This document shows, piece by piece, positions 1 to 64,000 of a DNA stretch of 64,000 bases. Position numbers and translations under genes: made by a program. Under the pieces are notes generated by a model. That model saw only the letters and a list, made by a program, of their open reading frames with translations. It was not told where the DNA came from and did not search any database. The stretch lies in contig OX597816.1 in NCBI GenBank assembly GCA_951406725.2, positions 20,088,001-20,152,000 of the forward strand, in the 5' to 3' direction. Source of the DNA: Octopus vulgaris. Its lineage: Eukaryota. Numbering within the stretch: position 1 is the first letter of the stretch; the number at the start of each line of letters is the position of its first letter.

Positions 1-660
1 TTCAGATACGAGGGTAACAAGTAAATCTTTTCTGTACTCACCACCTTGGCTGCTACATTCCTGGCTGCTTTTTCACTTTTAAATTGCACCGTTATGGTTC
101 CGTATTGTAATCCTTTTGTCATGTACACAATTTCCTCTCCTGTCTGCTTGAGAGCCTCTTCAATTGCTTCCATGTTAATTACTTCCATCTTTCTACCTCC
201 ATTCATAAATACTTTATATTTAATGGTTCTACGATGGAACCAGTCTCCGCGCCCTACTGGATTCAGCAGCTCGACTTCACCGTTCTCGTCCTCCTTCACA
301 AACTCCTGGAGGCCCGCCAACTTAGCCAGGTCTATCTCTCTTTCCGTTGACTTCTTCGTTACACCTGCGTAGGTGCCTTCCATCTTTTTCACCGCCAACT
401 CCTCCTCAGATGTCGATACTTCCGTCGAAATTTCAGAGTAATTTCTCCCTTCCATCTCCTCCGCTTGATGTAGGCGGCTCATAGTCGCCTCAGACCGAAA
501 AACGGCCTCCCGAACCGAAAAAGTGTAACGCGCAGAACCAGTGAGACGCGAAACCGCATCAACTATGTTCAAAATTTTACAACAACAACCATTCACTTTT
601 TGTTCTTTTTTACCGAATTTCACAGAGAGCAAAAAACACAACAATCCTGCTTACCGACTC
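1..660 (-). mobile_element. Copy 1 (5' part, runs off window) of tandem ORF1-only Tx1-like non-LTR element
   Basis: 1-560 is near-identical to 1684-2243 (period ~1683); ATG at 482 opens a frame that runs off the left edge. Confidence 0.8.
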
Positions 661-667
661 AAACTGA

Positions 668-2345
668 TTTCTTTATTACCCACTAGGGGCCAACATAGAG
701 GGGACGTTACAAGACATTGGGGACATGGAACATCACAATTACATATATATGAGCAAAATGGAATATGAAAATGATATATGAGAGTGATACCGACGGCCCC
801 ATCCGCCAGCATCACTTATCTGTCCTTCTTCACCCATTTCCAATTAGTATTCCTGTTTTCACTATCACAACATTCGTTTTTCTTTTAGCCCTCTCTATCC
901 ATTCATCTTTCATTTCCACTGACTTCCAACACACACCCTCTTCCTCAAACCTTGTCGCCAATATACCCGTATCATCACTATCCACAGCCGTGTAGCTCCA
1001 ATCTTCGTGTTCGTACCACTTGGTTAACACCAGTTTTTTAACCTCTTCCTGTTCTGTCATAATACAAACGTTCGGCCTGGGTTCGCTTTCAGTCTCTTTG
1101 TCTGTCTGTGTTAATTTTTTTTTGTTTTCTTGTTGGAGGGGAGCGGGTGGGTTCACTGTCTGCAGGGGAAGGATGGGATTCAGAGGGTGCGGGTGGTGTT
1201 GGGGCGGGGTTGGGGCTTCGCACATTTTTTTCTTTTTCTTTCTTTTTCTCTTTTTTCTGCCTTCTTCCCACTCTTGTTGCATCTCCTCTTCTTCTGTCGT
1301 TTCCTTCTCTGTTTGTTTCTGTTTATTTTCTTCCTCTCTTGAGGCTTCCTCAACGCTTTCCTTTTCTTTTTTCCTTTGGTGGGGGAGGGCAGTAGGCTCT
1401 TATGTGACCCCTCTGGCCACACTTGTAGCACCTGGGCGCCCTACCCTCCACCCACACTCTCATAATAATATTTCCAGTTTTTATGCTGTCCGTAATCCTC
1501 TCTATAACATCCGCCTCCGTTTGAATGTTCATAACTAGTGTGGCACCTCTCACGCCTTCATACTTCATAATGGCGTGGAGGATGTCCACTTTATCTTCAT
1601 TTCCTTTTATAACCGCAGCCGTTATTAATTCGCCCTCTAGGTGTGGAGGTATTCCCTCCACCCTAATTCTGGTTGTCCGCCTATTCAGATACGAGGGTAA
1701 CAAGTAAATCTTTTCTGTACTCACCACCTTGGCTGCTACATTCCTGGCTGCTTTTTCACTTTTAAATTGCACCGTTATCGTTCCGTATTGTAATCCTTTT
1801 GTCATGTACACAATTTCCTCTCCTGTCTGCTTGGAGAGCCTCTTCAATTGCTTCCATGTTAATTACTTCCATCTTTCTACCTCCATTCATAAATACTTTA
1901 TATTTAATGGTTCTACGATGGAACCAGTCTCCGCGCCCTACTGGATTCAGCAGCTCGACTTCACCGTTCTCGTCCTCCTTCACAAACTCCTGGAGGCCCG
2001 CCAACTTAGCCAGGTCTATCTCTCTTTCCGTTGACTTCTTCGTTACACCTGCGTAGGTGCCTTCCATCTTTTTCACCGCCAACTCCTCCTCAGATGTCGA
2101 TACTTCCGTCGAAATTTCAGAGTAATTTCTCCCTTCCATCTCCTCCGCTTGATGTAGGCGGCTCATAGTCGCCTCAGACCGAAAAACGGCCTCCCGAACC
2201 GAAAAAGTGTAACGCAGAACCAGTGAGACGCGAAACCGCATCAACGCCGTTCAGAATTTCCACAACAACAACAACGCTTTTTGTTCTTTTTTACCGAATT
2301 TCAGGAGCCGAAAAAAACACGACCTCTTTTCAAGTACATACTTAT
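668..2345 (-). mobile_element. Copy 2 (complete unit) of tandem ORF1-only Tx1-like element
   Basis: 5'UTR, gag-like ORF1, short 3'UTR ending in stem-loop + AATAAAGAAA; no ORF2 in the unit; neighbouring copies abut head-to-tail. Confidence 0.8.
830..2166 (-). pseudogene. Tx1/L1-type ORF1 nucleic-acid-binding protein (~445 aa; RRM-like region, CCHC zinc knuckle, Lys/Glu/Pro-rich linker), two frameshifts
   Basis: Track ORFs 1762-2244, 1350-1847 and 830-1282 join after removing 1 nt at ~1832 (TTGG vs TTG in copy 1) and 1 nt in the T-run ~1367-1372; CYKCGQRGHIRAYC (CX2CX4HX4C) at 1389-1430. The frameshifts may be sequencing errors. Confidence 0.75.
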
Positions 2346-2357
2346 ACATACCAATTG

Positions 2358-3250
2358 ATTCTTTATTACCCACAAGGGGCCAACGAAGAGGGGGACATTA
2401 CAAGACATGGGGACATGGAACATCACAATTACATATATATGAGCAAAATGGAATATGAAAATGATATATGAGAGTGATACCGACGGCCCCATCCGCCAGC
2501 ATCACTTATCTGTCCTTCTTCACCCATTTCCAATTAGTATTCCTGTTTTCCATTCTATCACAACATTCGTTTTTCTTTTAGCCCTCTCTATCCATTCATC
2601 TTTCATTTCCACTGACTTCCAACACACACCCTCTTCCTCTAACCTTGTCGCCAATATACCCGTATCATCACTATCCACAGCCGTGTAGCTCCAATCTTCG
2701 TGTTCGTACCACTTGGTTAACACCAGTTTTTTAACGTTTTGTATGTCTTTCCCATGTATAACACATAAAAAATGGGTCTTGGGACTTTCTTTGCTCTGTG
2801 TGTCTGTTTTTATTTTTCTTGTAGGCGGGGAGTGGGTGGAATCACTGTTTGCAGGGGNNNNNNNNNNNNNNNNNNNNNNNNNNNNNNNNNNNNNNNNNNN
2901 NNNNNNNNNNNNNNNNNNNNNNNNNNNNNNNNNNNNNNNNNNNNNNNNNNNNNNNNNCCATCTTTTTCACCGCCAACTCCTCCTCAGATGTCGATACTTC
3001 CGTCGAAATTTCAGAGTAAATTCTCCCTTCCATCTCCTCCGCTTGATGGAGGCGGCTCATAGTCGCCTCAGACCGAAAAACGGCCTCCCGAACCGAAAAA
3101 GTGTAACGCGCAGAACCAGTGAGACGCGAAACCGCATCAACGCCGTTCAGAATTTCCACAACAACAACAACACTTTTTGTTCTTTTTTTTTTTACCGAAT
3201 TTCAGAGAGCAAAAAACACAGAAAAAAACACGACCTTTTTTCTCTACATA
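2358..3250 (-). mobile_element. Copy 3 of tandem ORF1-only element, interrupted by assembly gap
   Basis: 2358-2735 matches 668-1041; 2958-3215 matches the 5' part of the unit; N-run in between. Confidence 0.75.
2858..2957. other. Assembly gap (100 N)
   Basis: Run of N; true array length unknown. Confidence 1.
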
Positions 3251-3569
3251 CTTTATAGACAATAGTCTTTTCTTTAATTTAATTTTTTATTATCCATCTG
3301 GACTATTCATTTCTGCACGCTAATTTTATTTTTAATTTATTCCCATTCATGTGAAACCACTTATTCAAGTTCAAATCATTGATGCAATGTTATACCAATT
3401 GCTATTTTTACTTTTGTTATGTTACGATTATATTATACTTTAGTTTGATTTTAATTATTACTTACTACATATAATTCAATTGTTATTATTATTTTTATTG
3501 TTAAAGTGAAAGTATCTGACATAAAATAGAGAAACGTTTTTGTTTCACTTTTAACACTTAATACTGAAA

Positions 3570-3905
3570 TAGTGGAGAAAATATGATATTGCTATGGGCT
3601 CGCTCTAGGCAAGAAGCTGAACATTTCTTTTCCCCATGAAACTACATGGACCCTAAGGAAGGCATGTGTAAAATTTGAATGGAATTGGTTGTGTAGTTCT
3701 CAAGTTTTAGAGAATCGTAGTGGAGATATTGTTGTGGGCTCGCCCTAGGCAAAATGGTAAAAAAAGGTTTTTGCTGATGACACTCCCGGGACCTTAAGTA
3801 AGGCATGTGTAAAATTTTAATGAAATTGGTTGTGTAGTTCCCAAGTTTTAGGGAAACAGACAGACAGACAGACACACATTCTCAGTTTTATATATATAAA
3901 GATTA
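3570..3905 (+). mobile_element. Non-autonomous Helitron/Helentron-type (DINE/HINE-like) element 3' part with internal duplication
   Basis: Two ~140-bp direct copies (…AAGGCATGTGTAAAATTT…AATTGGTTGTGTAGTT…), then (ACAG)n and TTTTATATATATAAAGAT end. Confidence 0.5.
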
Positions 3906-4662
3906 TTTTTTTATTCAATGCAAACGCCACCATATATAATTTTAGCTCATATGTTAATATTTTTTATCGTGATATCATAATATCTCCACCGCCAGGAATT
4001 AATGAAACAAATATTAACAATTCAAATAAAATATAAATTTAGTTAGATTCTGCAAAATAATATTAGAAATAATTTTCGCAGAGGGTACGGTTGTTTCTCT
4101 GTCATCAGCATCTATAGCAACTACAGCAAGGTATGTGAAAAAGAAAGATTTTTTTAACGTTGGAAGAAATGAGAACAGATGCGTTACAATCATCTAACTT
4201 CTATAATATTTTCTGAGAATCTTTAGTTATAAAGTGGAAAGTATGGTACATTGCAGTACATTACATGTAACTAACATCCTTGCTGTAAGAATGACACAGC
4301 GCCATAGTACTGAGGCACAAGTTCATACAACTAAATGCCATCTCGGTTTGAATTCTCGTTTTAAAAATTTTATCTTCTTTATTCACAGAAATACGAACAA
4401 TAGTTATTAATAACATGTACACCAAAGATTCTCATAAGTTTTGACATAGTAAAGAGAAGCAAAATCATTGTTAGTATAGCAAAAGAATCAAATAAACCAT
4501 ATGGGGTATTTACATCTCAGTCTATGGTCTGAGGCGGAAACGAAACTTCTGATGAAATATTTCTTAGGAATCTTACACACACCAACATGAGGCCTCTCTT
4601 GTCTATATGAATATGACACATTTGTAACAACAGTTGTTGTGCCCGTAATATGTTCACTTCTT

Positions 4663-5037
4663 CAAGGCAGTGAGGTAGCAGAAACGTTAGCATGCCAGGC
4701 GAAATGCTTAGCAGTTTTTCGTCTGTCGATACGTTCTGAGTTCAAATTCCGCCGAGGTCGACCTTGCCTTTCATTCATTCGGGATCGATTAAATAAATAC
4801 CAGTTACGTACTGGGGTCGATCTAATCGACTTAATCCATTTGTCTGTCCTTTTTTGTACTCTGTGTGTAGCTCCTTGTAAAGAAATAAGAAACATTAGCA
4901 GTTCAAATTCCGCCGACGTCGACTTTGCCTTTCATCCTTTCGTGGCCGATGAATTAAGTACCGGTTGCGTACTGGGCTTGCTAAAATCGACTGGCCCATC
5001 CCCCAAAATGTCGGGTCTTGTGCCTTGAGTAGGAAAG
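4663..5037 (+). mobile_element. SINE B dimer (full unit + partial unit with alternative tail)
   Basis: tRNA-like head (GAGTTCAAATTCC B box), central GCCTTTCATCCTTTCGGGGTCGAT motif; 16-bp TSD AATATGTTCACTTCTT at 4647-4662 and 5038-5053. Confidence 0.85.
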
Positions 5038-6851
5038 AATATGTTCACTTCTTTGTTTGAGTTTTGTATTAATATCTAACTGTGTATTACACAGTGTAAA
5101 AATATATTTACTTTTTTGTGTTTCCTTTATAGTAAAAGAGGTGTCCATATTCTTCAACTGTGACAGAGCTGTAATACATAACCTTTCGAAGTATATTCTA
5201 CAGTCGTAAGTAGATGAAGTTGTCGTGGACATTTCTGAAATTTTAACCGAAGTGGTCTTACATGACTATTTTATCACGGGTACGTTTGATATACACAGTC
5301 ATGAGATCTTTTTTTGTTGGAAAACAACAGACATTATATATTTGTGTAAAGCATCAGCGAATGTTGATTTGGAGCCACTCAATGCACTTGAAATTATCCC
5401 CAGAGAAAATGTTTGCTCCTGCAAAAGAAATTACGTTATAGTCATTAGAGCAGAGTTCACAAGTTGCGCGTGAAAATATACGAATATATAGACGACGGAG
5501 CTTTGGTTGTCTTGGCAATGAACAGTCAAACGTCAGTACTCTATAAAGAATTACTTACACATTTGGAGATATTCTTACAATTCACTGACTGTCTCTACTA
5601 TACTAGATTAGATTTTATCTAACTGTATTTGATCATTTTATTAACTTTTATTAGTTTGTTCTTTCGAAATTTTACTGAATTCATCCAATATATTCGTTAA
5701 ACTGATAATACTCAAAACTAAAATAGTAACTTAGTATTTTATTTTACGTTTACATTTCTTAATTCTTTAACATTTTAGTTCTGCTTATCTTGATTTATTA
5801 TCATTTTATTTAGCTTAACCAATTAAAATGTCAGTTGTGCTAAAATAATAGTTAGATTTTATGGGTTTTATGCAGGAATTATACGAAATAATTGTCGAAT
5901 ACTAAATGCTAAATATGCTTTTATATGGTTTCAGTAAAAACAGACAAGAGGAAATTAAAAGAGAATGAAATAAAAATATAAAAATATTGAATGATGAAAT
6001 TAGTTCTAGACAGATGTGTTGATAAAAGTTATAACAATGTTTGGCAACGTTTCATGATATCATAAAAACATTAAAAATGGCAACTTTCTGGTAGTTTAAT
6101 AAGACATGCGGTTCCGTTTTCATAGGTGAGCCAGCTGTGTCAATCTCCTCCCTTAACTGTGTCACCTTATTCAAGTAACAAGGACTTAAATTTATACGGT
6201 ATATCTTGCAGGATGTTTACTTTTTTCATACTTCAAGTGATAAAATATTTTGTTAAATAAATTTCGTAGGAGGTGAGCAGGAGAATAAAGAAATTATTTG
6301 CAGACTATTATAGACTCTGATTTGGAGGACAAGTATGCTTAATCTTGGAATCTGCTGTCAATAAGTTTAACAAATCGTGAGTGAAAAGTAATCTGCTTTT
6401 GATCCGGATAACTGCAATAGAATCAACGCATTTAAAAGCACATAATGTATATATGACATCATTAATCATTTAGACACGCTAGCTTCTCCGCGAAAATATA
6501 TACTCCAAGCCAAAGTATGTATAAATTGAGATTCAGTGTACAATTTTGAATATCAGTAAAACTAGGTACCAGTTAAACTCTTCTACCATTTCAAGCCTAT
6601 TTTGAAGAATTTACGAGCTAAATATACGTTCTATTTCTATCATTGTGTTTCCATATTATATTTTAAGTATTACACGTGCAGAGCAACGGCAAATGGCAAA
6701 TTATTTATATGTTCTCAAAACCGTGTGGAGTTCTTGATATAATTAACACAGCTAACTTCTTGCTGAGTTGGCGGTCCACTTACTATTTCACAAAAAACAA
6801 CTTCCTAGTACGAATGTAAGCTGTAATCAAAGATTCATCGTAAGCAATATA

Positions 6852-7260
6852 CTCTCTTTACTCTCTTTTACTTGTTTAAGTCACTTGACTGCGGCCATGC
6901 TGGAGCACCGCCTTTAATCGAGCAACTCGACCCCGGGACTTATTCTTTTGTAAGTACAGTACTTATTCTATCGGTCTCTTTTGCCGAACCGCTAGGTAAC
7001 GGGGAAGCAAACACACCAGCATCGGTTGTCAAGCAATGCTAGGGGGACAAACACACTCACAAAAACACATACACGCATATACATATACATATATGCGACG
7101 GGCTTCTTTCAGTTTCCGTCTACCAAATCCACTCACAAGGCTTTGGTCGGCCCGAGGCTATAGTAGAAGGCACTTTCCTAAGGTGCCACGCAGTAGGACT
7201 GAACCCGGAACCATGTGGCTGGTAAACAAGCTACTTACCACACAGCGACTCCTGCGCCTA
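6852..7260 (-). mobile_element. SINE A (tRNA head, CORE-like box, internal TA/CA microsatellite, LINE-derived tail)
   Basis: Matches >12 other copies in the window; ends in (AAAAGAGT)n. Confidence 0.9.
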
Positions 7261-7662
7261 TAATATAGGCATGATAACAAAAATTATAAATTATAATTTG
7301 GGCTTCTGTTTTCAGTGATGTATGAAGATTAAAGAATAAAATAAGACGGTAGTTGAGACATTAAAACGTTGGTTAATTCATATCATATGTCATGTGCTTT
7401 CTATGATAGTGGGAACAGCATCAGAAATAAGTTTTCACTTTCAGCATTTTCTTCAATTCTGACTTTCTAGAACACAGGATAAGTTAAACAAGCACAATTA
7501 ATTGTGCTCTTATACATGCAATTCTTGAAATACAATGATTATACTAAATCATAGAATATGATATCAAACAGAAGCGCAATCCAACTGTAAGTGACAACAA
7601 TATATTATAACGAATATCGCCGATATTTGAACATTAAACGTCCAAATTTCTATTGAACATTA

Positions 7663-7664
<2 letters not shown>

Positions 7665-7741
<77 letters not shown>

Positions 7742-7810
7742 TATAGATAGATAGACAAACAGATAGATAGACAGACAGACAGACAAATAGATAGATATGA
7801 TATACAGATA
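7665..7810. repeat. (TA)n/(TAGA)n microsatellite
   Basis: Direct inspection. Confidence 0.95.
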
Positions 7811-7814
7811 TATG

Positions 7815-7982
7815 CACCGGAGTGGCTGTGTGGTAAGTAGTTTGCTTAGCAATCAAATGGTTCCGGGTTCAGTCCCACTGTGTGGCACCTTGGGCAAGTG
7901 TCTTTCACTATAGTCTCGGGCCGACCAAAACCTTGTGAGCGGATTTGGTAGTCGGTAACTGAAAGAAGCCTGTCATGTATAT

Positions 7983-8026
<44 letters not shown>

Positions 8027-8260
8027 CCGTGTGTGTGTGTGTTTTTGTGTCTGTGTTTGTCCCCATAACATCGCTTGACAACCGATACTGGTGCGTTTAC
8101 GTCCCCGTAGCTTAGCGGTTCGGCGAAAGAGAACGATAGAATAAGTACTAGGCTTACAAAGAATAATTCTTGGATTCAATTTGCTCGACCTAATGCGGTG
8201 CTCCTGCATGGCCGCAGTCAAATGACTGAAACAAGTAAAAGAGTAAAAGAGTAAAGAGTA
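7815..8260 (+). mobile_element. SINE A
   Basis: GGAGTGGCTGTGTGGTAAG head, CCTTGGGCAAGTG CORE-like box, CATGGCCGCAGTCAAATGACTGAAAC tail. Confidence 0.9.
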
Positions 8261-9112
8261 AAGATTGTTTACACATATACATCTATATATACATAGACAT
8301 ATATACATGTACACACATACGTATATATATATATATATATACACGCGGACGCGTACACACACACGCTCACACACACTTGTATACATACATACAGCAATGT
8401 AGGCTGAATTGCTTATAATTATATGCTTTCGTTACGAATCCATTCCACCTCAAAAGTGCAACTTAAGACAAAGATAAATTTTTCCGTCAGACTGCCATCT
8501 TCAATCTCATAACATGATATTCGCTTTTACATTAAGAACGATGAAAAGCCCTTTCAAATTACAAAAGACACGTATTCGTATTGATAACAAATCTTTAATT
8601 AGGAAATTTACGACCGCTCCAATGGACATTTCATCCATTTGTAAAGAACGCTTATTAAACCTTTCATGATTTCACTATCATCCAGCTTACATGACTGAAC
8701 CTTTGGACAAAATAAAAATATAAAAAGATAATTGAAAGTGTGAGTTCTTATCAAGATATTTAATCACTATTTCAAATTTCGTATATGACAGTCTGATCCT
8801 TAGATTTAACTCATTCAGAAAAATGACTGATTAGTGTTCGTACAGATAAAAGATTGACAACCAATCATATATCATCTTCAACATTTATTATTAGTACTAA
8901 GTTGGCAAGAGTAATTTAGTTTTGTCAATCATTATCCTCATACATTTGAAGTTCAAAGTGAACGGGGACAATTACATATATTTCCAGTCCAACATTTGAA
9001 AATGAGTCATTTATTGTTATTCCTGCGCTGAACAAATTAGTTTTCTTTTGATTATGAATCTCATTAAACTCTTAGCTATTCAACCGTTAGTAAATCTCCT
9101 TAATGTTCCATA

Positions 9113-9152
<40 letters not shown>

Positions 9153-9556
9153 GAACATCTGTACGAAGTGAGGATCCCTTGTGTGCTGAATGAGATCTTC
9201 CATTTATAAATTCAGATATAAGTACATTTGTGTAGAACCTCAAATGAATATGCTAAAAATTAACTAACAGAACTAGCAGCAACATGTTAGCAATAAAGTA
9301 GTAATTAAGATGAATATTAAACAATATAATACTTCTACAGTTAATGAAGTATAAAGAAGACTGCAATATTTATATTTATTAACAGGTTTAAGTTAATACA
9401 TTTTTACCAATATCTTATTTGATTTTATTATGTTAATCGTCAGATTCACCGTTAAATGTATATTGCGTCCATCTTACGTGTACGCCCATGCTGGAATTTC
9501 GAGTTGAAGGGGTTTTCTCAATAAAATGGGAAACGGTCCTCATTTTTTAAACGCTG

Positions 9557-9974
9557 ATCTCTTTCTCTTTCTCTCTTTTACTTGTTTCAGTCATTTGACT
9601 GCGGCCATGCTGGAGCACCGCCTTTAGTCGAGCAAATCGACCCCAGGACTTATTCTTTGTAAGCCCAGTACTTATTCTATCGGTCTCTTTTGCCGAGCCG
9701 CTAAGTGACGGGGACGTAAACACACCAGCATCGGTTGTCAAGCAATGCTAGGGGAACAAAACACAGACACACAAACACACATACACACACATATATATAT
9801 ACATATATACGACAGGCTTCTTTCAGTTTCCGTCTACCAAATCCACTCACAAGGCATTTGTCGGCCCGGGGCTATAGCAGAAGACACTTGCCCAAGATGC
9901 CACGCAGTGGGACTGAACCTGGAATCATGTGGTTGGTTAGCAAGCTACTTACCACACAGCCACTCCTGCGCCTA
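9557..9974 (-). mobile_element. SINE A
   Basis: Full-length copy, very similar to 44303-44719. Confidence 0.9.
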
Positions 9975-10124
9975 TGATATTTATTTCCTCGGTTTCCTTT
10001 GCAGAATGACTTTACTACGGTGGTTTTGGCAAACTAAAACTTGTTATTGAACAGTGTCTGGTAGAATCGAAAAAAAAAAGCAGAAACTGAAGAACACACG
10101 CGCATATACACAAAAAAATACATA

Positions 10125-10520
10125 TAGGTGTAGGAGTGGCTGTGTGGTAAGTAGCTTGCTTACCATCCACATGGTTCCGGGTTCAGTCCCACAGCGTGAC
10201 ACCTTGGGCAAGTGTCTTCGACTATAGCGTCGGGCCGACCAAACCTTTTGAATGGATTTGGTACAGGGAAACTGAAAGAGACCCGTCGTATATACATGTA
10301 TATATATATATGTATGTGTGTATATATGTTTGTGTGTCTGTGTTTGTCCCCCACCACCAACATCACTTGACAACCGATGCTGGTGTGTTTGTGTCCCCGT
10401 AACTAAGTGGTTCGGCAAAGGAGACCGATATGGGTCATGGGCTCGATTTCTCGACTAAGGGTGGTGCTCCAGCATGGCCACTGTCACATGACTGAAACAA
10501 AATAGTAAAAGCGTAAAGAG
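10125..10520 (+). mobile_element. SINE A
   Basis: Diverged copy with internal deletion. Confidence 0.85.
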
Positions 10521-10807
10521 AGTATATGCAATGTGTGTGTGTGTATGTGTACGTCCGTGTGTGCGTGTGTACAGAGGTATGTGTGTAGGAACACGTATAC
10601 ATTTACAACGATCCCACACACATTTTCCCTCAGCCAAATATATTCGTAAGGAATTGATGCTCCTAGAGCTATAATATAGTTCGCTTCCCATTGGTGCGGT
10701 GCGAAGGACTGAAACCAAGAGACATACCAAAGAAACGCATTTATTAATCACTGGGCCGCGAAAGAAGGAAACTGAGAGTTTTCAGTAAAGACCAATAACT
10801 GATCCTT

Positions 10808-10975
10808 TCCTTCCTTTCATCCGTTCAGCCGAAGTCGACTCTCGGTTACTCGATGGACCAGTGTTCTCTAGCCAGTTCTATCCTGGGTCGCTTCTTTCAG
10901 ATCGGCTATGGCCATTCCCTTCTCACTCTTGATGGTGTCAAGCCAGCGGGTTCTTGGTCGGCCTCTTCCTCTCTG
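10808..10975 (-). mobile_element. RTE (BovB-like) LINE 3' fragment
   Basis: Minus strand reads RGRGRPRTRWLDTIKSEKGMAIADLKEATQDRTG*RTLVHRVTESRLRLNG*, the typical BovB/RTE C-terminus, followed by a (GAAG)n-like tail. Confidence 0.8.
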
Positions 10976-11090
10976 ATTAATTAATTGTTCCTGTTAATTA
11001 ATAATTGCCTGTGTTATAAAAATGTTCAAAATAATATAAGATAGTGGATTATAATGAAAATATAAATTCACATTGCCATTGACTGTTAAT

Positions 11091-11562
11091 TTCCCTCAAA
11101 ATCAGTTCTGATACTCTTATCAAACAGTTCTACCCGCAAAGGCATCCCAGCACGATGCATCGATTTTCTGTATATCAAATGCATATTATAATCATCGTGA
11201 CTATATTATCTAATCCGCCATCCCTCATTAAATAAGGTTCACAGAGTTTACTTTGAGAAGGCTTTGCTGATCTTACTAGCAAATTTGGCGGGGACACAAA
11301 GGTTTTATGACTTATTCCATCAATTGCCTTTTAGGAGACAACGATATTACAGGTATTTAATTGTGGTTTTTATGGTTATTTCAGCTATCTAACTCTTAGG
11401 AAATTTCAAATCGGTTTTCCTTTATACTTTTCAATGAGTTTCTCATGTACAGTCTAAAAATCATCTGTAATACACACTTTTGTGCCGTTAAATTTTCGGG
11501 CATATATTTCTACGTATAAACTATATGGAATGGTTATACTTTCTTATTTATTTATTGCCCAC
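11091..11562. repeat. Dispersed duplicate of 30965-31414
   Basis: ~460 bp alignable by eye, starting TTCCCTCAAAATCAGTTCTGATACTC. Confidence 0.9.
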
Positions 11563-14204
11563 ATGATGAGTTGAAACTTAACTGCAAATGCTATGTTACA
11601 TCCTATGATTAAGCACTCTTGTTGGATTATATATATTCGTATCTGCTCAGCATATTCGCTCTCAATAAAATGTGGCATGTATAATATGTCACTATTTTTA
11701 CGCGCTCCGGCCGTACGATTGATGCAAAAAGAATTGCCAAGAATACTGACGATTGGCAAATGTAGATTTTCTTCGCCGATTGGCAATGGTAGTTTTTTTT
11801 GCTTTTATTTTATTGTTGATTTTTTTTTTTACATCTTTGTGAAAAAATACATTTGTGCTAAACCTCAGACATCCTTACCAACTTCAGTCGAGAGAGAGTA
11901 TGTCTCTTTCTTTAGTTGTGATGAATGCTTCAGACTATATTGTTAGTAGGTTGTATTTCTATCGATACTTTCATACAAAGCAAACATTGCCACGTCCTCT
12001 TTCAAACAGGCAGATAAAATATTCTGTGCACAAATATCATATATTGGATAAGTTCTTATTTATCAAAGGATTATGTCTAAGTAATAAAAAAGATCAATAA
12101 TTATACCTATAAACTATCGATAAATATAAGCAGGACGGCGTTGGAAACAGAACAATATAAAATGGATATTTTAAGTTTGGATGATGTAATATCGTGCGAG
12201 AACGTGACATTAACCATAAAGCAGGTTGTGTATGGAACTATATTTTTATACTTCTTCAGAATTTCAGCACATTTATAACAATACGTATTGTTGCATTATG
12301 AATTGATCCTTCCAAGGGAAGATTTCTAGAAATAGTTACGTTATACTTTCCTGGAAGTAAAAGCTCTTTTTCAAAAGATATCTGTGTTATAAGCGTTGCT
12401 GCAAATGCTAATTTTATTCATGTGAGGATTCTCCGAAAATACTTGGAAGCTGAACGTGATTTTTTTCTTTCAGACACGTTCGTTATTAAAAATTATTTTT
12501 ATTTGAACTAGTGTCATTGGTGGCGGTTGTGATATTCTTTATATTCTTTCCCCAACGTGATGACGTTTTTATAGAATTTTTATAATTATGTTTTAACTCG
12601 AAACGAATTTGGGAACAGTGCATGACGTGTATTGCTTGTTATTGACAATATATTCCGACAACGTTTTGCCTCATTATACAGAGAAACATAATTAAATGTA
12701 TGTATCTAGTGTAATTCACTATTTCTGATACACTGACTGATATAATATAATGTCAGTCTCAGTATTGTCTTATTATAACGCAAGCAAAAATTTCATTATA
12801 GGAAAATACGGCTGACCTAACTGCAAATGTATGTTTTTCATTCCAAAACCATATTAAGGATGTTACTGTAAGCATATTGCTTCTTGACGATTCACGATAT
12901 ATAATATATAACAATCTCACTGAATTACATTATTTTCATTATTAGGCAAAATAATAATACTTCAAATTTGAACACTCCTTACTGCATCGGATCACATGCT
13001 CAACGCATTTCTTCTGGCTCTTTAGCTTCAGAATTCACAGCCCTCTACGGATAACTTTGCCTTTTGTACTTTCGAACTCATTAGATATTACTAGTTAATT
13101 TCTGGGATCGATGTAATCGACTTTCCCCTCTTTTCATAATTGTTTGCCTTGTACCAAAATTAGACAGAACTTTTATGCAAAATTGTTAGAATAATTCGCG
13201 TCAATAATTCATTCATTTCAATATAGACACGCATTTCAATTTACACAACTATTGAAAACTTTCGTTTGTCAAAGTAAAGTTGTTAATCAAAAATCTATCA
13301 TTATTTTTGCCATTATTTTTTCCTTGACGTACGGAACATATTTAAAAAAAAACAAACAGTTATATAAAATGTTATTTTCTCGTTTTTCTGTACCGAGATG
13401 CTCGATATGTTCTAGGCTATAAGATTTAGAATTTCGATTTTTTTCGATCTCATTTATCTTTGTACTAGCATTGTCTTTTTAGTAGTTTCCTGATGTGGTC
13501 ATATTTTAACTGGACACTATAGTGACATTTGAAACATTACGTTAGTAAGAAAAGATACTTATTTGAAAAGAAAATCCCTTTAGCAATGCCCCAGTATATA
13601 TTCGTTTTCTAAATAATACATATTCTATCCATGGCTGCAATGCAAATTAAATGTGGATTAATTTACCAGTGAACATTTGGAAATCATTAGCAAAGACAAA
13701 GATCCGATGTATGGCAGACAAAGAGGATAAGTCGAATAAAAATATATATGTATTTAATTTCATTAAATCATTTTGTTAATTGCATTGCTTATTACCTAAA
13801 ATACATCATGTACTCGTAACACTCGTAACAATCAGTGAGTTTTCTAAACGGATAAACGTTTGTGTCTAGCTCGCAAAGAAGTAGTACAAATATTACGATG
13901 AAGCCATTATCAGTCATATTAAAATCAAGAAAAAACGAATGTTTTCATTGTAATAAATGCATAAAAAGTAGCAAAAATATTGCTTCAAGTTATGTTGCAT
14001 CGCCAAAAATGATTATACCAGTGCCTAGTACAAGAAGTAACAATCGAAAAGAAGCGCTAGATTTATGCGGTTCGTAAAATAAAATGTGAAACGAGAAATA
14101 TCTCTAAATGTGTAATTCTTATTCCTGAAGAATCTGTTACGTCGACAAACTTTACTCAAATTCATAACTGCTGTAACTTGAAATCTTTGCTAATGTATTG
14201 AGCA

Positions 14205-14659
14205 TGAGTGGCTGTGTGGTAAGTAGCTTGCTTACCAGCCACATGGTTCCGGGTTCAGTCGGGCAAGTGCCTTCTACTATAACTTTGGCCCGACTAAAGC
14301 CTTGTGTGTGGATTTGGTAGACGAAAACTGAAAGAAAAGAAGCTCGTCGTATATATGTATGTGATCACCGTGACCGACCAGGCTATCAGATGTTGCTAAA
14401 CATCGCTGGTCACAATGCACTTCGCATTGTTTTCTAGCCTTAAAATGACGCCACCCTGCTGGCTAAGCGAGCAGACCAACAGAAGAAAGAGTGAGAGAAA
14501 GTTGAGGCGAAAGAGTACAGCAGGGATCGCCACCACCCTCTGCCTGAGCCTTTAGGTGTTTTCGCTCAATAAACACTCACAACGCCCGATCTGGGAATCG
14601 AAACCGCGATCCTTCGACCCCGAGTCCGCTGCCCTAACCACTGGGCCATTGCACCTCCA

Positions 14660-14758
<99 letters not shown>

Positions 14759-14975
14759 GTGTGTGTGTGTTTGCACCCCCCCCCGCCAAAGCAAAATCCG
14801 CTTCACAACCGATGCTAGTATGTTTACGTCCCCATGACTTAACGGTTCGGCAAAAGTGACCGAATAAATACTAGACTTCCAAAGAAAAGTCCTGGGGTCG
14901 ATTTGCTCGACTGAAGGCAGTACTCCTGCATGGCCGCAGTCAAATGACTGATACGAGTAAAAGAATAAAAAAGAG
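14205..14975 (+). mobile_element. SINE A interrupted by a SINE C variant
   Basis: Head 14205-14350, tail 14760-14975; insertion sits in the internal TA tract. Confidence 0.8.
14362..14659 (-). mobile_element. SINE C, tail variant 2
   Basis: Same tRNA-like head as 16509 copy (GGAGGTGCAATGGCCCAGTGGTTAGGGCAG) with a different 3' half. Confidence 0.85.
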
Positions 14976-15527
14976 ATGATTCAGACTCCCACTTGGGTTC
15001 GCCACATGCGTGCGAATTACAAGAACATATTTGAAACTAATGAATTATTACGTATAAAAATAATATAATCGCAAGAGATTGCTCACAAAAAGACAAAACA
15101 ATAGAAAATATGGAATCAAAAAATTCAAATGACAAAATATCAGCATTCAGAACAGGAAGCAGAAATGTAGAACAACCGAAAGTAAATGAAACAAAGAAAA
15201 TAACATATGCACTTTTACGGTGTTTTGCTTATGTACTGTTACAGAATATTGATGCAAACATCAATATTCTGAAGTACGGAGTAAACGCACTGCATACATC
15301 GAAAAATGCATACTTCTTTAAACATTGAAAGTCAGGCAAACAACATTAAAATCAATCTACAAAAATATAATACATCTCTCAATCAATACTACCGAAATAC
15401 AAATATAAAATGTAGATGAAATCAAATAGCGCTTTAATACAAGTGAATTTCTCTAAACTGTAATGAATGTGTAGGCTATGAAATATAATAGTATATTTAA
15501 ATTAAATGAGGAATATATCTCTAACTG

Positions 15528-15694
15528 TAGGCGCAGGAGTGGATGTGTGGTAAGTAGCTTGCAAACCAACCACATGGTTCCGGTTTCATTCCCACTGCGT
15601 GGCATCTTGGGCAAGTGTCTTCTGCTATAGCCCCGGGCCGACCAATGCCTTGTGAGTGGATTTGGTAGACGGAAACTGAAAGAAGCCTGTCGTA

Positions 15695-15749
<55 letters not shown>

Positions 15750-15958
15750 TTGTGTGTGTTTGTGTGTCTGTGTTTGTCCCCCTAGCATTGCTTGACAACA
15801 GATGCTGGTGTGTTTACTTCCCCGTCACTTAGCGGTTCGGCAAAATAGACCGATAGAATAAGTACTGGGCTTACAAAGAATAAGTCCCGGGGTCGATTTG
15901 CTCGACTGAAGGCGGTGCTCCAGCATGGCCGCAGTCAAATGACTGAAACAAGTAGAAG
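15528..15958 (+). mobile_element. SINE A
   Basis: Full-length copy. Confidence 0.9.
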
Positions 15959-15967
15959 GGTACTGTT

Positions 15968-16030
15968 TCAACGGCGGTGCATCAGCATGGCCGCAGGTCT
16001 GAGATGAAACTAGAAAAAAGAAAAAAAAAA
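15968..16030 (+). mobile_element. Isolated LINE 3' tail with poly(A)
   Basis: ACGGCGGTGCATCAGCATGGCCGCAGGTCTGAGATGAAACTAG matches the tail of the LINE at 54562-54612. Confidence 0.75.
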
Positions 16031-16508
16031 CCCAGCTAATATTACTTACAATTATGTGAAATAAAAAACGGCCTTACGTATATCCATCAACGTAAATATG
16101 TTCGATGCAGAAATCGCAATAGTTGAATGCTATAACCATGATGTTAAACTCAGGGATATTCTACGAAAAGTAACAGCCAAGAAATTAACCGAAATACAAC
16201 AAAATTAATATTAGGAAGATCATTGAGATAAAAGAAAACTCTTCTTTAGATTAAAATAACCCTCACAATGTTGTTTCAAAGGATTCATAATAGCTTCATG
16301 AACCATACCGACCGAATCTATGGCTAACGGCTATGAAACGCATATTAATCAACAACGCCAAAAAATTGTGTTGTAATTCAGAGGTATTATCCAAAATCAC
16401 TGCTGTGATAAATAGGTGAACGTTTAAAATAAGTTCTCTGTTTTATAAACTTAGTGATCCCCGAGAAAAAATTCAATAAGACATTCATCATGAATGTTAT
16501 TAAAGATT

Positions 16509-16893
16509 GTGGAGGCGCAATGGTCCAGTGGTTAGGGCAGCGGACTCGCGGTCGTAGGATCGCGGTTTCCATTCCCAGACCGGGCGTTGTGAGTGTTTAT
16601 TGAGCGAAAACACCTAAAGCTCCACGAGGCTCTAGCAGGGGATGGTGGTGATCCCTGTTGTACTCTTTCATCACAACTTTCTCTCACTCTTACTTACTGT
16701 TTCTGTTGTACCTGTATTTCAAAGGGCCCGGCCTTGACACTCTCTATGTCACGCTGAATATCCCCGAGAACTACGTTAAGGGTACACGTGTCTGTGGAGT
16801 GCTCAGCCACGTACACGTTAATTTCACGAGCAGGCTGTTCCGTTGATCGGATCAACCGGAACCCTCGTCGTCGTTACCGACGGAGTGCTTCCA
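16509..16893 (+). mobile_element. SINE C, tail variant 1
   Basis: tRNA-like A/B boxes; collinear with 23712-24063 and 24958-25339. Confidence 0.9.
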
Positions 16894-17329
16894 TATTAAA
16901 GTTTATGAATGTAGTGTTCAATAAATTGATACCTGAAGACTGTAGGAACACAGTAAGTTTATGCATAACGTGTATCAATTATCACGATATATTTTGGAAT
17001 ATTTTATTGCTTTTATTTTGCGGCTGTGGATTCACTTCACATTGTGTAAAAATCATTTTTGTTTCGTAGAAGTAGTGCCAGAATGACTAGAGTTTTACGA
17101 AGGATGTGTCTGATTTTTTTAAGGATGACAATCCTTTCTGCAGGGCACATGGTTGTGAAGATGTTTTTGATCACTCTACTCAAGAACGGATAGTGAAAAG
17201 TAGTTTCATTCTATATAAAATGTGACAATGAGCTACGCAAAGAAAAAAATTATTTATACTTCTACTTAATATCAGGAAAGGGAAAAGGAAACTAAATTAT
17301 GGAATCAATCAAACTAAAAAAAAACAACT

Positions 17330-17810
17330 AAATGTCAAGAGTATGGAAGACATGACACATAAAATGGTTAAAATAAAACCAAAAAAGGTGTCCATGAATA
17401 GCCAGTTCTCACCAGGAAGTGAGAAAATCTTCACCTAATCTTCGCCATGTCAAAGACTATTCAGAAATAAAAGACAGAAGCCGAATGTCAATTAGATATT
17501 GAAAAACTTCAGCATAAATAAATAAAAAACATTTCTTTTTTCGATGCCAAATCCTCAAAGATGGGTTTCTCATATGATGATAACAATGTTGATGATGATC
17601 ACGGTGAGGATTCCTTACATTTACAACAATATTAAGTTTTACCAAACACTAGAAAAGAGTAAATGACAGCAGCATGTTTTTTTTTTATTTGTATTTATTG
17701 CTACCCGAAAATGACGAATAGGATTCTATTCGTTCGGTGCTCAAATTACAAATGGAAAGAGACAACAATATACAGTAAGGTATTTTACCCAATTTTTCAG
17801 TAACATTCAT
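17330..17810 (+). mobile_element. Highly decayed R4/Dong-like RT core fragment
   Basis: Weak remnants (A*INKK..F.SMP..WV; GEDSL) upstream of and co-oriented with the clearer 18720-19480 piece. Confidence 0.35.
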
Positions 17811-18719
17811 GAAAGCATCAACAACAAGCAGCAACAAGGAGGACAAGAATGGAACTGAATAATAGATTTGATGGGAACATATTCGGTTTACGGATACTTC
17901 CATGTAAAAGGATTTAACCTCGTCCGTTCAGAGTGAAGTCAATCGACAACAGCAGTCTAGCGCAAACACAATTCATGAAAAGACAGAACGCAAAACAACT
18001 CTTTTTTTAAAACAGAAAACCTGAATTGCGAATTCTGTTGTTTCTGGGGAGAGTCGTTTTCTTTTTGTGCCTTATAATGTAACATACTCACGTGTAAAAT
18101 TTCCACTTATTTCTTATTTTTATTTTCCTAAAACTTGTGTTGCGGATTCCTTACGAAACAAATATTAAAGTTTGTGTTCTAAGTCACAATTTCTGAATAA
18201 TATATTCTTCTAATTCAATTTGATAATTCATGGCAGGGATTCACTTTACTTGCTTCGAAGTTTTAGTCATAAGTGTTGCTGTTACGAAGAGATATTTGTA
18301 GCTTAATATTAGCCAGTGCATATATTGATGTGGTCTACCTTCTTAATGCTACCAAATGACAATTTGGGGGCTTTCTTCTTTTATATCGTAGCGATACCTG
18401 CTTACATCCATATATCCATATATTGCTGTCTTTTTCTGTACAAAATTTGAAGGATATATTTATTATCAATATATTGTTTCGTAATTAAAGTAATACTTCC
18501 AAGCATCACTTTGTCCATATTCACTTCTATTTTTGAGAGGTATGGCGGAAAATACGTATAACTTGTTCTGTAGGTGATATGTAAATCAAATACATGTTCT
18601 CCTAAAATATATACAGCTTTTCAATTTTCTTTTATCGAATTCTGTGATGAGAGTTCCACCACAAAATGTACGTAGTTTTTATACACGAAAGTTCTGAAAA
18701 AGGGAAACATTTTCCACTT

Positions 18720-19480
18720 GTGAAATACATCTTCATTTCAAGCTAGGTGTAAATAAGCGTTTATGTTTCTTCGCAGTGAATAATAAAATAAGAACAAAAG
18801 TAGAATAAGGAAGGTACCCGAAACGAAATAAAATAGCGGGTATATCATTAGAGACATTAATACATCGAGTATGCGAGTATTTAGATACCTTACTTCCTTC
18901 CCGAGATGGAAAAAAAATATGAGCAACGCAACTTAGATAGAACAACTAGAAAGGTATTCACAATGGACACCGCAATGCACAATGCACTGTAGAAGTTATC
19001 TCTTCAATCCATTTCTATCTAGAATGGAAGGTGGCAGAAGATTGCAAAACGGATGAAACACCGTTAGTACTGAGATACTGGGTTTGAAAAATAATATTGT
19101 GCAGAATGAAGACAGATATCCACAGAGTTACCAAACAAATGGAGAATTGAAAGAAGAAAGAATAAACAACAGGACAAATAAATGAAAAGACATGAAATTA
19201 CACGGTCCATGCAAAAAGTCAAGAATTTTGAAAGCAAAGTACTCTGGCTCTGATTAAGGAAAGGGAACTTAAAACGTGAAACGGAAACGTTAATTGTAGC
19301 CCCTCCGGAACATTCCAATAGACATCGGCAAAATTCCTAGGCAAATATTAGCAAAACTCACTCAGGCAGTAAATGTAGATACTGTATGACTGGAGACTCA
19401 AGTATTAAAGAAGTTTAAGTGCAAGCCAGCTCCACTGCATAGGAAAAGAGATCTCCAGAATAGACCCATTCACCCGCACT
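18720..19480 (+). mobile_element. Decayed R4/Dong-clade non-LTR retrotransposon (RT thumb to zinc finger)
   Basis: Ordered motifs across frames: NSGYIIRDINT..RVFRY, LDRTTRKVFTM, SRMEGGRRL, KDMKLHG, LWL*LRKGNLKRETETLIVA, SKCRYC. Confidence 0.8.
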
Positions 19481-19574
19481 AGCCTTGCCACACTCAACCG
19501 CCTTTCAGTAAACACTAGGATCACTAAACGGCGTTTCAAACAATTGATGAAACCTTGGTTAAATAAGAAAGTGC

Positions 19575-19664
19575 ATTATTATTATTCAGGTCACTCCCTG
19601 GAATCGAACTGGGGAACTTGGGGTTAGGAGCCCGCCGCGCTCTTAACCACTACACCATAAGTGA

Positions 19665-19680
<16 letters not shown>
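19575..19680 (-). mobile_element. Short tRNA-like element bracketed by 21-bp inverted repeat
   Basis: A box TGGTGTAGTGG and B box AGTTCGATTCC on minus strand; arms 19575-19595 and 19660-19680. Confidence 0.65.
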
Positions 19681-19722
<42 letters not shown>

Positions 19723-19887
19723 TATAATAATTATAATAATAATAATAAGAAGAAGAAGAAGAAGAAGAAGGAGGAGAAGAAGAAGAAGAAGAAGAAGAAG
19801 AAGACTAAGAAAAAAGAAGGAGAAGGAGAAGAAGAAAAAGAGCATGTTTTCAACATGATGATGATGATGATGATGATGATGAAGAGG

Positions 19888-19926
<39 letters not shown>

Positions 19927-19951
19927 GTGATGGTGATGATGATGGTGATGG

Positions 19952-20015
<64 letters not shown>

Positions 20016-20140
20016 GGTGGTGGTAGCGGTTCTGGTAGTGGTGGTGAGGGTGGTATTGGTGGCGGTGGTCATGTTGGTGGACGATGATGTCGATTCGATA
20101 ATGATAACGACGACGAAGACGACGACGATGATGACGATGA
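19669..20140. repeat. Compound trinucleotide microsatellite (AAT)(AAG)(ATG)(GTG)(ACG)
   Basis: Direct inspection. Confidence 0.95.
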
Positions 20141-20511
20141 GGAACAACAAAGCACCTTCGCTCAACAGATCGAAAATTCATATCTGTCTTCTGAAAATTT
20201 CAACAACAGAAATAAAATTAAACGAAAACCGTTATCCATGTAAATCGTCGCCGATTAAAAGAATTTATTGTCGAACAAATGGGAATATCTTTACAAATGA
20301 TATTTTTAATAAAATTTGAAATGATCATTTTCATTTAAACAATTTATGACAACAACGTAACTTGATTTTGACTTCAATCTTATTTCATTCACAAGTATTT
20401 AAATTAAAGAAGCAGTCAATTTCCATCAGTTATCCTAGACTGATGCACACGTACACGCATATGCATATACAGATACACCCACATAAATATGTAAACATAT
20501 ATATTTGTATA

Positions 20512-20559
<48 letters not shown>

Positions 20560-20562
<3 letters not shown>

Positions 20563-20776
20563 TTTATTTAAAGCAGCAGAAAATTCAACAAAACATGTTA
20601 CTTTGAGTTTCACGTTGCCGTTCGTCAGCAAAACTGTCCGACGAACCGCAACGTTAAACTCAGAGTAATAGGTTTTGTTGAATTTTCTGCTGCTTTAAAT
20701 AAAGCATATTACTCTACACTGGTATTTGAGTACTCTTTTTTCCACCTTGTTTCACATTTATGTGTTTACTCCGGTA
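20560..20776 (+). mobile_element. Penelope-type terminal repeat fragment with 5' inversion and minimal hammerhead cores, within (TA)n
   Basis: ~65-bp inverted repeat 20560-20626 / 20640-20704; minus arm reads CTGACGA-ACG-GCAA-CGT-GAAA-CTCAAAGTA. Confidence 0.75.
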
Positions 20777-20886
20777 TATATATATATATATATATTTATG
20801 TGTGAATGTTTATATATATATATATATAGATAGATAGATATATAGATAAATAAATAGATATATACATACATATACATATATATACA

Positions 20887-21012
20887 CGAGTGGCTGTGTG
20901 GTAAGTAGCTTGCTTACAAAGAATAAGACCTGGGGTCGATTTGCTCGACTAAAGATGGTGCTCCAGCATGGCCGCAGTCAAATGACTGAAACAAGTTAAA
21001 GAGAGTAAAGAG
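20887..21012 (+). mobile_element. SINE A with internal deletion
   Basis: Head joined to tail through GCTTAC microhomology. Confidence 0.8.
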
Positions 21013-21649
21013 TATATATATGCATGCATATACATGTACATACGTATATATATACATATACATTCATATATATATACATGCATAAACACATACAATACCA
21101 ATATATGTGTGTGTATATAATATATTATTTATATAGAACATACACATATTTGTGTGTGGAAGTATGAGTGCGTGAGTGAATAAGTTCGAATTTTTGCGTT
21201 TTTGATATACATCTTTCTTGTTCATTTTATATTTCAGAAATAAACATTAATAATTACAAATGCATAACTTAATCACTATATTTCGTACACTTGTCGGTTC
21301 CGTAATTTTGGCAGTTACACACATTTTCTGGGCGTCTGTGTTTATTATTTTCTTTCTGTTGTTTTTTGCATATTTATACCCTTAATATATTTACTTATAA
21401 CCGTTCACTTTTCTCACGTCGAATCTTTAATAAAATGGAAGCATCGGTGTTAATCTTGTAAACGTGTCGAGAGAAATGAAGATATTTTTACAAGCTTATC
21501 ACCTTAATTTACACAAATTATAATGGACATTCATAATTGCTCAGAAGATAATACGGAAGAATTTTCTAAAAACTAGGATAATCAAATCTGAATAAAGGAA
21601 ATTGAATTAAGGGGAATGTTTGGAAGTAAATAGGAAAATGTATCTGTCT

Positions 21650-21682
21650 TACAGAATATCTCTTAAGCCTTAGATCCTCCAT
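21650..21682 (-). CDS. Candidate first coding exon (MEDLRLKRYS, then GTAAGA donor)
   Basis: GCAATGG start context and splice donor in a unique, GC-richer island with upstream CCGGAA/GCGGAAG motifs; no partner exon identified. Confidence 0.3.
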
Positions 21683-21967
21683 TGCTGTCAGCACAACAGA
21701 CAGCGACGTTTCACCAAACAAACTGATTGCAGGCTTCCCAACACTTAGTCTTCTTCCGCTTTCCGGTGGAAGTTTGTCTCTCGCTCCGTTAATCGGAGCA
21801 CATGTCCAGGAAATAATAAGGTTTTGATTTAAGTATATCGACACTCATATACACAAATGTCCAAGGTATCATATATATATCCATATATGCAGTTAAGTCC
21901 ACACGCACAATCATACAAGCACTGACACACGTACATACAAGCATGCGTACATACATTTGTAATAATC

Positions 21968-22440
21968 GATTTTACTCTTTTTCTTGTTTCGGTCACTAGC
22001 CTGTGGCCATGCTGGGGCACCGCCTAGGTCGATTTTAGTCAAATGAATCGACACCAGTATATATTATTCTTAAGCTTCGCACGCATCCTAACGGGCCCTT
22101 TTGCTAAGCTGCCAAGGTACAGAGACATTAACAAAGCAACGTTGGTGGTAGTGGTGGTGGTGGTGGTGGTGGTGGTGGTGGTGGTGGTGGTAGTGGTGGG
22201 ACTAACACAGACGCAAACACATACACGTACACGCATATGTGTGTATCTATATATGTGTGTATTTGCGTTTGCCTCCCACAAATGCTCGACAAATAATCGT
22301 GGTTTGTTTCCGCCGCCCTCTCCCAACTAACATAGCGGATATGTAAGAGATAGAATAAATACTAAGCTTAACAAAATAGGTATTGTGATGAAAAAAAATA
22401 GTGTGCAGCACGGCCGCACTCCAGTGACCAAAACATGTGA
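21968..22440. mobile_element. Degenerate SINE A-like halves around a (GTG)n tract
   Basis: Tail motif on minus (21968-22140) and on plus (22255-22440). Confidence 0.55.
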
Positions 22441-23711
22441 AAGATAAAAATTAAACAAAAAAATAAAGGAACAATTTAGAATCAAATCTAAGTTGAGAAA
22501 TAGTTTCGAAGTGAGGAACGTGAAATGAAATGAAGAAGAACAAGGACAGAACAACAAAATTGTAAGATAATAGAAAGACGGAAAAGAGAAAGAATTTAAG
22601 AATTAGAAATTATAAACAAGAAAAGAACTGAACGAAAAAAATTGCAGTTAATTAATTTGACAAATTTTAAAACGGCAATTATAGATTTGCACATAGAGCT
22701 GAGAAAATGTCTTTAAAATTTCATAGTATATTTTGTATATAACTGTATATGTTGTTTATATATAGCTAACGCAAATCAAATTAACATTCGGTGTATGTAT
22801 ATGGTTATATATGGAGAGGTAGATATATGCACGTGCACACACATAAACGGTATATACATACATCCGTACAGACATACAAACAAATATATACACATGTATA
22901 CATATATTTGTTTGAGTATGATGATGTGCACAAATATATAGATGTATAAATGCCATACACACGCAAACACACAGACACATACACACATATGGATGGATGG
23001 ATGGATGGATGGATGTATATAGAGAAAAAGAATGAAGGAGGAATATCGTCTATAAATGTTTTGTTTTTGTTATATCAAAACGCATTTCTATTCCTGAGGC
23101 TAATTTGATTTTCGTAAATAATTTGAAATATAGTCTCCACTTAAAGAATTGTTAAGTATTTCCATATTTTGTATATCTATTATGTCTTTCTATATAGGAT
23201 GAAATATTTTCTCTTTTCTAAACGTTGTTATTTTTGAAAATTATCCATATTTAAAATTATATTAATTAGGCCCTGTTAAGTCCATTATCTATAATTAACT
23301 GCTGTATTTTTTAATCCGATTTGCATATACATATATATGTGAAATCATACAAACTGACAGCCATCCATATATATATATATATGTAGTTATATGTATATGT
23401 ATGTATATGTATATGTACGTGTGAGTGTGTATATGTTTGATTTAGTGTGTCAGTGTATAAATTACTGAGTAAGCTATTTCCGTGCTTCCCCAACGCCTAT
23501 TATATTGAACTAATTCATAAATATAGGAGCATGATAAACTGTGTATATATTGCTTGAGTTTAATTAAGAAAAAGTACCAATTTAGTTAGGATATGTGCGA
23601 TTGAATCATATCGCCTTAAAGAGATTTTATATACATTTCAGTTATCAAGTGAATGTCCTATAACAGCTTTACGTGTAAGTAAAAAGTAATTTACATAACT
23701 ACTTATTCATA

Positions 23712-24063
23712 TGGAAGCACTCCGTCGGTTATGACGATGAGGGTTCCGGTTGATCCGATCAACGGAACAGCCTGCTCGTGAAATTAACGTGTAAGTGGCT
23801 GAGCACTCCACAGACACGTGTACCATTAACGTAGTTCTCGGGGATATTCAGCGTGACACAGAGAGTGACAAGGCCGGACCTTTGAAATACAGGTACAACA
23901 GAAACAGGAAGTAAGAGTGAGAGAAAGTTGTGGTGAAAGAGTACAGCAGGTGGAGCTTTAGGTGTTTTCGCTCAATAAACACTCACAACGCCCGGTCTGG
24001 GAATCGAAACCGCGATCCTACGACCGCGAGTCCGCTGCCCTAACCACTGGGCCATTGCGCCTC
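23712..24063 (-). mobile_element. SINE C, tail variant 1
   Basis: Collinear with 16509 copy; short TSD ATTCATAT. Confidence 0.9.
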
Positions 24064-24294
24064 TCATTCATATACGTTCAATTCAATATAGCTTTATCAC
24101 TTACGCACTCATGGACTGACTGACTCACCCACTCACTCACTTACTTAGCCACTCTTTCCCTCCCTCCCGAACTGATGATGCTGGTAAACACACGACCCAA
24201 TAGAGGTCCCATTAATATAACAAATTCATATATTACAAGTCATGTCACCGTCGAAATTGTAATTTGATACGCACCCAACACACCCATATATATA

Positions 24295-24508
24295 TACTCT
24301 TTATTCTTTTACTCTTTTACTTGTTTCAGTCATGTGACTGTGGCCATGCTAGAGCAGTGCCTTAAGTCGAGCAAATCGAATCCAGGACTTATTGTTTGTA
24401 CGCCTTGTACTTATTCTATCGGTCTCTGTTGCCGAAGGGGACGTGCACAGCATCGGTTGTCAAGCGATGTTGGGGGGGGAGGGGACAAACACAGCCACAC
24501 AAACATAC

Positions 24509-24541
<33 letters not shown>

Positions 24542-24700
24542 CATATATACAACGGGCTTCTTTCAGTTTCCGTCTTCCAAATTCACTCACAAGTTTTTGG
24601 TCGGCCCGAGGCAATAGTAGAAAACACTTGCCCAAGGTGAACCCGGAACAATGTGGGTTGGTAAGCAGACTACTTACCACACAGGCACTCCTACACCTAT
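24295..24700 (-). mobile_element. SINE A
   Basis: Diverged copy. Confidence 0.85.
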
Positions 24701-24957
24701 TATGTATAAGTGTAGAAAAAAAATAAAATCCATTGCATGGGGTAGCTATAACTATATATATGTAAATAACTATATATAATGTTTTTTTCTCCGATTTCAA
24801 GCGTCATTTTTTAAAAATAAACGAATGACTGAAATATGATGAATTAACCCCAGGAAGAATCGAATCCACAAATCGACGTTAAAATGGCTCCTTGCGCATC
24901 CGATTGCGGCAAAGTCTCACCCATCAGTTTCAGCCACATTTAGTTATTATATACTTA

Positions 24958-25339
24958 GGAGCACTCCGTCGGTTACGACGATGAGAGTCCCAGCTGATAC
25001 GATCAACGGAACAGCTTGCTCGTGGAATTAACGTGCAAGTGGCTGAGCATTCCACATACACGTGTACCATTAACGTAGTTCTCGAGGAGATTCAGCGTGA
25101 CAGAAAGTGTGACAAAGCTGGCCCTTTGAAATACAGGTACAACAGAAACAGGAAGAAAGAGTGAGAGAAAGTTGTGGTGAAAGAGTACAGCAGGGTTAAC
25201 CGCCACCCCCTGCAGGAGCCTTGTGAAGCTGTAGGTGTTTTCGCTCAATAAACACTCACAACGCCCGGTCTGGGAATCGAAACCGCGATCCTACGACCGC
25301 GAGTCCGCTGCCCTAACCACTGGGCCATTGCGCCTCCAC
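24958..25339 (-). mobile_element. SINE C, tail variant 1
   Basis: Full copy; TSD TATATACTT at 24948-24956 and 25340-25348. Confidence 0.9.
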
Positions 25340-25630
25340 TATATACTTTAACTCTCTAATACTACATATAATATTTCTAAAGCAGGCCGAAAGGAGTATA
25401 AAATATTATTATAATATATTATAATACTGTTATTGTGATATTACGAGTAGCTTTCTGTCCCTAATTTACAAAACTTTTCGGGTTTGTTTACACATATTAT
25501 ATATACATATACTCAGGTAATGCTGAGTAAGTGCTATGGATAGACCATAGTTAAGCTCCAGGTTCGGTGAATATGCGAATAAGGATTCCAACATTGGTCT
25601 TATATCAGTATGTGTATATATATATATATA

Positions 25631-25731
25631 TTTCAGAATGAGATAAAAAAAACCAAGGCTGTGAAGATTTTAGAACATTTATAAATGTTCTAAAAATTTC
25701 ACAGCCTTGGATTTTTTAACACATTCTGAAA
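25631..25731. repeat. ~100-bp near-perfect palindrome inside (TA)n
   Basis: TTTCAGAATG…CCAAGGCTGTGAAGATTTTAGAACATTTATAAATGTTCTAAAAATTTCACAGCCTTGG…CATTCTGAAA. Confidence 0.9.
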
Positions 25732-25745
25732 AAAAATTATATATG

Positions 25746-25785
<40 letters not shown>

Positions 25786-25796
25786 TGTACATACAT

Positions 25797-26690
25797 ACAT
25801 AAATTCAATTTTCCCGTTTACTGTGTGTTGGACGAATTTCAAGTTAAATGCAATGAAATACATACTGCTCTTATCAGCTCAATATTCTTCAGTATATACG
25901 TGCAAATATTTATACATACCCATACGAACACAAAATCCGCACGACCATATACATACATCTGCACTTATATAATAGAAAAAGTCGAATTTACATTTTCCAT
26001 TTCAACCACGTGTTTTTATTGTCAAAACAAACTTAAAGCAAATTCGATTTTGATCAGGGCAAAAATATTTCATTTTGATTCTTTATACAATTAAGGATAA
26101 ATTTACCTTAATGATTTTATCAAGTGATAAAGTTTTTATTTCAAACTGATCACTCGATAAAATCATTAAAGTGATCTCATCCTTAATTCTATAAAGAATA
26201 AAAGTAAAAATATTTTTGCTCCTTATCAAAATTGCATTTGTTTAGGAAGTTATTTTGATAAAAAGCACGTGGTTGAAATGAAAAAAAATGTTAACTCGAC
26301 TTTATCTAGTATATACGTGCAAATGTATGTATGTGGTCGTACAGCTTTTGTGCTCATATAGATATGTGTAGACGTTAGCGCGCCGGGCGTAATGCTTAGC
26401 GGTATTTCGTCTGTCGTTACGTTCTGAGTTCTAATTCCACCGAGGTCGACTTTGCCGTTCATCCTTTCGGGGTCGATAAATAAAAGTACCAGTTTCGCAC
26501 TGGGTTCGATGCAATCGACTTAATCCCTTTGTCTGTCCTTGCTTGTCCTCTCTATGTTTAGCCCCTTGTGGGCAATAAAGAAATATATTTATATACATAC
26601 GAGTATTGTGCTGAAGATGGCAGCATGTATATCATTACAGTTAATATGAAATTAGTCCAATTCACAATTAACTGGAAAGTTGTATTTGTT
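25797..26690. repeat. Large imperfect palindrome (fold-back), centre ~26139, right arm interrupted by SINE B
   Basis: 25915-26128 is the reverse complement of 26150-26365; 25800-25887 of 26600-26690. Confidence 0.8.
26371..26584 (+). mobile_element. SINE B (5'-truncated)
   Basis: Central motif and GCCCCTTGTGGGCAATAAAGAAA tail. Confidence 0.9.
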
Positions 26691-26991
26691 ATTTTTCACT
26701 TGTCCGTTTACAACCTGTGAGTGTGGGAGAAATAAGGTTGTTTTTAGTGCAATTTGTCATCTATCTCTAGCGTGTTGGACCGGTTATTCCGATCCCTTTA
26801 ATACAATTATGTGTATAATTATAAACTTAGTATATAAAATTTAACTACAAGGTATTTATTTCACGCTGGCAACTTGATAGAAACATTAAAGTGATCTTAT
26901 CCCCATTTCTATAAGGAATAAAAATATATACATACATATATATAAACATATTTATATATATATATATAAATATATATACATATATATATAC

Positions 26992-27061
<70 letters not shown>

Positions 27062-27064
<3 letters not shown>

Positions 27065-27609
27065 GATAAATATCAAAGTGAGTTATATACGGTAGCGGTA
27101 ACACATCGTGACGTATTTTTGCCATTTCAATATGGCTAACCCCAAAGGGTGGATGCTACTGTAGTTTTTAGCCCCAGGAGGACACACTCCTCCAGCTGGC
27201 CATAGACACACTTTCTGTGTCCTGTCAGTATTTGCAAAGGGAAGTCATCCTTCCCGTCTTCAACTTATGATACACACGGACTCGAGTTTCGAGGTATTGA
27301 CCTCTCGTCAGCGTGTGACAATCATAGTTGTCGGCGAGAATTAGATTCCTTCACAAATACTTATACTTTTTCCAGCGTCCACTGTCGCTGATATTGAAAA
27401 AGTGAAATCAAACAATGATAAATATCAAAGTGAGTTATATACAGTAGCGGTAACACATCGTGACGTATTTTTGCCATTTCAATATGGCTAACCCCTAAGG
27501 ACACAGAAAGTGTGTCTATGGCCAGCTGGAGGAGTGTGTCCTCCTGGGGCTAAAAACTACAGTAGCATCCACCCTTAGGGGTTAGCCATATTGAAATGGC
27601 AAAAATACG

Positions 27610-27613
<4 letters not shown>
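27062..27613 (-). mobile_element. Retrozyme-like element: 352-nt unit + partial direct repeat + 5' inverted segment, within (TA)n
   Basis: 27062-27146 repeats at 27414-27498; 27499-27613 is the reverse complement of ~27108-27222; contains a hammerhead. Confidence 0.85.
27273..27317 (-). ncRNA. Type I hammerhead ribozyme (canonical core)
   Basis: CACACG-CTGACGA-GAGG tcaata CCTC-GAAA-CTCGAGTC/CGTGTG: stems I and II pair fully, palindromic stem III, GUC site. Confidence 0.92.
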
Positions 27614-27659
<46 letters not shown>

Positions 27660-27660
27660 C

Positions 27661-27725
<65 letters not shown>

Positions 27726-27748
27726 CATATATATACATATATATATAT

Positions 27749-27783
<35 letters not shown>

Positions 27784-28230
27784 TGTATTTATGTGTGCGT
27801 TTCTGTGTTTCTGTGTGAGTGTGCGCGTGCGTGAGGGTGCATCTATATGTCGATATATGTCGGAACGTACGTTGCACACTGCTTTATAGCACTGACCGAA
27901 ACGTCAGGTTTTCATTTGATTTGCACTTGGATGACATGCTATCACAGGCAAATCAATAAATTTACATGTCTAATGATTAAAGAAGAAACGTTGCATTTTT
28001 CTTTTTTAGTTATATGACCTGTTTCCAATTTTGTTCAAATAAAATAGACTTTAAATTCGATGGGAAATATAAATATTGTACAACTTAAATTTATTGTGTA
28101 TAAATAGGTTAGCAGATAATTTGATATTTACTGTTTCTTTTAATTATTTTATTTTGAATATTTTTTTCTTTTAGTAATTTTTTCCCTTAATCTTGATTTT
28201 TATTCGTTCAAGAATTTTCAAATACATGAA

Positions 28231-28602
<372 letters not shown>

Positions 28603-28734
28603 GCCGGAAATCTAAGCCAAGATAATTCCAAGAATATTTCACAAGCCAAATAATATTTTACCATCCGTCTAAGCCAAATTGATTTCAGAACATTGGCCAA
28701 TATCTAAAACAACAAACGGTAATAGCTAGAGATA

Positions 28735-28819
28735 TATAAAGAGGGGGAGAGAGAGGGAGAGATGGAGAGGGAGGGAGAGATGTCAGTTAATAGGTAGAGA
28801 TCTAGATCGATAGATAGGC

Positions 28820-28857
<38 letters not shown>

Positions 28858-28979
28858 ATATATATATGTGTATGTGTGTGTGTGTTATAAGTATGTATAT
28901 AGATAGGTAGGGTTAGGTTAGATAGATAGATAGGTAGACAGAGAAATAGACAGATAGATAGATAGACAGATAGGTAGAG

Positions 28980-29041
<62 letters not shown>

Positions 29042-29045
29042 ATGG
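28735..29045. repeat. Compound (GA)/(TA)/(TG)/(TAGA) microsatellite
   Basis: Direct inspection. Confidence 0.9.
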
Positions 29046-30964
29046 ATACAAAGTGAGAGATAGTGAGAGAGAAATATATCGTTGTCGTTTGCATTTTGAT
29101 CAGCCATGAATATGTGTTCTATTTTCAAGAATCTTTCGGCTCTGTACATCTCGGCAATTCATTCATACACTGTATTTGCTGTTGTATGATCATAGCAGCA
29201 TTTTACTGCCATTTCTAGTGATTCATATATTCGGGAGAATAGCCACAATAAAAAAAAAACATTAAATTAAAGATAGGTAGAGAGAAAAAGATAATGAGAA
29301 TGAAAGAAAGCGAGAGAGAGACTGATGGCTTTTGTAACCAATATACAAATATAATGATAACAAATACACCGGCCAAGTATCTTCTTCCAAAATGAATGTT
29401 TTGTGCCAAAGGTAGATATCATTTTGTTGGCTTCTGTTTGTTTTATCTCTGGCAAGATTTGTTCTAATTTTCGTTCTTGTACTAGTAATTTGCTCATCTT
29501 TACTCCTCATTATTTTCGCGTAGATCACCGGCCATATCACGTGATTAATAGGGTAAATTTATTTTTTAGGTTATCTCGAAATCCTTAATACTATCTATTC
29601 AGGTGATTTGTGATCGTTTTCTATTGCTATATATTTAACAATGCACATTTTAGTTACTATGCTCGTGTTACACTTTTCAAATCTTTTAATTGCAAATTGG
29701 ACTTTCTCTAGGACATTGCATGTACCTATCCTCCAAAACTTCCCTTGGTCTATTAATTAATGAAGGGGCCTAAATCTGATTCGATCGCGATTGATATTTG
29801 ATCCTGTCTTCTCTATAATTCACTTGTGCTCATTTTCTCTATTGTATGTTTGCCACAATCGAGTTTCCCTAATCGGCTACTCATAAACGTATTAGTAAAT
29901 TAAAAACGTATACTTACCAAGTTCTTGTAGCGGCATATGTACCTATTTTATCGTTACCAAGTTCTAGGAAATGGACCAAGTTATAGTTTACTTACAATAC
30001 TTGATATTCCTAAAGGGAATATTGCGTCATACACATCCGTAACTTTCAGGCTTTCAAAAGTTTTTTTTCTTGTTCATATCATATTTATTTGATGTTTCTT
30101 CATGGTAACTCTATTGTTTTCATTGTTGAAGTTATTAAGAATTGAGATATAGTGTATATTTTGTTAATATTTATATTCGTACGTTGACTTTACACGGTTT
30201 TTACTCTTGTTTTATATATTTCTGTAAAAGAAATTTTAAAACGATACTGACTTTCGATTCTAAGAAATATTGCTGTTGCGGTACTTAGTTGATATATGCT
30301 TGGAGTATTGATGCTTGCGTCTGTTTCCAGTATGTCTGTGATGGACCGATTTTACCCTTTTTTTATTGCCTTTACAGTTTAATCAATATACATGTAAGCT
30401 TGTATCTGCATCGTATTCCGTTGGTCCATACGAAGATATATTGATTTTAATTATTTAACTATTTCATTCGTAAGATTAATGTCTTATTGCTTAGATGTCA
30501 CAGATCCCTTAGATCTTCCTTGCATTCGATTAAGTTCAAGTATCTTTTGTACAGTTCTGCTTCAGCTTTCGTATTTCGATATCCTTTATGTATGTCATGA
30601 TTTGATTTAAATGTCTTTTGTAATTTCTTTTACTTTCATCTTGATTTTATTTTATTTCATATATATTTATACTTTTGTTGTCTATATTATGTAATCTTAC
30701 TTTCTTCAATATTTTTTCTATACATGATGCTATTTTAGTATTATATACATAACTTCATAAACAAATCGGTTTGTTTTGATCCATATATATATATATATAT
30801 ATGTATCAAAGTTAATTATATTTTTTGTTTCTTTTGACTGCCATAGTTGTCGGTGGGATTCTACCTCTTGTTGCTCTTATTGCTTTTGATTCCTTGCTTG
30901 GAATTGTTGTTAACTTGCTCATGTTATTCCTACTGTTGCTCTTGCATTCGATAGTCTCTTTCTT

Positions 30965-31414
30965 TCCCTCAAAATCAGTTCTGATACTCTTATCAAACAG
31001 TTCTACCCGCAAAGCATCCCAGCACGATGTATCGGTTTTCTGTATATCAAATGCATATTATAATCATCGTGATTATATTATCTAATCCGCCATCCCTCAT
31101 TAAATAAAGTTCACATTAAATAAAGTTACTAGCAAATTCGGCGGGGACACAAAGGTTTTGTGACTTGTTCGATCACTTGCCATGTAGGACACAACGATAT
31201 AACAGGTATTTAATTGTTACTTTCATGGTCATTTCAGCTTTCTAACTTTCAGGATATTTCAAAACGGTTTTCATTTGTAATTTTCAATGAGTTTCTCATG
31301 TACAGTTTAAAAATCTTCTGTAAATCACACTTTTATGCCGTAAAATTTTCGGGCATATATTTCTATGTATAAACTATATCGAATGGTTATCCTTTCTTAT
31401 TTATTTATTGCCCA
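30965..31414. repeat. Dispersed duplicate of 11091-11562
   Basis: Same orientation, high identity by eye. Confidence 0.9.
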
Positions 31415-31543
31415 CAAGGGGCTAAACATAGAAGTGACAAACAAGGACAGATAAAGGGATTAAGTCGATTATATTAACCCCAGTTCTTAACTGGCACTTA
31501 CTTTATCGACCCCGAAAGGATGAAAGACAAAGTCGACCTCGGA
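31398..31543 (-). mobile_element. SINE B 3' half (Tx1-type tail)
   Basis: TTTATTGCCCACAAGGGGCTAAACATAG…CGACCCCGAAAGGATGAAAG. Confidence 0.85.
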
Positions 31544-31585
31544 GTAATATACATTTCGTGCGCTATAATCCGATTACAATTTAAT

Positions 31586-31800
31586 CATTCCTACTGTAGG
31601 CTCAAGGCCCGAAATTGTTGGGGAGGGAACCAGTCGATTAGATCGAGCCCAGTGCGCAACTGGTACTTAATTTATCAACCCGGAAAGGATGAAAGGCACA
31701 GTTGACCTCGGTGGAATTCGAACTTAGAACCTATAGACAGACGAAATATCGCTAAGCATTTCGCCCGGTATGCTAACGTTTCTGCCAGCTCGCCGCCTTA
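31586..31800 (-). mobile_element. SINE B, alternative tail
   Basis: 15-bp TSD CGATTACAATTTAAT at 31571-31585 and 31801-31815. Confidence 0.9.
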
Positions 31801-34800
31801 CGATTACAATTTAATATACTGAAATTAAGCTGGTATTTTAATTCTGATAAAATTATAACTATGCAGTTTTCTTTTATTTTGCGCCACGGTACGATCTTTA
31901 TCTTTTATTTTTTACCTGATTTAGTAATTGAGCAGCCCCCATCATCGGGGATTACTTTGAAGGGTGTAGCACAAATCGAACCCAGTATTTATTTGAAGAT
32001 TGACACATGTACTACCGATCTCCTTTGCCGAATTCATAAATGGTGGAGATGACTAAAAATAAATGGCAAGACGCACACTCACATGCACATGCACGCACAC
32101 ACAGACACAATTACGCTTACAAATACACAGACACAAATGCATACACAAACGCAAAAGATTGACAGAGATTGTGTCTAAAAAATTCCATCACAAAGAGATT
32201 TTTTTAAGGAAATAATTTATCATAAGGGAAATTTTGAGACGACGCATGTATTACCTGTGTGAGACGACGCATGTATTACCTGATTCGTCTGTAAGTAGGT
32301 ATAAGTTGATATTTTAGTGAAATAAAAATTTCAGTTCATTTTCGTATTTAGGTATCCATACTTGGCACATTTTTTGTAATTATTGTTTTTTGCTATACAA
32401 TCCATACCGATCGTGCAAACATGTAACCAAAAGCGTTCCACTCATGATTCTGCAATCTTTTTATGTTACTTTATGGAAATATAGTTGCTAATTCAACCAA
32501 ATTTATATGCCATATAGTAGACCGTCTTTGGCGGACATGTTTTTTCTTCTTTTTCACTCACTTCCATTTTGCATTAAGTAATATACTAGATTATTGCCTG
32601 CTTCATTTTCATGATAAATTTCTTCTTGTGTCTTTTGTTTAATATTTACTATTCTCCGAATTCGTTTTTCTTATTTATCTGTATTCTCTTCGTATCATCC
32701 CAATATTCTTATTCGACACACACATCATAATATCCTGTTGTTTTTTATCCACTATCCACTCTTCTTCGTTCATTGCATGATCGTCATTATGATATAAACT
32801 AAACTTTATATTGCCTTATTTCTATTTTCTTTGAGTTTTTCTTTTCATTAATTTCTTTACAAATTACGACGATACTTTTTTTCTTTCCCTTCTAATCGAA
32901 TAATTTTTATATTAATTCTTAGGAGTCAAAATAGCTTCCCAGCTTATCTTACTTTCATTAAATTATCATTTCATGTTCCCATTTCTCCACTTATTCTACT
33001 TACATTACTAACCTAATCAAAGTAATCATCTATTTCGGTGCTAGCAAGAATTTTTTCTACTGTGTAAAATATAAGATAAAATGAGTATATATTTGGAGAA
33101 AATAAAACACACTTGACGAAAAATATAAAAAACACAGCACAGTAACTGTTATCACTCATTATAGAGTACATTTATACTGCCCACAAGACATCTGAAATAG
33201 TTAATCAATATGACTTATTTGATTTAGATCTGCGCATGTCTACGTAATATTAAGTGCATTTGTAAGTAATCGTTGTAAGACACTGACGCAAGAGCAACAC
33301 ATTTGCTATCGACTTGTTTGTGTCTAGACTCATCTACAAAATACGACTTTAATTCCATTGCAATCAGCTCAATTAAGTTTAGATATATTATTAGTTTGCT
33401 TAAGGAAACGAGCTTGCAGTATCGTTAGCGTGTCGGACAAAGTGCTTAGCGGGATTTCTCTTGGCTCTTTACATTCTGAGTTCAAATACTGCCTGCGTCG
33501 AATTTGTTCTTCAAGTGCCACTTAAATACTGAGACAGCTGTATTTGACTATTGCCTCCCTTTAATGTTACTGGCCTTGAACTAAAATTTTGAGACATATT
33601 ATTGAATCATTTAAATTTATTTTTGTTCTGTGGACGCCCCCAGATGATGAAGTAGGCTAGCCCAATACGTAGATATAGAGGGAGAAGCCTAGACGTCGCG
33701 GTCAGAGTAGAGTAGCAATAGGGAGAACAGTTGAGTAGCAGTTTGTAGACTAGAACAGAGTAGAGTGGAGTAGATTTGAATAGTAGAGGCGTCCGAACGT
33801 GCGACATAACAATTTTCTGTGTTCAAATTCCGCCAAAGTCTACTTTGCTTTTCAAACCTTTCCAGGTCGATAACAGTATCAATAGAGCACCGACTACCCG
33901 ACTAGCTGATTTAATCAACTACACGGTATCTTTAATATTGCCGGTCTTATACAAATATTTGAAACCATAGTATCAGATTATATAACCCCAATGAAGTACA
34001 CGTGGTAATTACTCAAAAATACTATCGATGAATGTTGGTTAAAATCTTGAGACTGCAGCAATTTATCATGTAAACTTAGCACTACCCTCGTTTAAAAACA
34101 TTCCTAGATATATATGTATGGATTTGTTTGTAATATGTTTGTTGTGTTCATAGAACTAACATTGATCGGTATATCAGCATGTACTTATATATCTACTCAT
34201 GCAATCATTGTTTTCCTTATATCATCCAATACATAATTCTTTAACAATAGGAAAATATTTCAGCAAATCCGGGTCAATGTTCTGCATTTGTAACTAAGCT
34301 ATTATGCTAAGTATATTGTGCTTGAAAATATATTTGTGTATTTTCTTCATAACTGGTTGCTTAAATAAGGTTATGTTTCTAAAAGTATCATGATACACTA
34401 AATACATACAAACCCAAAAAATCCAAAATGCTATAATTTTCTTACACATCCTATACCTCATATTCAATAGATGCTGCATCAATTACGTGTTTGTGGTTGC
34501 GTATATACATATATTTATGACTCTGTCTCTCTCACTCTCTCTCTCCTCCTCTCTCTCTATATATACATATATATACACTTATAAATTGTGGATATATAAT
34601 ATTTATCACACTGGGGAACAGGGATTTTGTTGTCTGATGTTGGAGACATGTTTCCTACTAATTTTAGGGTGCTTATTTCAAAAATGTAATCGATTTTGCT
34701 CTATCATGTTCAGATTTTCCATAAACTAAGATGTCCATTTTTCAACATTTCTGGTAATGTCACCATTTCTAAGGATAGATTTGACTTCATCAAATGCGAA

Positions 34801-35619
34801 CCCATTTATGGAGCATGACATAAATTTGAATATATAGTTATTTCAATGTCATTTAAAGTAAATACAACTGCAAAAATGAAAGCAAAAGTCATGATTTAAG
34901 TAACTTCAGTAAATGATAAGCATCAAACGTGATCAACCGTCACTATTTTCAATCAGTTTCAAATGTCATGATGATGATGGAAATGTCATTTATAAAATTA
35001 GATGTTAAGAAACAACATATTTTGTGGTCCTTAACACTATACATGTCTCATATTTGTGGAATTTAACTGAAGATATGCCCATACTTTGCTTAATATAGTG
35101 TGACTATCATTGCAATTAGATGAGACATGTTTTGTTAAACTATTAAACTGCATTAAAAAATTGGTATTTTGAATGTGCTTTTAATGTTTAATGGGGAGGT
35201 TATATGAGTCAAGGTCCCTTTTCGTCAAGAATGATCAAAGAACTATAAAAAGAACTTCATGGTATGTATGCTCTTTATGGAATTTTGCCATCACATATCT
35301 GCATTTGCTTACTTTATATCGGTTGTCTATTCTTATATCTGTTGTCTATTCTTATAATGGTGACAAATGGCTCAAATATACTTTGTATTTCAGAAATGTA
35401 ACCCGTTGTGATAAAAGACAATGTAAAAACAGCCCCGATGTCTTTTTATTTCTGGATGTGGTAGTAAAATAAAATCACAGATTTCGTAAAGAAAGCTTAC
35501 TTTACTTCCTTACTTTAGCATTAAACTGGGTGACAACACAAAGCCTGGGTGACAGATTCAAATACTTAAGTAGAAAGTTTCCAGTTTTGTCTTGTGTTTG
35601 ATGGGCTACTTAACTGGTA

Positions 35620-35702
35620 GGTCTGCAAAATTTCAACCCCTCCTCCACGGGGAGCAGACTGGGCAACGCGAGCACAGCAAGCCAGCTGTGCTAGCGTGCT
35701 AC
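35620..35702 (+). ncRNA. HDV-like ribozyme fold (3' strand of P2 missing)
   Basis: P1 GGTCTGC/GCAGACT with G1-U wobble, P3 CCCC/GGGG, L3 TCCTCCAC, GG for P1.1, long P4 hairpin, candidate catalytic C at 35699. Confidence 0.7.
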
Positions 35703-36142
35703 AAGAAGCAAAAACGACCAGTATCGAAGCCTATGTCATCAAAGACCAACTAAGATGGAGCGGCCACGTGGTTAGAATAACTGACGAACGACTTCCCAAA
35801 CAGATCTTCCACTCCCAACTCAAAGACGGCAAGCGTAGAAAAGGAGGCCAGAAGAAACGCTACAAGGACTCCCTGAAAACGAACCTCAAAAAGTGTGACA
35901 TCGACTTCAATTACTGGGAGGAAACGGCAAAAAACAGACCACTCTGGAAAACCACCATCCATGAGGGAACGGCGACTTTCGAGTCGAAAAGGTCTGCAGA
36001 GCTGGAGGGGAAAAGACGACGATGGAAGGAGCGCCAACAACAACCACGTGCATCTCTCCCTTCCGGCACTAGGTGTCCGCACTGCGTCCGATTTTTTCAA
36101 GCAAGAATTGGTCTTATCGGTCACCTACGGACTCACCAGTAA
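35696..36142 (+). pseudogene. RTE ORF C-terminal fragment with C2H2-like finger
   Basis: QLRWSGHVVRITDERLPKQIF…GKRRKGGQKKRYKDSLK…CPHC…GLIGHLRTH. Confidence 0.9.
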
Positions 36143-36219
36143 ATTTACGCGAAGTCCACCATCCTCGACCTTGAGGGATTGCCATTAAATCACTTAACTG
36201 GTAGCTATTTCAGGACGAG

Positions 36220-36262
<43 letters not shown>

Positions 36263-36291
36263 CATATATATATATGTGTGTATGTATGTGA

Positions 36292-36351
<60 letters not shown>

Positions 36352-37114
36352 TTCCTTATATAAGATTATTCGTATATGTGTTCCTACACGCATGTTTCCA
36401 TGCAGTTTTCTTTTCAAAGATAACTGGGACACATCAAATATATGAAATACTGTACTTAAAATCAAACCTGCTATATGATTCACTAAACTTTGCAGATAAA
36501 CTATTGATTTGGGGAAAGAGAAATCTATTAACAGAAATAAAATTACAGAGTACAGAGTAAATACTAGAATAAGAATTACAACTACAAAATATTACCAAAA
36601 GAAGAGCCCAACTTATATAAAGACAGTTGCGAAGCTATATATAAAGAAGCGCGATGTTATAAATCAAATAGAATTTATAGAGCCTTATTCACTTTCAGCC
36701 AGTGCTTATATACGCTTCTCTGTCTTTGGAAGATATTACTGCTTTGTTATTTAGGTCACTTGAAATTTCTCACTGTTAGTTATTAATTTTTTTTTAGTAA
36801 GTCTCTGTCAAGGCTGATAAAACATACATTTATATCTGTCTTTTTCGATAGTGCCTCATATTTCAATATTTTTAAATACACATCTTTTCGTCTTTCACTT
36901 GTTTCAGTCATTAGATTGCGGCGATAAAGGGGCAACACCCTTGAAGAATAGTAATCGAATAAACCGACTCTAGTACGTCTATTTCAACACTGGTACCTTA
37001 TTCTATCGAACACATCTACCGAACTACTAAGTTACAGGGTTCATAAATACAATAATACTGCTTATCATGCATTGGTGGGGAACAGACACAGACAGGCACA
37101 AAGAGACGCCCACA

Positions 37115-37117
37115 TTC

Positions 37118-37167
<50 letters not shown>

Positions 37168-37182
37168 GATTGTATGTATATG

Positions 37183-37216
<34 letters not shown>

Positions 37217-37253
37217 CACAGAGACACAGAGACAGACAGAAAGACAGACAGAC

Positions 37254-37300
<47 letters not shown>

Positions 37301-37349
37301 AAGACAGACAGACAGAGAGATAGATAGAAAGACAGACAGACATACAGAC

Positions 37350-37446
<97 letters not shown>

Positions 37447-37555
37447 TATAGATATGTAGATAGATAGATAGATAGATAGATAGATATATAGATAGATAGA
37501 TAGATAGATAGATATGTAGATAGATATATAGATAGATGGATAGATAGATAGATAT
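37115..37555. repeat. (TA)/(GA)/(CAGA)/(TAGA)n microsatellite
   Basis: Direct inspection; resumes at 39208-39315. Confidence 0.95.
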
Positions 37556-39207
37556 GTTTCTTTATTAGCCACACAGGGCTGCACACAGATAGAACAAATT
37601 ACAAGGTAGAGCTTTTCTTTTGGGGGTAAAAAAAAAGAGAGTGGTAGTTTTTGATCAAAAGGGATCGTAAAAGGAAAGAAAAAGGACAAAAAAAGGGGGG
37701 GGAGAAAAAAATGAATAATAGGGATCGTTATCACAGAAATGTCAATATGAAGTGTAAAGGGGAGGACAGGTGAGGTTTACCCGTGGAAAGAAAAGCCTAC
37801 GGAAAAGACCACGGTAACCTCGGTCATTGAAGTCACATGTTATATTTCTTTTTTTTTTTTTTTTGCAAATAAGCAACTCTCTGTATTAATTTTTATGGTT
37901 CATAGAATCATAGTCAAGGTGGCTTCGTCATTCATACGTGCCATCCTTGCTACATTCACCCATCTTTTTTAAAACATTCACTAGACAAAACTTGCCTCTC
38001 TACTATCACTTTCCTCTTCAAGTGATACTTGAAGAAGTTGATGAGAGATTGACCAGAGAGGAAAGTGTTTGTCTCTAATCCTTTCAGGCGCGTCCACCAG
38101 ATACATTCTTTCGCCATAGCCACAAGTATGATAAAAATAGCTCTTCCTTCCCGTTTGAAGGAAGGAGGCGTGACGATATTAACGATAGACTCGGCTGATA
38201 AACCGACACGTCCCACACATGACAGCAGTCGTTCGACATAAGCCCACAGGTCGGAAATTGCTGGACACTGCACGATTGCGTGCAGAGCGGTTTCGTCGCT
38301 CTGCCCGCATCTCGGGCAGGTCGGCCCCGTGTTTCTCGAGCCATGCCTATAGAGCTTATCCCGAACGGGTAGCGCTTCTCGGTAGCACCGCCAGGCCAGG
38401 GATCTCTGGAAGTTGTCCATAGGTCCCGGGCCGAAAGTCGTTTGAAACAGGCGGGTCAGGTATTCCTCGTCGACGCCCAGGTTTGCCCCGAGCTCGTCGT
38501 CGTACCTCCCCTCCACTAATCCCCTATAGAATGCTTTGGTTGTGTTGAAGTCACTCAAGGTCGACTCGGGACGGCAGAGTTGCTTGAGAGCAACGCGACA
38601 CTCGCGGTGCCATTCGCCCTTCCTCGGCCTCTTTTTGATCCACGACTGCAGTTCGGTCATGGAGACAAGTTGCGGGAATGCGTGCCTCACAAACGGCGAC
38701 CACACCTGTTCACCGTCGTCTACATAGAGCCAGAGATGTCGCAGTCTCAGTGCGTGTCTGCGCATCATCAACCACGGCATGCCCAGCCCTCCTTTTAACG
38801 GGTGTTGACAGCAAATGGATCGCCTGACCATCGGGACGGATCCTTTCCACAAGAAGCGGAAGAGAATGCGTTCTAGTTTGGTGATGGTAGGGTCGGGACA
38901 AGGTACGACGGTCAAGCGGTAGTAGATGATGGACGCGATGTACGCGTTCACCACCTCCGCCCGACCTTTTAGGGACAGTTTCCTCTCGGCCCATTGCTGG
39001 GCGAGAGTGACCACCCTACTCGTTATCTCGTTCCAGTTCTTCTCCATTTGGAGGTCCGGACCGAACCAGACCCCGAGCAACTCAACCGGGCCGTCTGTCC
39101 CAGCGTCCCACGACGGAGGTACTGGTGGACGGCATGGGCTTGCTTCTCCAGGTGCCGAGCCGCAAACCCACTGACTTTTCCCGGTTGATTTTTGCTCCTG
39201 TCACCGC
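37556..39207 (-). mobile_element. 5'-truncated Tx1-clade LINE
   Basis: End of ORF2 plus ~330-400 bp 3' region ending AGCCCTGTGTGGCTAATAAAGAAA; (TAGA)n on both sides. Confidence 0.9.
37956..39080 (-). pseudogene. Tx1/L1 ORF2 C-terminal part (RT thumb + zinc-binding domain)
   Basis: LGVWFG…W.ERKLSLKGRAEVVN…FLWKG…KGGLGMP…CPRCGQSDETALHAIVQC. Confidence 0.9.
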
Positions 39208-39213
39208 AGATAG

Positions 39214-39316
<103 letters not shown>

Positions 39317-40130
39317 CATATAATTCAGCTGCGTTTGCTATTGAATAATATTCTTAAGGCCGCAATTTTTCTCACAGGCACCATCTTTCAGACCTTGTCG
39401 ATAATTCTATTCTTAACCAAATTGGAAATTAAAATTTTTGAAGAGAACTGGTCCCTAGCTACATTTTGGCAAAAGAAATTGATATTCGATCTGGCAGAAA
39501 AAAATTTCCATCAAAATTTGTAACAACGTTATAGGAGAGTAAGTAACACCACCAATCAAGTTTAGATCTAAATAACTTTTTTTATTTTAAAAGCAATATA
39601 TACTTATCTTAGGTGCAATGATAGAAGAAAGCATGAAGAGGTTTACAGTGTTGTTCCCGTGCAACAAAAATGTGTATCAATAAAAATGTGAGGTAAAATA
39701 TCATGAGAAAAATATAAGGCAACACTTGGATTTAAGTAGAATCAACATTTTATTTTTATTTTAAGAATAAAATATATTTTAATTAAGCTTAAATGATAGA
39801 GCACAATTCGAGGAATTTCATGGTATCAATCTCATGTAACGAAGTCAATGAAGTTTTAAAAAGAAAAAGTTGATAGTTTCTTTCTCAAATTTGCGGATGA
39901 GTATATAGCTCTATACATTTTTATGAATATAATTCTCTAAGGGGAATTTTACTATATGTCACCTGCGCCATTGAGACAAGAAAGAAATTATTAACGACAC
40001 TGCTAATTAACACATTTGACACATGATTAATTAGTCTGTACTTTACCAGATGCAATAAGTTGTCCTGAACGTTTCCAGGTTTATAATGTGAAGAATATTA
40101 TTTCTCTTGCTCGCATATTTCCATCTAATT

Positions 40131-40163
<33 letters not shown>

Positions 40164-40862
40164 GCAATAATAATTCTCTAAACGAGATATAGACAGTAAC
40201 TGCTCCATAACAAAAGGGACATTAGCCATTTGAATGTGGCTAGGGACAGGGCAGGGCGGTGGGGGTGTTACTGTTGCATTTAGCCCCAGGCGAACATCAA
40301 CGTCACCAGAAAGGCTTGACACCATCACGGCGTCCTCTATCCCGCTTCTTCGGTGGATGATCTCCCTTTGCAGGATAGAGGACGCCGTGATGGTGTCAAG
40401 CCTTTCTGGTGACGTTGATGTTTGCCTGGGGCTAAATGCAACAGTAACACCCCCACCGCCCTGCCCTGTCCCTAGCCACATTCAAATGGCTAATGTCCCT
40501 TTTGTTATGGAGCAGTTACTGTCTATATCTCGTTTAGAGAATTATTATTGCTGTCGAACAGATTTTCGAAATCAGTAAATGTATTTACGTGAAAATCTTT
40601 ATATAAATATCCTGCACAGAGAGTCGTTCGTCGAAGGGCGGTGCCTACCATACGTTGACGAGAGGCAAACACCTCGAAACCTGGGTCCGTATGTGGCTTC
40701 GCTTCTTCGGTGGATGATCTCCCTTTGCAGGATAGAGGACGCCGTGATGGTGTCAAGCCTTTCTGGTGACGTTGATGTTCGCCTGGGGCTAAATGCAACA
40801 GTAACACCCCCACCGCCCTGCCCTGTCCCTAGCCACATTCAAATGGCTAATGTCCCTTTTGT

Positions 40863-40864
<2 letters not shown>
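40164..40864 (+). mobile_element. Retrozyme-like element: 357-nt unit + partial direct repeat + 5' inverted segment, within (TA)n
   Basis: 40343-40507 repeats at 40700-40864; 40164-40342 is the reverse complement of ~40372-40550; contains a hammerhead. Confidence 0.85.
40649..40693 (+). ncRNA. Type I hammerhead ribozyme (C3U core variant)
   Basis: CATACG-TTGACGA-GAGG caaaca CCTC-GAAA-CCTGGGTC/CGTATG; predicted cleavage after 40687. Confidence 0.88.
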
Positions 40865-40927
<63 letters not shown>

Positions 40928-41744
40928 GACGCGCTTCTGTCAGTTTCCGTCAAACAAATCAACTCACAATTCTTTGGTCGGATCAACACTATAGTAGAAT
41001 ACACTTACCCAAGGTGCTACGCCATGGGACTGAACCTGGAATATTATAGTTTGGAAGCAAATTTCTTTCCACACAAACACGCCTTCTTATACACTTTATT
41101 ATTGTGCTTTTTTAGTTATATTTATATTAATTTCATATTCATATATTTTTATTATATTGTTACTTTTGCCTTCCCCTACTTCCTGACATTATCTCATGCC
41201 CACCCCTTCTGTATTCCTCTTTTCACTCCACCTCGTTTTTCTTTCTTTATTTATTTACTGATTTATTTATTCGTTTATTTCCTCCTCTTTTTCTTCTTTA
41301 TCTTTACATTTATTCATGTTAGTATTGTCTTCAGACTTCAGCGGAACGAGTTGGGCCTCTATATTATGGTAACGCGTGCTGAAAGGTTGAGACTATTATA
41401 CCAGTCCAGAAACCAGTCCACGCGTGTCCATATACTTAAATGTACGCTGAGAGATTAACTTAGCCCGTTTGCATTCAGACGGTTAATTTCTGTAATTATT
41501 ATAAGTGTATTTTGGTGATTTAAACAAGAGTTTTGACTGTTATTTCCGGCAGACTGATATACTTAGTATATCCTTTGATTAATTGTAATCCCTCAGTTAT
41601 TTAGATATTTTATGCTTTTATGGGCCTGCAATCGCCTCTATTATTGATTCTGTTATTATCATTTTTAAATTGTTATACTAGATAATAATAGAGTCAATAA
41701 TATCTCTGCAAATTATCTTCTCGTGAATTATTTGCTCCGTATTG

Positions 41745-41787
<43 letters not shown>

Positions 41788-41946
41788 TATATGTTATATA
41801 TATATGCTGTATATATCAGGAAAGGTCCCAGGAATTTCTCGAAGGGAAGGCACATTGTCAGAAGGGAGTACGAATAATATTATTTAGAAGGGTGTACTTC
41901 TTTACCTGAGGTGTGGCACGTGCCTCTCAGGACCGCTTGGGTCCGC

Positions 41947-42054
<108 letters not shown>

Positions 42055-42889
42055 GTATGTTTGACTCTGAATGTAAGAATGGACAGTGAGTAGGTATAAC
42101 GTGTAGCCTTTGAAATGAAACTTCTGGTTTATAATCGCAACTTAACTCATAATATAACCATAAAACTCACTTGGCTTTGTGTTTCATGTATTCTTTTATC
42201 GAAGTTATATAAAACTACTATCAGCAAATGACGGCAACTGTGAGATAAAACAGTACATTAGGTATGGATAGATGCAACACTGTATGAGTACATCCACACA
42301 TTATATATTCTTAATATTTTCGGATCAAATCGTGATATTATTAATTCTTTCATGCCCCTGAGAATTCATCATATCATTTACTATTCTACGATGCAATTTT
42401 GTCTGTTTCCTTATGACAAAATGCAACGGTCTTTTTATATAAGCTTTGGCTTAGTATAATGTTTTATGTTTGATTTATACTTTGAGAAATTCTTTTCATC
42501 TATTGGTTTTATCCTTCATTATTCATAAGCAGTTTATCTCTTTGACATTTCTGTTAGTATACTGAAAAAAGATGATCTAATACATTATAGTTCTCTTTGC
42601 AATCAGCTGCCTGTTGATACGCATTCACGCACACTCAGATATGTGCAGAAACAGTAAAAGAGTTGTAAAATACTGTGTTAGGTTAGTGGAAAACATTAGC
42701 CTTTGTGACTGAAAATATTTTCCTCCCGCTTACCAGAAGCTTAAGGCAGCGCATAATTGTCTTTCTTTAAAAGCACATATATTCATAAATGATGTATGCA
42801 CACGTATATATGCATATGTGTATGTGAATATAGATATATATGTATGTGTATATACATATATATGCATATTACACACACCAATATAATAC

Positions 42890-42920
<31 letters not shown>

Positions 42921-42940
42921 TAAATAAATATAATAAATAT

Positions 42941-43017
<77 letters not shown>

Positions 43018-43278
43018 CAAAGTAAGCAACAAGGGTATCCAAGGTAGAGTAGTACAATTGCTTGATTCTACTTAATTTTATGAAACACTGCAAGCATTAC
43101 ATCAGTTTTAAAATGTCGAGCAATCTTCAGCCACATATAGCATTTTTCAATTAAACAGACAATGCACATTCTTATCCCTATTTCATTTGCCAACATTATA
43201 AAGAGGGTAGATATATAGACAGAGAGGTTAATTTCATTCTTAAGAACATGATAGTAGTATGTTCATCCTCCGTCTGTA

Positions 43279-43324
<46 letters not shown>

Positions 43325-44302
43325 GTAAAAAATGAAGTTCGAAAATGCTGCTGTATTATACAATTTTTAATTTTTATATATATACATTATAACATGTTTC
43401 AGTTCCTGAAATGAACTTTATCAAAAAAAGTTATATATAAAAAAAGACAGCTCATGCCGTCAAACACAAGAAATTCACTTATAATACACAACGGAGTCAG
43501 ACATCTTAGAGTTCATGTATAGTTGATATACAGTTTGAAGTATATGTTCAAAGTGTTCGATGCAGTGGCCCACGGTGGCGATACGTATTCAATACAAAAA
43601 ACAGATCAAAGTGGTGGAAAGCGGTTAATACAGAAGATTGATGTTTCCGAAAGAGCGAGGAATTCATTTTTACCTTATATGTATATATATATATATATAC
43701 ATATACCGAAAGACAGAGAATGAGGCAGCAGTTTCCGTCCCAGCGATATGGTTCCGCGTTCATTTTCGGCAAGTGTTTTTTTCTACATCCCCCGGACCGG
43801 CGAAAGTATTCATATATCGCTGTGAGTGTGTATCTTTGCGTTTGTTATCGTACCCCATCAATACTCGACGACCAGTGCCGGGTTGTTTACGTTCCCGTTA
43901 CCTACCGTTCCAACAAAAAGGATCTGATACAATAAGCACTAGACTTTAAAATATATACTAGGGTCGATTTGTTCGCCTAAATCCATTATAACTCTATCCC
44001 CAGCTTTGGTCCAAAACAATGAGATAATTAAGTAGTGAATATGACAAAAGATACATATAAGACTTGCGTTCGGGTCACAAACGGAGATGAACCCATCTCA
44101 TTATCAACGAGGGAAAGTACCCAGACCGAGCGTAGAGACTACTGATTTGAGGAATCGTGTCAAACTTATCAGCTGCCTCCCGTTGATGCAATGACGCTGG
44201 GAGTTGTTGGTAGGTATCTTCGTCATAGTAAAGCTAAATGCAAGTGGCAGTTTAGTGTTAACAAAATGGGGATTATTCTGAAGGAATTTCTTTCTTTCTT
44301 TT

Positions 44303-44719
44303 ATAGGCGCAGGAGTAGCTGTGTGGTAAGTAGCTTGCTTACCAACCACATGGTTCCGGGTTCAGTCCCACTGCGTGGCATCTTGGGCAAGTGTCTTCTG
44401 CTATAGCCCCGGGCCGACCAATGCCTTTTGAGTGGATTTGGTAGACGGAAACTGAAAGAAGCCTGTCGTATATATGTATATATGTGTATGTATGTGTATG
44501 TGTATATGTTTGTGTGTCTGTGTTTGTCCCCCTAGCATTGCTTGACAACCGATGCTGGTGTGTTTACGTCGCCGTCACTTAGCGGTTCGGCAAAAGAGAC
44601 CGATAGGATAAGTACTAGGCTTACAAAGAATAAGTCCCTGGGTCGATTTGCTTTACTAAAGGCGGTGCTCCAGCATGGCCGCAGTCAAATGACTGAAACA
44701 AGTAAAAGAGTAAAAGAGT
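44303..44719 (+). mobile_element. SINE A
   Basis: Full-length copy. Confidence 0.9.
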
Positions 44720-45398
44720 CTGATATTTTCTTGTTAAATAGTACGAGCTCAGTGGTACGTATTTGATTTGGTAAAGAATCAAGTTACACACCATCTTCAA
44801 CGTTAACTAATTTGTAGCAGTTATTACATATTCGACCAGCCAAGTACTCGCTTCCAAAATTTGTGTTCGTACAGTAAAATATTGGTTTCGTATTTTGGTA
44901 CAAAACAACTTCAAGGGACTATTCACAATTTACAACCGCAAGTCAAGTATATTTGTCACTATGTGAACGATGGTGCTAATGAGACGGTGCTAGTGAACTT
45001 TGCAAGAAAGAAGAGTTAAAACAACTCTTGGCCACGTAAGAGCATATGTTAACGACCGATTAGGCATCTTAATAATTCATAATTCCAACGTCACCATTTT
45101 CGAAATCAGTCAATGTTTCCTATGATGTTCTCTCTAAGGCTGACATGGTGAGTTAAGTTCTTCAGCCCTCGGTGACTGAGTACTGGGTCCCAAATAATGA
45201 TTAATCAAATCTAAAATCAATGCTGATAAGTCTCCATCTAGCTTGCCGTAGGAAGGTAGCTTGTTTCCCTTGTCAGTCGTTCGAATATTGCTCTCACGTG
45301 GCTATGGGTTGCTTTGACGTTTATTTATAGCAATTTTGGTGCTCAGTATCACCCTCCATTACTTTACTGACGACTATACTTGTTATATACATACATAC

Positions 45399-45444
<46 letters not shown>

Positions 45445-46160
45445 GTGTGTGTACGTAGGTACATATATGTGTGTGTGGGTGGTGGTCGTGGTGTTGGCGG
45501 CAAGAGGCAATTAGGGAAAAAATTTATATTCTTTTGAAGCGCTGATTTTTGTCTTCAGCGATTTTCATGAGGTTGCCTTGACTACCAACCAAATTCTCAG
45601 ATATTCTAAGTTACGTTGAAACTCCGCTCGGTGAAGTTCTTTTCAAACGCACCTGCTCTCGCAACTCTTATTTCATCTCCCTCATCTGCATCCACCATCT
45701 TCCAATTTATCTCACTGCCTGACACTTTTATCTGGTTCTAATAATCATCGACTAATTCACTTAATCCATCCTAGTTTTCTGTGGAGATATCAACATTTAT
45801 TTTCCAAACATTGTCGTAGGATTAAAAGTTATTTGTACTTTAGTAACATCTGTGTCGGTATGTGAAAGTAACTTTTAGAAGAACTTTACCTAAGAAATGT
45901 CTAATAATAGTTGTAATATTATATAGCTTCAAACTAAATACATCTTCATTCGGAATCATGTTTAATATTGATATTAATTTTTTCATACGTGTATTCTGAC
46001 AATTATATTAAGCTAATAGGAGTGTATATCTTATTTTGTTTAAAACATATCCAGTACATTTGCTACATTTTGTAGACGTTTGAGTGGCTTCGTGTAACTA
46101 CACCTTAGCTCATTTTGTCGATTCTGGTTCATTAATATCATGCAATATATTTGTAGCTTA

Positions 46161-47025
46161 TAGCGACGTGTTGGCAGAATCGTTAGCACGCTGGGCGAAA
46201 TGCTTAGTGGTATTTCCTCTGCCGTTACGTTCTGAGTTCGAATTCCACCGAGGTCGACTTTGCCTTTCATCCTTTCAGAGTCGATTAAATAAGCACCAGT
46301 TACGCACTGCGGTCCATGTAATCGACTTAATACCTATGGCTGTCCTTGTTTGTCCTCTCTGTCTTTAGTCCATTGTGGGTAGTAAAGAAATAGGTATTTC
46401 GTTTGCCGCTACGTTGTGAGTTAAAATTTCGCCGAGGTCAACTTTGACTTTCATCCTTTCGGGGTCGATTAAATTAGTACTAGTTACGCACTGGGGTCGA
46501 TATAATCTACTTAATCCGTTTGTATGTCCTTGTTTGTCCTCTCTGTCTTTAGCACCTTGTGGGTAGTAAAGAAATAGGCGTTTCGTCTGCCGCTACGTTC
46601 TACGTTCAAATTTCGCCGAGGTCGACTTTGCCTTTCATTCTTTCGGGGTCGATTAAATTAGTACCAATTACGCACTGGGGTCGATATAATCGACTTAATC
46701 CTTTTGTCTGTCCTTGTTTGTCCTCTCTGTGTTTAGCCCCTTGTGGGTAGTAAAGAAACAGCTATTTCGACTTTCATTACGTTTAGAGAGGCGGCGAGCT
46801 GGCAGAAACGTTTGCGCGCCGGGCGAAATGCTTAGCGGTATTTCGTCTGCTGCTACGTTCTGGGTTCAAATTTCGCCGGGATCGACTTTGCCTGTCATCC
46901 TTTCGGAGTCGATAAATAAAGTACTAGTTGCGCACTAGGGTCGATGTAATCGATTTAATCTTTTTGTCTGTCCTTGTTTGCCCCCTCTATGTTTAGCTCC
47001 TAGTGGGTAGTAAAGAAATAGGTAT
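46161..47025 (+). mobile_element. Tandem array of four SINE B units
   Basis: Tail TTGTGGGTAGTAAAGAAA or a close variant recurs at ~46375, ~46557, ~46741, ~47001. Confidence 0.9.
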
Positions 47026-47965
47026 TTGTAGATTATGACATTGTGTTCGCTCTGTTATTTTGAAATGTATTTTATTTTGACTACTATATTTATATGCTAT
47101 GCGCGTGATAAATATTCAAGCGGCGAAATGTCCAAAGTATTCTTTAAATCTACATCTCGTATATAGAAGCAGTATTAAAACCCAAAGGCATTTTTTGTAT
47201 CCTACTCAATGAGGATATCGTGTTATAATACTGAATATTGCAGTATTCGCCTTGAGGATTCCTCTCCTATAGATGATTGGTGCATAAAATCAAGCATATT
47301 TTTATTATTGACAGACGGCACCCATAAACTTACTGACTATTTGCGATATTAGTTCCTGAAAAATTATAGTAATTCTATATACCTTTGGCAGCACTGTATT
47401 TTAGCTGGTTAGTAGTGAGAGGGAAGCTCTCGCTGAAGAGACACAATACGTGGAAATCACTTTGTCTAGCAGTTTGGGCACCCAATGCGCCCAACGCAGA
47501 CGATTTTCCTCTAGCAACGATCTAAATATACGTGCTTTTGTGCACCATGCGTCCATATGAAAGAAACTCTCAAGGCTAATACAGCGATATTTGGATTTCG
47601 GAATAAAGCATCCACGTTAAGTTAGATATAAAGACTACCATTTTTTTCAAAGTATTTTCAACAGAGAGATATTTGCTACGATAGAAAACATTGGGCTGCA
47701 AATGAAATTGTATACCTTAAATGTTGTTGAATGTATATGACCCTTCTACTACTGTTCTATTGGATGTTAACGAAGAGAGCAACTCGGCTTGTCATTATAG
47801 GCACTAGGTGTCTCATCGAGAGCGGCTCATTTTATGTCACAAGTCTGTTGGCACTGAGTATTTCCCCAGCACAGTATTTTTACGTGTATGTACATCTAGT
47901 TCCATTCATATAAAAGTGTGCACATATATATGAGTACACAAATATATACATATATATATGCACCC

Positions 47966-48031
<66 letters not shown>

Positions 48032-48053
48032 GCATGTATGTATACATGTATGT

Positions 48054-48348
48054 GTGGAGGCACATAGCCTAGTGTTTAGAGCAGCGGAATTGTGGTCGAG
48101 GGATCTCGGGTTCGAATCTCAGCCCGGGCGATGTGTTTATGAACGAAACACCTAAGATCCACGCAGCACCGGCAGAAGGTAATAGCGAACTTCTGCTGAC
48201 TCACCACAAATTTCTCTCACTCTTTCCTCCTGCATCTAGCAGCTCACCTGCGATGGCCCGGCGTCCCGTCCAGGTGCAGAACCTATACGCCAAGGAAACT
48301 GGGAAACTGGCACTTATGAGCCAGGCGTGGCTGGAGACGGAACAAACA
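48054..48348 (+). mobile_element. SINE C-related, V-domain-like tail
   Basis: C-type head; CCTGCGATGGCCCGGCGTCCCGTCCAGG motif. Confidence 0.75.
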
Positions 48349-49079
48349 TACATGTGTAAATGTAAGGATGTATGTATATATACACATATACACATGTATG
48401 TTTTACTTAGATGGGACCAAAACAGAAGTAATCCTTCAACTGTTGCCCTGAAACAAAATTTTAGCAATCTCTGAAACGAACGCAGCAAGCTAGTACAAAC
48501 AGATTACGACCGTAAGCAGGGCCTCGTCCGTGAAAGAGTGGATTGCGATGTTAAATTAGATTCTGCATACAATTTGACAGAGGACTGCAATAAAAATTAG
48601 CCAGAGGTGAGATTATAAATGATAATTACAATATTTTATTACATTTCTCCATAGAGGCTGACCAAACGATTGAAACAAAGGGACCAGCTATGATTGTAGA
48701 GAACAAACAAATCTGTGCAACGTCATCTATTTAATTTTAACGCGTAATGATTTATATTTTTTAAATCCACTCCTTTTTGCACCGATCCGTGTGTTTCAAT
48801 ATTGTGTAGTTGTATTCGTCAATGCTTCAAGAAATCCAGTGAAGTCTTTATTTTGCTAAGTGTCATGAGACCAAAATACTTTTTAAATTATATCACATCC
48901 ATCTAGAAACTATTGAAAGTAGCGTGAGGCATTTAGCCAATATTGTATATTTCTTATCGCTCAAGGATTTGTAATTATACTGCAATGAATGTCTTAACAC
49001 CAGCTTAATTAATATTTTCTTTTTTAATGCGGATGGCGTGTCTGATTATTTAATCTCAATAATTCATTTTTAATACTAT

Positions 49080-49146
49080 TTACACATACATTCATACATA
49101 CACATACATTTATATATGTGTGTGTTGTCGTGTTATGTATATGTAT

Positions 49147-49203
<57 letters not shown>

Positions 49204-49397
49204 TATTTACACTCATACACAGGCTTATATATACATATATATATATATATGTGTGTATATATATATGTATATATATATATATATATATGTGTGTATATAT
49301 ATATGTATATATATATATATACATACATATTTATATATATATATACATATATCTATATACATATATCTATATACATATATGTATATATAGATATACA

Positions 49398-49440
<43 letters not shown>
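49080..49440. repeat. Degenerate (TA)n microsatellite
   Basis: Direct inspection. Confidence 0.95.
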
Positions 49441-49441
<1 letters not shown>

Positions 49442-49967
49442 ATCACACAAGTGCACAATATAGGAAAACAAACTCCATAATACGCTTTGAGATATTTATA
49501 AGTAAGCATAGATAAGCCAAGCATTACGAATACATTCTTATTGATTTGCATTCTACTCCATAAATCATTGCCAATTTTAATTCTATCTTTAAATCCTGAT
49601 CAGATTTTGTTGGAATTTCTCTTGTTTACGAAACACAAGTGAGGCATTCAAGGTCAATGGAAATTATTATTGTCTTGAAAACAAATATTTTGTTTTGGTT
49701 GTTTTGTTTTTGTTTCCATCTCTATCCATTATTATACTCCAGCCTCGCCTATTGTTCAGTGAAAAATAGCATGTACATTGTGTTGCTTAAAACCGTAATC
49801 ACTCTCTCAGTAAACCAGCGAACGCAACTGAGGCTTTGTATATTACTGGTACTTCAAATCTTATCACCTATATTCATTTAAGTTGTAACAGTAGATAACG
49901 TTGTTGTTATTCGAACCTGCGACCAACATGTTTCTGGCAGGGACAAATTTCGTGATTTATTCTGGTA

Positions 49968-50390
49968 TTCTTTTACTCTTTTACTTGTTTCAGTCATTTG
50001 ACTGCGGTCAAACTGGAGCACCGCCTTTAGTCGAGCAAATCCACCCCAGAGCTTATTCTCTGGAAGCCTATTACTCGTTCTATCGTTCACTTTTGCCGAA
50101 TTGCAAAGTTATGGGGACGTAAACACACCAGCATCGGTTGTCAAGCGATGTTGGGGGAGAGAAACACAGACACACAAAAATACATACGCACACACACACA
50201 CACACACATACATATATATATATTTATATATACGACGGGTTTCTTTCAGTTTCCGTCTACTAAATCCACTCAAAAGGCTTTGGTCACCCTGAGACTATAG
50301 TAGAAGACACTTTCCCAAGTTGCCACGCAGTGGGAATGAACTCGGAACCATATAGTTGGTAAGCAAGCTACTTACCACACAGTCACTTCG
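49968..50390 (-). mobile_element. SINE A
   Basis: Diverged full copy. Confidence 0.85.
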
Positions 50391-51097
50391 ATGTTCCAAA
50401 CCATCCATTATGACTTTACTTTTTCTATGACAATGAGAAATGATTTGACGGAATTTGAAGTTATTAAATCTAAAACAATAGCCAATGGAAATAATTTCAA
50501 ATAGAATCAATTTATAGAAGATTTTAGACAATATGCACAAACAAAACTGAGGTGAATCTGGTCTTTAAAGCCAACAAGAGTAATAAGTAAATATAATTCT
50601 GTCTTACATGTCAACTTCAGCAGAGCATTTTTTATCAGTTTGATAATCGCAGTTGCCTAAATATTCGGGCATTCTTCCAGTGAAATTGTTTTCGCCAGAC
50701 ACTCTAATTTCTATTATCTATATTATGCCAGACTAGATACTCACAATTCATGCTGGAATAATTTATCGTGATATTTGTTTTCAAATCTAAACAACTGTAC
50801 CGTGAATTTAAATTCCAAGTTTAAGTTTCTCAAATATTGAAAATTTCAAGTTGATCAAATATTTTCAAGCAATAATATTACATATGTGAGTTCTGACACT
50901 AATTACACAGATGTATTTAAAGTATCATTTAATGAGCATAAGTCTAACGTTTAATTAGTGTGCTTGTGGAACTTATGAATATACTTGTTGACTGCCCATG
51001 ATGGTTGTGGTTGGCAGTGATTCTTAGAGAAATGTTATTAGTGGCTGTTAGTGGAATGAAATAGTGAGATTGGTATAGAGCTAAAATAAATACATAA

Positions 51098-51320
51098 ATG
51101 CGCTCTTTTAAAGCCTAGCCAGGCTCATGGGCCCGGTTTCCCTGGACGGGACGCCAGTCCATTGTAGCGTTACTCATTTTTTCCCAGCTGAGTGAACTGG
51201 AGTGAATGTCAAATGAATTGTTTTGCTCAAGAACACAATGCGTCGCCTGGTCCAGGAATCGAAGCCAAAATCTTACGATCATGATGCTGACACCCTAACC
51301 ACTAAACCATGCGCCTCCAC
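51098..51320 (-). mobile_element. tRNA-derived SINE with CORE-like and V-like segments
   Basis: Head GTGGAGGCGCATGGTTTAGTGGTTAGG; GTGTTCTTGAGCAA; ATGGACTGGCGTCCCGTCCAGG; tail shared with 60093 copy. Confidence 0.75.
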
Positions 51321-51709
51321 GGTATAGAACTAACAATAAAAATATTAAACATCATGTTTATGAGGATAGAGGTATCAGGGTATCCTTATACTCTAGAGAC
51401 CGAGCGTTGGTTACTTCTTTGACTACACATCGAGGTTAGACGGTCTGAAATATTCGGTAATGTGCCCACTTTGGCTGATGGAGAAAAGCAAATGAGATGT
51501 CAGCCAAAAGGATCACTAAGATGTCGTAAATATTTCACCTATATATAATGCAATAAAGAACAAAATGGGGTTTGACATTTACGACGGTTGTTTTGGTAGT
51601 GCTTTATTGATGTAATTATAGGTTACATTATACCAGAAATCCACCTTCATCAGGTAAAGTTTTAAATCTCATTTGTGTTTTCTTTATACTTACGCTGCAC
51701 CTTGACCCA

Positions 51710-51717
51710 GCCCGTCG

Positions 51718-51769
<52 letters not shown>

Positions 51770-51985
51770 CGTGTGTGTGTGTTTGTGTGTCTGTCACCCC
51801 AAAAACGCTTGACAACCGATGCTGGTGTGTTTAACACCCCCGTAACTTAGTGGTTCGGGAAATAAGACCGATAGAATAAGTACTAGGCTTCCAAAGAATA
51901 CGTTCTGGGGTCGATTTGCTCGACTAAAGGCGGTGCTCAAGTATGACCGCAGTCAAATGACTGAAACAAGTAAAAGAGTAAAGAG
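51710..51985 (+). mobile_element. SINE A 3' half
   Basis: Microsatellite plus tail. Confidence 0.85.
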
Positions 51986-54561
51986 CAAAATATACCAGAA
52001 TAAAACACGAAAGTTTCCCTGCCAGAAACCTGTTGGTCGCAGGTTTCAATAACAACAACAGCAGCAACAAAATCTACTGTTACAACTTCAATACACGATT
52101 TTAATAGGATTTCGTGCTTACATATCTACAGGATCCTACCAGCATATGATACCCACCACACTGTGAGCCCTATATCATTATGCCTAGCAATTTCTGGCAT
52201 CCTACGGATTGATGCACCTAGATTCTTATGAATCTAATCAATTTAACATCACACAAACATACACACACTCACAATCACACCTACACAACAGAATTACAAA
52301 CGACATCACTGTATTTTGTTATTTCAATCGATGCATTTTTAGTAAATAAATTTACATAACACGGCAGAAATAAGAACTAATTTAAAGATATGCTAATATT
52401 TGTGTAAATCGAAGCCAAAGAAAATATGGATGTTGGATAATCATCTTTAAGTTTTTAAGCTAATTATTGTAATAACCAGTTATTATGCAATAATTTCAAA
52501 ATAATACTACAATTTCTGGAATGAAATTCTTTCCAAAATTACATAATTATTGGGGTAGAAGAAAGTTAAGTTAGTTCTATGTAAATAATAACAAATGTGA
52601 ATTAGTTGTGAAATTAATAAAACTAATGCAAATGACTTTGTTTAGCGGTTTTAGGGACTTAGTCGGCAACAATTAAGCAATTTCTTCTATTCATTAGTGA
52701 CCTTCCCAAACAGATGGAATCGTAGGGATGGCATTTCGATATACGATGTATATTTAGGAGATTAAATCTAGCGGAAACAGTCTGTATTGTAGTTTGATCC
52801 CTACTTTTTAACTTCCAAAGAGAGTAAGGGTAAAATAAATAATAAAATCAATCATAGGACTAATATGGCAAGTAATTTTCAACACTGATATGGACCAAAC
52901 GTCACAAAAGCTGAACAAACAACAGAGAGGCAGAATAATACTGTAACGCATTTTATACGGCTCTCTCCAGACTATGTAAACTGGACGCTCTGTTTTGACA
53001 ATAGGATTGTTTGATAATGTGAGTTATATTATGGAATATGGAGTCTAACTTTTCGGATATCTGAGAATTAGGAAATACAAAACTAGGTATTCGACCTTGT
53101 TGAATAATAGAAATTATGTTGTTGTTGTTATTGTTAAGTAACAAGACGGGTAAGGGTGATTAGGTGATGGTCTAGGGCTTAGGGGCGGGAGACCCCAGAC
53201 CTTGGAAAAAAACACTTTGGTCGTCTTGTTGTAGTCGAGGGCTCTTCGTTGACGCCCGACACCACTGGGAGGTGGCCCTCGAAGTCGCTGGAAATGGAGA
53301 TCTGCAGGTCCATCTTCTTGAACGGCTAATAGAAATGAAGAAATGGTACAATCATGCGTTAACAAGAATACATCTCTTGCTCATGCAACAATATCTGTTT
53401 TTATCTTCTTTACCCATGCTCTCAGGTCGGACAACGGCCGAAACGTTATATTCTAAAATTCTCACCGCAACAGAACTTTCTGATATATCCTTCGAGATCG
53501 TAAAGTAGAGAATCTTAGTACAACGTTTTCAGACAGAAAGATAGTTAACATTAGGACAACTCAATGTATAGTCAGTATTGTTTTTCTTTAGGACTAGCAC
53601 AGCATTGATGGTGGACTGATGGATTGTTACACTTAGTATAAATCGATTTATATTATGCTAGATGATGTGTATATATTTTTAACTACACTAGGAGTGATTT
53701 CAGAGCCGTGGCTGCTAAATCTAGCGCGACAAGCAGCCACCTAGTATTTCCACATCAACGTCATATTCTTCGTATTTTATGATAGAGCAAGTGCCTTTGT
53801 TAACTGCTATTTTCTCAAGTCGTTAGTTTAAATTATGTTTGTCACAAATGGCCTTCATGAAGATATACATGATGTCGCTAAACAACACTTTACTCTATTA
53901 AAAAGTTCTACCGATTTCTTTATTCTTTATTTCATTTTAGCTATCGAGTCTAAGGTCATGTTTAGAAGCTCCTTCTTCACTGCCGTATATTCAAATAAAA
54001 CAAAATCGATATATGAAGAAGCACAACATATCTGATGGTTAAATATTTACGAAACCAAATAATACTTCAAACAAATATTTCTTTATTCTTAAAGCCAAAC
54101 GCTGCAGGCAATAAAATCCAATCACGTTTTCCTTCAAATAATAAAGATTTACTGCACAATTGTTATGTTGCACGTCTCTTAATAAAGATATGGTGCGTTG
54201 CCTACGACACCACTCTTACACGGGTAACTTTCCTTGCAGAATAATTCGAACATATCTTTGCAAACTGTCTGAGACATATTACGTACGAGGGATGGTTACA
54301 ATATAGATTGATGAAGATTAAATGTAATTGATTAATGGCCATAAACAAAACTAATAACAATACTCATTACATTATATAAAATAGTAAACATACAGAATAA
54401 GTTTCACATTTAGAGAAATGTTGAATAGGTCGCCGAGATTGACTAGGTCGCTGAGTTTCCATAAGAAGCTATAAATTAACGGTAATACGAGTCCGTGACT
54501 CACCAGCTTAAGGTGTTTAATGTATACTGAATAAAAAAATCACCCATCGAGCATAAACGAA

Positions 54562-54990
54562 TTTTTTTCTCTAGTTTCAGCTCAGAGCTGCGGCCATGCG
54601 GATGCACCGCCGTTTTGCTATACTGTTATTACTGAGGGCCTTCTCTAATATGTGTCACTTGGTGAAGAATGAATTTTGATGTAGCTACCCTCATTTGCAC
54701 CTCTTGCCGTGAGGTAGGTTCATCTGGGACTCTCGACAGGAAGAGGTATAGCTTTGATTTAAAAACACCTACATCTACTTTGTGCGGGTTCCTCAATCTA
54801 TTTGGGAGAATATTAAAACGCTGTGGGCCCCTGAAACCCAGGCTGTTGCAGTAACTGGTCCTGAAGCGCGATGGAGTTGCTGGGATCTTTGGCACTGTGC
54901 ATGGTCGTCCTGTTCTGGCATTGGTGTAGCTTTCAATGCCAGAATTTAATTTGGCACAACTCCTTCCAGGATCTTCCAGATAATGTTTAG
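54562..54990 (-). mobile_element. CR1/L2-group LINE 3' fragment
   Basis: GRPCTVPKIP…RTSYCNSLGFRGPQRFNILPNRLRN…VFKSKLYLFLSRVPDEP, then conserved tail and A-rich end. Confidence 0.8.
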
Positions 54991-55892
54991 TATTTGTGGT
55001 TGCATCTGCCTTCACTTACGCTGATGTATTTGAGATGGGTAAGTACGTCACGAATCTCCTTTGTAATTTTTCTTAAAACGTTTATGATAACCATAATAAC
55101 CTCGCTGTATGCACTTGCTAACTAACAGATGGTTGAAGGTTTGTAAGTCCTACACTAACAAATCTTCGTTCCAATATTATTACATGCAGTTAGATATACA
55201 GTACATAAGCTCACACAATTACTTTGACACTGAAGTGTAAGCATATCAAGAATGAACATACCAGAATATATCTTCTCATCCTTCATGCCAAGTGCTATAA
55301 ATGTTCATGTTTCAATCACATATCTTTGTCTAGTAAATTGATGGAGGATATAATACTCACGTAGAATTATAATAGCTAATATGCATTGACGATTGTCCTT
55401 GTACATTGAGTATGGTTAATTTAGTTTTATAAAAGATAATGTGCAGTGAATGTATTTATGGCAGTTAAAACTTCACAATAGTATATAAGCATGTTCGTTG
55501 CTCTACTTATTTGGTCGACAAAGTGTCTGTATGATAATACACGGATAATTCAAAAGGATATGTCATTTTGAATATTGGTCGTTGCATGCAAACTATAATC
55601 AGAAACAGTCAGCTTAGATAACTGAGAAGCTTTGATTGTAAGCCAGTTACTGGAGGTGTCTACACATATAGCAAGAGTTAAAACTCGCACATATACATAC
55701 TAAAGAACTATTTGTAAATGCATAATATCTTGCATAATATTACGTAGTTTTACCATAAGTCATTTCGAATTAAATAGACTTATGACTGAACGGGTTCCTC
55801 TAATGACGATCACCTATTTTTGTATATCTCATTCAGCATTATTCAAAGATGATAGTTGTTTGATTTTCGTTTGAAGTTATTTTAGAACAGCC

Positions 55893-56123
55893 TTTACTCT
55901 TTACTTTACTCTTTTACTCTTTTTCTTGTTTCAGTCATGTGACTGTGGCCATGCTGGAGCACCGCCTTTAGTCGAGCAAATCGACTCCAGGACTTATTCT
56001 TTGTAAGCCTAGTACTTATTATATCGGTCACTTTTGCCGAACCGCTAAGTTACGGGGACGTAAACACACCCGCATCGATTGTCAAGCGATGCTGGAGGAA
56101 CAAACACAGACACACAAACATAC

Positions 56124-56169
<46 letters not shown>

Positions 56170-56330
56170 CTATAAATATATATATACATATATACTTTCA
56201 GTTTCCGTCTACCAAATCCACTCACAAGGCTTTAGTCGGCCCGAGGCTATAGTAGAAGACACTTGCCGAAGGGACTGAACCTGGTACCATGTGGTTCATA
56301 CGCAACCTACTAACTACACAGCCACTCCTG
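55893..56330 (-). mobile_element. SINE A
   Basis: Full copy with small deletions. Confidence 0.88.
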
Positions 56331-56559
56331 GTCTGTTTATAATGTCTGCAAAGTGAAGTGCTCAGTCCATATTTTAAATATTTTGGTTTCACTAGCCTTT
56401 ACGTAATAATCGATGTAACATACAGGTCATTCACTTTCCACGGATGAGATCATTTTCAGCCAAACATGCAGGCAATTACCTAATTTACGTACATGCTATT
56501 ACCCGTTTTCTTAGATATTATAGTCTGCAGTTGCTCATATAAAAGAGAGGAATGATCTA

Positions 56560-56920
56560 AACACAAATGGAGGAATTGCAACCGTGTTTCGTGGTCTGCT
56601 ACCACAACAGCTCCTTTATAGGATCCAGTTTGCTCAAGACATCATCAGGAGGAACCACGTCCGGTTTCGGCCCCTACTCCTCTACTGTTTTGACGCGGCA
56701 CCCCCACCCTTCGGAGGTGTCTTCTTTCTTCTTCTTGATTCTGTTCCCTGGCCTATTCGATGTAGCGTCAATGAGTGTCAGCGGGCGACTGACTGACATG
56801 TCAGATTTTTTTTTCCTTTTAAATACCTGCTGCTAGGCTCCAGCACGCAGCGCCAGCAAGTTATCACGTGACACTGTCTCAACTTTAACTGACCAATGAA
56901 GGCGCGTAGTCTTAACAGTA
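56560..56920 (-). promoter_or_regulatory. GC-richer island with Pol II promoter-like motifs; possible Penelope/LTR terminal repeat
   Basis: On minus: ATTGG, GTCACGTGA, TATTTAAAA, TCAGTC in order, then GAAACCGGAC and CTGATGA…GAAAC motifs. Confidence 0.35.
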
Positions 56921-57206
56921 GTGCTTCTTCCAATGACATAAGAACACAACGGGAATTGGCGAGCTGGGTGAATCGTTAATGCATTTGTAAAATGCTTAGC
57001 AGCATTTCTTCCAAATCTGTACGTTCTAAGTTCAAATCCCGAAGCCAGCTTTGCCTTTCATCCTTTTAGGATCACTAATGTTCCCTCTTTCAGGGTAACA
57101 TAATGTCGGTGACTAATATGCAATGAAAATCTAGTAACCAGAATAATAAGTCCTAGGTCTCAAGGAAAAATAACCAAAAATAATGACACAACATACTCTT
57201 CAGGTA

Positions 57207-57424
57207 TCTCTTACTCTTTACTCTTTTACTTGTTTCAGTCATTTGACTGCGGCCATGCTGGAGCACCGCCTTTAGTTGAGCAACTCGACCCCGGTTCTTA
57301 TTCTTTTTGTAAGCCCAGTACTTATTCTATCGGTCACTTTTTGCCGAACCTCTAAGTGACGGGGACGTAAACACACCAGCATCGGTTGTCAAGCAATGCT
57401 AGGGGAACAAACACAGACACACAA

Positions 57425-57455
<31 letters not shown>

Positions 57456-57617
57456 CATATATACGACAGGCTTCTTTCAGTTTCCGTCTACCAAATCCAC
57501 TCACAAGGCATTGGTCGGCCCGGGGCTATAGCAGAAGACACTTGCCCAAGATGCCACGCAGTGGGACTGAACCCGGAACCATATGGTTGGTTAGCCAGCT
57601 ACTTACTACACAGCCGC
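57207..57617 (-). mobile_element. SINE A
   Basis: Full-length copy. Confidence 0.9.
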
Positions 57618-58732
57618 TGGAAAATTTTCTGAGTTATTTGGTTGCTGAAATTATTAATGTTTGTTTTTCGACACTTGGTTATTTACCCTAGTTTCAGGGG
57701 GTTTGTTCCTACTCTTGTAATTGTTGCCGTTTTTTGTTATATATTTTTGGTTCCAATTGTTTGGTTCCATCATAATCGAATAGATGAAACGTCGGTGACC
57801 ACACTCCCAAGGTTCCATATCACAGCTTTTAACAGCCACTCATTTTCTTACAAAACCGTGCCAAGAGATGTTTTCTGAGAGTGAATATTTAATATATTTT
57901 ATTTGCATTTAATAAGATTACATAAACATTTCCTTCTTCCATAAAATGTCCTTGTATTCAATACAAAACTTCCAGAAGATATATCTATCCAGACTGCTTG
58001 TTAAAATATGCATCAGGGAATTAAACTTAATTCCGAAACGACGAAGAGAAACGTACAATGTCCATTTGAGGTAAAGAGTACCAGATAATGGATTAAGTAT
58101 TTTATTGTCCACTTTATTTTAGAAAATAAAATTTTCAGTTTCCTCACGTTGATAAAATAGAATATTGAAAATCATGTTCTTCTTCAAACATTACTTACTA
58201 TATAAGTTGACTGCCAACTAAGGAATTATTCTCTGATTCTACAGAGGTTTCTATATGCAAGATTGTATGCTTCAATTGGCCAGAGTTTCAACTGAAAAGC
58301 AAATATAGTAAGTTCCAATTTTTTCGCAATATCGTATTGCATTTTCAGGGTGAATTACATTTCGAGTGACGATACATTAAAAATACCTTCTACCTGTTAA
58401 AATACTGCTATTTAGACATATTACTAAAAGGCTTTATAAAATATTCAAACTTTAAAAACCTTTGCATATCAAATTGATAATCATGAATATTAAGTCATTC
58501 TAAAATATAATTCGTGCATTTCGTTTCAAAATAGCTTACTGCACACATTTTGAAATAGCTGAGATATGCAAAAAATGTCTTTCATCATACAGACCTTGAG
58601 GTGGATTTAAATAGTTTTATAATTTATTTTTTGAAAGTGCTTCGCATAATATGTACCGAAATAATTTAGCAATTTATGCAAATTTCCGAATTAATTTTAA
58701 AAGTTTAGTCCGAATACATCCAGGATCAAGAT

Positions 58733-58997
58733 CAGATATTCTCAACCGGGGTCTAAATGTCCCTTGGGGCTCTATATAAAGTTTCGTCGTTAAAATCTAT
58801 GTTCAATAAATTGGTTACATTTCTATAATACATAAAATATTTTAATAATTTCTTTTTATACAATTCCTAATAAATTCAATTATAATTATACAATAGGATA
58901 TATTTTAAAGAAAGAATGGCTGTGATGATTCCCTCGAGTAAAATAAGAATATAACGATCCGTAGATCTATAGGCTGAAGAACAGTTGAGAAGAACTG
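58733..58997. mobile_element. hAT (Charlie-like) MITE
   Basis: Ends CAGATATTCTCAACCGGGG / GTTGAGAAGAACTG; 8-bp flanks ATCAAGAT and GACTAGAT resemble the NTCTAGAN target. Confidence 0.6.
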
Positions 58998-59297
58998 GAC
59001 TAGATAAAGTTAGTGTTAATTCAAGAATCATTACTCATGTCATGGAAATCTCGTCGAGGATTTCATGCTCCCTCTCTCTGCATTTTTGTTTTATCTCTCT
59101 TAAATTATGTGCTATATCTATTTTTATTTATGCGCCCTTTTCAAGCCTAGTCAGATTCATGGGCCCGGTTTCCTGGTTTCTATGGTGTATTTATTAATAA
59201 ATTTTATATATTCATTTTATCATAAATGCAAATCAGCGCCACGGAGGTATCGACGTAAGCTTAAATGATAAACCGCGATATGGGGAGGGATTATTGT

Positions 59298-59714
59298 ACT
59301 CTTACTCTTTTACTCTTTTACTTGTTTCAGTCATTTGACTGCGGCCATGCTGGAGCACCGCCTTTAGTCGAGCGAATCGACCCTGGGACTTATTCTTTGT
59401 AAGCCCAGTACTTATTCTATCAGTCTCTTTTGCCGAACCGCTAGGTAACGGGGACGTAAACACACCAGCATCGGTTGTCAAGCAAAGCTAGGGGGACAAA
59501 CACAGACACACAAACACACACACATACATACATATATATACATATATACGACAGGCTTCTTTGAGTTTCCGTCTACCAAATCCACTCACAAGGCTTTGGT
59601 CGGCCCGGGGCTATAGCAGAAGACACTTGCCCAAGATGCCACGCAGTGGGACTGAACCCGGAACCATGTGGTTAGTTAGCAAGCTACTTACCACACAGCC
59701 ACTCCTGCGCCTAC
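59298..59714 (-). mobile_element. SINE A
   Basis: Full-length copy. Confidence 0.9.
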
Positions 59715-60092
59715 AGATATATATATATATAAAGAAAGAGTGTGAGAGAGCGAGAGAGATATTTTGTTTTGAGGATATCTATATATCAAGACACATCAAC
59801 CGCTGGGACGTCAGAACTGGATAGGTTCGATGAAACAAATCTCATAGTGAAATAAACAACATTCAGTATATCAAACATTGGTAGAATACAGTAGATATGA
59901 ATATACCAGACCCAATTTAATTCATATACCCTATTTAGGTGTGGGTCCAAATACTGACATATGTATAAAAAGTAAACACAAAAGGCGTTTGAAATTTTCG
60001 AGAACTCTTTCGGTTTGATTTCATCTATTAATGTGGTCTTAAAAGATTATATTATAATATACAATACATTATCATCAGGCAAAATTTTAAAG

Positions 60093-60369
60093 GTGGAGGT
60101 AAAATGGCCCAGTGGTTAAGGTAGCGGACTCGCGGTTTCGATACCCAGACTGGGCGTTGCGTTGTGTGTGTTTATTGAGCGAAAACACCTAGGTTGTGGT
60201 GAACCCTGTTGTACTCTTTCACCCCAACTTCCTCTCACTCTCTCTACCTGTTTCTTGAGTAAAAGCTGCGATGGACTGGCGTCTCGTCCAGCTTATGGGG
60301 AGGACACATACGTCACAACAACCGGGAAACCGGGCCCATGAGCCTGGCTAGGCTTGAAAAGGGAGCATA
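60093..60369 (+). mobile_element. SINE C, tail variant 3 (V-like)
   Basis: C head, then GCTGCGATGGACTGGCGTCTCGTCCAG and GGGCCCATGAGCCTGGCTAGGC. Confidence 0.8.
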
Positions 60370-60906
60370 AAAAATATAAAGAAGTAAGATGAAAATAAAA
60401 ATTTTGATAAATTTGAAACACCTTACATGTATATTATGCGTGTATGTGTGTGTGTTTGTGCGTGAACGCTTACGTATGTGCGTGCGTATGTATGTGTATG
60501 TATAAGATAGGATAAATACGTTAATGACAGATCATTATCAGTACGTGTAAGAAAATTGGCAACGACAAAAAATTTGATGAAGAAACTTCTAGCATTATGC
60601 GATACATTCAGAAAATATCTATATGAAATAATTGAACACTTAGACATGTTAAAGAATGTAAATTTTAGTGCTAGAGAATTGTTATTGATATTTTCTTTTA
60701 AGCTAAATAGCCTTAGAATGGATGTATGTATCTATATTTTTTTTCTGAAAGATAGAACAGTACCACCATCAACGTAATGTAAGCTGAAAACTGTTGATAA
60801 TAGATTCTCAGAAATTGGTTAACATATATGTTGCAACTCTACTTATTTAGTGCATGTAGACAGAGAGAGATAGAGACAGCCAGACAGAGAAGCATGAATC
60901 CATATA

Positions 60907-61481
60907 TTCATTTCTACTCGAGATATAAGGCCCGAAATTTTGAGGGAGGGTGCGAGTAATTTAGATCTACCACAATACGCAACTGGTGCTAAATTTATCG
61001 ACCCCGAAAGGATGAAAAGCAAAGGATGAAAGGCAAAGTAGACCTCGGCAAAATTTGAACTCAGAACATGAAGACAGACGAAATACCGCTGAGCATTTCG
61101 CCCGGCGTGCTAACGTTTCTGCCAGCTCGCTGCCTTATGGAACAGTTATAACAACAGGTGTCTTTCGACTACGGACGAATTAAATTAAGCTGGCGTGTGA
61201 TATATATATATATATATATATATACATACATACATATATATATATATATCTTTCTTTATTACCCACAAGGGGCTAAACATAGAGGGGACAAACAAGGACA
61301 GACAAACGGATTAAGTCAATTATATCAACCCCAGTGCGTAATTGGTACTTATTTAATCGACCCCGAAAGGATGAAAGGGAAAGTCGACCTCCGTGGAATT
61401 TGAACTGAGAACGTAACGGCAGACGAAATACCGCTAAGCATTTTGCCCGGCGTGCTAACGTTTCTGCCAGCTCACCGCCAT
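60907..61481 (-). mobile_element. Composite of two SINE B units plus spacer
   Basis: Units 61251-61481 and 60908-61136; single 13-bp TSD ATGAATCCATATA at 60894-60906 and 61482-61494. Confidence 0.85.
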
Positions 61482-62301
61482 ATGAATCCATATACTGTAC
61501 AATGTCTGTATTAATTCTGCTCTATGAATAGTTTAGTACCAGGTCTTGTACGTTGTGTGAGCGTTCTTATGATACCTATTGTTATATGAAAGTGCATATC
61601 ATCAGACTGGTTATGTAAGCACGAGAGATAAAGAGAGAGAGGGGAGAGAGGGCGGAGGGAGAGAGAGACTGAGACGGAAAATGATTTTTGTGTTCTCTAC
61701 ATTGCAGAAACATGTGTAAACAAGATCTAATTAAAAGAAAACTTAAACAATATATTATATGATTACATAATTGATGACCTAGGTCACAATCAGTTCATAA
61801 ATTAAGTTGACCTTTAAAGAAGGATCAAGTTATAACATTGGAGAGCAGCCAAACAGCGTTCAAAATTAGAAGCTGGAAGAAAAGATGACGACTATGTTAT
61901 ATAAATGCACGCTTATTATCAAATATTTCAAATACCTCCGTAACAGCAGACGATCGATTCTTAGACGATTATCAACTTATAAATTGGATGATTAAAAATG
62001 TTTTGTTTTATATATAACTTTCTCCTCTCAAACTTTTTGCATGTTTCTCTCCCTCTCTCTCTCTCTCTCTAACTCTATATCTCTTTCTTTCTCTCGATTT
62101 CGGTATATATCTATCTATCTACCTAGGTTTCATCATTGAGTCTTCTCTCTCCATTTACCTATTTCTCAACTCATTAGTATTTAATTCTCTAATTTTCTCT
62201 ATATTTCTCATACATAATCATTCTCTATTTTCTTTTCAGTATAACTAGCTCTCGTCCTGTCTTTCTTTATCTTCCTCTTCTTTCTCTTTTGCATATGCAT
62301 A

Positions 62302-62655
62302 TACTAGCAAAACGCCCCCCCCCCCCCACGTCCAATGGACGGTGCTGAGTTGTCGAACATTTAAACCAAATTTTCTCAAAACAACTTGTCCGATCGTCCC
62401 ATAGGCCCCTCCTTTGTGAAACACTGATTTAACCTAAATTTGAGACTCCAGCAAAAGAAGAAATAAAGACTTTTTTCTATTCCAAAGAAAAACGATTCTC
62501 ACCTGGAATCGATTTTTGTAATTTTTTCAAGAATTATACACGCCCTGATACCGTCAGTATCTACATATCAAATTTGAGCGCAATCGGATGGAGGATGCCC
62601 GAGATCCTAGAAGCAAAACACACATACACACACACACACACACTCACACACACAG
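62302..62655 (+). mobile_element. Non-autonomous Helitron/Helentron-type element
   Basis: Starts TACTAGCAAAACGCCC; has CAAATTTGAGCGCAATCGG followed by (CA)n. Confidence 0.55.
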
Positions 62656-63234
62656 AAGAGATTTGTCGACATACATACAAGTGTATATGGAGGGAAGGAG
62701 GGCTAGAGAGCGTGATGAAGGGAAGAGGATCTATATACACCCAGCTATATACATATGTGTGTAATGAGTAACATCGTAGATACTTATACATAGGATAATG
62801 GTCGGTTTTAACGTGCAACCAGGAATAATATTTACGAATAAAACTACTTTACATTCGTGTCATGATCTGCGTTTACGATTTATATACTTCGTGTTTGTTT
62901 TTGTGTTTGTTTAAAAAATTATCTCGGCAGAAATATTTCCTAATAATTCATTATTCCATGTCAATTATGGTTCGTTTGAGCTTGAAATTTATTCATTCAA
63001 CTGAATACTTAATGAACAATTTAATGTTGGCTTTTGAACCTGCTTCCAAACGCATAGCATGACCTGCAGTATTGTTATTAGCAATGTCAATAGCAGAGCG
63101 TCGGAAAATATACCGCATTGTATTCTTAATTTGCCTCGCAGTCTTCCCACTCGATAACAAATATTGGAAGTTACGAGCTGGGGTGTAACTCATCAATTTA
63201 ATTGCCCTCATGATTAAAAGTTTTACTTATGTTA

Positions 63235-63482
63235 GAGCTGGCAGGATTGATAGCACGGCAGACAAAATGCTTCGCGACATTTCTTCTGCTACTTTATGTT
63301 CTGTGTTTAAAAGACACCGAGGTGGGATTAGCCATTCATCGATAAACTAAGTTCCTATTTATGCACTGCAATCAATTAAACAGTAAAGTAGAATAAACAA
63401 GTAACCCTTTGAGCCCTGGACCCGATGTAATCGACTTTCTCCTCCCATCTGAGTTGTTGGTCTCGTACCAAAATTTGAAACA
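63235..63482 (+). mobile_element. Old degenerate SINE B
   Basis: GAGCTGGCAG…AAATGCTT…ACATTTC head and GATGTAATCGACT motif. Confidence 0.6.
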
Positions 63483-64000
63483 AATATATATCTTGTTGCG
63501 TCTGAAGAGAGTCATATTCCCTTAATAACTTTTATCTAATACACACACCGGTTCGATTCCTATTTATTTATTATTTATATTTTTATTCCCAAAATTTCGT
63601 TGCCTTTTCAGCCTTGTCCATGTATATTAACTCTGTTATTGGAGCTGCCAATAACGGAGAGAGACAACATCAATCCACAAGGTTGCAAGAACAACGAACA
63701 TTTTCGAAGGAATAGTATAAATAATAAATACGTGGAAATCGCACTTGTGAGTATGTTAGATAATAAAGCATTAAGACGATAGGACTCTCCCCAGACACAG
63801 TATGATTTCCTTCAACACATGAGTTAACATAAAGAGTTTTACAAACCAGATACAAAAGCGAAGTAAATATAAATCTTCTTTTCATTATTTAAAACTACAT
63901 CAGCACTGAACGTGCTGATCAACCATCAAATTCTTCAAGCCATGACACTCTTCCTTGTTGATATTCTTATACGACAAGATTTACCCAGATTCACAATATA

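Follow-up and report, generated by a model that had tools for sequence, protein, structure and literature searches.

An internally deleted RTE-type copy in Octopus vulgaris, found once, from a family that begins at a predicted HDV-like ribozyme

At 35620-36191 of the window (the whole 64,000-nt stretch of Octopus vulgaris DNA analysed here) the two ends of an RTE-type retrotransposon stand side by side, parent nt 1-77 being fused to parent nt 3380-3872, the last ~490 nt. Does such a fusion belong to a bipartite non-autonomous family or is it a one-off, what defines its 5′ end, and when was its interior lost? We consider it probable that the fusion is a singleton, derived by internal deletion from an RTE-type LINE that begins, when full length, at G1 of a predicted HDV-like ribozyme; the copy is without the predicted catalytic C and the 3′ strand of P2 and is predicted to be inactive, and its 3.3-kb loss likely occurred at insertion. 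The features are as follows, with positions in the window.

35608..35620, + strand: left target-site duplication, 13 bp; its last G is G1 of the element (1-nt microhomology)
35620..35696, + strand: parent RTE nt 1-77, 5′ part of the predicted HDV-like ribozyme, subfamily A type; 93.5% to L033 nt 1-77
35620..35626, + strand: P1 5′ strand, pairing with 35654-35660, first pair G-U
35637..35640, + strand: P2 5′ strand CCCC, its GGGG partner (parent nt 84-87) deleted
35641..35653, + strand: P3 (TCC/GGA) enclosing the 7-nt L3 TCCACGG, from sequence comparison; A35653 is T in other family copies
35654..35666, + strand: P1 3′ strand, P1.1 GG (35661-62) and the GCAA joining segment, from the Rfam alignment
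35667..35696, + strand: P4 hairpin, stopping at the junction, from alignment and folding; J4/2, including the predicted catalytic C (parent nt 79), is absent
35693..35696, + strand: junction microhomology AGCG, 4 nt, where parent nt 74-77 meets nt 3380-3383; ~3306 nt deleted
35693..36142, + strand: C-terminal 149 codons of the single APE-RT ORF; C2H2-like terminal motif at 36074-36136, stop TAA at 36140-42
36143..36191, + strand: short 3′ UTR and CAT-type tail remnant, from comparison with family 3′ ends
36192..36204, + strand: right target-site duplication, 13 bp, identical to the left

The 13-bp direct repeat is a true target-site duplication (TSD), because empty-site paralogues of the host repeat (L322 and L332, among seven listed) carry a single 13-nt counterpart between the same flanks; the sequence-only reading of this DNA had likewise placed a left TSD directly before the element. 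It had also seen the 5′ piece run on into RT C-terminal codons, and the frame from 35690 indeed reads ASVLQEAKTTSIE, with its stop at 36140-42. Against the family's majority sequence the copy shows 18 differences over 486 sites (family median 2.5%, 70 copies). Contigs of public runs labelled organisms B and D cross the junction between left flank and G1 by more than 40 nt, and the insertion is therefore old and shared. A contig from X1 is identical to the window allele up to 35683; among the matches listed, none of the contigs of public runs bridges the deletion junction. The public runs listed for the sequence include no RNA run, which has no bearing on expression. The insertion is nested in an older dispersed repeat with dozens of copies (35470-35620 plus 36192-36225; 70 matches), and the window copy of that repeat is without ~18 nt immediately upstream of the TSD.

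The parent was sought in the genome with 35608-35720 as query. This gave 22 matches including the window, 20 of which were fetched at greater length. Those of the 21 others that reach the junction diverge from the window there, the parent continuing from ...GCTAGCG into GCAAACGGGG. Five full-length colinear elements of 3.85-3.89 kb (~3.88 kb), 93-97% alike, begin with the window's 5′ segment; absence of this 80-nt segment from full-length 5′ ends was looked for and it was present in all five, which bears out the first proposal, that the 5′ piece is a genuine 5′ terminus, for this full-length RTE-type family. The parent ORF holds APE (PF03372) and RT (PF00078) domains, seen in two open pieces of L032, and runs from an ATG at nt 613-614 to a stop near nt 3830, leaving a 5′ UTR of ~610 nt and a 3′ UTR of 43 nt. 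Protein relatives are mostly ~1050-1070 aa with both domains present; no named RTE reference sequence was among the protein-relative matches. The single-ORF APE-RT architecture, together with known motifs, suggests that the family is RTE-type. A short 3′ UTR, a microsatellite tail and a TSD are present, as expected of an RTE-clade LINE.

The family comprises at least 185 3′ ends and 22 5′ ends. Tails of 78 family 3′ ends are CAT-type in 45, TAG-type in 27 and other in 6. Two subfamilies (L064-L143), CAT-tailed and TAG-tailed, differ at nine sites and each has its own ribozyme variant, with L3 ending in G and a long P4 in the one and L3 ending in T and a short P4 in the other; L036-L038 look mosaic. 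Blocks at parent nt 485-575 (~15 of 80 loci) and nt 100-215 (2 of 80 loci) are kept at 70-85% in distant relatives, and these conserved 5′ UTR blocks may be the RTE 5′ UTR domain of PMC5786205. L319, an older relative at 73%, has no recognisable ribozyme.

With L036-L038, which share one junction, counted once, the 22 matches represent 20 insertion events. Ten of these start with an intact GGTCTGC, two start with GATCTGC and the rest start at most 9 nt in, and the upstream flanks all differ. Seven of the 20 are 5′-inverted, and in these the second cDNA stops between +1 and about +5. This clustering of 5′ ends implies that the templates ended at G1, for which cleavage by a ribozyme at that position would directly account.

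A suitable fold is predicted at the same place. The intact parent can form, from G1 onwards, an HDV-like double pseudoknot with P1 GGTCTGC/GCAGACT, P2 CCCC/GGGG, P3 TCC/GGT, L3 TCCACG(G/T), P1.1 GG, P4 and a J4/2 containing C79, which makes the parent 5′ end a putative ribozyme. In intact copies P1 has 7 bp at the 5′ terminus and a purine-pyrimidine first pair. The conserved U, C, C and G of L3 and the GG of P1.1 align with the RF00094/RF02682 consensus, and the C at nt 79 (C-N-A) aligns with the Rfam J4/2 cytosine. P2 can be extended to 6 bp with one mismatch; it is shorter than in relatives and shows no covariation within the family. P3 has two C-G pairs and a U-U first-pair mismatch in family copies and is fully paired in the window copy. 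Rfam scores the intact copy L024 at 40.2 bits for RF00094 (E 1e-4), below the gathering threshold of 50, and an intact copy at 24.3 bits for RF02682, against a threshold of 44. A descriptor composed after seeing this family detects the complete double pseudoknot at G1 when run on intact copies; of 20,000 shuffles made from each of two copies none matched, and 558 kb of flanking DNA gave 2 matches.

For an outside comparison we used 80 related metagenome loci, of which 33 with upstream DNA were examined. The core (A/G)CC, 7-nt L3, GG(T/C) was found in 8 of the 33 upstream regions on the sense strand versus 1 on the antisense control. P2 has at least 6 bp in seven of the eight core-bearing relatives, with unrelated sequences (a better partner is visible for L209, L217 and L224), and the first P3 position is paired in all eight (A-U, G-C or G-U), versus U-U in this family; L3 and the GGGCAAC segment of L224 are the same as in subfamily B. 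Since relatives carry the same core, the canonical register is fixed. Another register, with a 4-5-bp P3 and P2 AGYTC/GGGCT, was rejected: it loses the conserved G of L3 and breaks in subfamily B, and both the relatives and Rfam fit the CCCC/GGGG register instead. The P3 of CCCC/GGGG around TCCTCCAC that had been proposed from the letters of the window is only the pseudoknot-free MFE hairpin, CCCC being a P2 strand in the parent; this competing 5-bp hairpin is the pseudoknot-free MFE structure of subfamily A and is impossible in subfamily B.

The core is absent in the three closest metagenome relatives (L205-L207), whose contigs may end short. The descriptor gave no match in 40 of 40 upstream regions of other RTE families in the genome, which therefore provide no covariation data, nor had Rfam a match at the 5′ end of L165. 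A pattern search of the genome for ribozyme homologues gave four non-family matches, none similar to the element. The eight core-bearing metagenome loci (L208, L209, L211, L217, L219, L224, L247 and L253) are themselves candidate HDV-like ribozymes upstream of RTE-like ORFs, several having a long J1/2, a P2 that reaches 15 bp and just one pair in P1.1.

Fold and 5′-end positions together suggest that the template RNA was self-cleaved. The parent fold is marginal on four counts, namely its Rfam score under the threshold, the U-U pair opening P3, the 4-bp P2 core and, in subfamily A, the competing hairpin. The 5′ end might instead be set by an internal promoter starting at G, with the HDV-like fold vestigial or serving translation or protein binding. 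This we judge improbable. The parent's P3 mismatch, short P2 and competing hairpin would suit it, as would the two other RTE families in the genome that have sharp 5′ ends and no HDV or Rfam match; in L1Tc, moreover, Pr77 acts as promoter as well as ribozyme, and cleavage was absent for some well-folded SIDER signatures (PMC4035085). However, the element starts on the very base that opens P1, in a G-U pair, while L3, P1.1 and the J4/2 C are constant across both subfamilies as P4 changes in length, and an active R2 ribozyme with a P3 mismatch has been reported (PMC3774820).

What is left of the ribozyme in the window copy can be read against this parent. The sequence-only reading had described P1 at 35620-26/35654-60, its first pair being G-U, together with GG at 35661-62 and a long P4, and these are all present; the opening 96 nt have a folding z of -4.27, 1 of 200 shuffles being as good. 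Its placing of the 5′ end at G1 of an HDV-like fold agrees with both the predicted fold and the comparison with the parent. It was also right that the 3′ strand of P2 is lost, the GGGG lying past the junction in the parent. The C that it took to be catalytic, C35699, is the first base of a Leu codon in the RT coding sequence; the predicted catalytic C (parent nt 79) lies two bases past the junction and was deleted with the 3′ strand of P2. The unpaired A that it called non-canonical, A35653, is the last base of P3 and a substitution in the window copy, the position being T in the family's other copies, as in all contigs of the four public runs examined.

Because the catalytic C and the P2 3′ strand are missing, the relic is predicted to be inactive. 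On the window copy the descriptor finds the core only, and the RF00094 match is weak, 29.6 bits against the gathering threshold of 50. That the chimeric RNA still cleaves itself with C35699 or C35764 as a substitute is highly unlikely. The copy has P1, P1.1, L3 and P4 whole and P3 paired throughout, its junction lengthens P4 as far as a G-C pair, and a relaxed scan gives a weak alternative at C35764 with an imperfect partner (5 of 6 pairs with 35768-73). This alternative, however, is ~100 nt away and of chance quality, within 35660-36200 no C-N-A has after it an unbroken stretch able to pair with CCCC as P2 over at least 3 bp, and the Rfam score drops from the 40.2 bits of the intact copy.

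Copies with the same junction were counted across the genome. The junction pattern, with one mismatch allowed, has 1 match in 2.8 Gb, the window itself. There is no bipartite family with this junction, which the sequence-only reading had offered as one of its explanations, and the window copy is a one-off. The picture of such a family (SIDE- or Bov-A-like) spreading with this junction has in its favour that both ends, a TSD and a tail are present and that such RTE families are known (PMC5786205); it is nevertheless scarcely credible, for besides the single occurrence, searches with nt 1-113 and ~nt 100-340 return the same ~22 loci, which have their own breakpoints except for one triplicated locus, and the breakpoint of the window copy cuts the ribozyme and keeps coding sequence. 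Searches with J4/2-P2 (20 matches) and ~nt 100-340 (25 matches) gave no further copy with G1 and no shared junction.

For an independent view of the family, copies were chosen by their 3′ end. The 3′-end pattern has 185 matches; 80 of the first 100 listed were fetched, two apparent duplicates were dropped and 78 were classed. Fifty are truncated, 24 inverted, 3 full length and 1 has a colinear deletion of more than 100 nt; some 'truncated' copies conceal short inversions. The 5′ terminus is present in 8 of the 78 (3 full length, 1 deleted, 4 inverted). The 3′ piece begins at parent nt 3600-3630, beside an A-run, in ~15 of 80 copies, and this stretch is likely a stalling or priming hotspot.

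When, then, was the interior lost? The 13 colinear events with a 5′ end are 5 of full length, 7 internally deleted with differing breakpoints and 1 with loss of the 3′ end (L042, no TSD). Four of the 13 lost 2.2-3.6 kb with both ends kept: the window copy, L027, L035 and L041. TSDs are not resolvable for L035, L029 and L030. For these four sizes the chance that a random later deletion stays inside the element is 0.15, 0.10, 0.42 and 0.07, and at least 4 of 5 inside under randomly placed later deletions has P of about 0.005, a rough value from five events. The retention of both ends in four large deletions favours deletion during integration.

That a full-length copy inserted normally, and that a DNA break in it was afterwards mended through microhomology with the loss of 3.3 kb, is unlikely in our estimation. 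It would lead one to expect ~30 copies running past the 3′ end for every 4 interior ones, and 1 is observed; L041, furthermore, stops exactly at its tail and has a perfect TSD. The age of the copy, by its differences and its left junction in organisms B and D, would allow for later events, and many long copies, whether they have G1 or not, carry deletions of 60-500 nt. Eickbush and Eickbush favour recombination or repair over template jumps for R2 SIDEs (PMC3414825). Among long colinear copies without G1 there are gaps in L184 and L203 and none in L139, so deletions as such are not special to copies with G1. The junction itself is compatible with end joining. The interior was indeed lost at a microhomology, as first suggested, which is the 4-nt AGCG at 35693-96 and not the 12-mer then quoted. 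At eight junctions read by eye the microhomology is 1-4 nt, mean 2.6 versus 0.70 by chance (P 6e-5); lengths of 2-4 nt are as compatible with later end-joining repair as with integration.

Two further origins were considered and rejected. A trans-switch between subfamilies does not apply, as both halves match the same subfamily: the 3′ piece agrees with the CAT-tail subfamily, the one paired with the A-type ribozyme, in 9 of 9 alleles. A spliced retrocopy does not apply either, the deletion ends showing neither GT-AG nor GC-AG in 5 of 5 registers.

Two of the other deleted copies deserve description. L041 (also L285; G000:C25, about 9037680-9037946, minus strand) consists of the first 245 nt and the (TAG)n tail typical of its own subfamily, without a 3′ UTR, in a perfect 13-bp TSD; its ribozyme is complete except for one P1.1 change, and it is a single copy. 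L027 (also L294; G000:C27:5300001-5300380) consists of nt 4-328 fused to the terminal 55 nt, carries a (CAT)n tail and has a 7-bp TSD; it is SIDE-like, ~380 nt, a single copy, and its P1 is damaged.

In target-primed reverse transcription the endonuclease/RT of a LINE nicks the target and copies the RNA from its 3′ end. Loss during insertion, the reading that we prefer for the window copy, would then proceed as follows. A full-length element would have been co-transcribed from host DNA and cut just before G1 by its 5′ ribozyme. Its endonuclease/RT would have nicked the target and begun copying from the 3′ end, to which the TSD and tail point. After ~490 nt the end of the cDNA may have shifted to the same four bases close to the RNA's 5′ end, by a template jump of the RT or by microhomology joining, and copying would have ended at G1. 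As the sequence shows, G1 was joined to the target through a 1-nt microhomology, with a 13-bp duplication as the outcome; the copy never multiplied, and it now has the differences from the family majority given above.

A broader reading is that the RTE enzyme holds the ribozyme-bearing 5′ end of the RNA at the insertion site, and that stalled cDNAs are rescued onto the 5′ UTR, colinear (the window copy, L027, L041) or inverted (L026, L039, L077, L128), so that the family is a series of births of bipartite elements. We put this forward tentatively, as a doubtful possibility. Gap-inversions in the 3′-selected sample were primed within the first 333 nt in 3 of 6 cases (P about 0.01, with the interval picked post hoc). 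Further hints are the four of 13 colinear events that lost more than 2 kb with both ends kept, and a coverage that is nearly flat, from 12 copies at nt 2000 to 8 copies at nt 5. L026 and L077 are independent inverted copies, both primed at parent nt 333.

Ribozyme-bearing RTEs and their internally deleted derivatives are already known in print. Self-cleaving ribozymes at the 5′ end are reported for six LINE clades, RTE among them, and bipartite derivatives for RTE, Ingi, Vingi and R2, their cause being left open there (PMC5786205). HDV-like ribozymes of RTEs are reviewed in PMC6765202, and Perere-3, another RTE, uses a twister variant (PMC8501958). Like the HDV-like ribozymes of RTE, R2 (PMC3774820) and L1Tc (PMC4035085), the parent version is a predicted double pseudoknot that opens on the element's own first base. 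In contrast to the known LINE versions it is compact (nt 1-87), with a 4-bp P2 core (R2 ribozymes have a P2 of at least 5 bp; PMC3774820) and a U-U at the start of P3.

The window copy itself resembles R2 SIDEs, in which a ribozyme is joined to the 3′ end by template jump or recombination (PMC3414825), NARTc/RIME (PMC4035085), and Bov-A and RTESINE2/WALLSI3 (PMC5786205), in having both LINE ends, a deleted middle and a TSD. Those are multi-copy families, whereas the window copy is single; and the R2 and L1Tc derivatives keep the whole ribozyme, whereas in the window copy the ribozyme is cut and 149 codons are left over. Among L1 insertions about 30% are reported to be 5′-inverted (PMC2912911), and the 24 of 78 inverted family copies, with short microhomologies, resemble such twin-primed L1; unlike these, the window copy is colinear, and several inverted family copies skip 0.8-3.5 kb.

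RTE-2_OV, which might be the same family, appears in PMC9115989, and the word 'ribozyme' is absent from its main text; PMC6007223 and PMC9115989 held nothing decisive for this RTE family. No description of the family, and no census of single-copy bipartite RTE insertions, was found in the literature searched, most subscription journals and Repbase being outside its reach.

The window copy is a fossil without function, a failed birth and not a family, and its value is as a pointer to the family. This offers a compact predicted HDV-like ribozyme in an RTE, with two natural subfamilies differing at L3 and P4, and is small enough for a complete census. Fusions of 5′ and 3′ ends arose in it repeatedly, with differing breakpoints, and what merits pursuit is that, across the family, copies keeping both ends are in excess. 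If such fusions form during integration, they bear on the origin of non-autonomous bipartite LINEs and SINE bodies; if the RNA 5′ end is held at the insertion site, this would explain why ribozyme-bearing clades (RTE, Ingi, R2) spawn bipartites.

Some neighbours in sequence and in position may be mentioned. Other RTE families of the genome (L165-L202) have ~45-52% aa identity, some with open frames of 1113-1124 codons, and several of their copies begin at a shared motif that opens with GTCAGGTC and has hairpin potential, often straight after AT microsatellites. In the window, ~1.8 kb downstream of the insertion, a 414-codon open frame on the minus strand (37958-39200) resembles another LINE fragment.

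Follow-up and report, generated by a model that had tools for sequence, protein, structure and literature searches.

Two short insertions lying at about 27 and 40 kb in a 64,000-nucleotide stretch of the Octopus vulgaris genome (contig OX597816.1, forward-strand positions 20,088,001 to 20,152,000; hereafter, the window) are young copies of a non-coding hammerhead ribozyme repeat, namely, a non-LTR retrozyme, an element of a known kind, bearing a Penelope-type footprint. It is reasonably likely that this repeat was written into the genome by a Penelope-like reverse transcriptase (RT)/endonuclease that primed from both strands of a cut target on one unit-length RNA, probably a circle.

Simple repeats, (TA)n among them, abound in the window, and both insertions lie between TA runs. 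When both strands were scanned for type I hammerheads, only two motifs were detected, one in each insertion; a Rfam search of the window listed no hammerhead, and the motifs rest on the pattern scan and on conservation. Mapping onto the repeat unit, with positions counted from the predicted ribozyme cut, revealed the insertions to belong to distinct, homologous families, termed A (40 kb; 357-nt unit) and B (27 kb; 352/353-nt unit). The units of the two families are 59% identical (220 of 370 columns; score 178, vs. -7 ± 15 for shuffles). With P and D denoting the proximal and distal end sites considered below, the mapped features are as follows.

40130..40163, no strand: (TA)n target to the left of the family A insertion (simple-repeat annotation of the sequence)
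40163..40342, minus strand: family A D-arm, inverted, running from unit position +222 back to +43, outer end at the fixed distal site (unit mapping)
40163..40206, minus strand: 44-nt 'tail', +179 to +222, lying between the two fixed end sites and present at one end only
40343..40864, plus strand: family A P-arm, direct, 1.46 units (522-523 nt; period 357, one mismatch in 165), extending from +13 across the cut as far as +177/178, where its outer end coincides with the fixed proximal site
40600..40609, plus strand: putative TATA-like box, ~50 nt upstream of the hammerhead motif (read from sequence)
40649..40693, plus strand: type I hammerhead motif with U at core position 3 and a short self-complementary helix III, predicted cut after C40687
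40863..40924, no strand: (TA)n target to the right of the family A insertion
26924..27062, no strand: (TA)n-type target to the left of the family B insertion
27062..27500, minus strand: family B D-arm, the long arm, 1.25 units (439 nt; period 352), running from +131/134 through the cut to +217
27273..27317, minus strand: type I hammerhead motif with a canonical core and palindromic helix III, predicted cut after 27279
27498..27616, plus strand: family B P-arm, inverted relative to the long arm, +56 to +171/174
27614..27792, no strand: (TA)n-type target to the right of the family B insertion

The long arm is thus the P-arm in the 40-kb copy, where it is accompanied by a short D-arm, and the reverse holds for the 27-kb copy. 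A first-pass annotation of the window, made from the sequence, had placed the ends of the long arms ~12 and ~177 nt (40 kb) and ~133 and ~217 nt (27 kb) past the cut, values reproduced here. Unit mapping likewise confirmed that neither long arm starts or stops at the ribozyme cut, and the two-strand scan that each exceeds one unit while containing a single hammerhead motif. Because both window copies carry one ribozyme per arm, neither would free a monomer by itself.

Metazoan non-LTR retrozymes are described as tandem, non-coding units of 150-450 bp, each with one canonical type I hammerhead (Cervera and de la Peña, 2020; PMC7229834). The A and B units resemble these in being short, tandem and non-coding and in each containing one type I hammerhead, with a GC content below 50% (0.47 and 0.43). 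Frames across the units were only TA-driven or chance ones, no match to an RT or a Penelope-like element (PLE) was found in the window, and no LTR/PBS/PPT layout was apparent on the basis of GC content, frames and the lack of such matches. As such, the window does not encode the RT and GIY-YIG endonuclease of an autonomous Penelope-like element. Nor do the insertions have the single 3' end at the RNA terminus and the poly(A) or simple-repeat tail of a SINE or LINE, since they present two internal ends; in both A and B arms, the unit continues past both end sites in upstream laps.

Pairing in hammerhead helices I, II and III is maintained across subfamilies through two-sided changes, with 90.5% of cells being paired, as compared to 13-39% in slid controls (eight sequences, from which the structure was itself derived). 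A U at core position 3, seen in all family A copies listed, may lower hammerhead activity. Both units are predicted to fold as circles better than do shuffled sequences (z = -3.2 and -5.0; 40 shuffles), with a long predicted helix holding the two ends of the monomer together. Helix III is short and presents a self-complementary loop in both families, an arrangement reported to be active when dimeric, in tandem RNA, and silent in the monomer (PMC4209133). A TATA-like box precedes the hammerhead at a similar distance in both units (+262-275 in family B) and, judging by its sequence, is possibly an internal promoter.

To place these observations in a genomic context, the 2.8-Gb genome was searched with each family, yielding approximately 2,000 first-look candidates per query; one exact family B 24-mer occurs 505 times. 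In total, 98 insertions were mapped onto the unit. The 44 distinct family A insertions were ranked by how closely they resemble the window copy, long and young copies being over-represented among them; the 54 family B insertions comprise 27 chosen by similarity and 27 drawn, in order of genome position, from among the first 100 of the 505 pattern matches. The first family A query started at +178 and hence favours arms of at least a full unit, and the family B pattern is blind to arms ending before +165; these biases do not explain exact ends at two sites. Repeat loci of one insertion, L124 (a segmental duplicate of L117) and pieces of less than 90% identity or shorter than 20 nt were dropped before counting, and loci L207-L209 and L231-L294 served only in length measurements or for older families and were left out of the end counts. 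The L231-like subfamily was too diverged for end mapping. Two family A copies counted as single-armed carry D stubs of 18 and 9 nt.

The outer ends of the arms were found to fall at two fixed sites. Across the 98 insertions, 148 of 157 outer ends lie at P or D (74/77 in family A, 74/80 in family B), as compared to the 3-4% expected were ends uniformly distributed. Each site is a window of 6-8 nt, at +175-180 (A) or +170-176 (B) for P and at +218-223 (A) or +215-222 (B) for D; both are downstream of the cut, about 45 nt apart, and align between the two families. Moreover, 51 of the 59 two-armed insertions pair one P end with one D end and the other eight have one odd end, with neither PP nor DD combinations being seen. 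The 39 single-armed insertions end at P (32), at D (6) or elsewhere (1). The inner (5') ends are scattered, and it is here, where synthesis stopped, that the variation between arms lies. The earlier proposal of variable start points is accordingly contradicted by fixed termini, a result named beforehand as speaking against it; the apparent mismatch between +177 and +217 had arisen from setting the proximal site of one family against the distal site of the other. In an older subfamily, 71-82% identical to B, the same two sites recur at 35 of 43 alignment ends.

Several further aspects of the copies were noted. Older subfamilies (L190, L194, L231, L232, L235-L294), 64-87% identical to A or B, point to a long succession of the lineage. 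Seven complex insertions (L020, L026, L098, L103, L104, L153 and L158) contain extra internal jumps between unit positions, falling near the head-to-head joint or inside an arm. Three family B arms (L067, L129 and L165) start exactly at +56, the foot of a conserved hairpin and a possible stall point.

Examination of the insertion sites showed (TA)5 flanks on both sides of 59 of the 98 insertions, on one side of 29 and on neither side of 10, such that 88 have at least one such flank. A 12-13-bp target duplication was seen in all five two-armed insertions outside (TA)n, while five single-armed insertions outside (TA)n showed no duplication or lay within other simple repeats. Thus, an inverted, 5'-truncated arm (59 of 98 insertions), target duplication, microsatellite targets and P/D-paired ends together make up the footprint of Penelope mobilization. 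Penelope-like insertions have been described with a 5'-truncated copy in inverted orientation and with a tail of 30-40 bp that is often confined to one end (PMC8557442, PMC3846280), with some clades preferring (TA)n (Craig, 2021, PMC8557442; PMC3846280). A purified anole Penelope-like protein cuts and extends both strands in vitro (Frangieh, 2024; PMC11167929), starting at two internal positions between which the tail lies (PMC11167929). Two internal start sites downstream of a hammerhead, a one-end tail, an inverted arm, target duplication and AT-rich or (TA)n targets are therefore common to Penelope insertions and to families A and B. By contrast, A and B lack an ORF and their tail measures 44-46 nt rather than 30-40, and their strict pairing of one P with one D end differs from the anole element in vitro, where the two strands were alike in start site (PMC11167929).

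The genome that contains these retrozymes also contains autonomous Penelope-like elements encoding both RT and GIY-YIG domains. Of 6,136 Penelope-like candidates, 150 were scored and 148 gave GIY-YIG matches; RT and GIY-YIG occur in one frame in intact 781-aa frames, in which the RVT_1 match fell just under the cut-off. Autonomous elements end in (TA)n at two sites ~30-40 nt apart. Thus, 11 loci of the 781-aa family end at one site and two end 40 nt further on, while L194 has a direct arm reaching the near site and a 766-bp inverted arm ending ~30 nt further. In a third, very abundant family, 19 of 20 loci share one end site. Ends homologous to A or B were not found in 60 PLE loci (about four families, from among thousands of candidates), and no Penelope element with matching ends was found beside 61 older-subfamily loci.

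Retrozyme-like matches beside Penelope elements in L190 and L194 were considered as pLTRs and rejected, as they lie outside the element ends; a similar match adjoins a Penelope element in L198. Two direct copies 3.7 kb apart on contig C24 enclose no RT frame, and a 15-kb gap between two arms on contig C1 contains LINE-type frames. Minimal or degenerate hammerhead-like motifs were seen in three Penelope-like families (L189, 5780-5960; L194, 5250-5490; L158, 2437-2700), ~75-145 nt ahead of their 3' ends. L189 also contains a 504-bp partial tandem that is 100% identical, and in the left flank of L095, a family B copy lies directly behind the hammerhead-like motif of the 781-aa Penelope family.

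The nature of the template was addressed by considering how arms traverse the cut. Arms cross the ribozyme cut 190 times in the 98 insertions, and the 182 crossings that could be read with their flanks showed no indel. Of the 135 inner ends, two are located 5 nt or less from the cut, where 4.2 would be expected. Given such seamless crossings and the lack of any pile-up of ends, a cleaved linear RNA is not the plain template. The longest arm measures 2,425 nt, or 6.9 units. The suggestion of a circular or multimeric template made in the first-pass annotation holds to the extent that copying ran through the cut for more than one unit, and can be narrowed to a unit that was re-read, likely as a circle.

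This narrowing comes from a comparison of haplotypes, restricted to substitutions at 25 family-polymorphic sites; indels were dropped, as placement artefacts dominated. Unit pairs were discordant in 12 of 747 comparisons within arms and in 16 of 939 between the two arms of an insertion (~2%), as compared to 10,039 of 24,770 (41%) between insertions, the latter value being inflated by subfamily age structure. In family A, 21 haplotypes were found among 36 fully typed insertions. Twelve alleles, each restricted to a single insertion, have become fixed throughout it, including two that fill the five laps of L154; five insertion-private alleles are present in some but not all units, and 163 single-unit mutations stay unhomogenized. 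Because a new mutation hits one unit, it can fill a whole array only if that unit is re-read. A haplotype shared over laps and arms thus indicates one source unit, not strictly one molecule, and the genomic sequence favours a template of unit length, most simply a ligated circle. Among alleles common to several units, 6 of 28 are A>G changes, as compared to 15 of 221 single-unit alleles (p = 0.02), with no significant strand bias (6 vs. 2 T>C; p = 0.29). This hints weakly at changes made at the RNA level and carried into each lap. No RNA run was listed as containing the repeat. Among contigs from four public runs guessed to be RNA, one of 383 nt (352 + 31) would be expected from circle and tandem alike and was not used.

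Of the alternatives, Penelope-type two-site priming on uncleaved linear multimers transcribed from head-to-tail arrays, with no need for a circle, fares best, although we consider it unlikely. With the anole element, ribozyme cleavage was dispensable, ribozyme mutants inserted normally, the main substrate in vitro was unprocessed RNA, and multi-copy RNA was favoured (PMC11167929). Here, 36 of the 98 insertions have an arm with at least two complete ribozymes and could supply multimers, from which a seamless cut site and scattered 5' ends would be expected as well. Against this stands the fixation of haplotypes and private alleles over all laps, given that a mutation arises in one unit of an array. 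Those alleles that occur in only one unit, in two or three insertions, are mostly C>T/G>A, fall at inconsistent laps and are found across subfamilies; they look like recurrent mutation rather than inherited order. Moreover, no array longer than 6.9 units was found among the best 40 candidates for a five-unit query, leaving the long arms without an evident longer source. In this respect, the multi-lap arms of A and B, each of one haplotype, differ from the preference for unprocessed multi-copy RNA described for the anole element (PMC11167929).

The single-unit bottleneck would also be obtained were the enzyme to copy a cleaved linear monomer and, at each lap, jump from the 5' end to the 3' end of that or a sister monomer, the two ends being held together by the long predicted helix. 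End-to-end template jumps, as in R2, usually leave extra or missing bases. With 182 crossings free of indels and arm ends not clustering at the cut, this route seems improbable, and re-reading of a ligated circle remains the preferred explanation.

The origin of the inverted arm was considered in the 48 simple two-armed insertions. In 19 of these, neither arm is contained in the other, making a fold-back copy of the first cDNA impossible there, while the remaining 29 also fit fold-back. In both window copies, the short arm lies entirely within the long arm, such that these two copies, taken alone, also fit fold-back. Inner joints share at least 3 nt in 9 of 23 cases, as compared to about one expected; microhomology was exactly readable at these 23 of the 48 joints, the script having stopped at subfamily differences. 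The first-pass annotation had proposed that a single cDNA, begun at a variable point and run around a circle or along a multimer, switched template to give the 5' inversion. Containment in the window copies, the microhomology at joints and the self-priming proposed for inverted Penelope junctions (PMC3846280) are in line with such a scheme, which is nonetheless very hard to reconcile with start sites that are fixed, with arms that each have their own, different outer end and with the 19 insertions noted above. Template switching is thus compatible with the window copies in isolation and is probably wrong as the general origin of the inversion. Instead, each arm is best read as the product of its own priming event, on one strand of a staggered cut.

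That the inverted arms and repeats are assembly artefacts, an outcome also named in advance as damaging, can be set aside almost entirely: inverted repeats between microsatellites are hard to assemble and no contig from two other public runs spanned the joint of the 40-kb locus itself, yet the arms are asymmetric, differ by point mutations and are flanked by 12-13-bp target duplications, contigs in both of those independent runs stop and give way to TA at 40552, as do contigs of one run at 40508, and further head-to-head joints are present in one of them.

The preferred model, i.e., two-strand priming on a re-read unit, can be outlined in five steps. A genomic arm with two hammerheads would be transcribed, cut to the 352/357-nt monomer and ligated. 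The enzyme would then cut the two strands of AT-rich DNA, in most cases (TA)n, in a staggered manner, as suggested by the 12-13-bp duplications. One DNA end would prime at P and the other at D, in agreement with the observed ends, at positions ~45 nt apart and internal to the RNA rather than at its cut end. Each cDNA would run upstream around the unit for 0.1 to ~7 laps, as the measured lengths indicate, before stopping at scattered points. Finally, the two cDNA ends would be joined head to head, often via 3-6 nt of microhomology; failure of the D strand would leave a single P-arm. More tentatively, a Penelope-type enzyme dimer may sit on one ribozyme-made ring and start reverse transcription twice simultaneously, once per target strand, with the insertion then being a print of a single circular RNA, A-to-I edits included. 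Were this so, a single mechanism, a dimer on one ring, would account together for the Penelope tail, the inverted arm and the partial tandem.

In LINE-1 twin priming, both target strands likewise prime and a head-to-head inversion is joined by microhomology, with the second primer annealing at variable sites and the two pieces not overlapping. The A and B sites, unlike those of twin priming, do not vary in position, and the arms overlap and are longer than one unit.

Separate publications already cover the circle model, initiation at two sites and a Penelope origin of retrozymes, and the element class is known. A circular RNA was proposed as the retrozyme template in PMC7229834 and PMC4209133, and Penelope-like elements were named as the likely retrozyme partner (PMC7229834). 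The retrozymes described in PMC7229834 form tandems ranging from dimers to large multimers, and their circles were shown by northern blot, whereas A and B occur as short insertions of two head-to-head arms, with both ends fixed, and are known here from genomic sequence; the words 'inverted' and 'octopus' are absent from the main text of that report. In Xenopus, retrozymes were considered as non-autonomous Penelope derivatives on the basis of co-distribution and pLTR homology (Li, Clavereau and Pollet, bioRxiv 10.64898/2026.07.22.740005). Co-occurrence with Penelope-like elements and a hijacking model are shared with that work; it rests on co-distribution and pLTRs, while for A and B the junction evidence is strong and pLTR homology was not found in the 60 PLE loci.

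A literature search returned no paper in which retrozyme junctions were mapped or in which pairing of one P with one D end, or laps of a single haplotype, were described for retrozymes, although supplements may bear on this novelty. The junctions described here thus provide junction-level support, not found in print, for Penelope mobilization of animal retrozymes. They bear on the question of how Penelope-like elements form tails, inverted arms and partial tandems, and on the debate as to whether the template is a ribozyme-made circle (PMC4209133, PMC7229834) or unprocessed RNA (PMC11167929). Short, young and numerous copies offer a readout of this process, with one-P-one-D pairing and one haplotype per insertion giving sharp predictions.

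Finally, other features of the window were noted. An RNase MRP RNA gene lies at 44049-44288 on the plus strand (65.8 bits, above the Rfam gathering score). Tandem duplicates, ~92% identical and carrying ORF1-like frames of a non-LTR element, occupy 1-1168, 1684-2857 and 2958-3253, the second being followed by a masked N run. A 414-aa frame at 37959-39200 on the minus strand presumably corresponds to the C-terminal part of the RT of a Tx1/L1-type element. Two abundant SINE-like families are represented, one at 6847-7267 and some 11 other places and the other at 46209-46769; a 184-bp triple tandem occurs in one of these families, and the sequence immediately after the 40-kb insertion, at 40908-41075, is a piece of the other.
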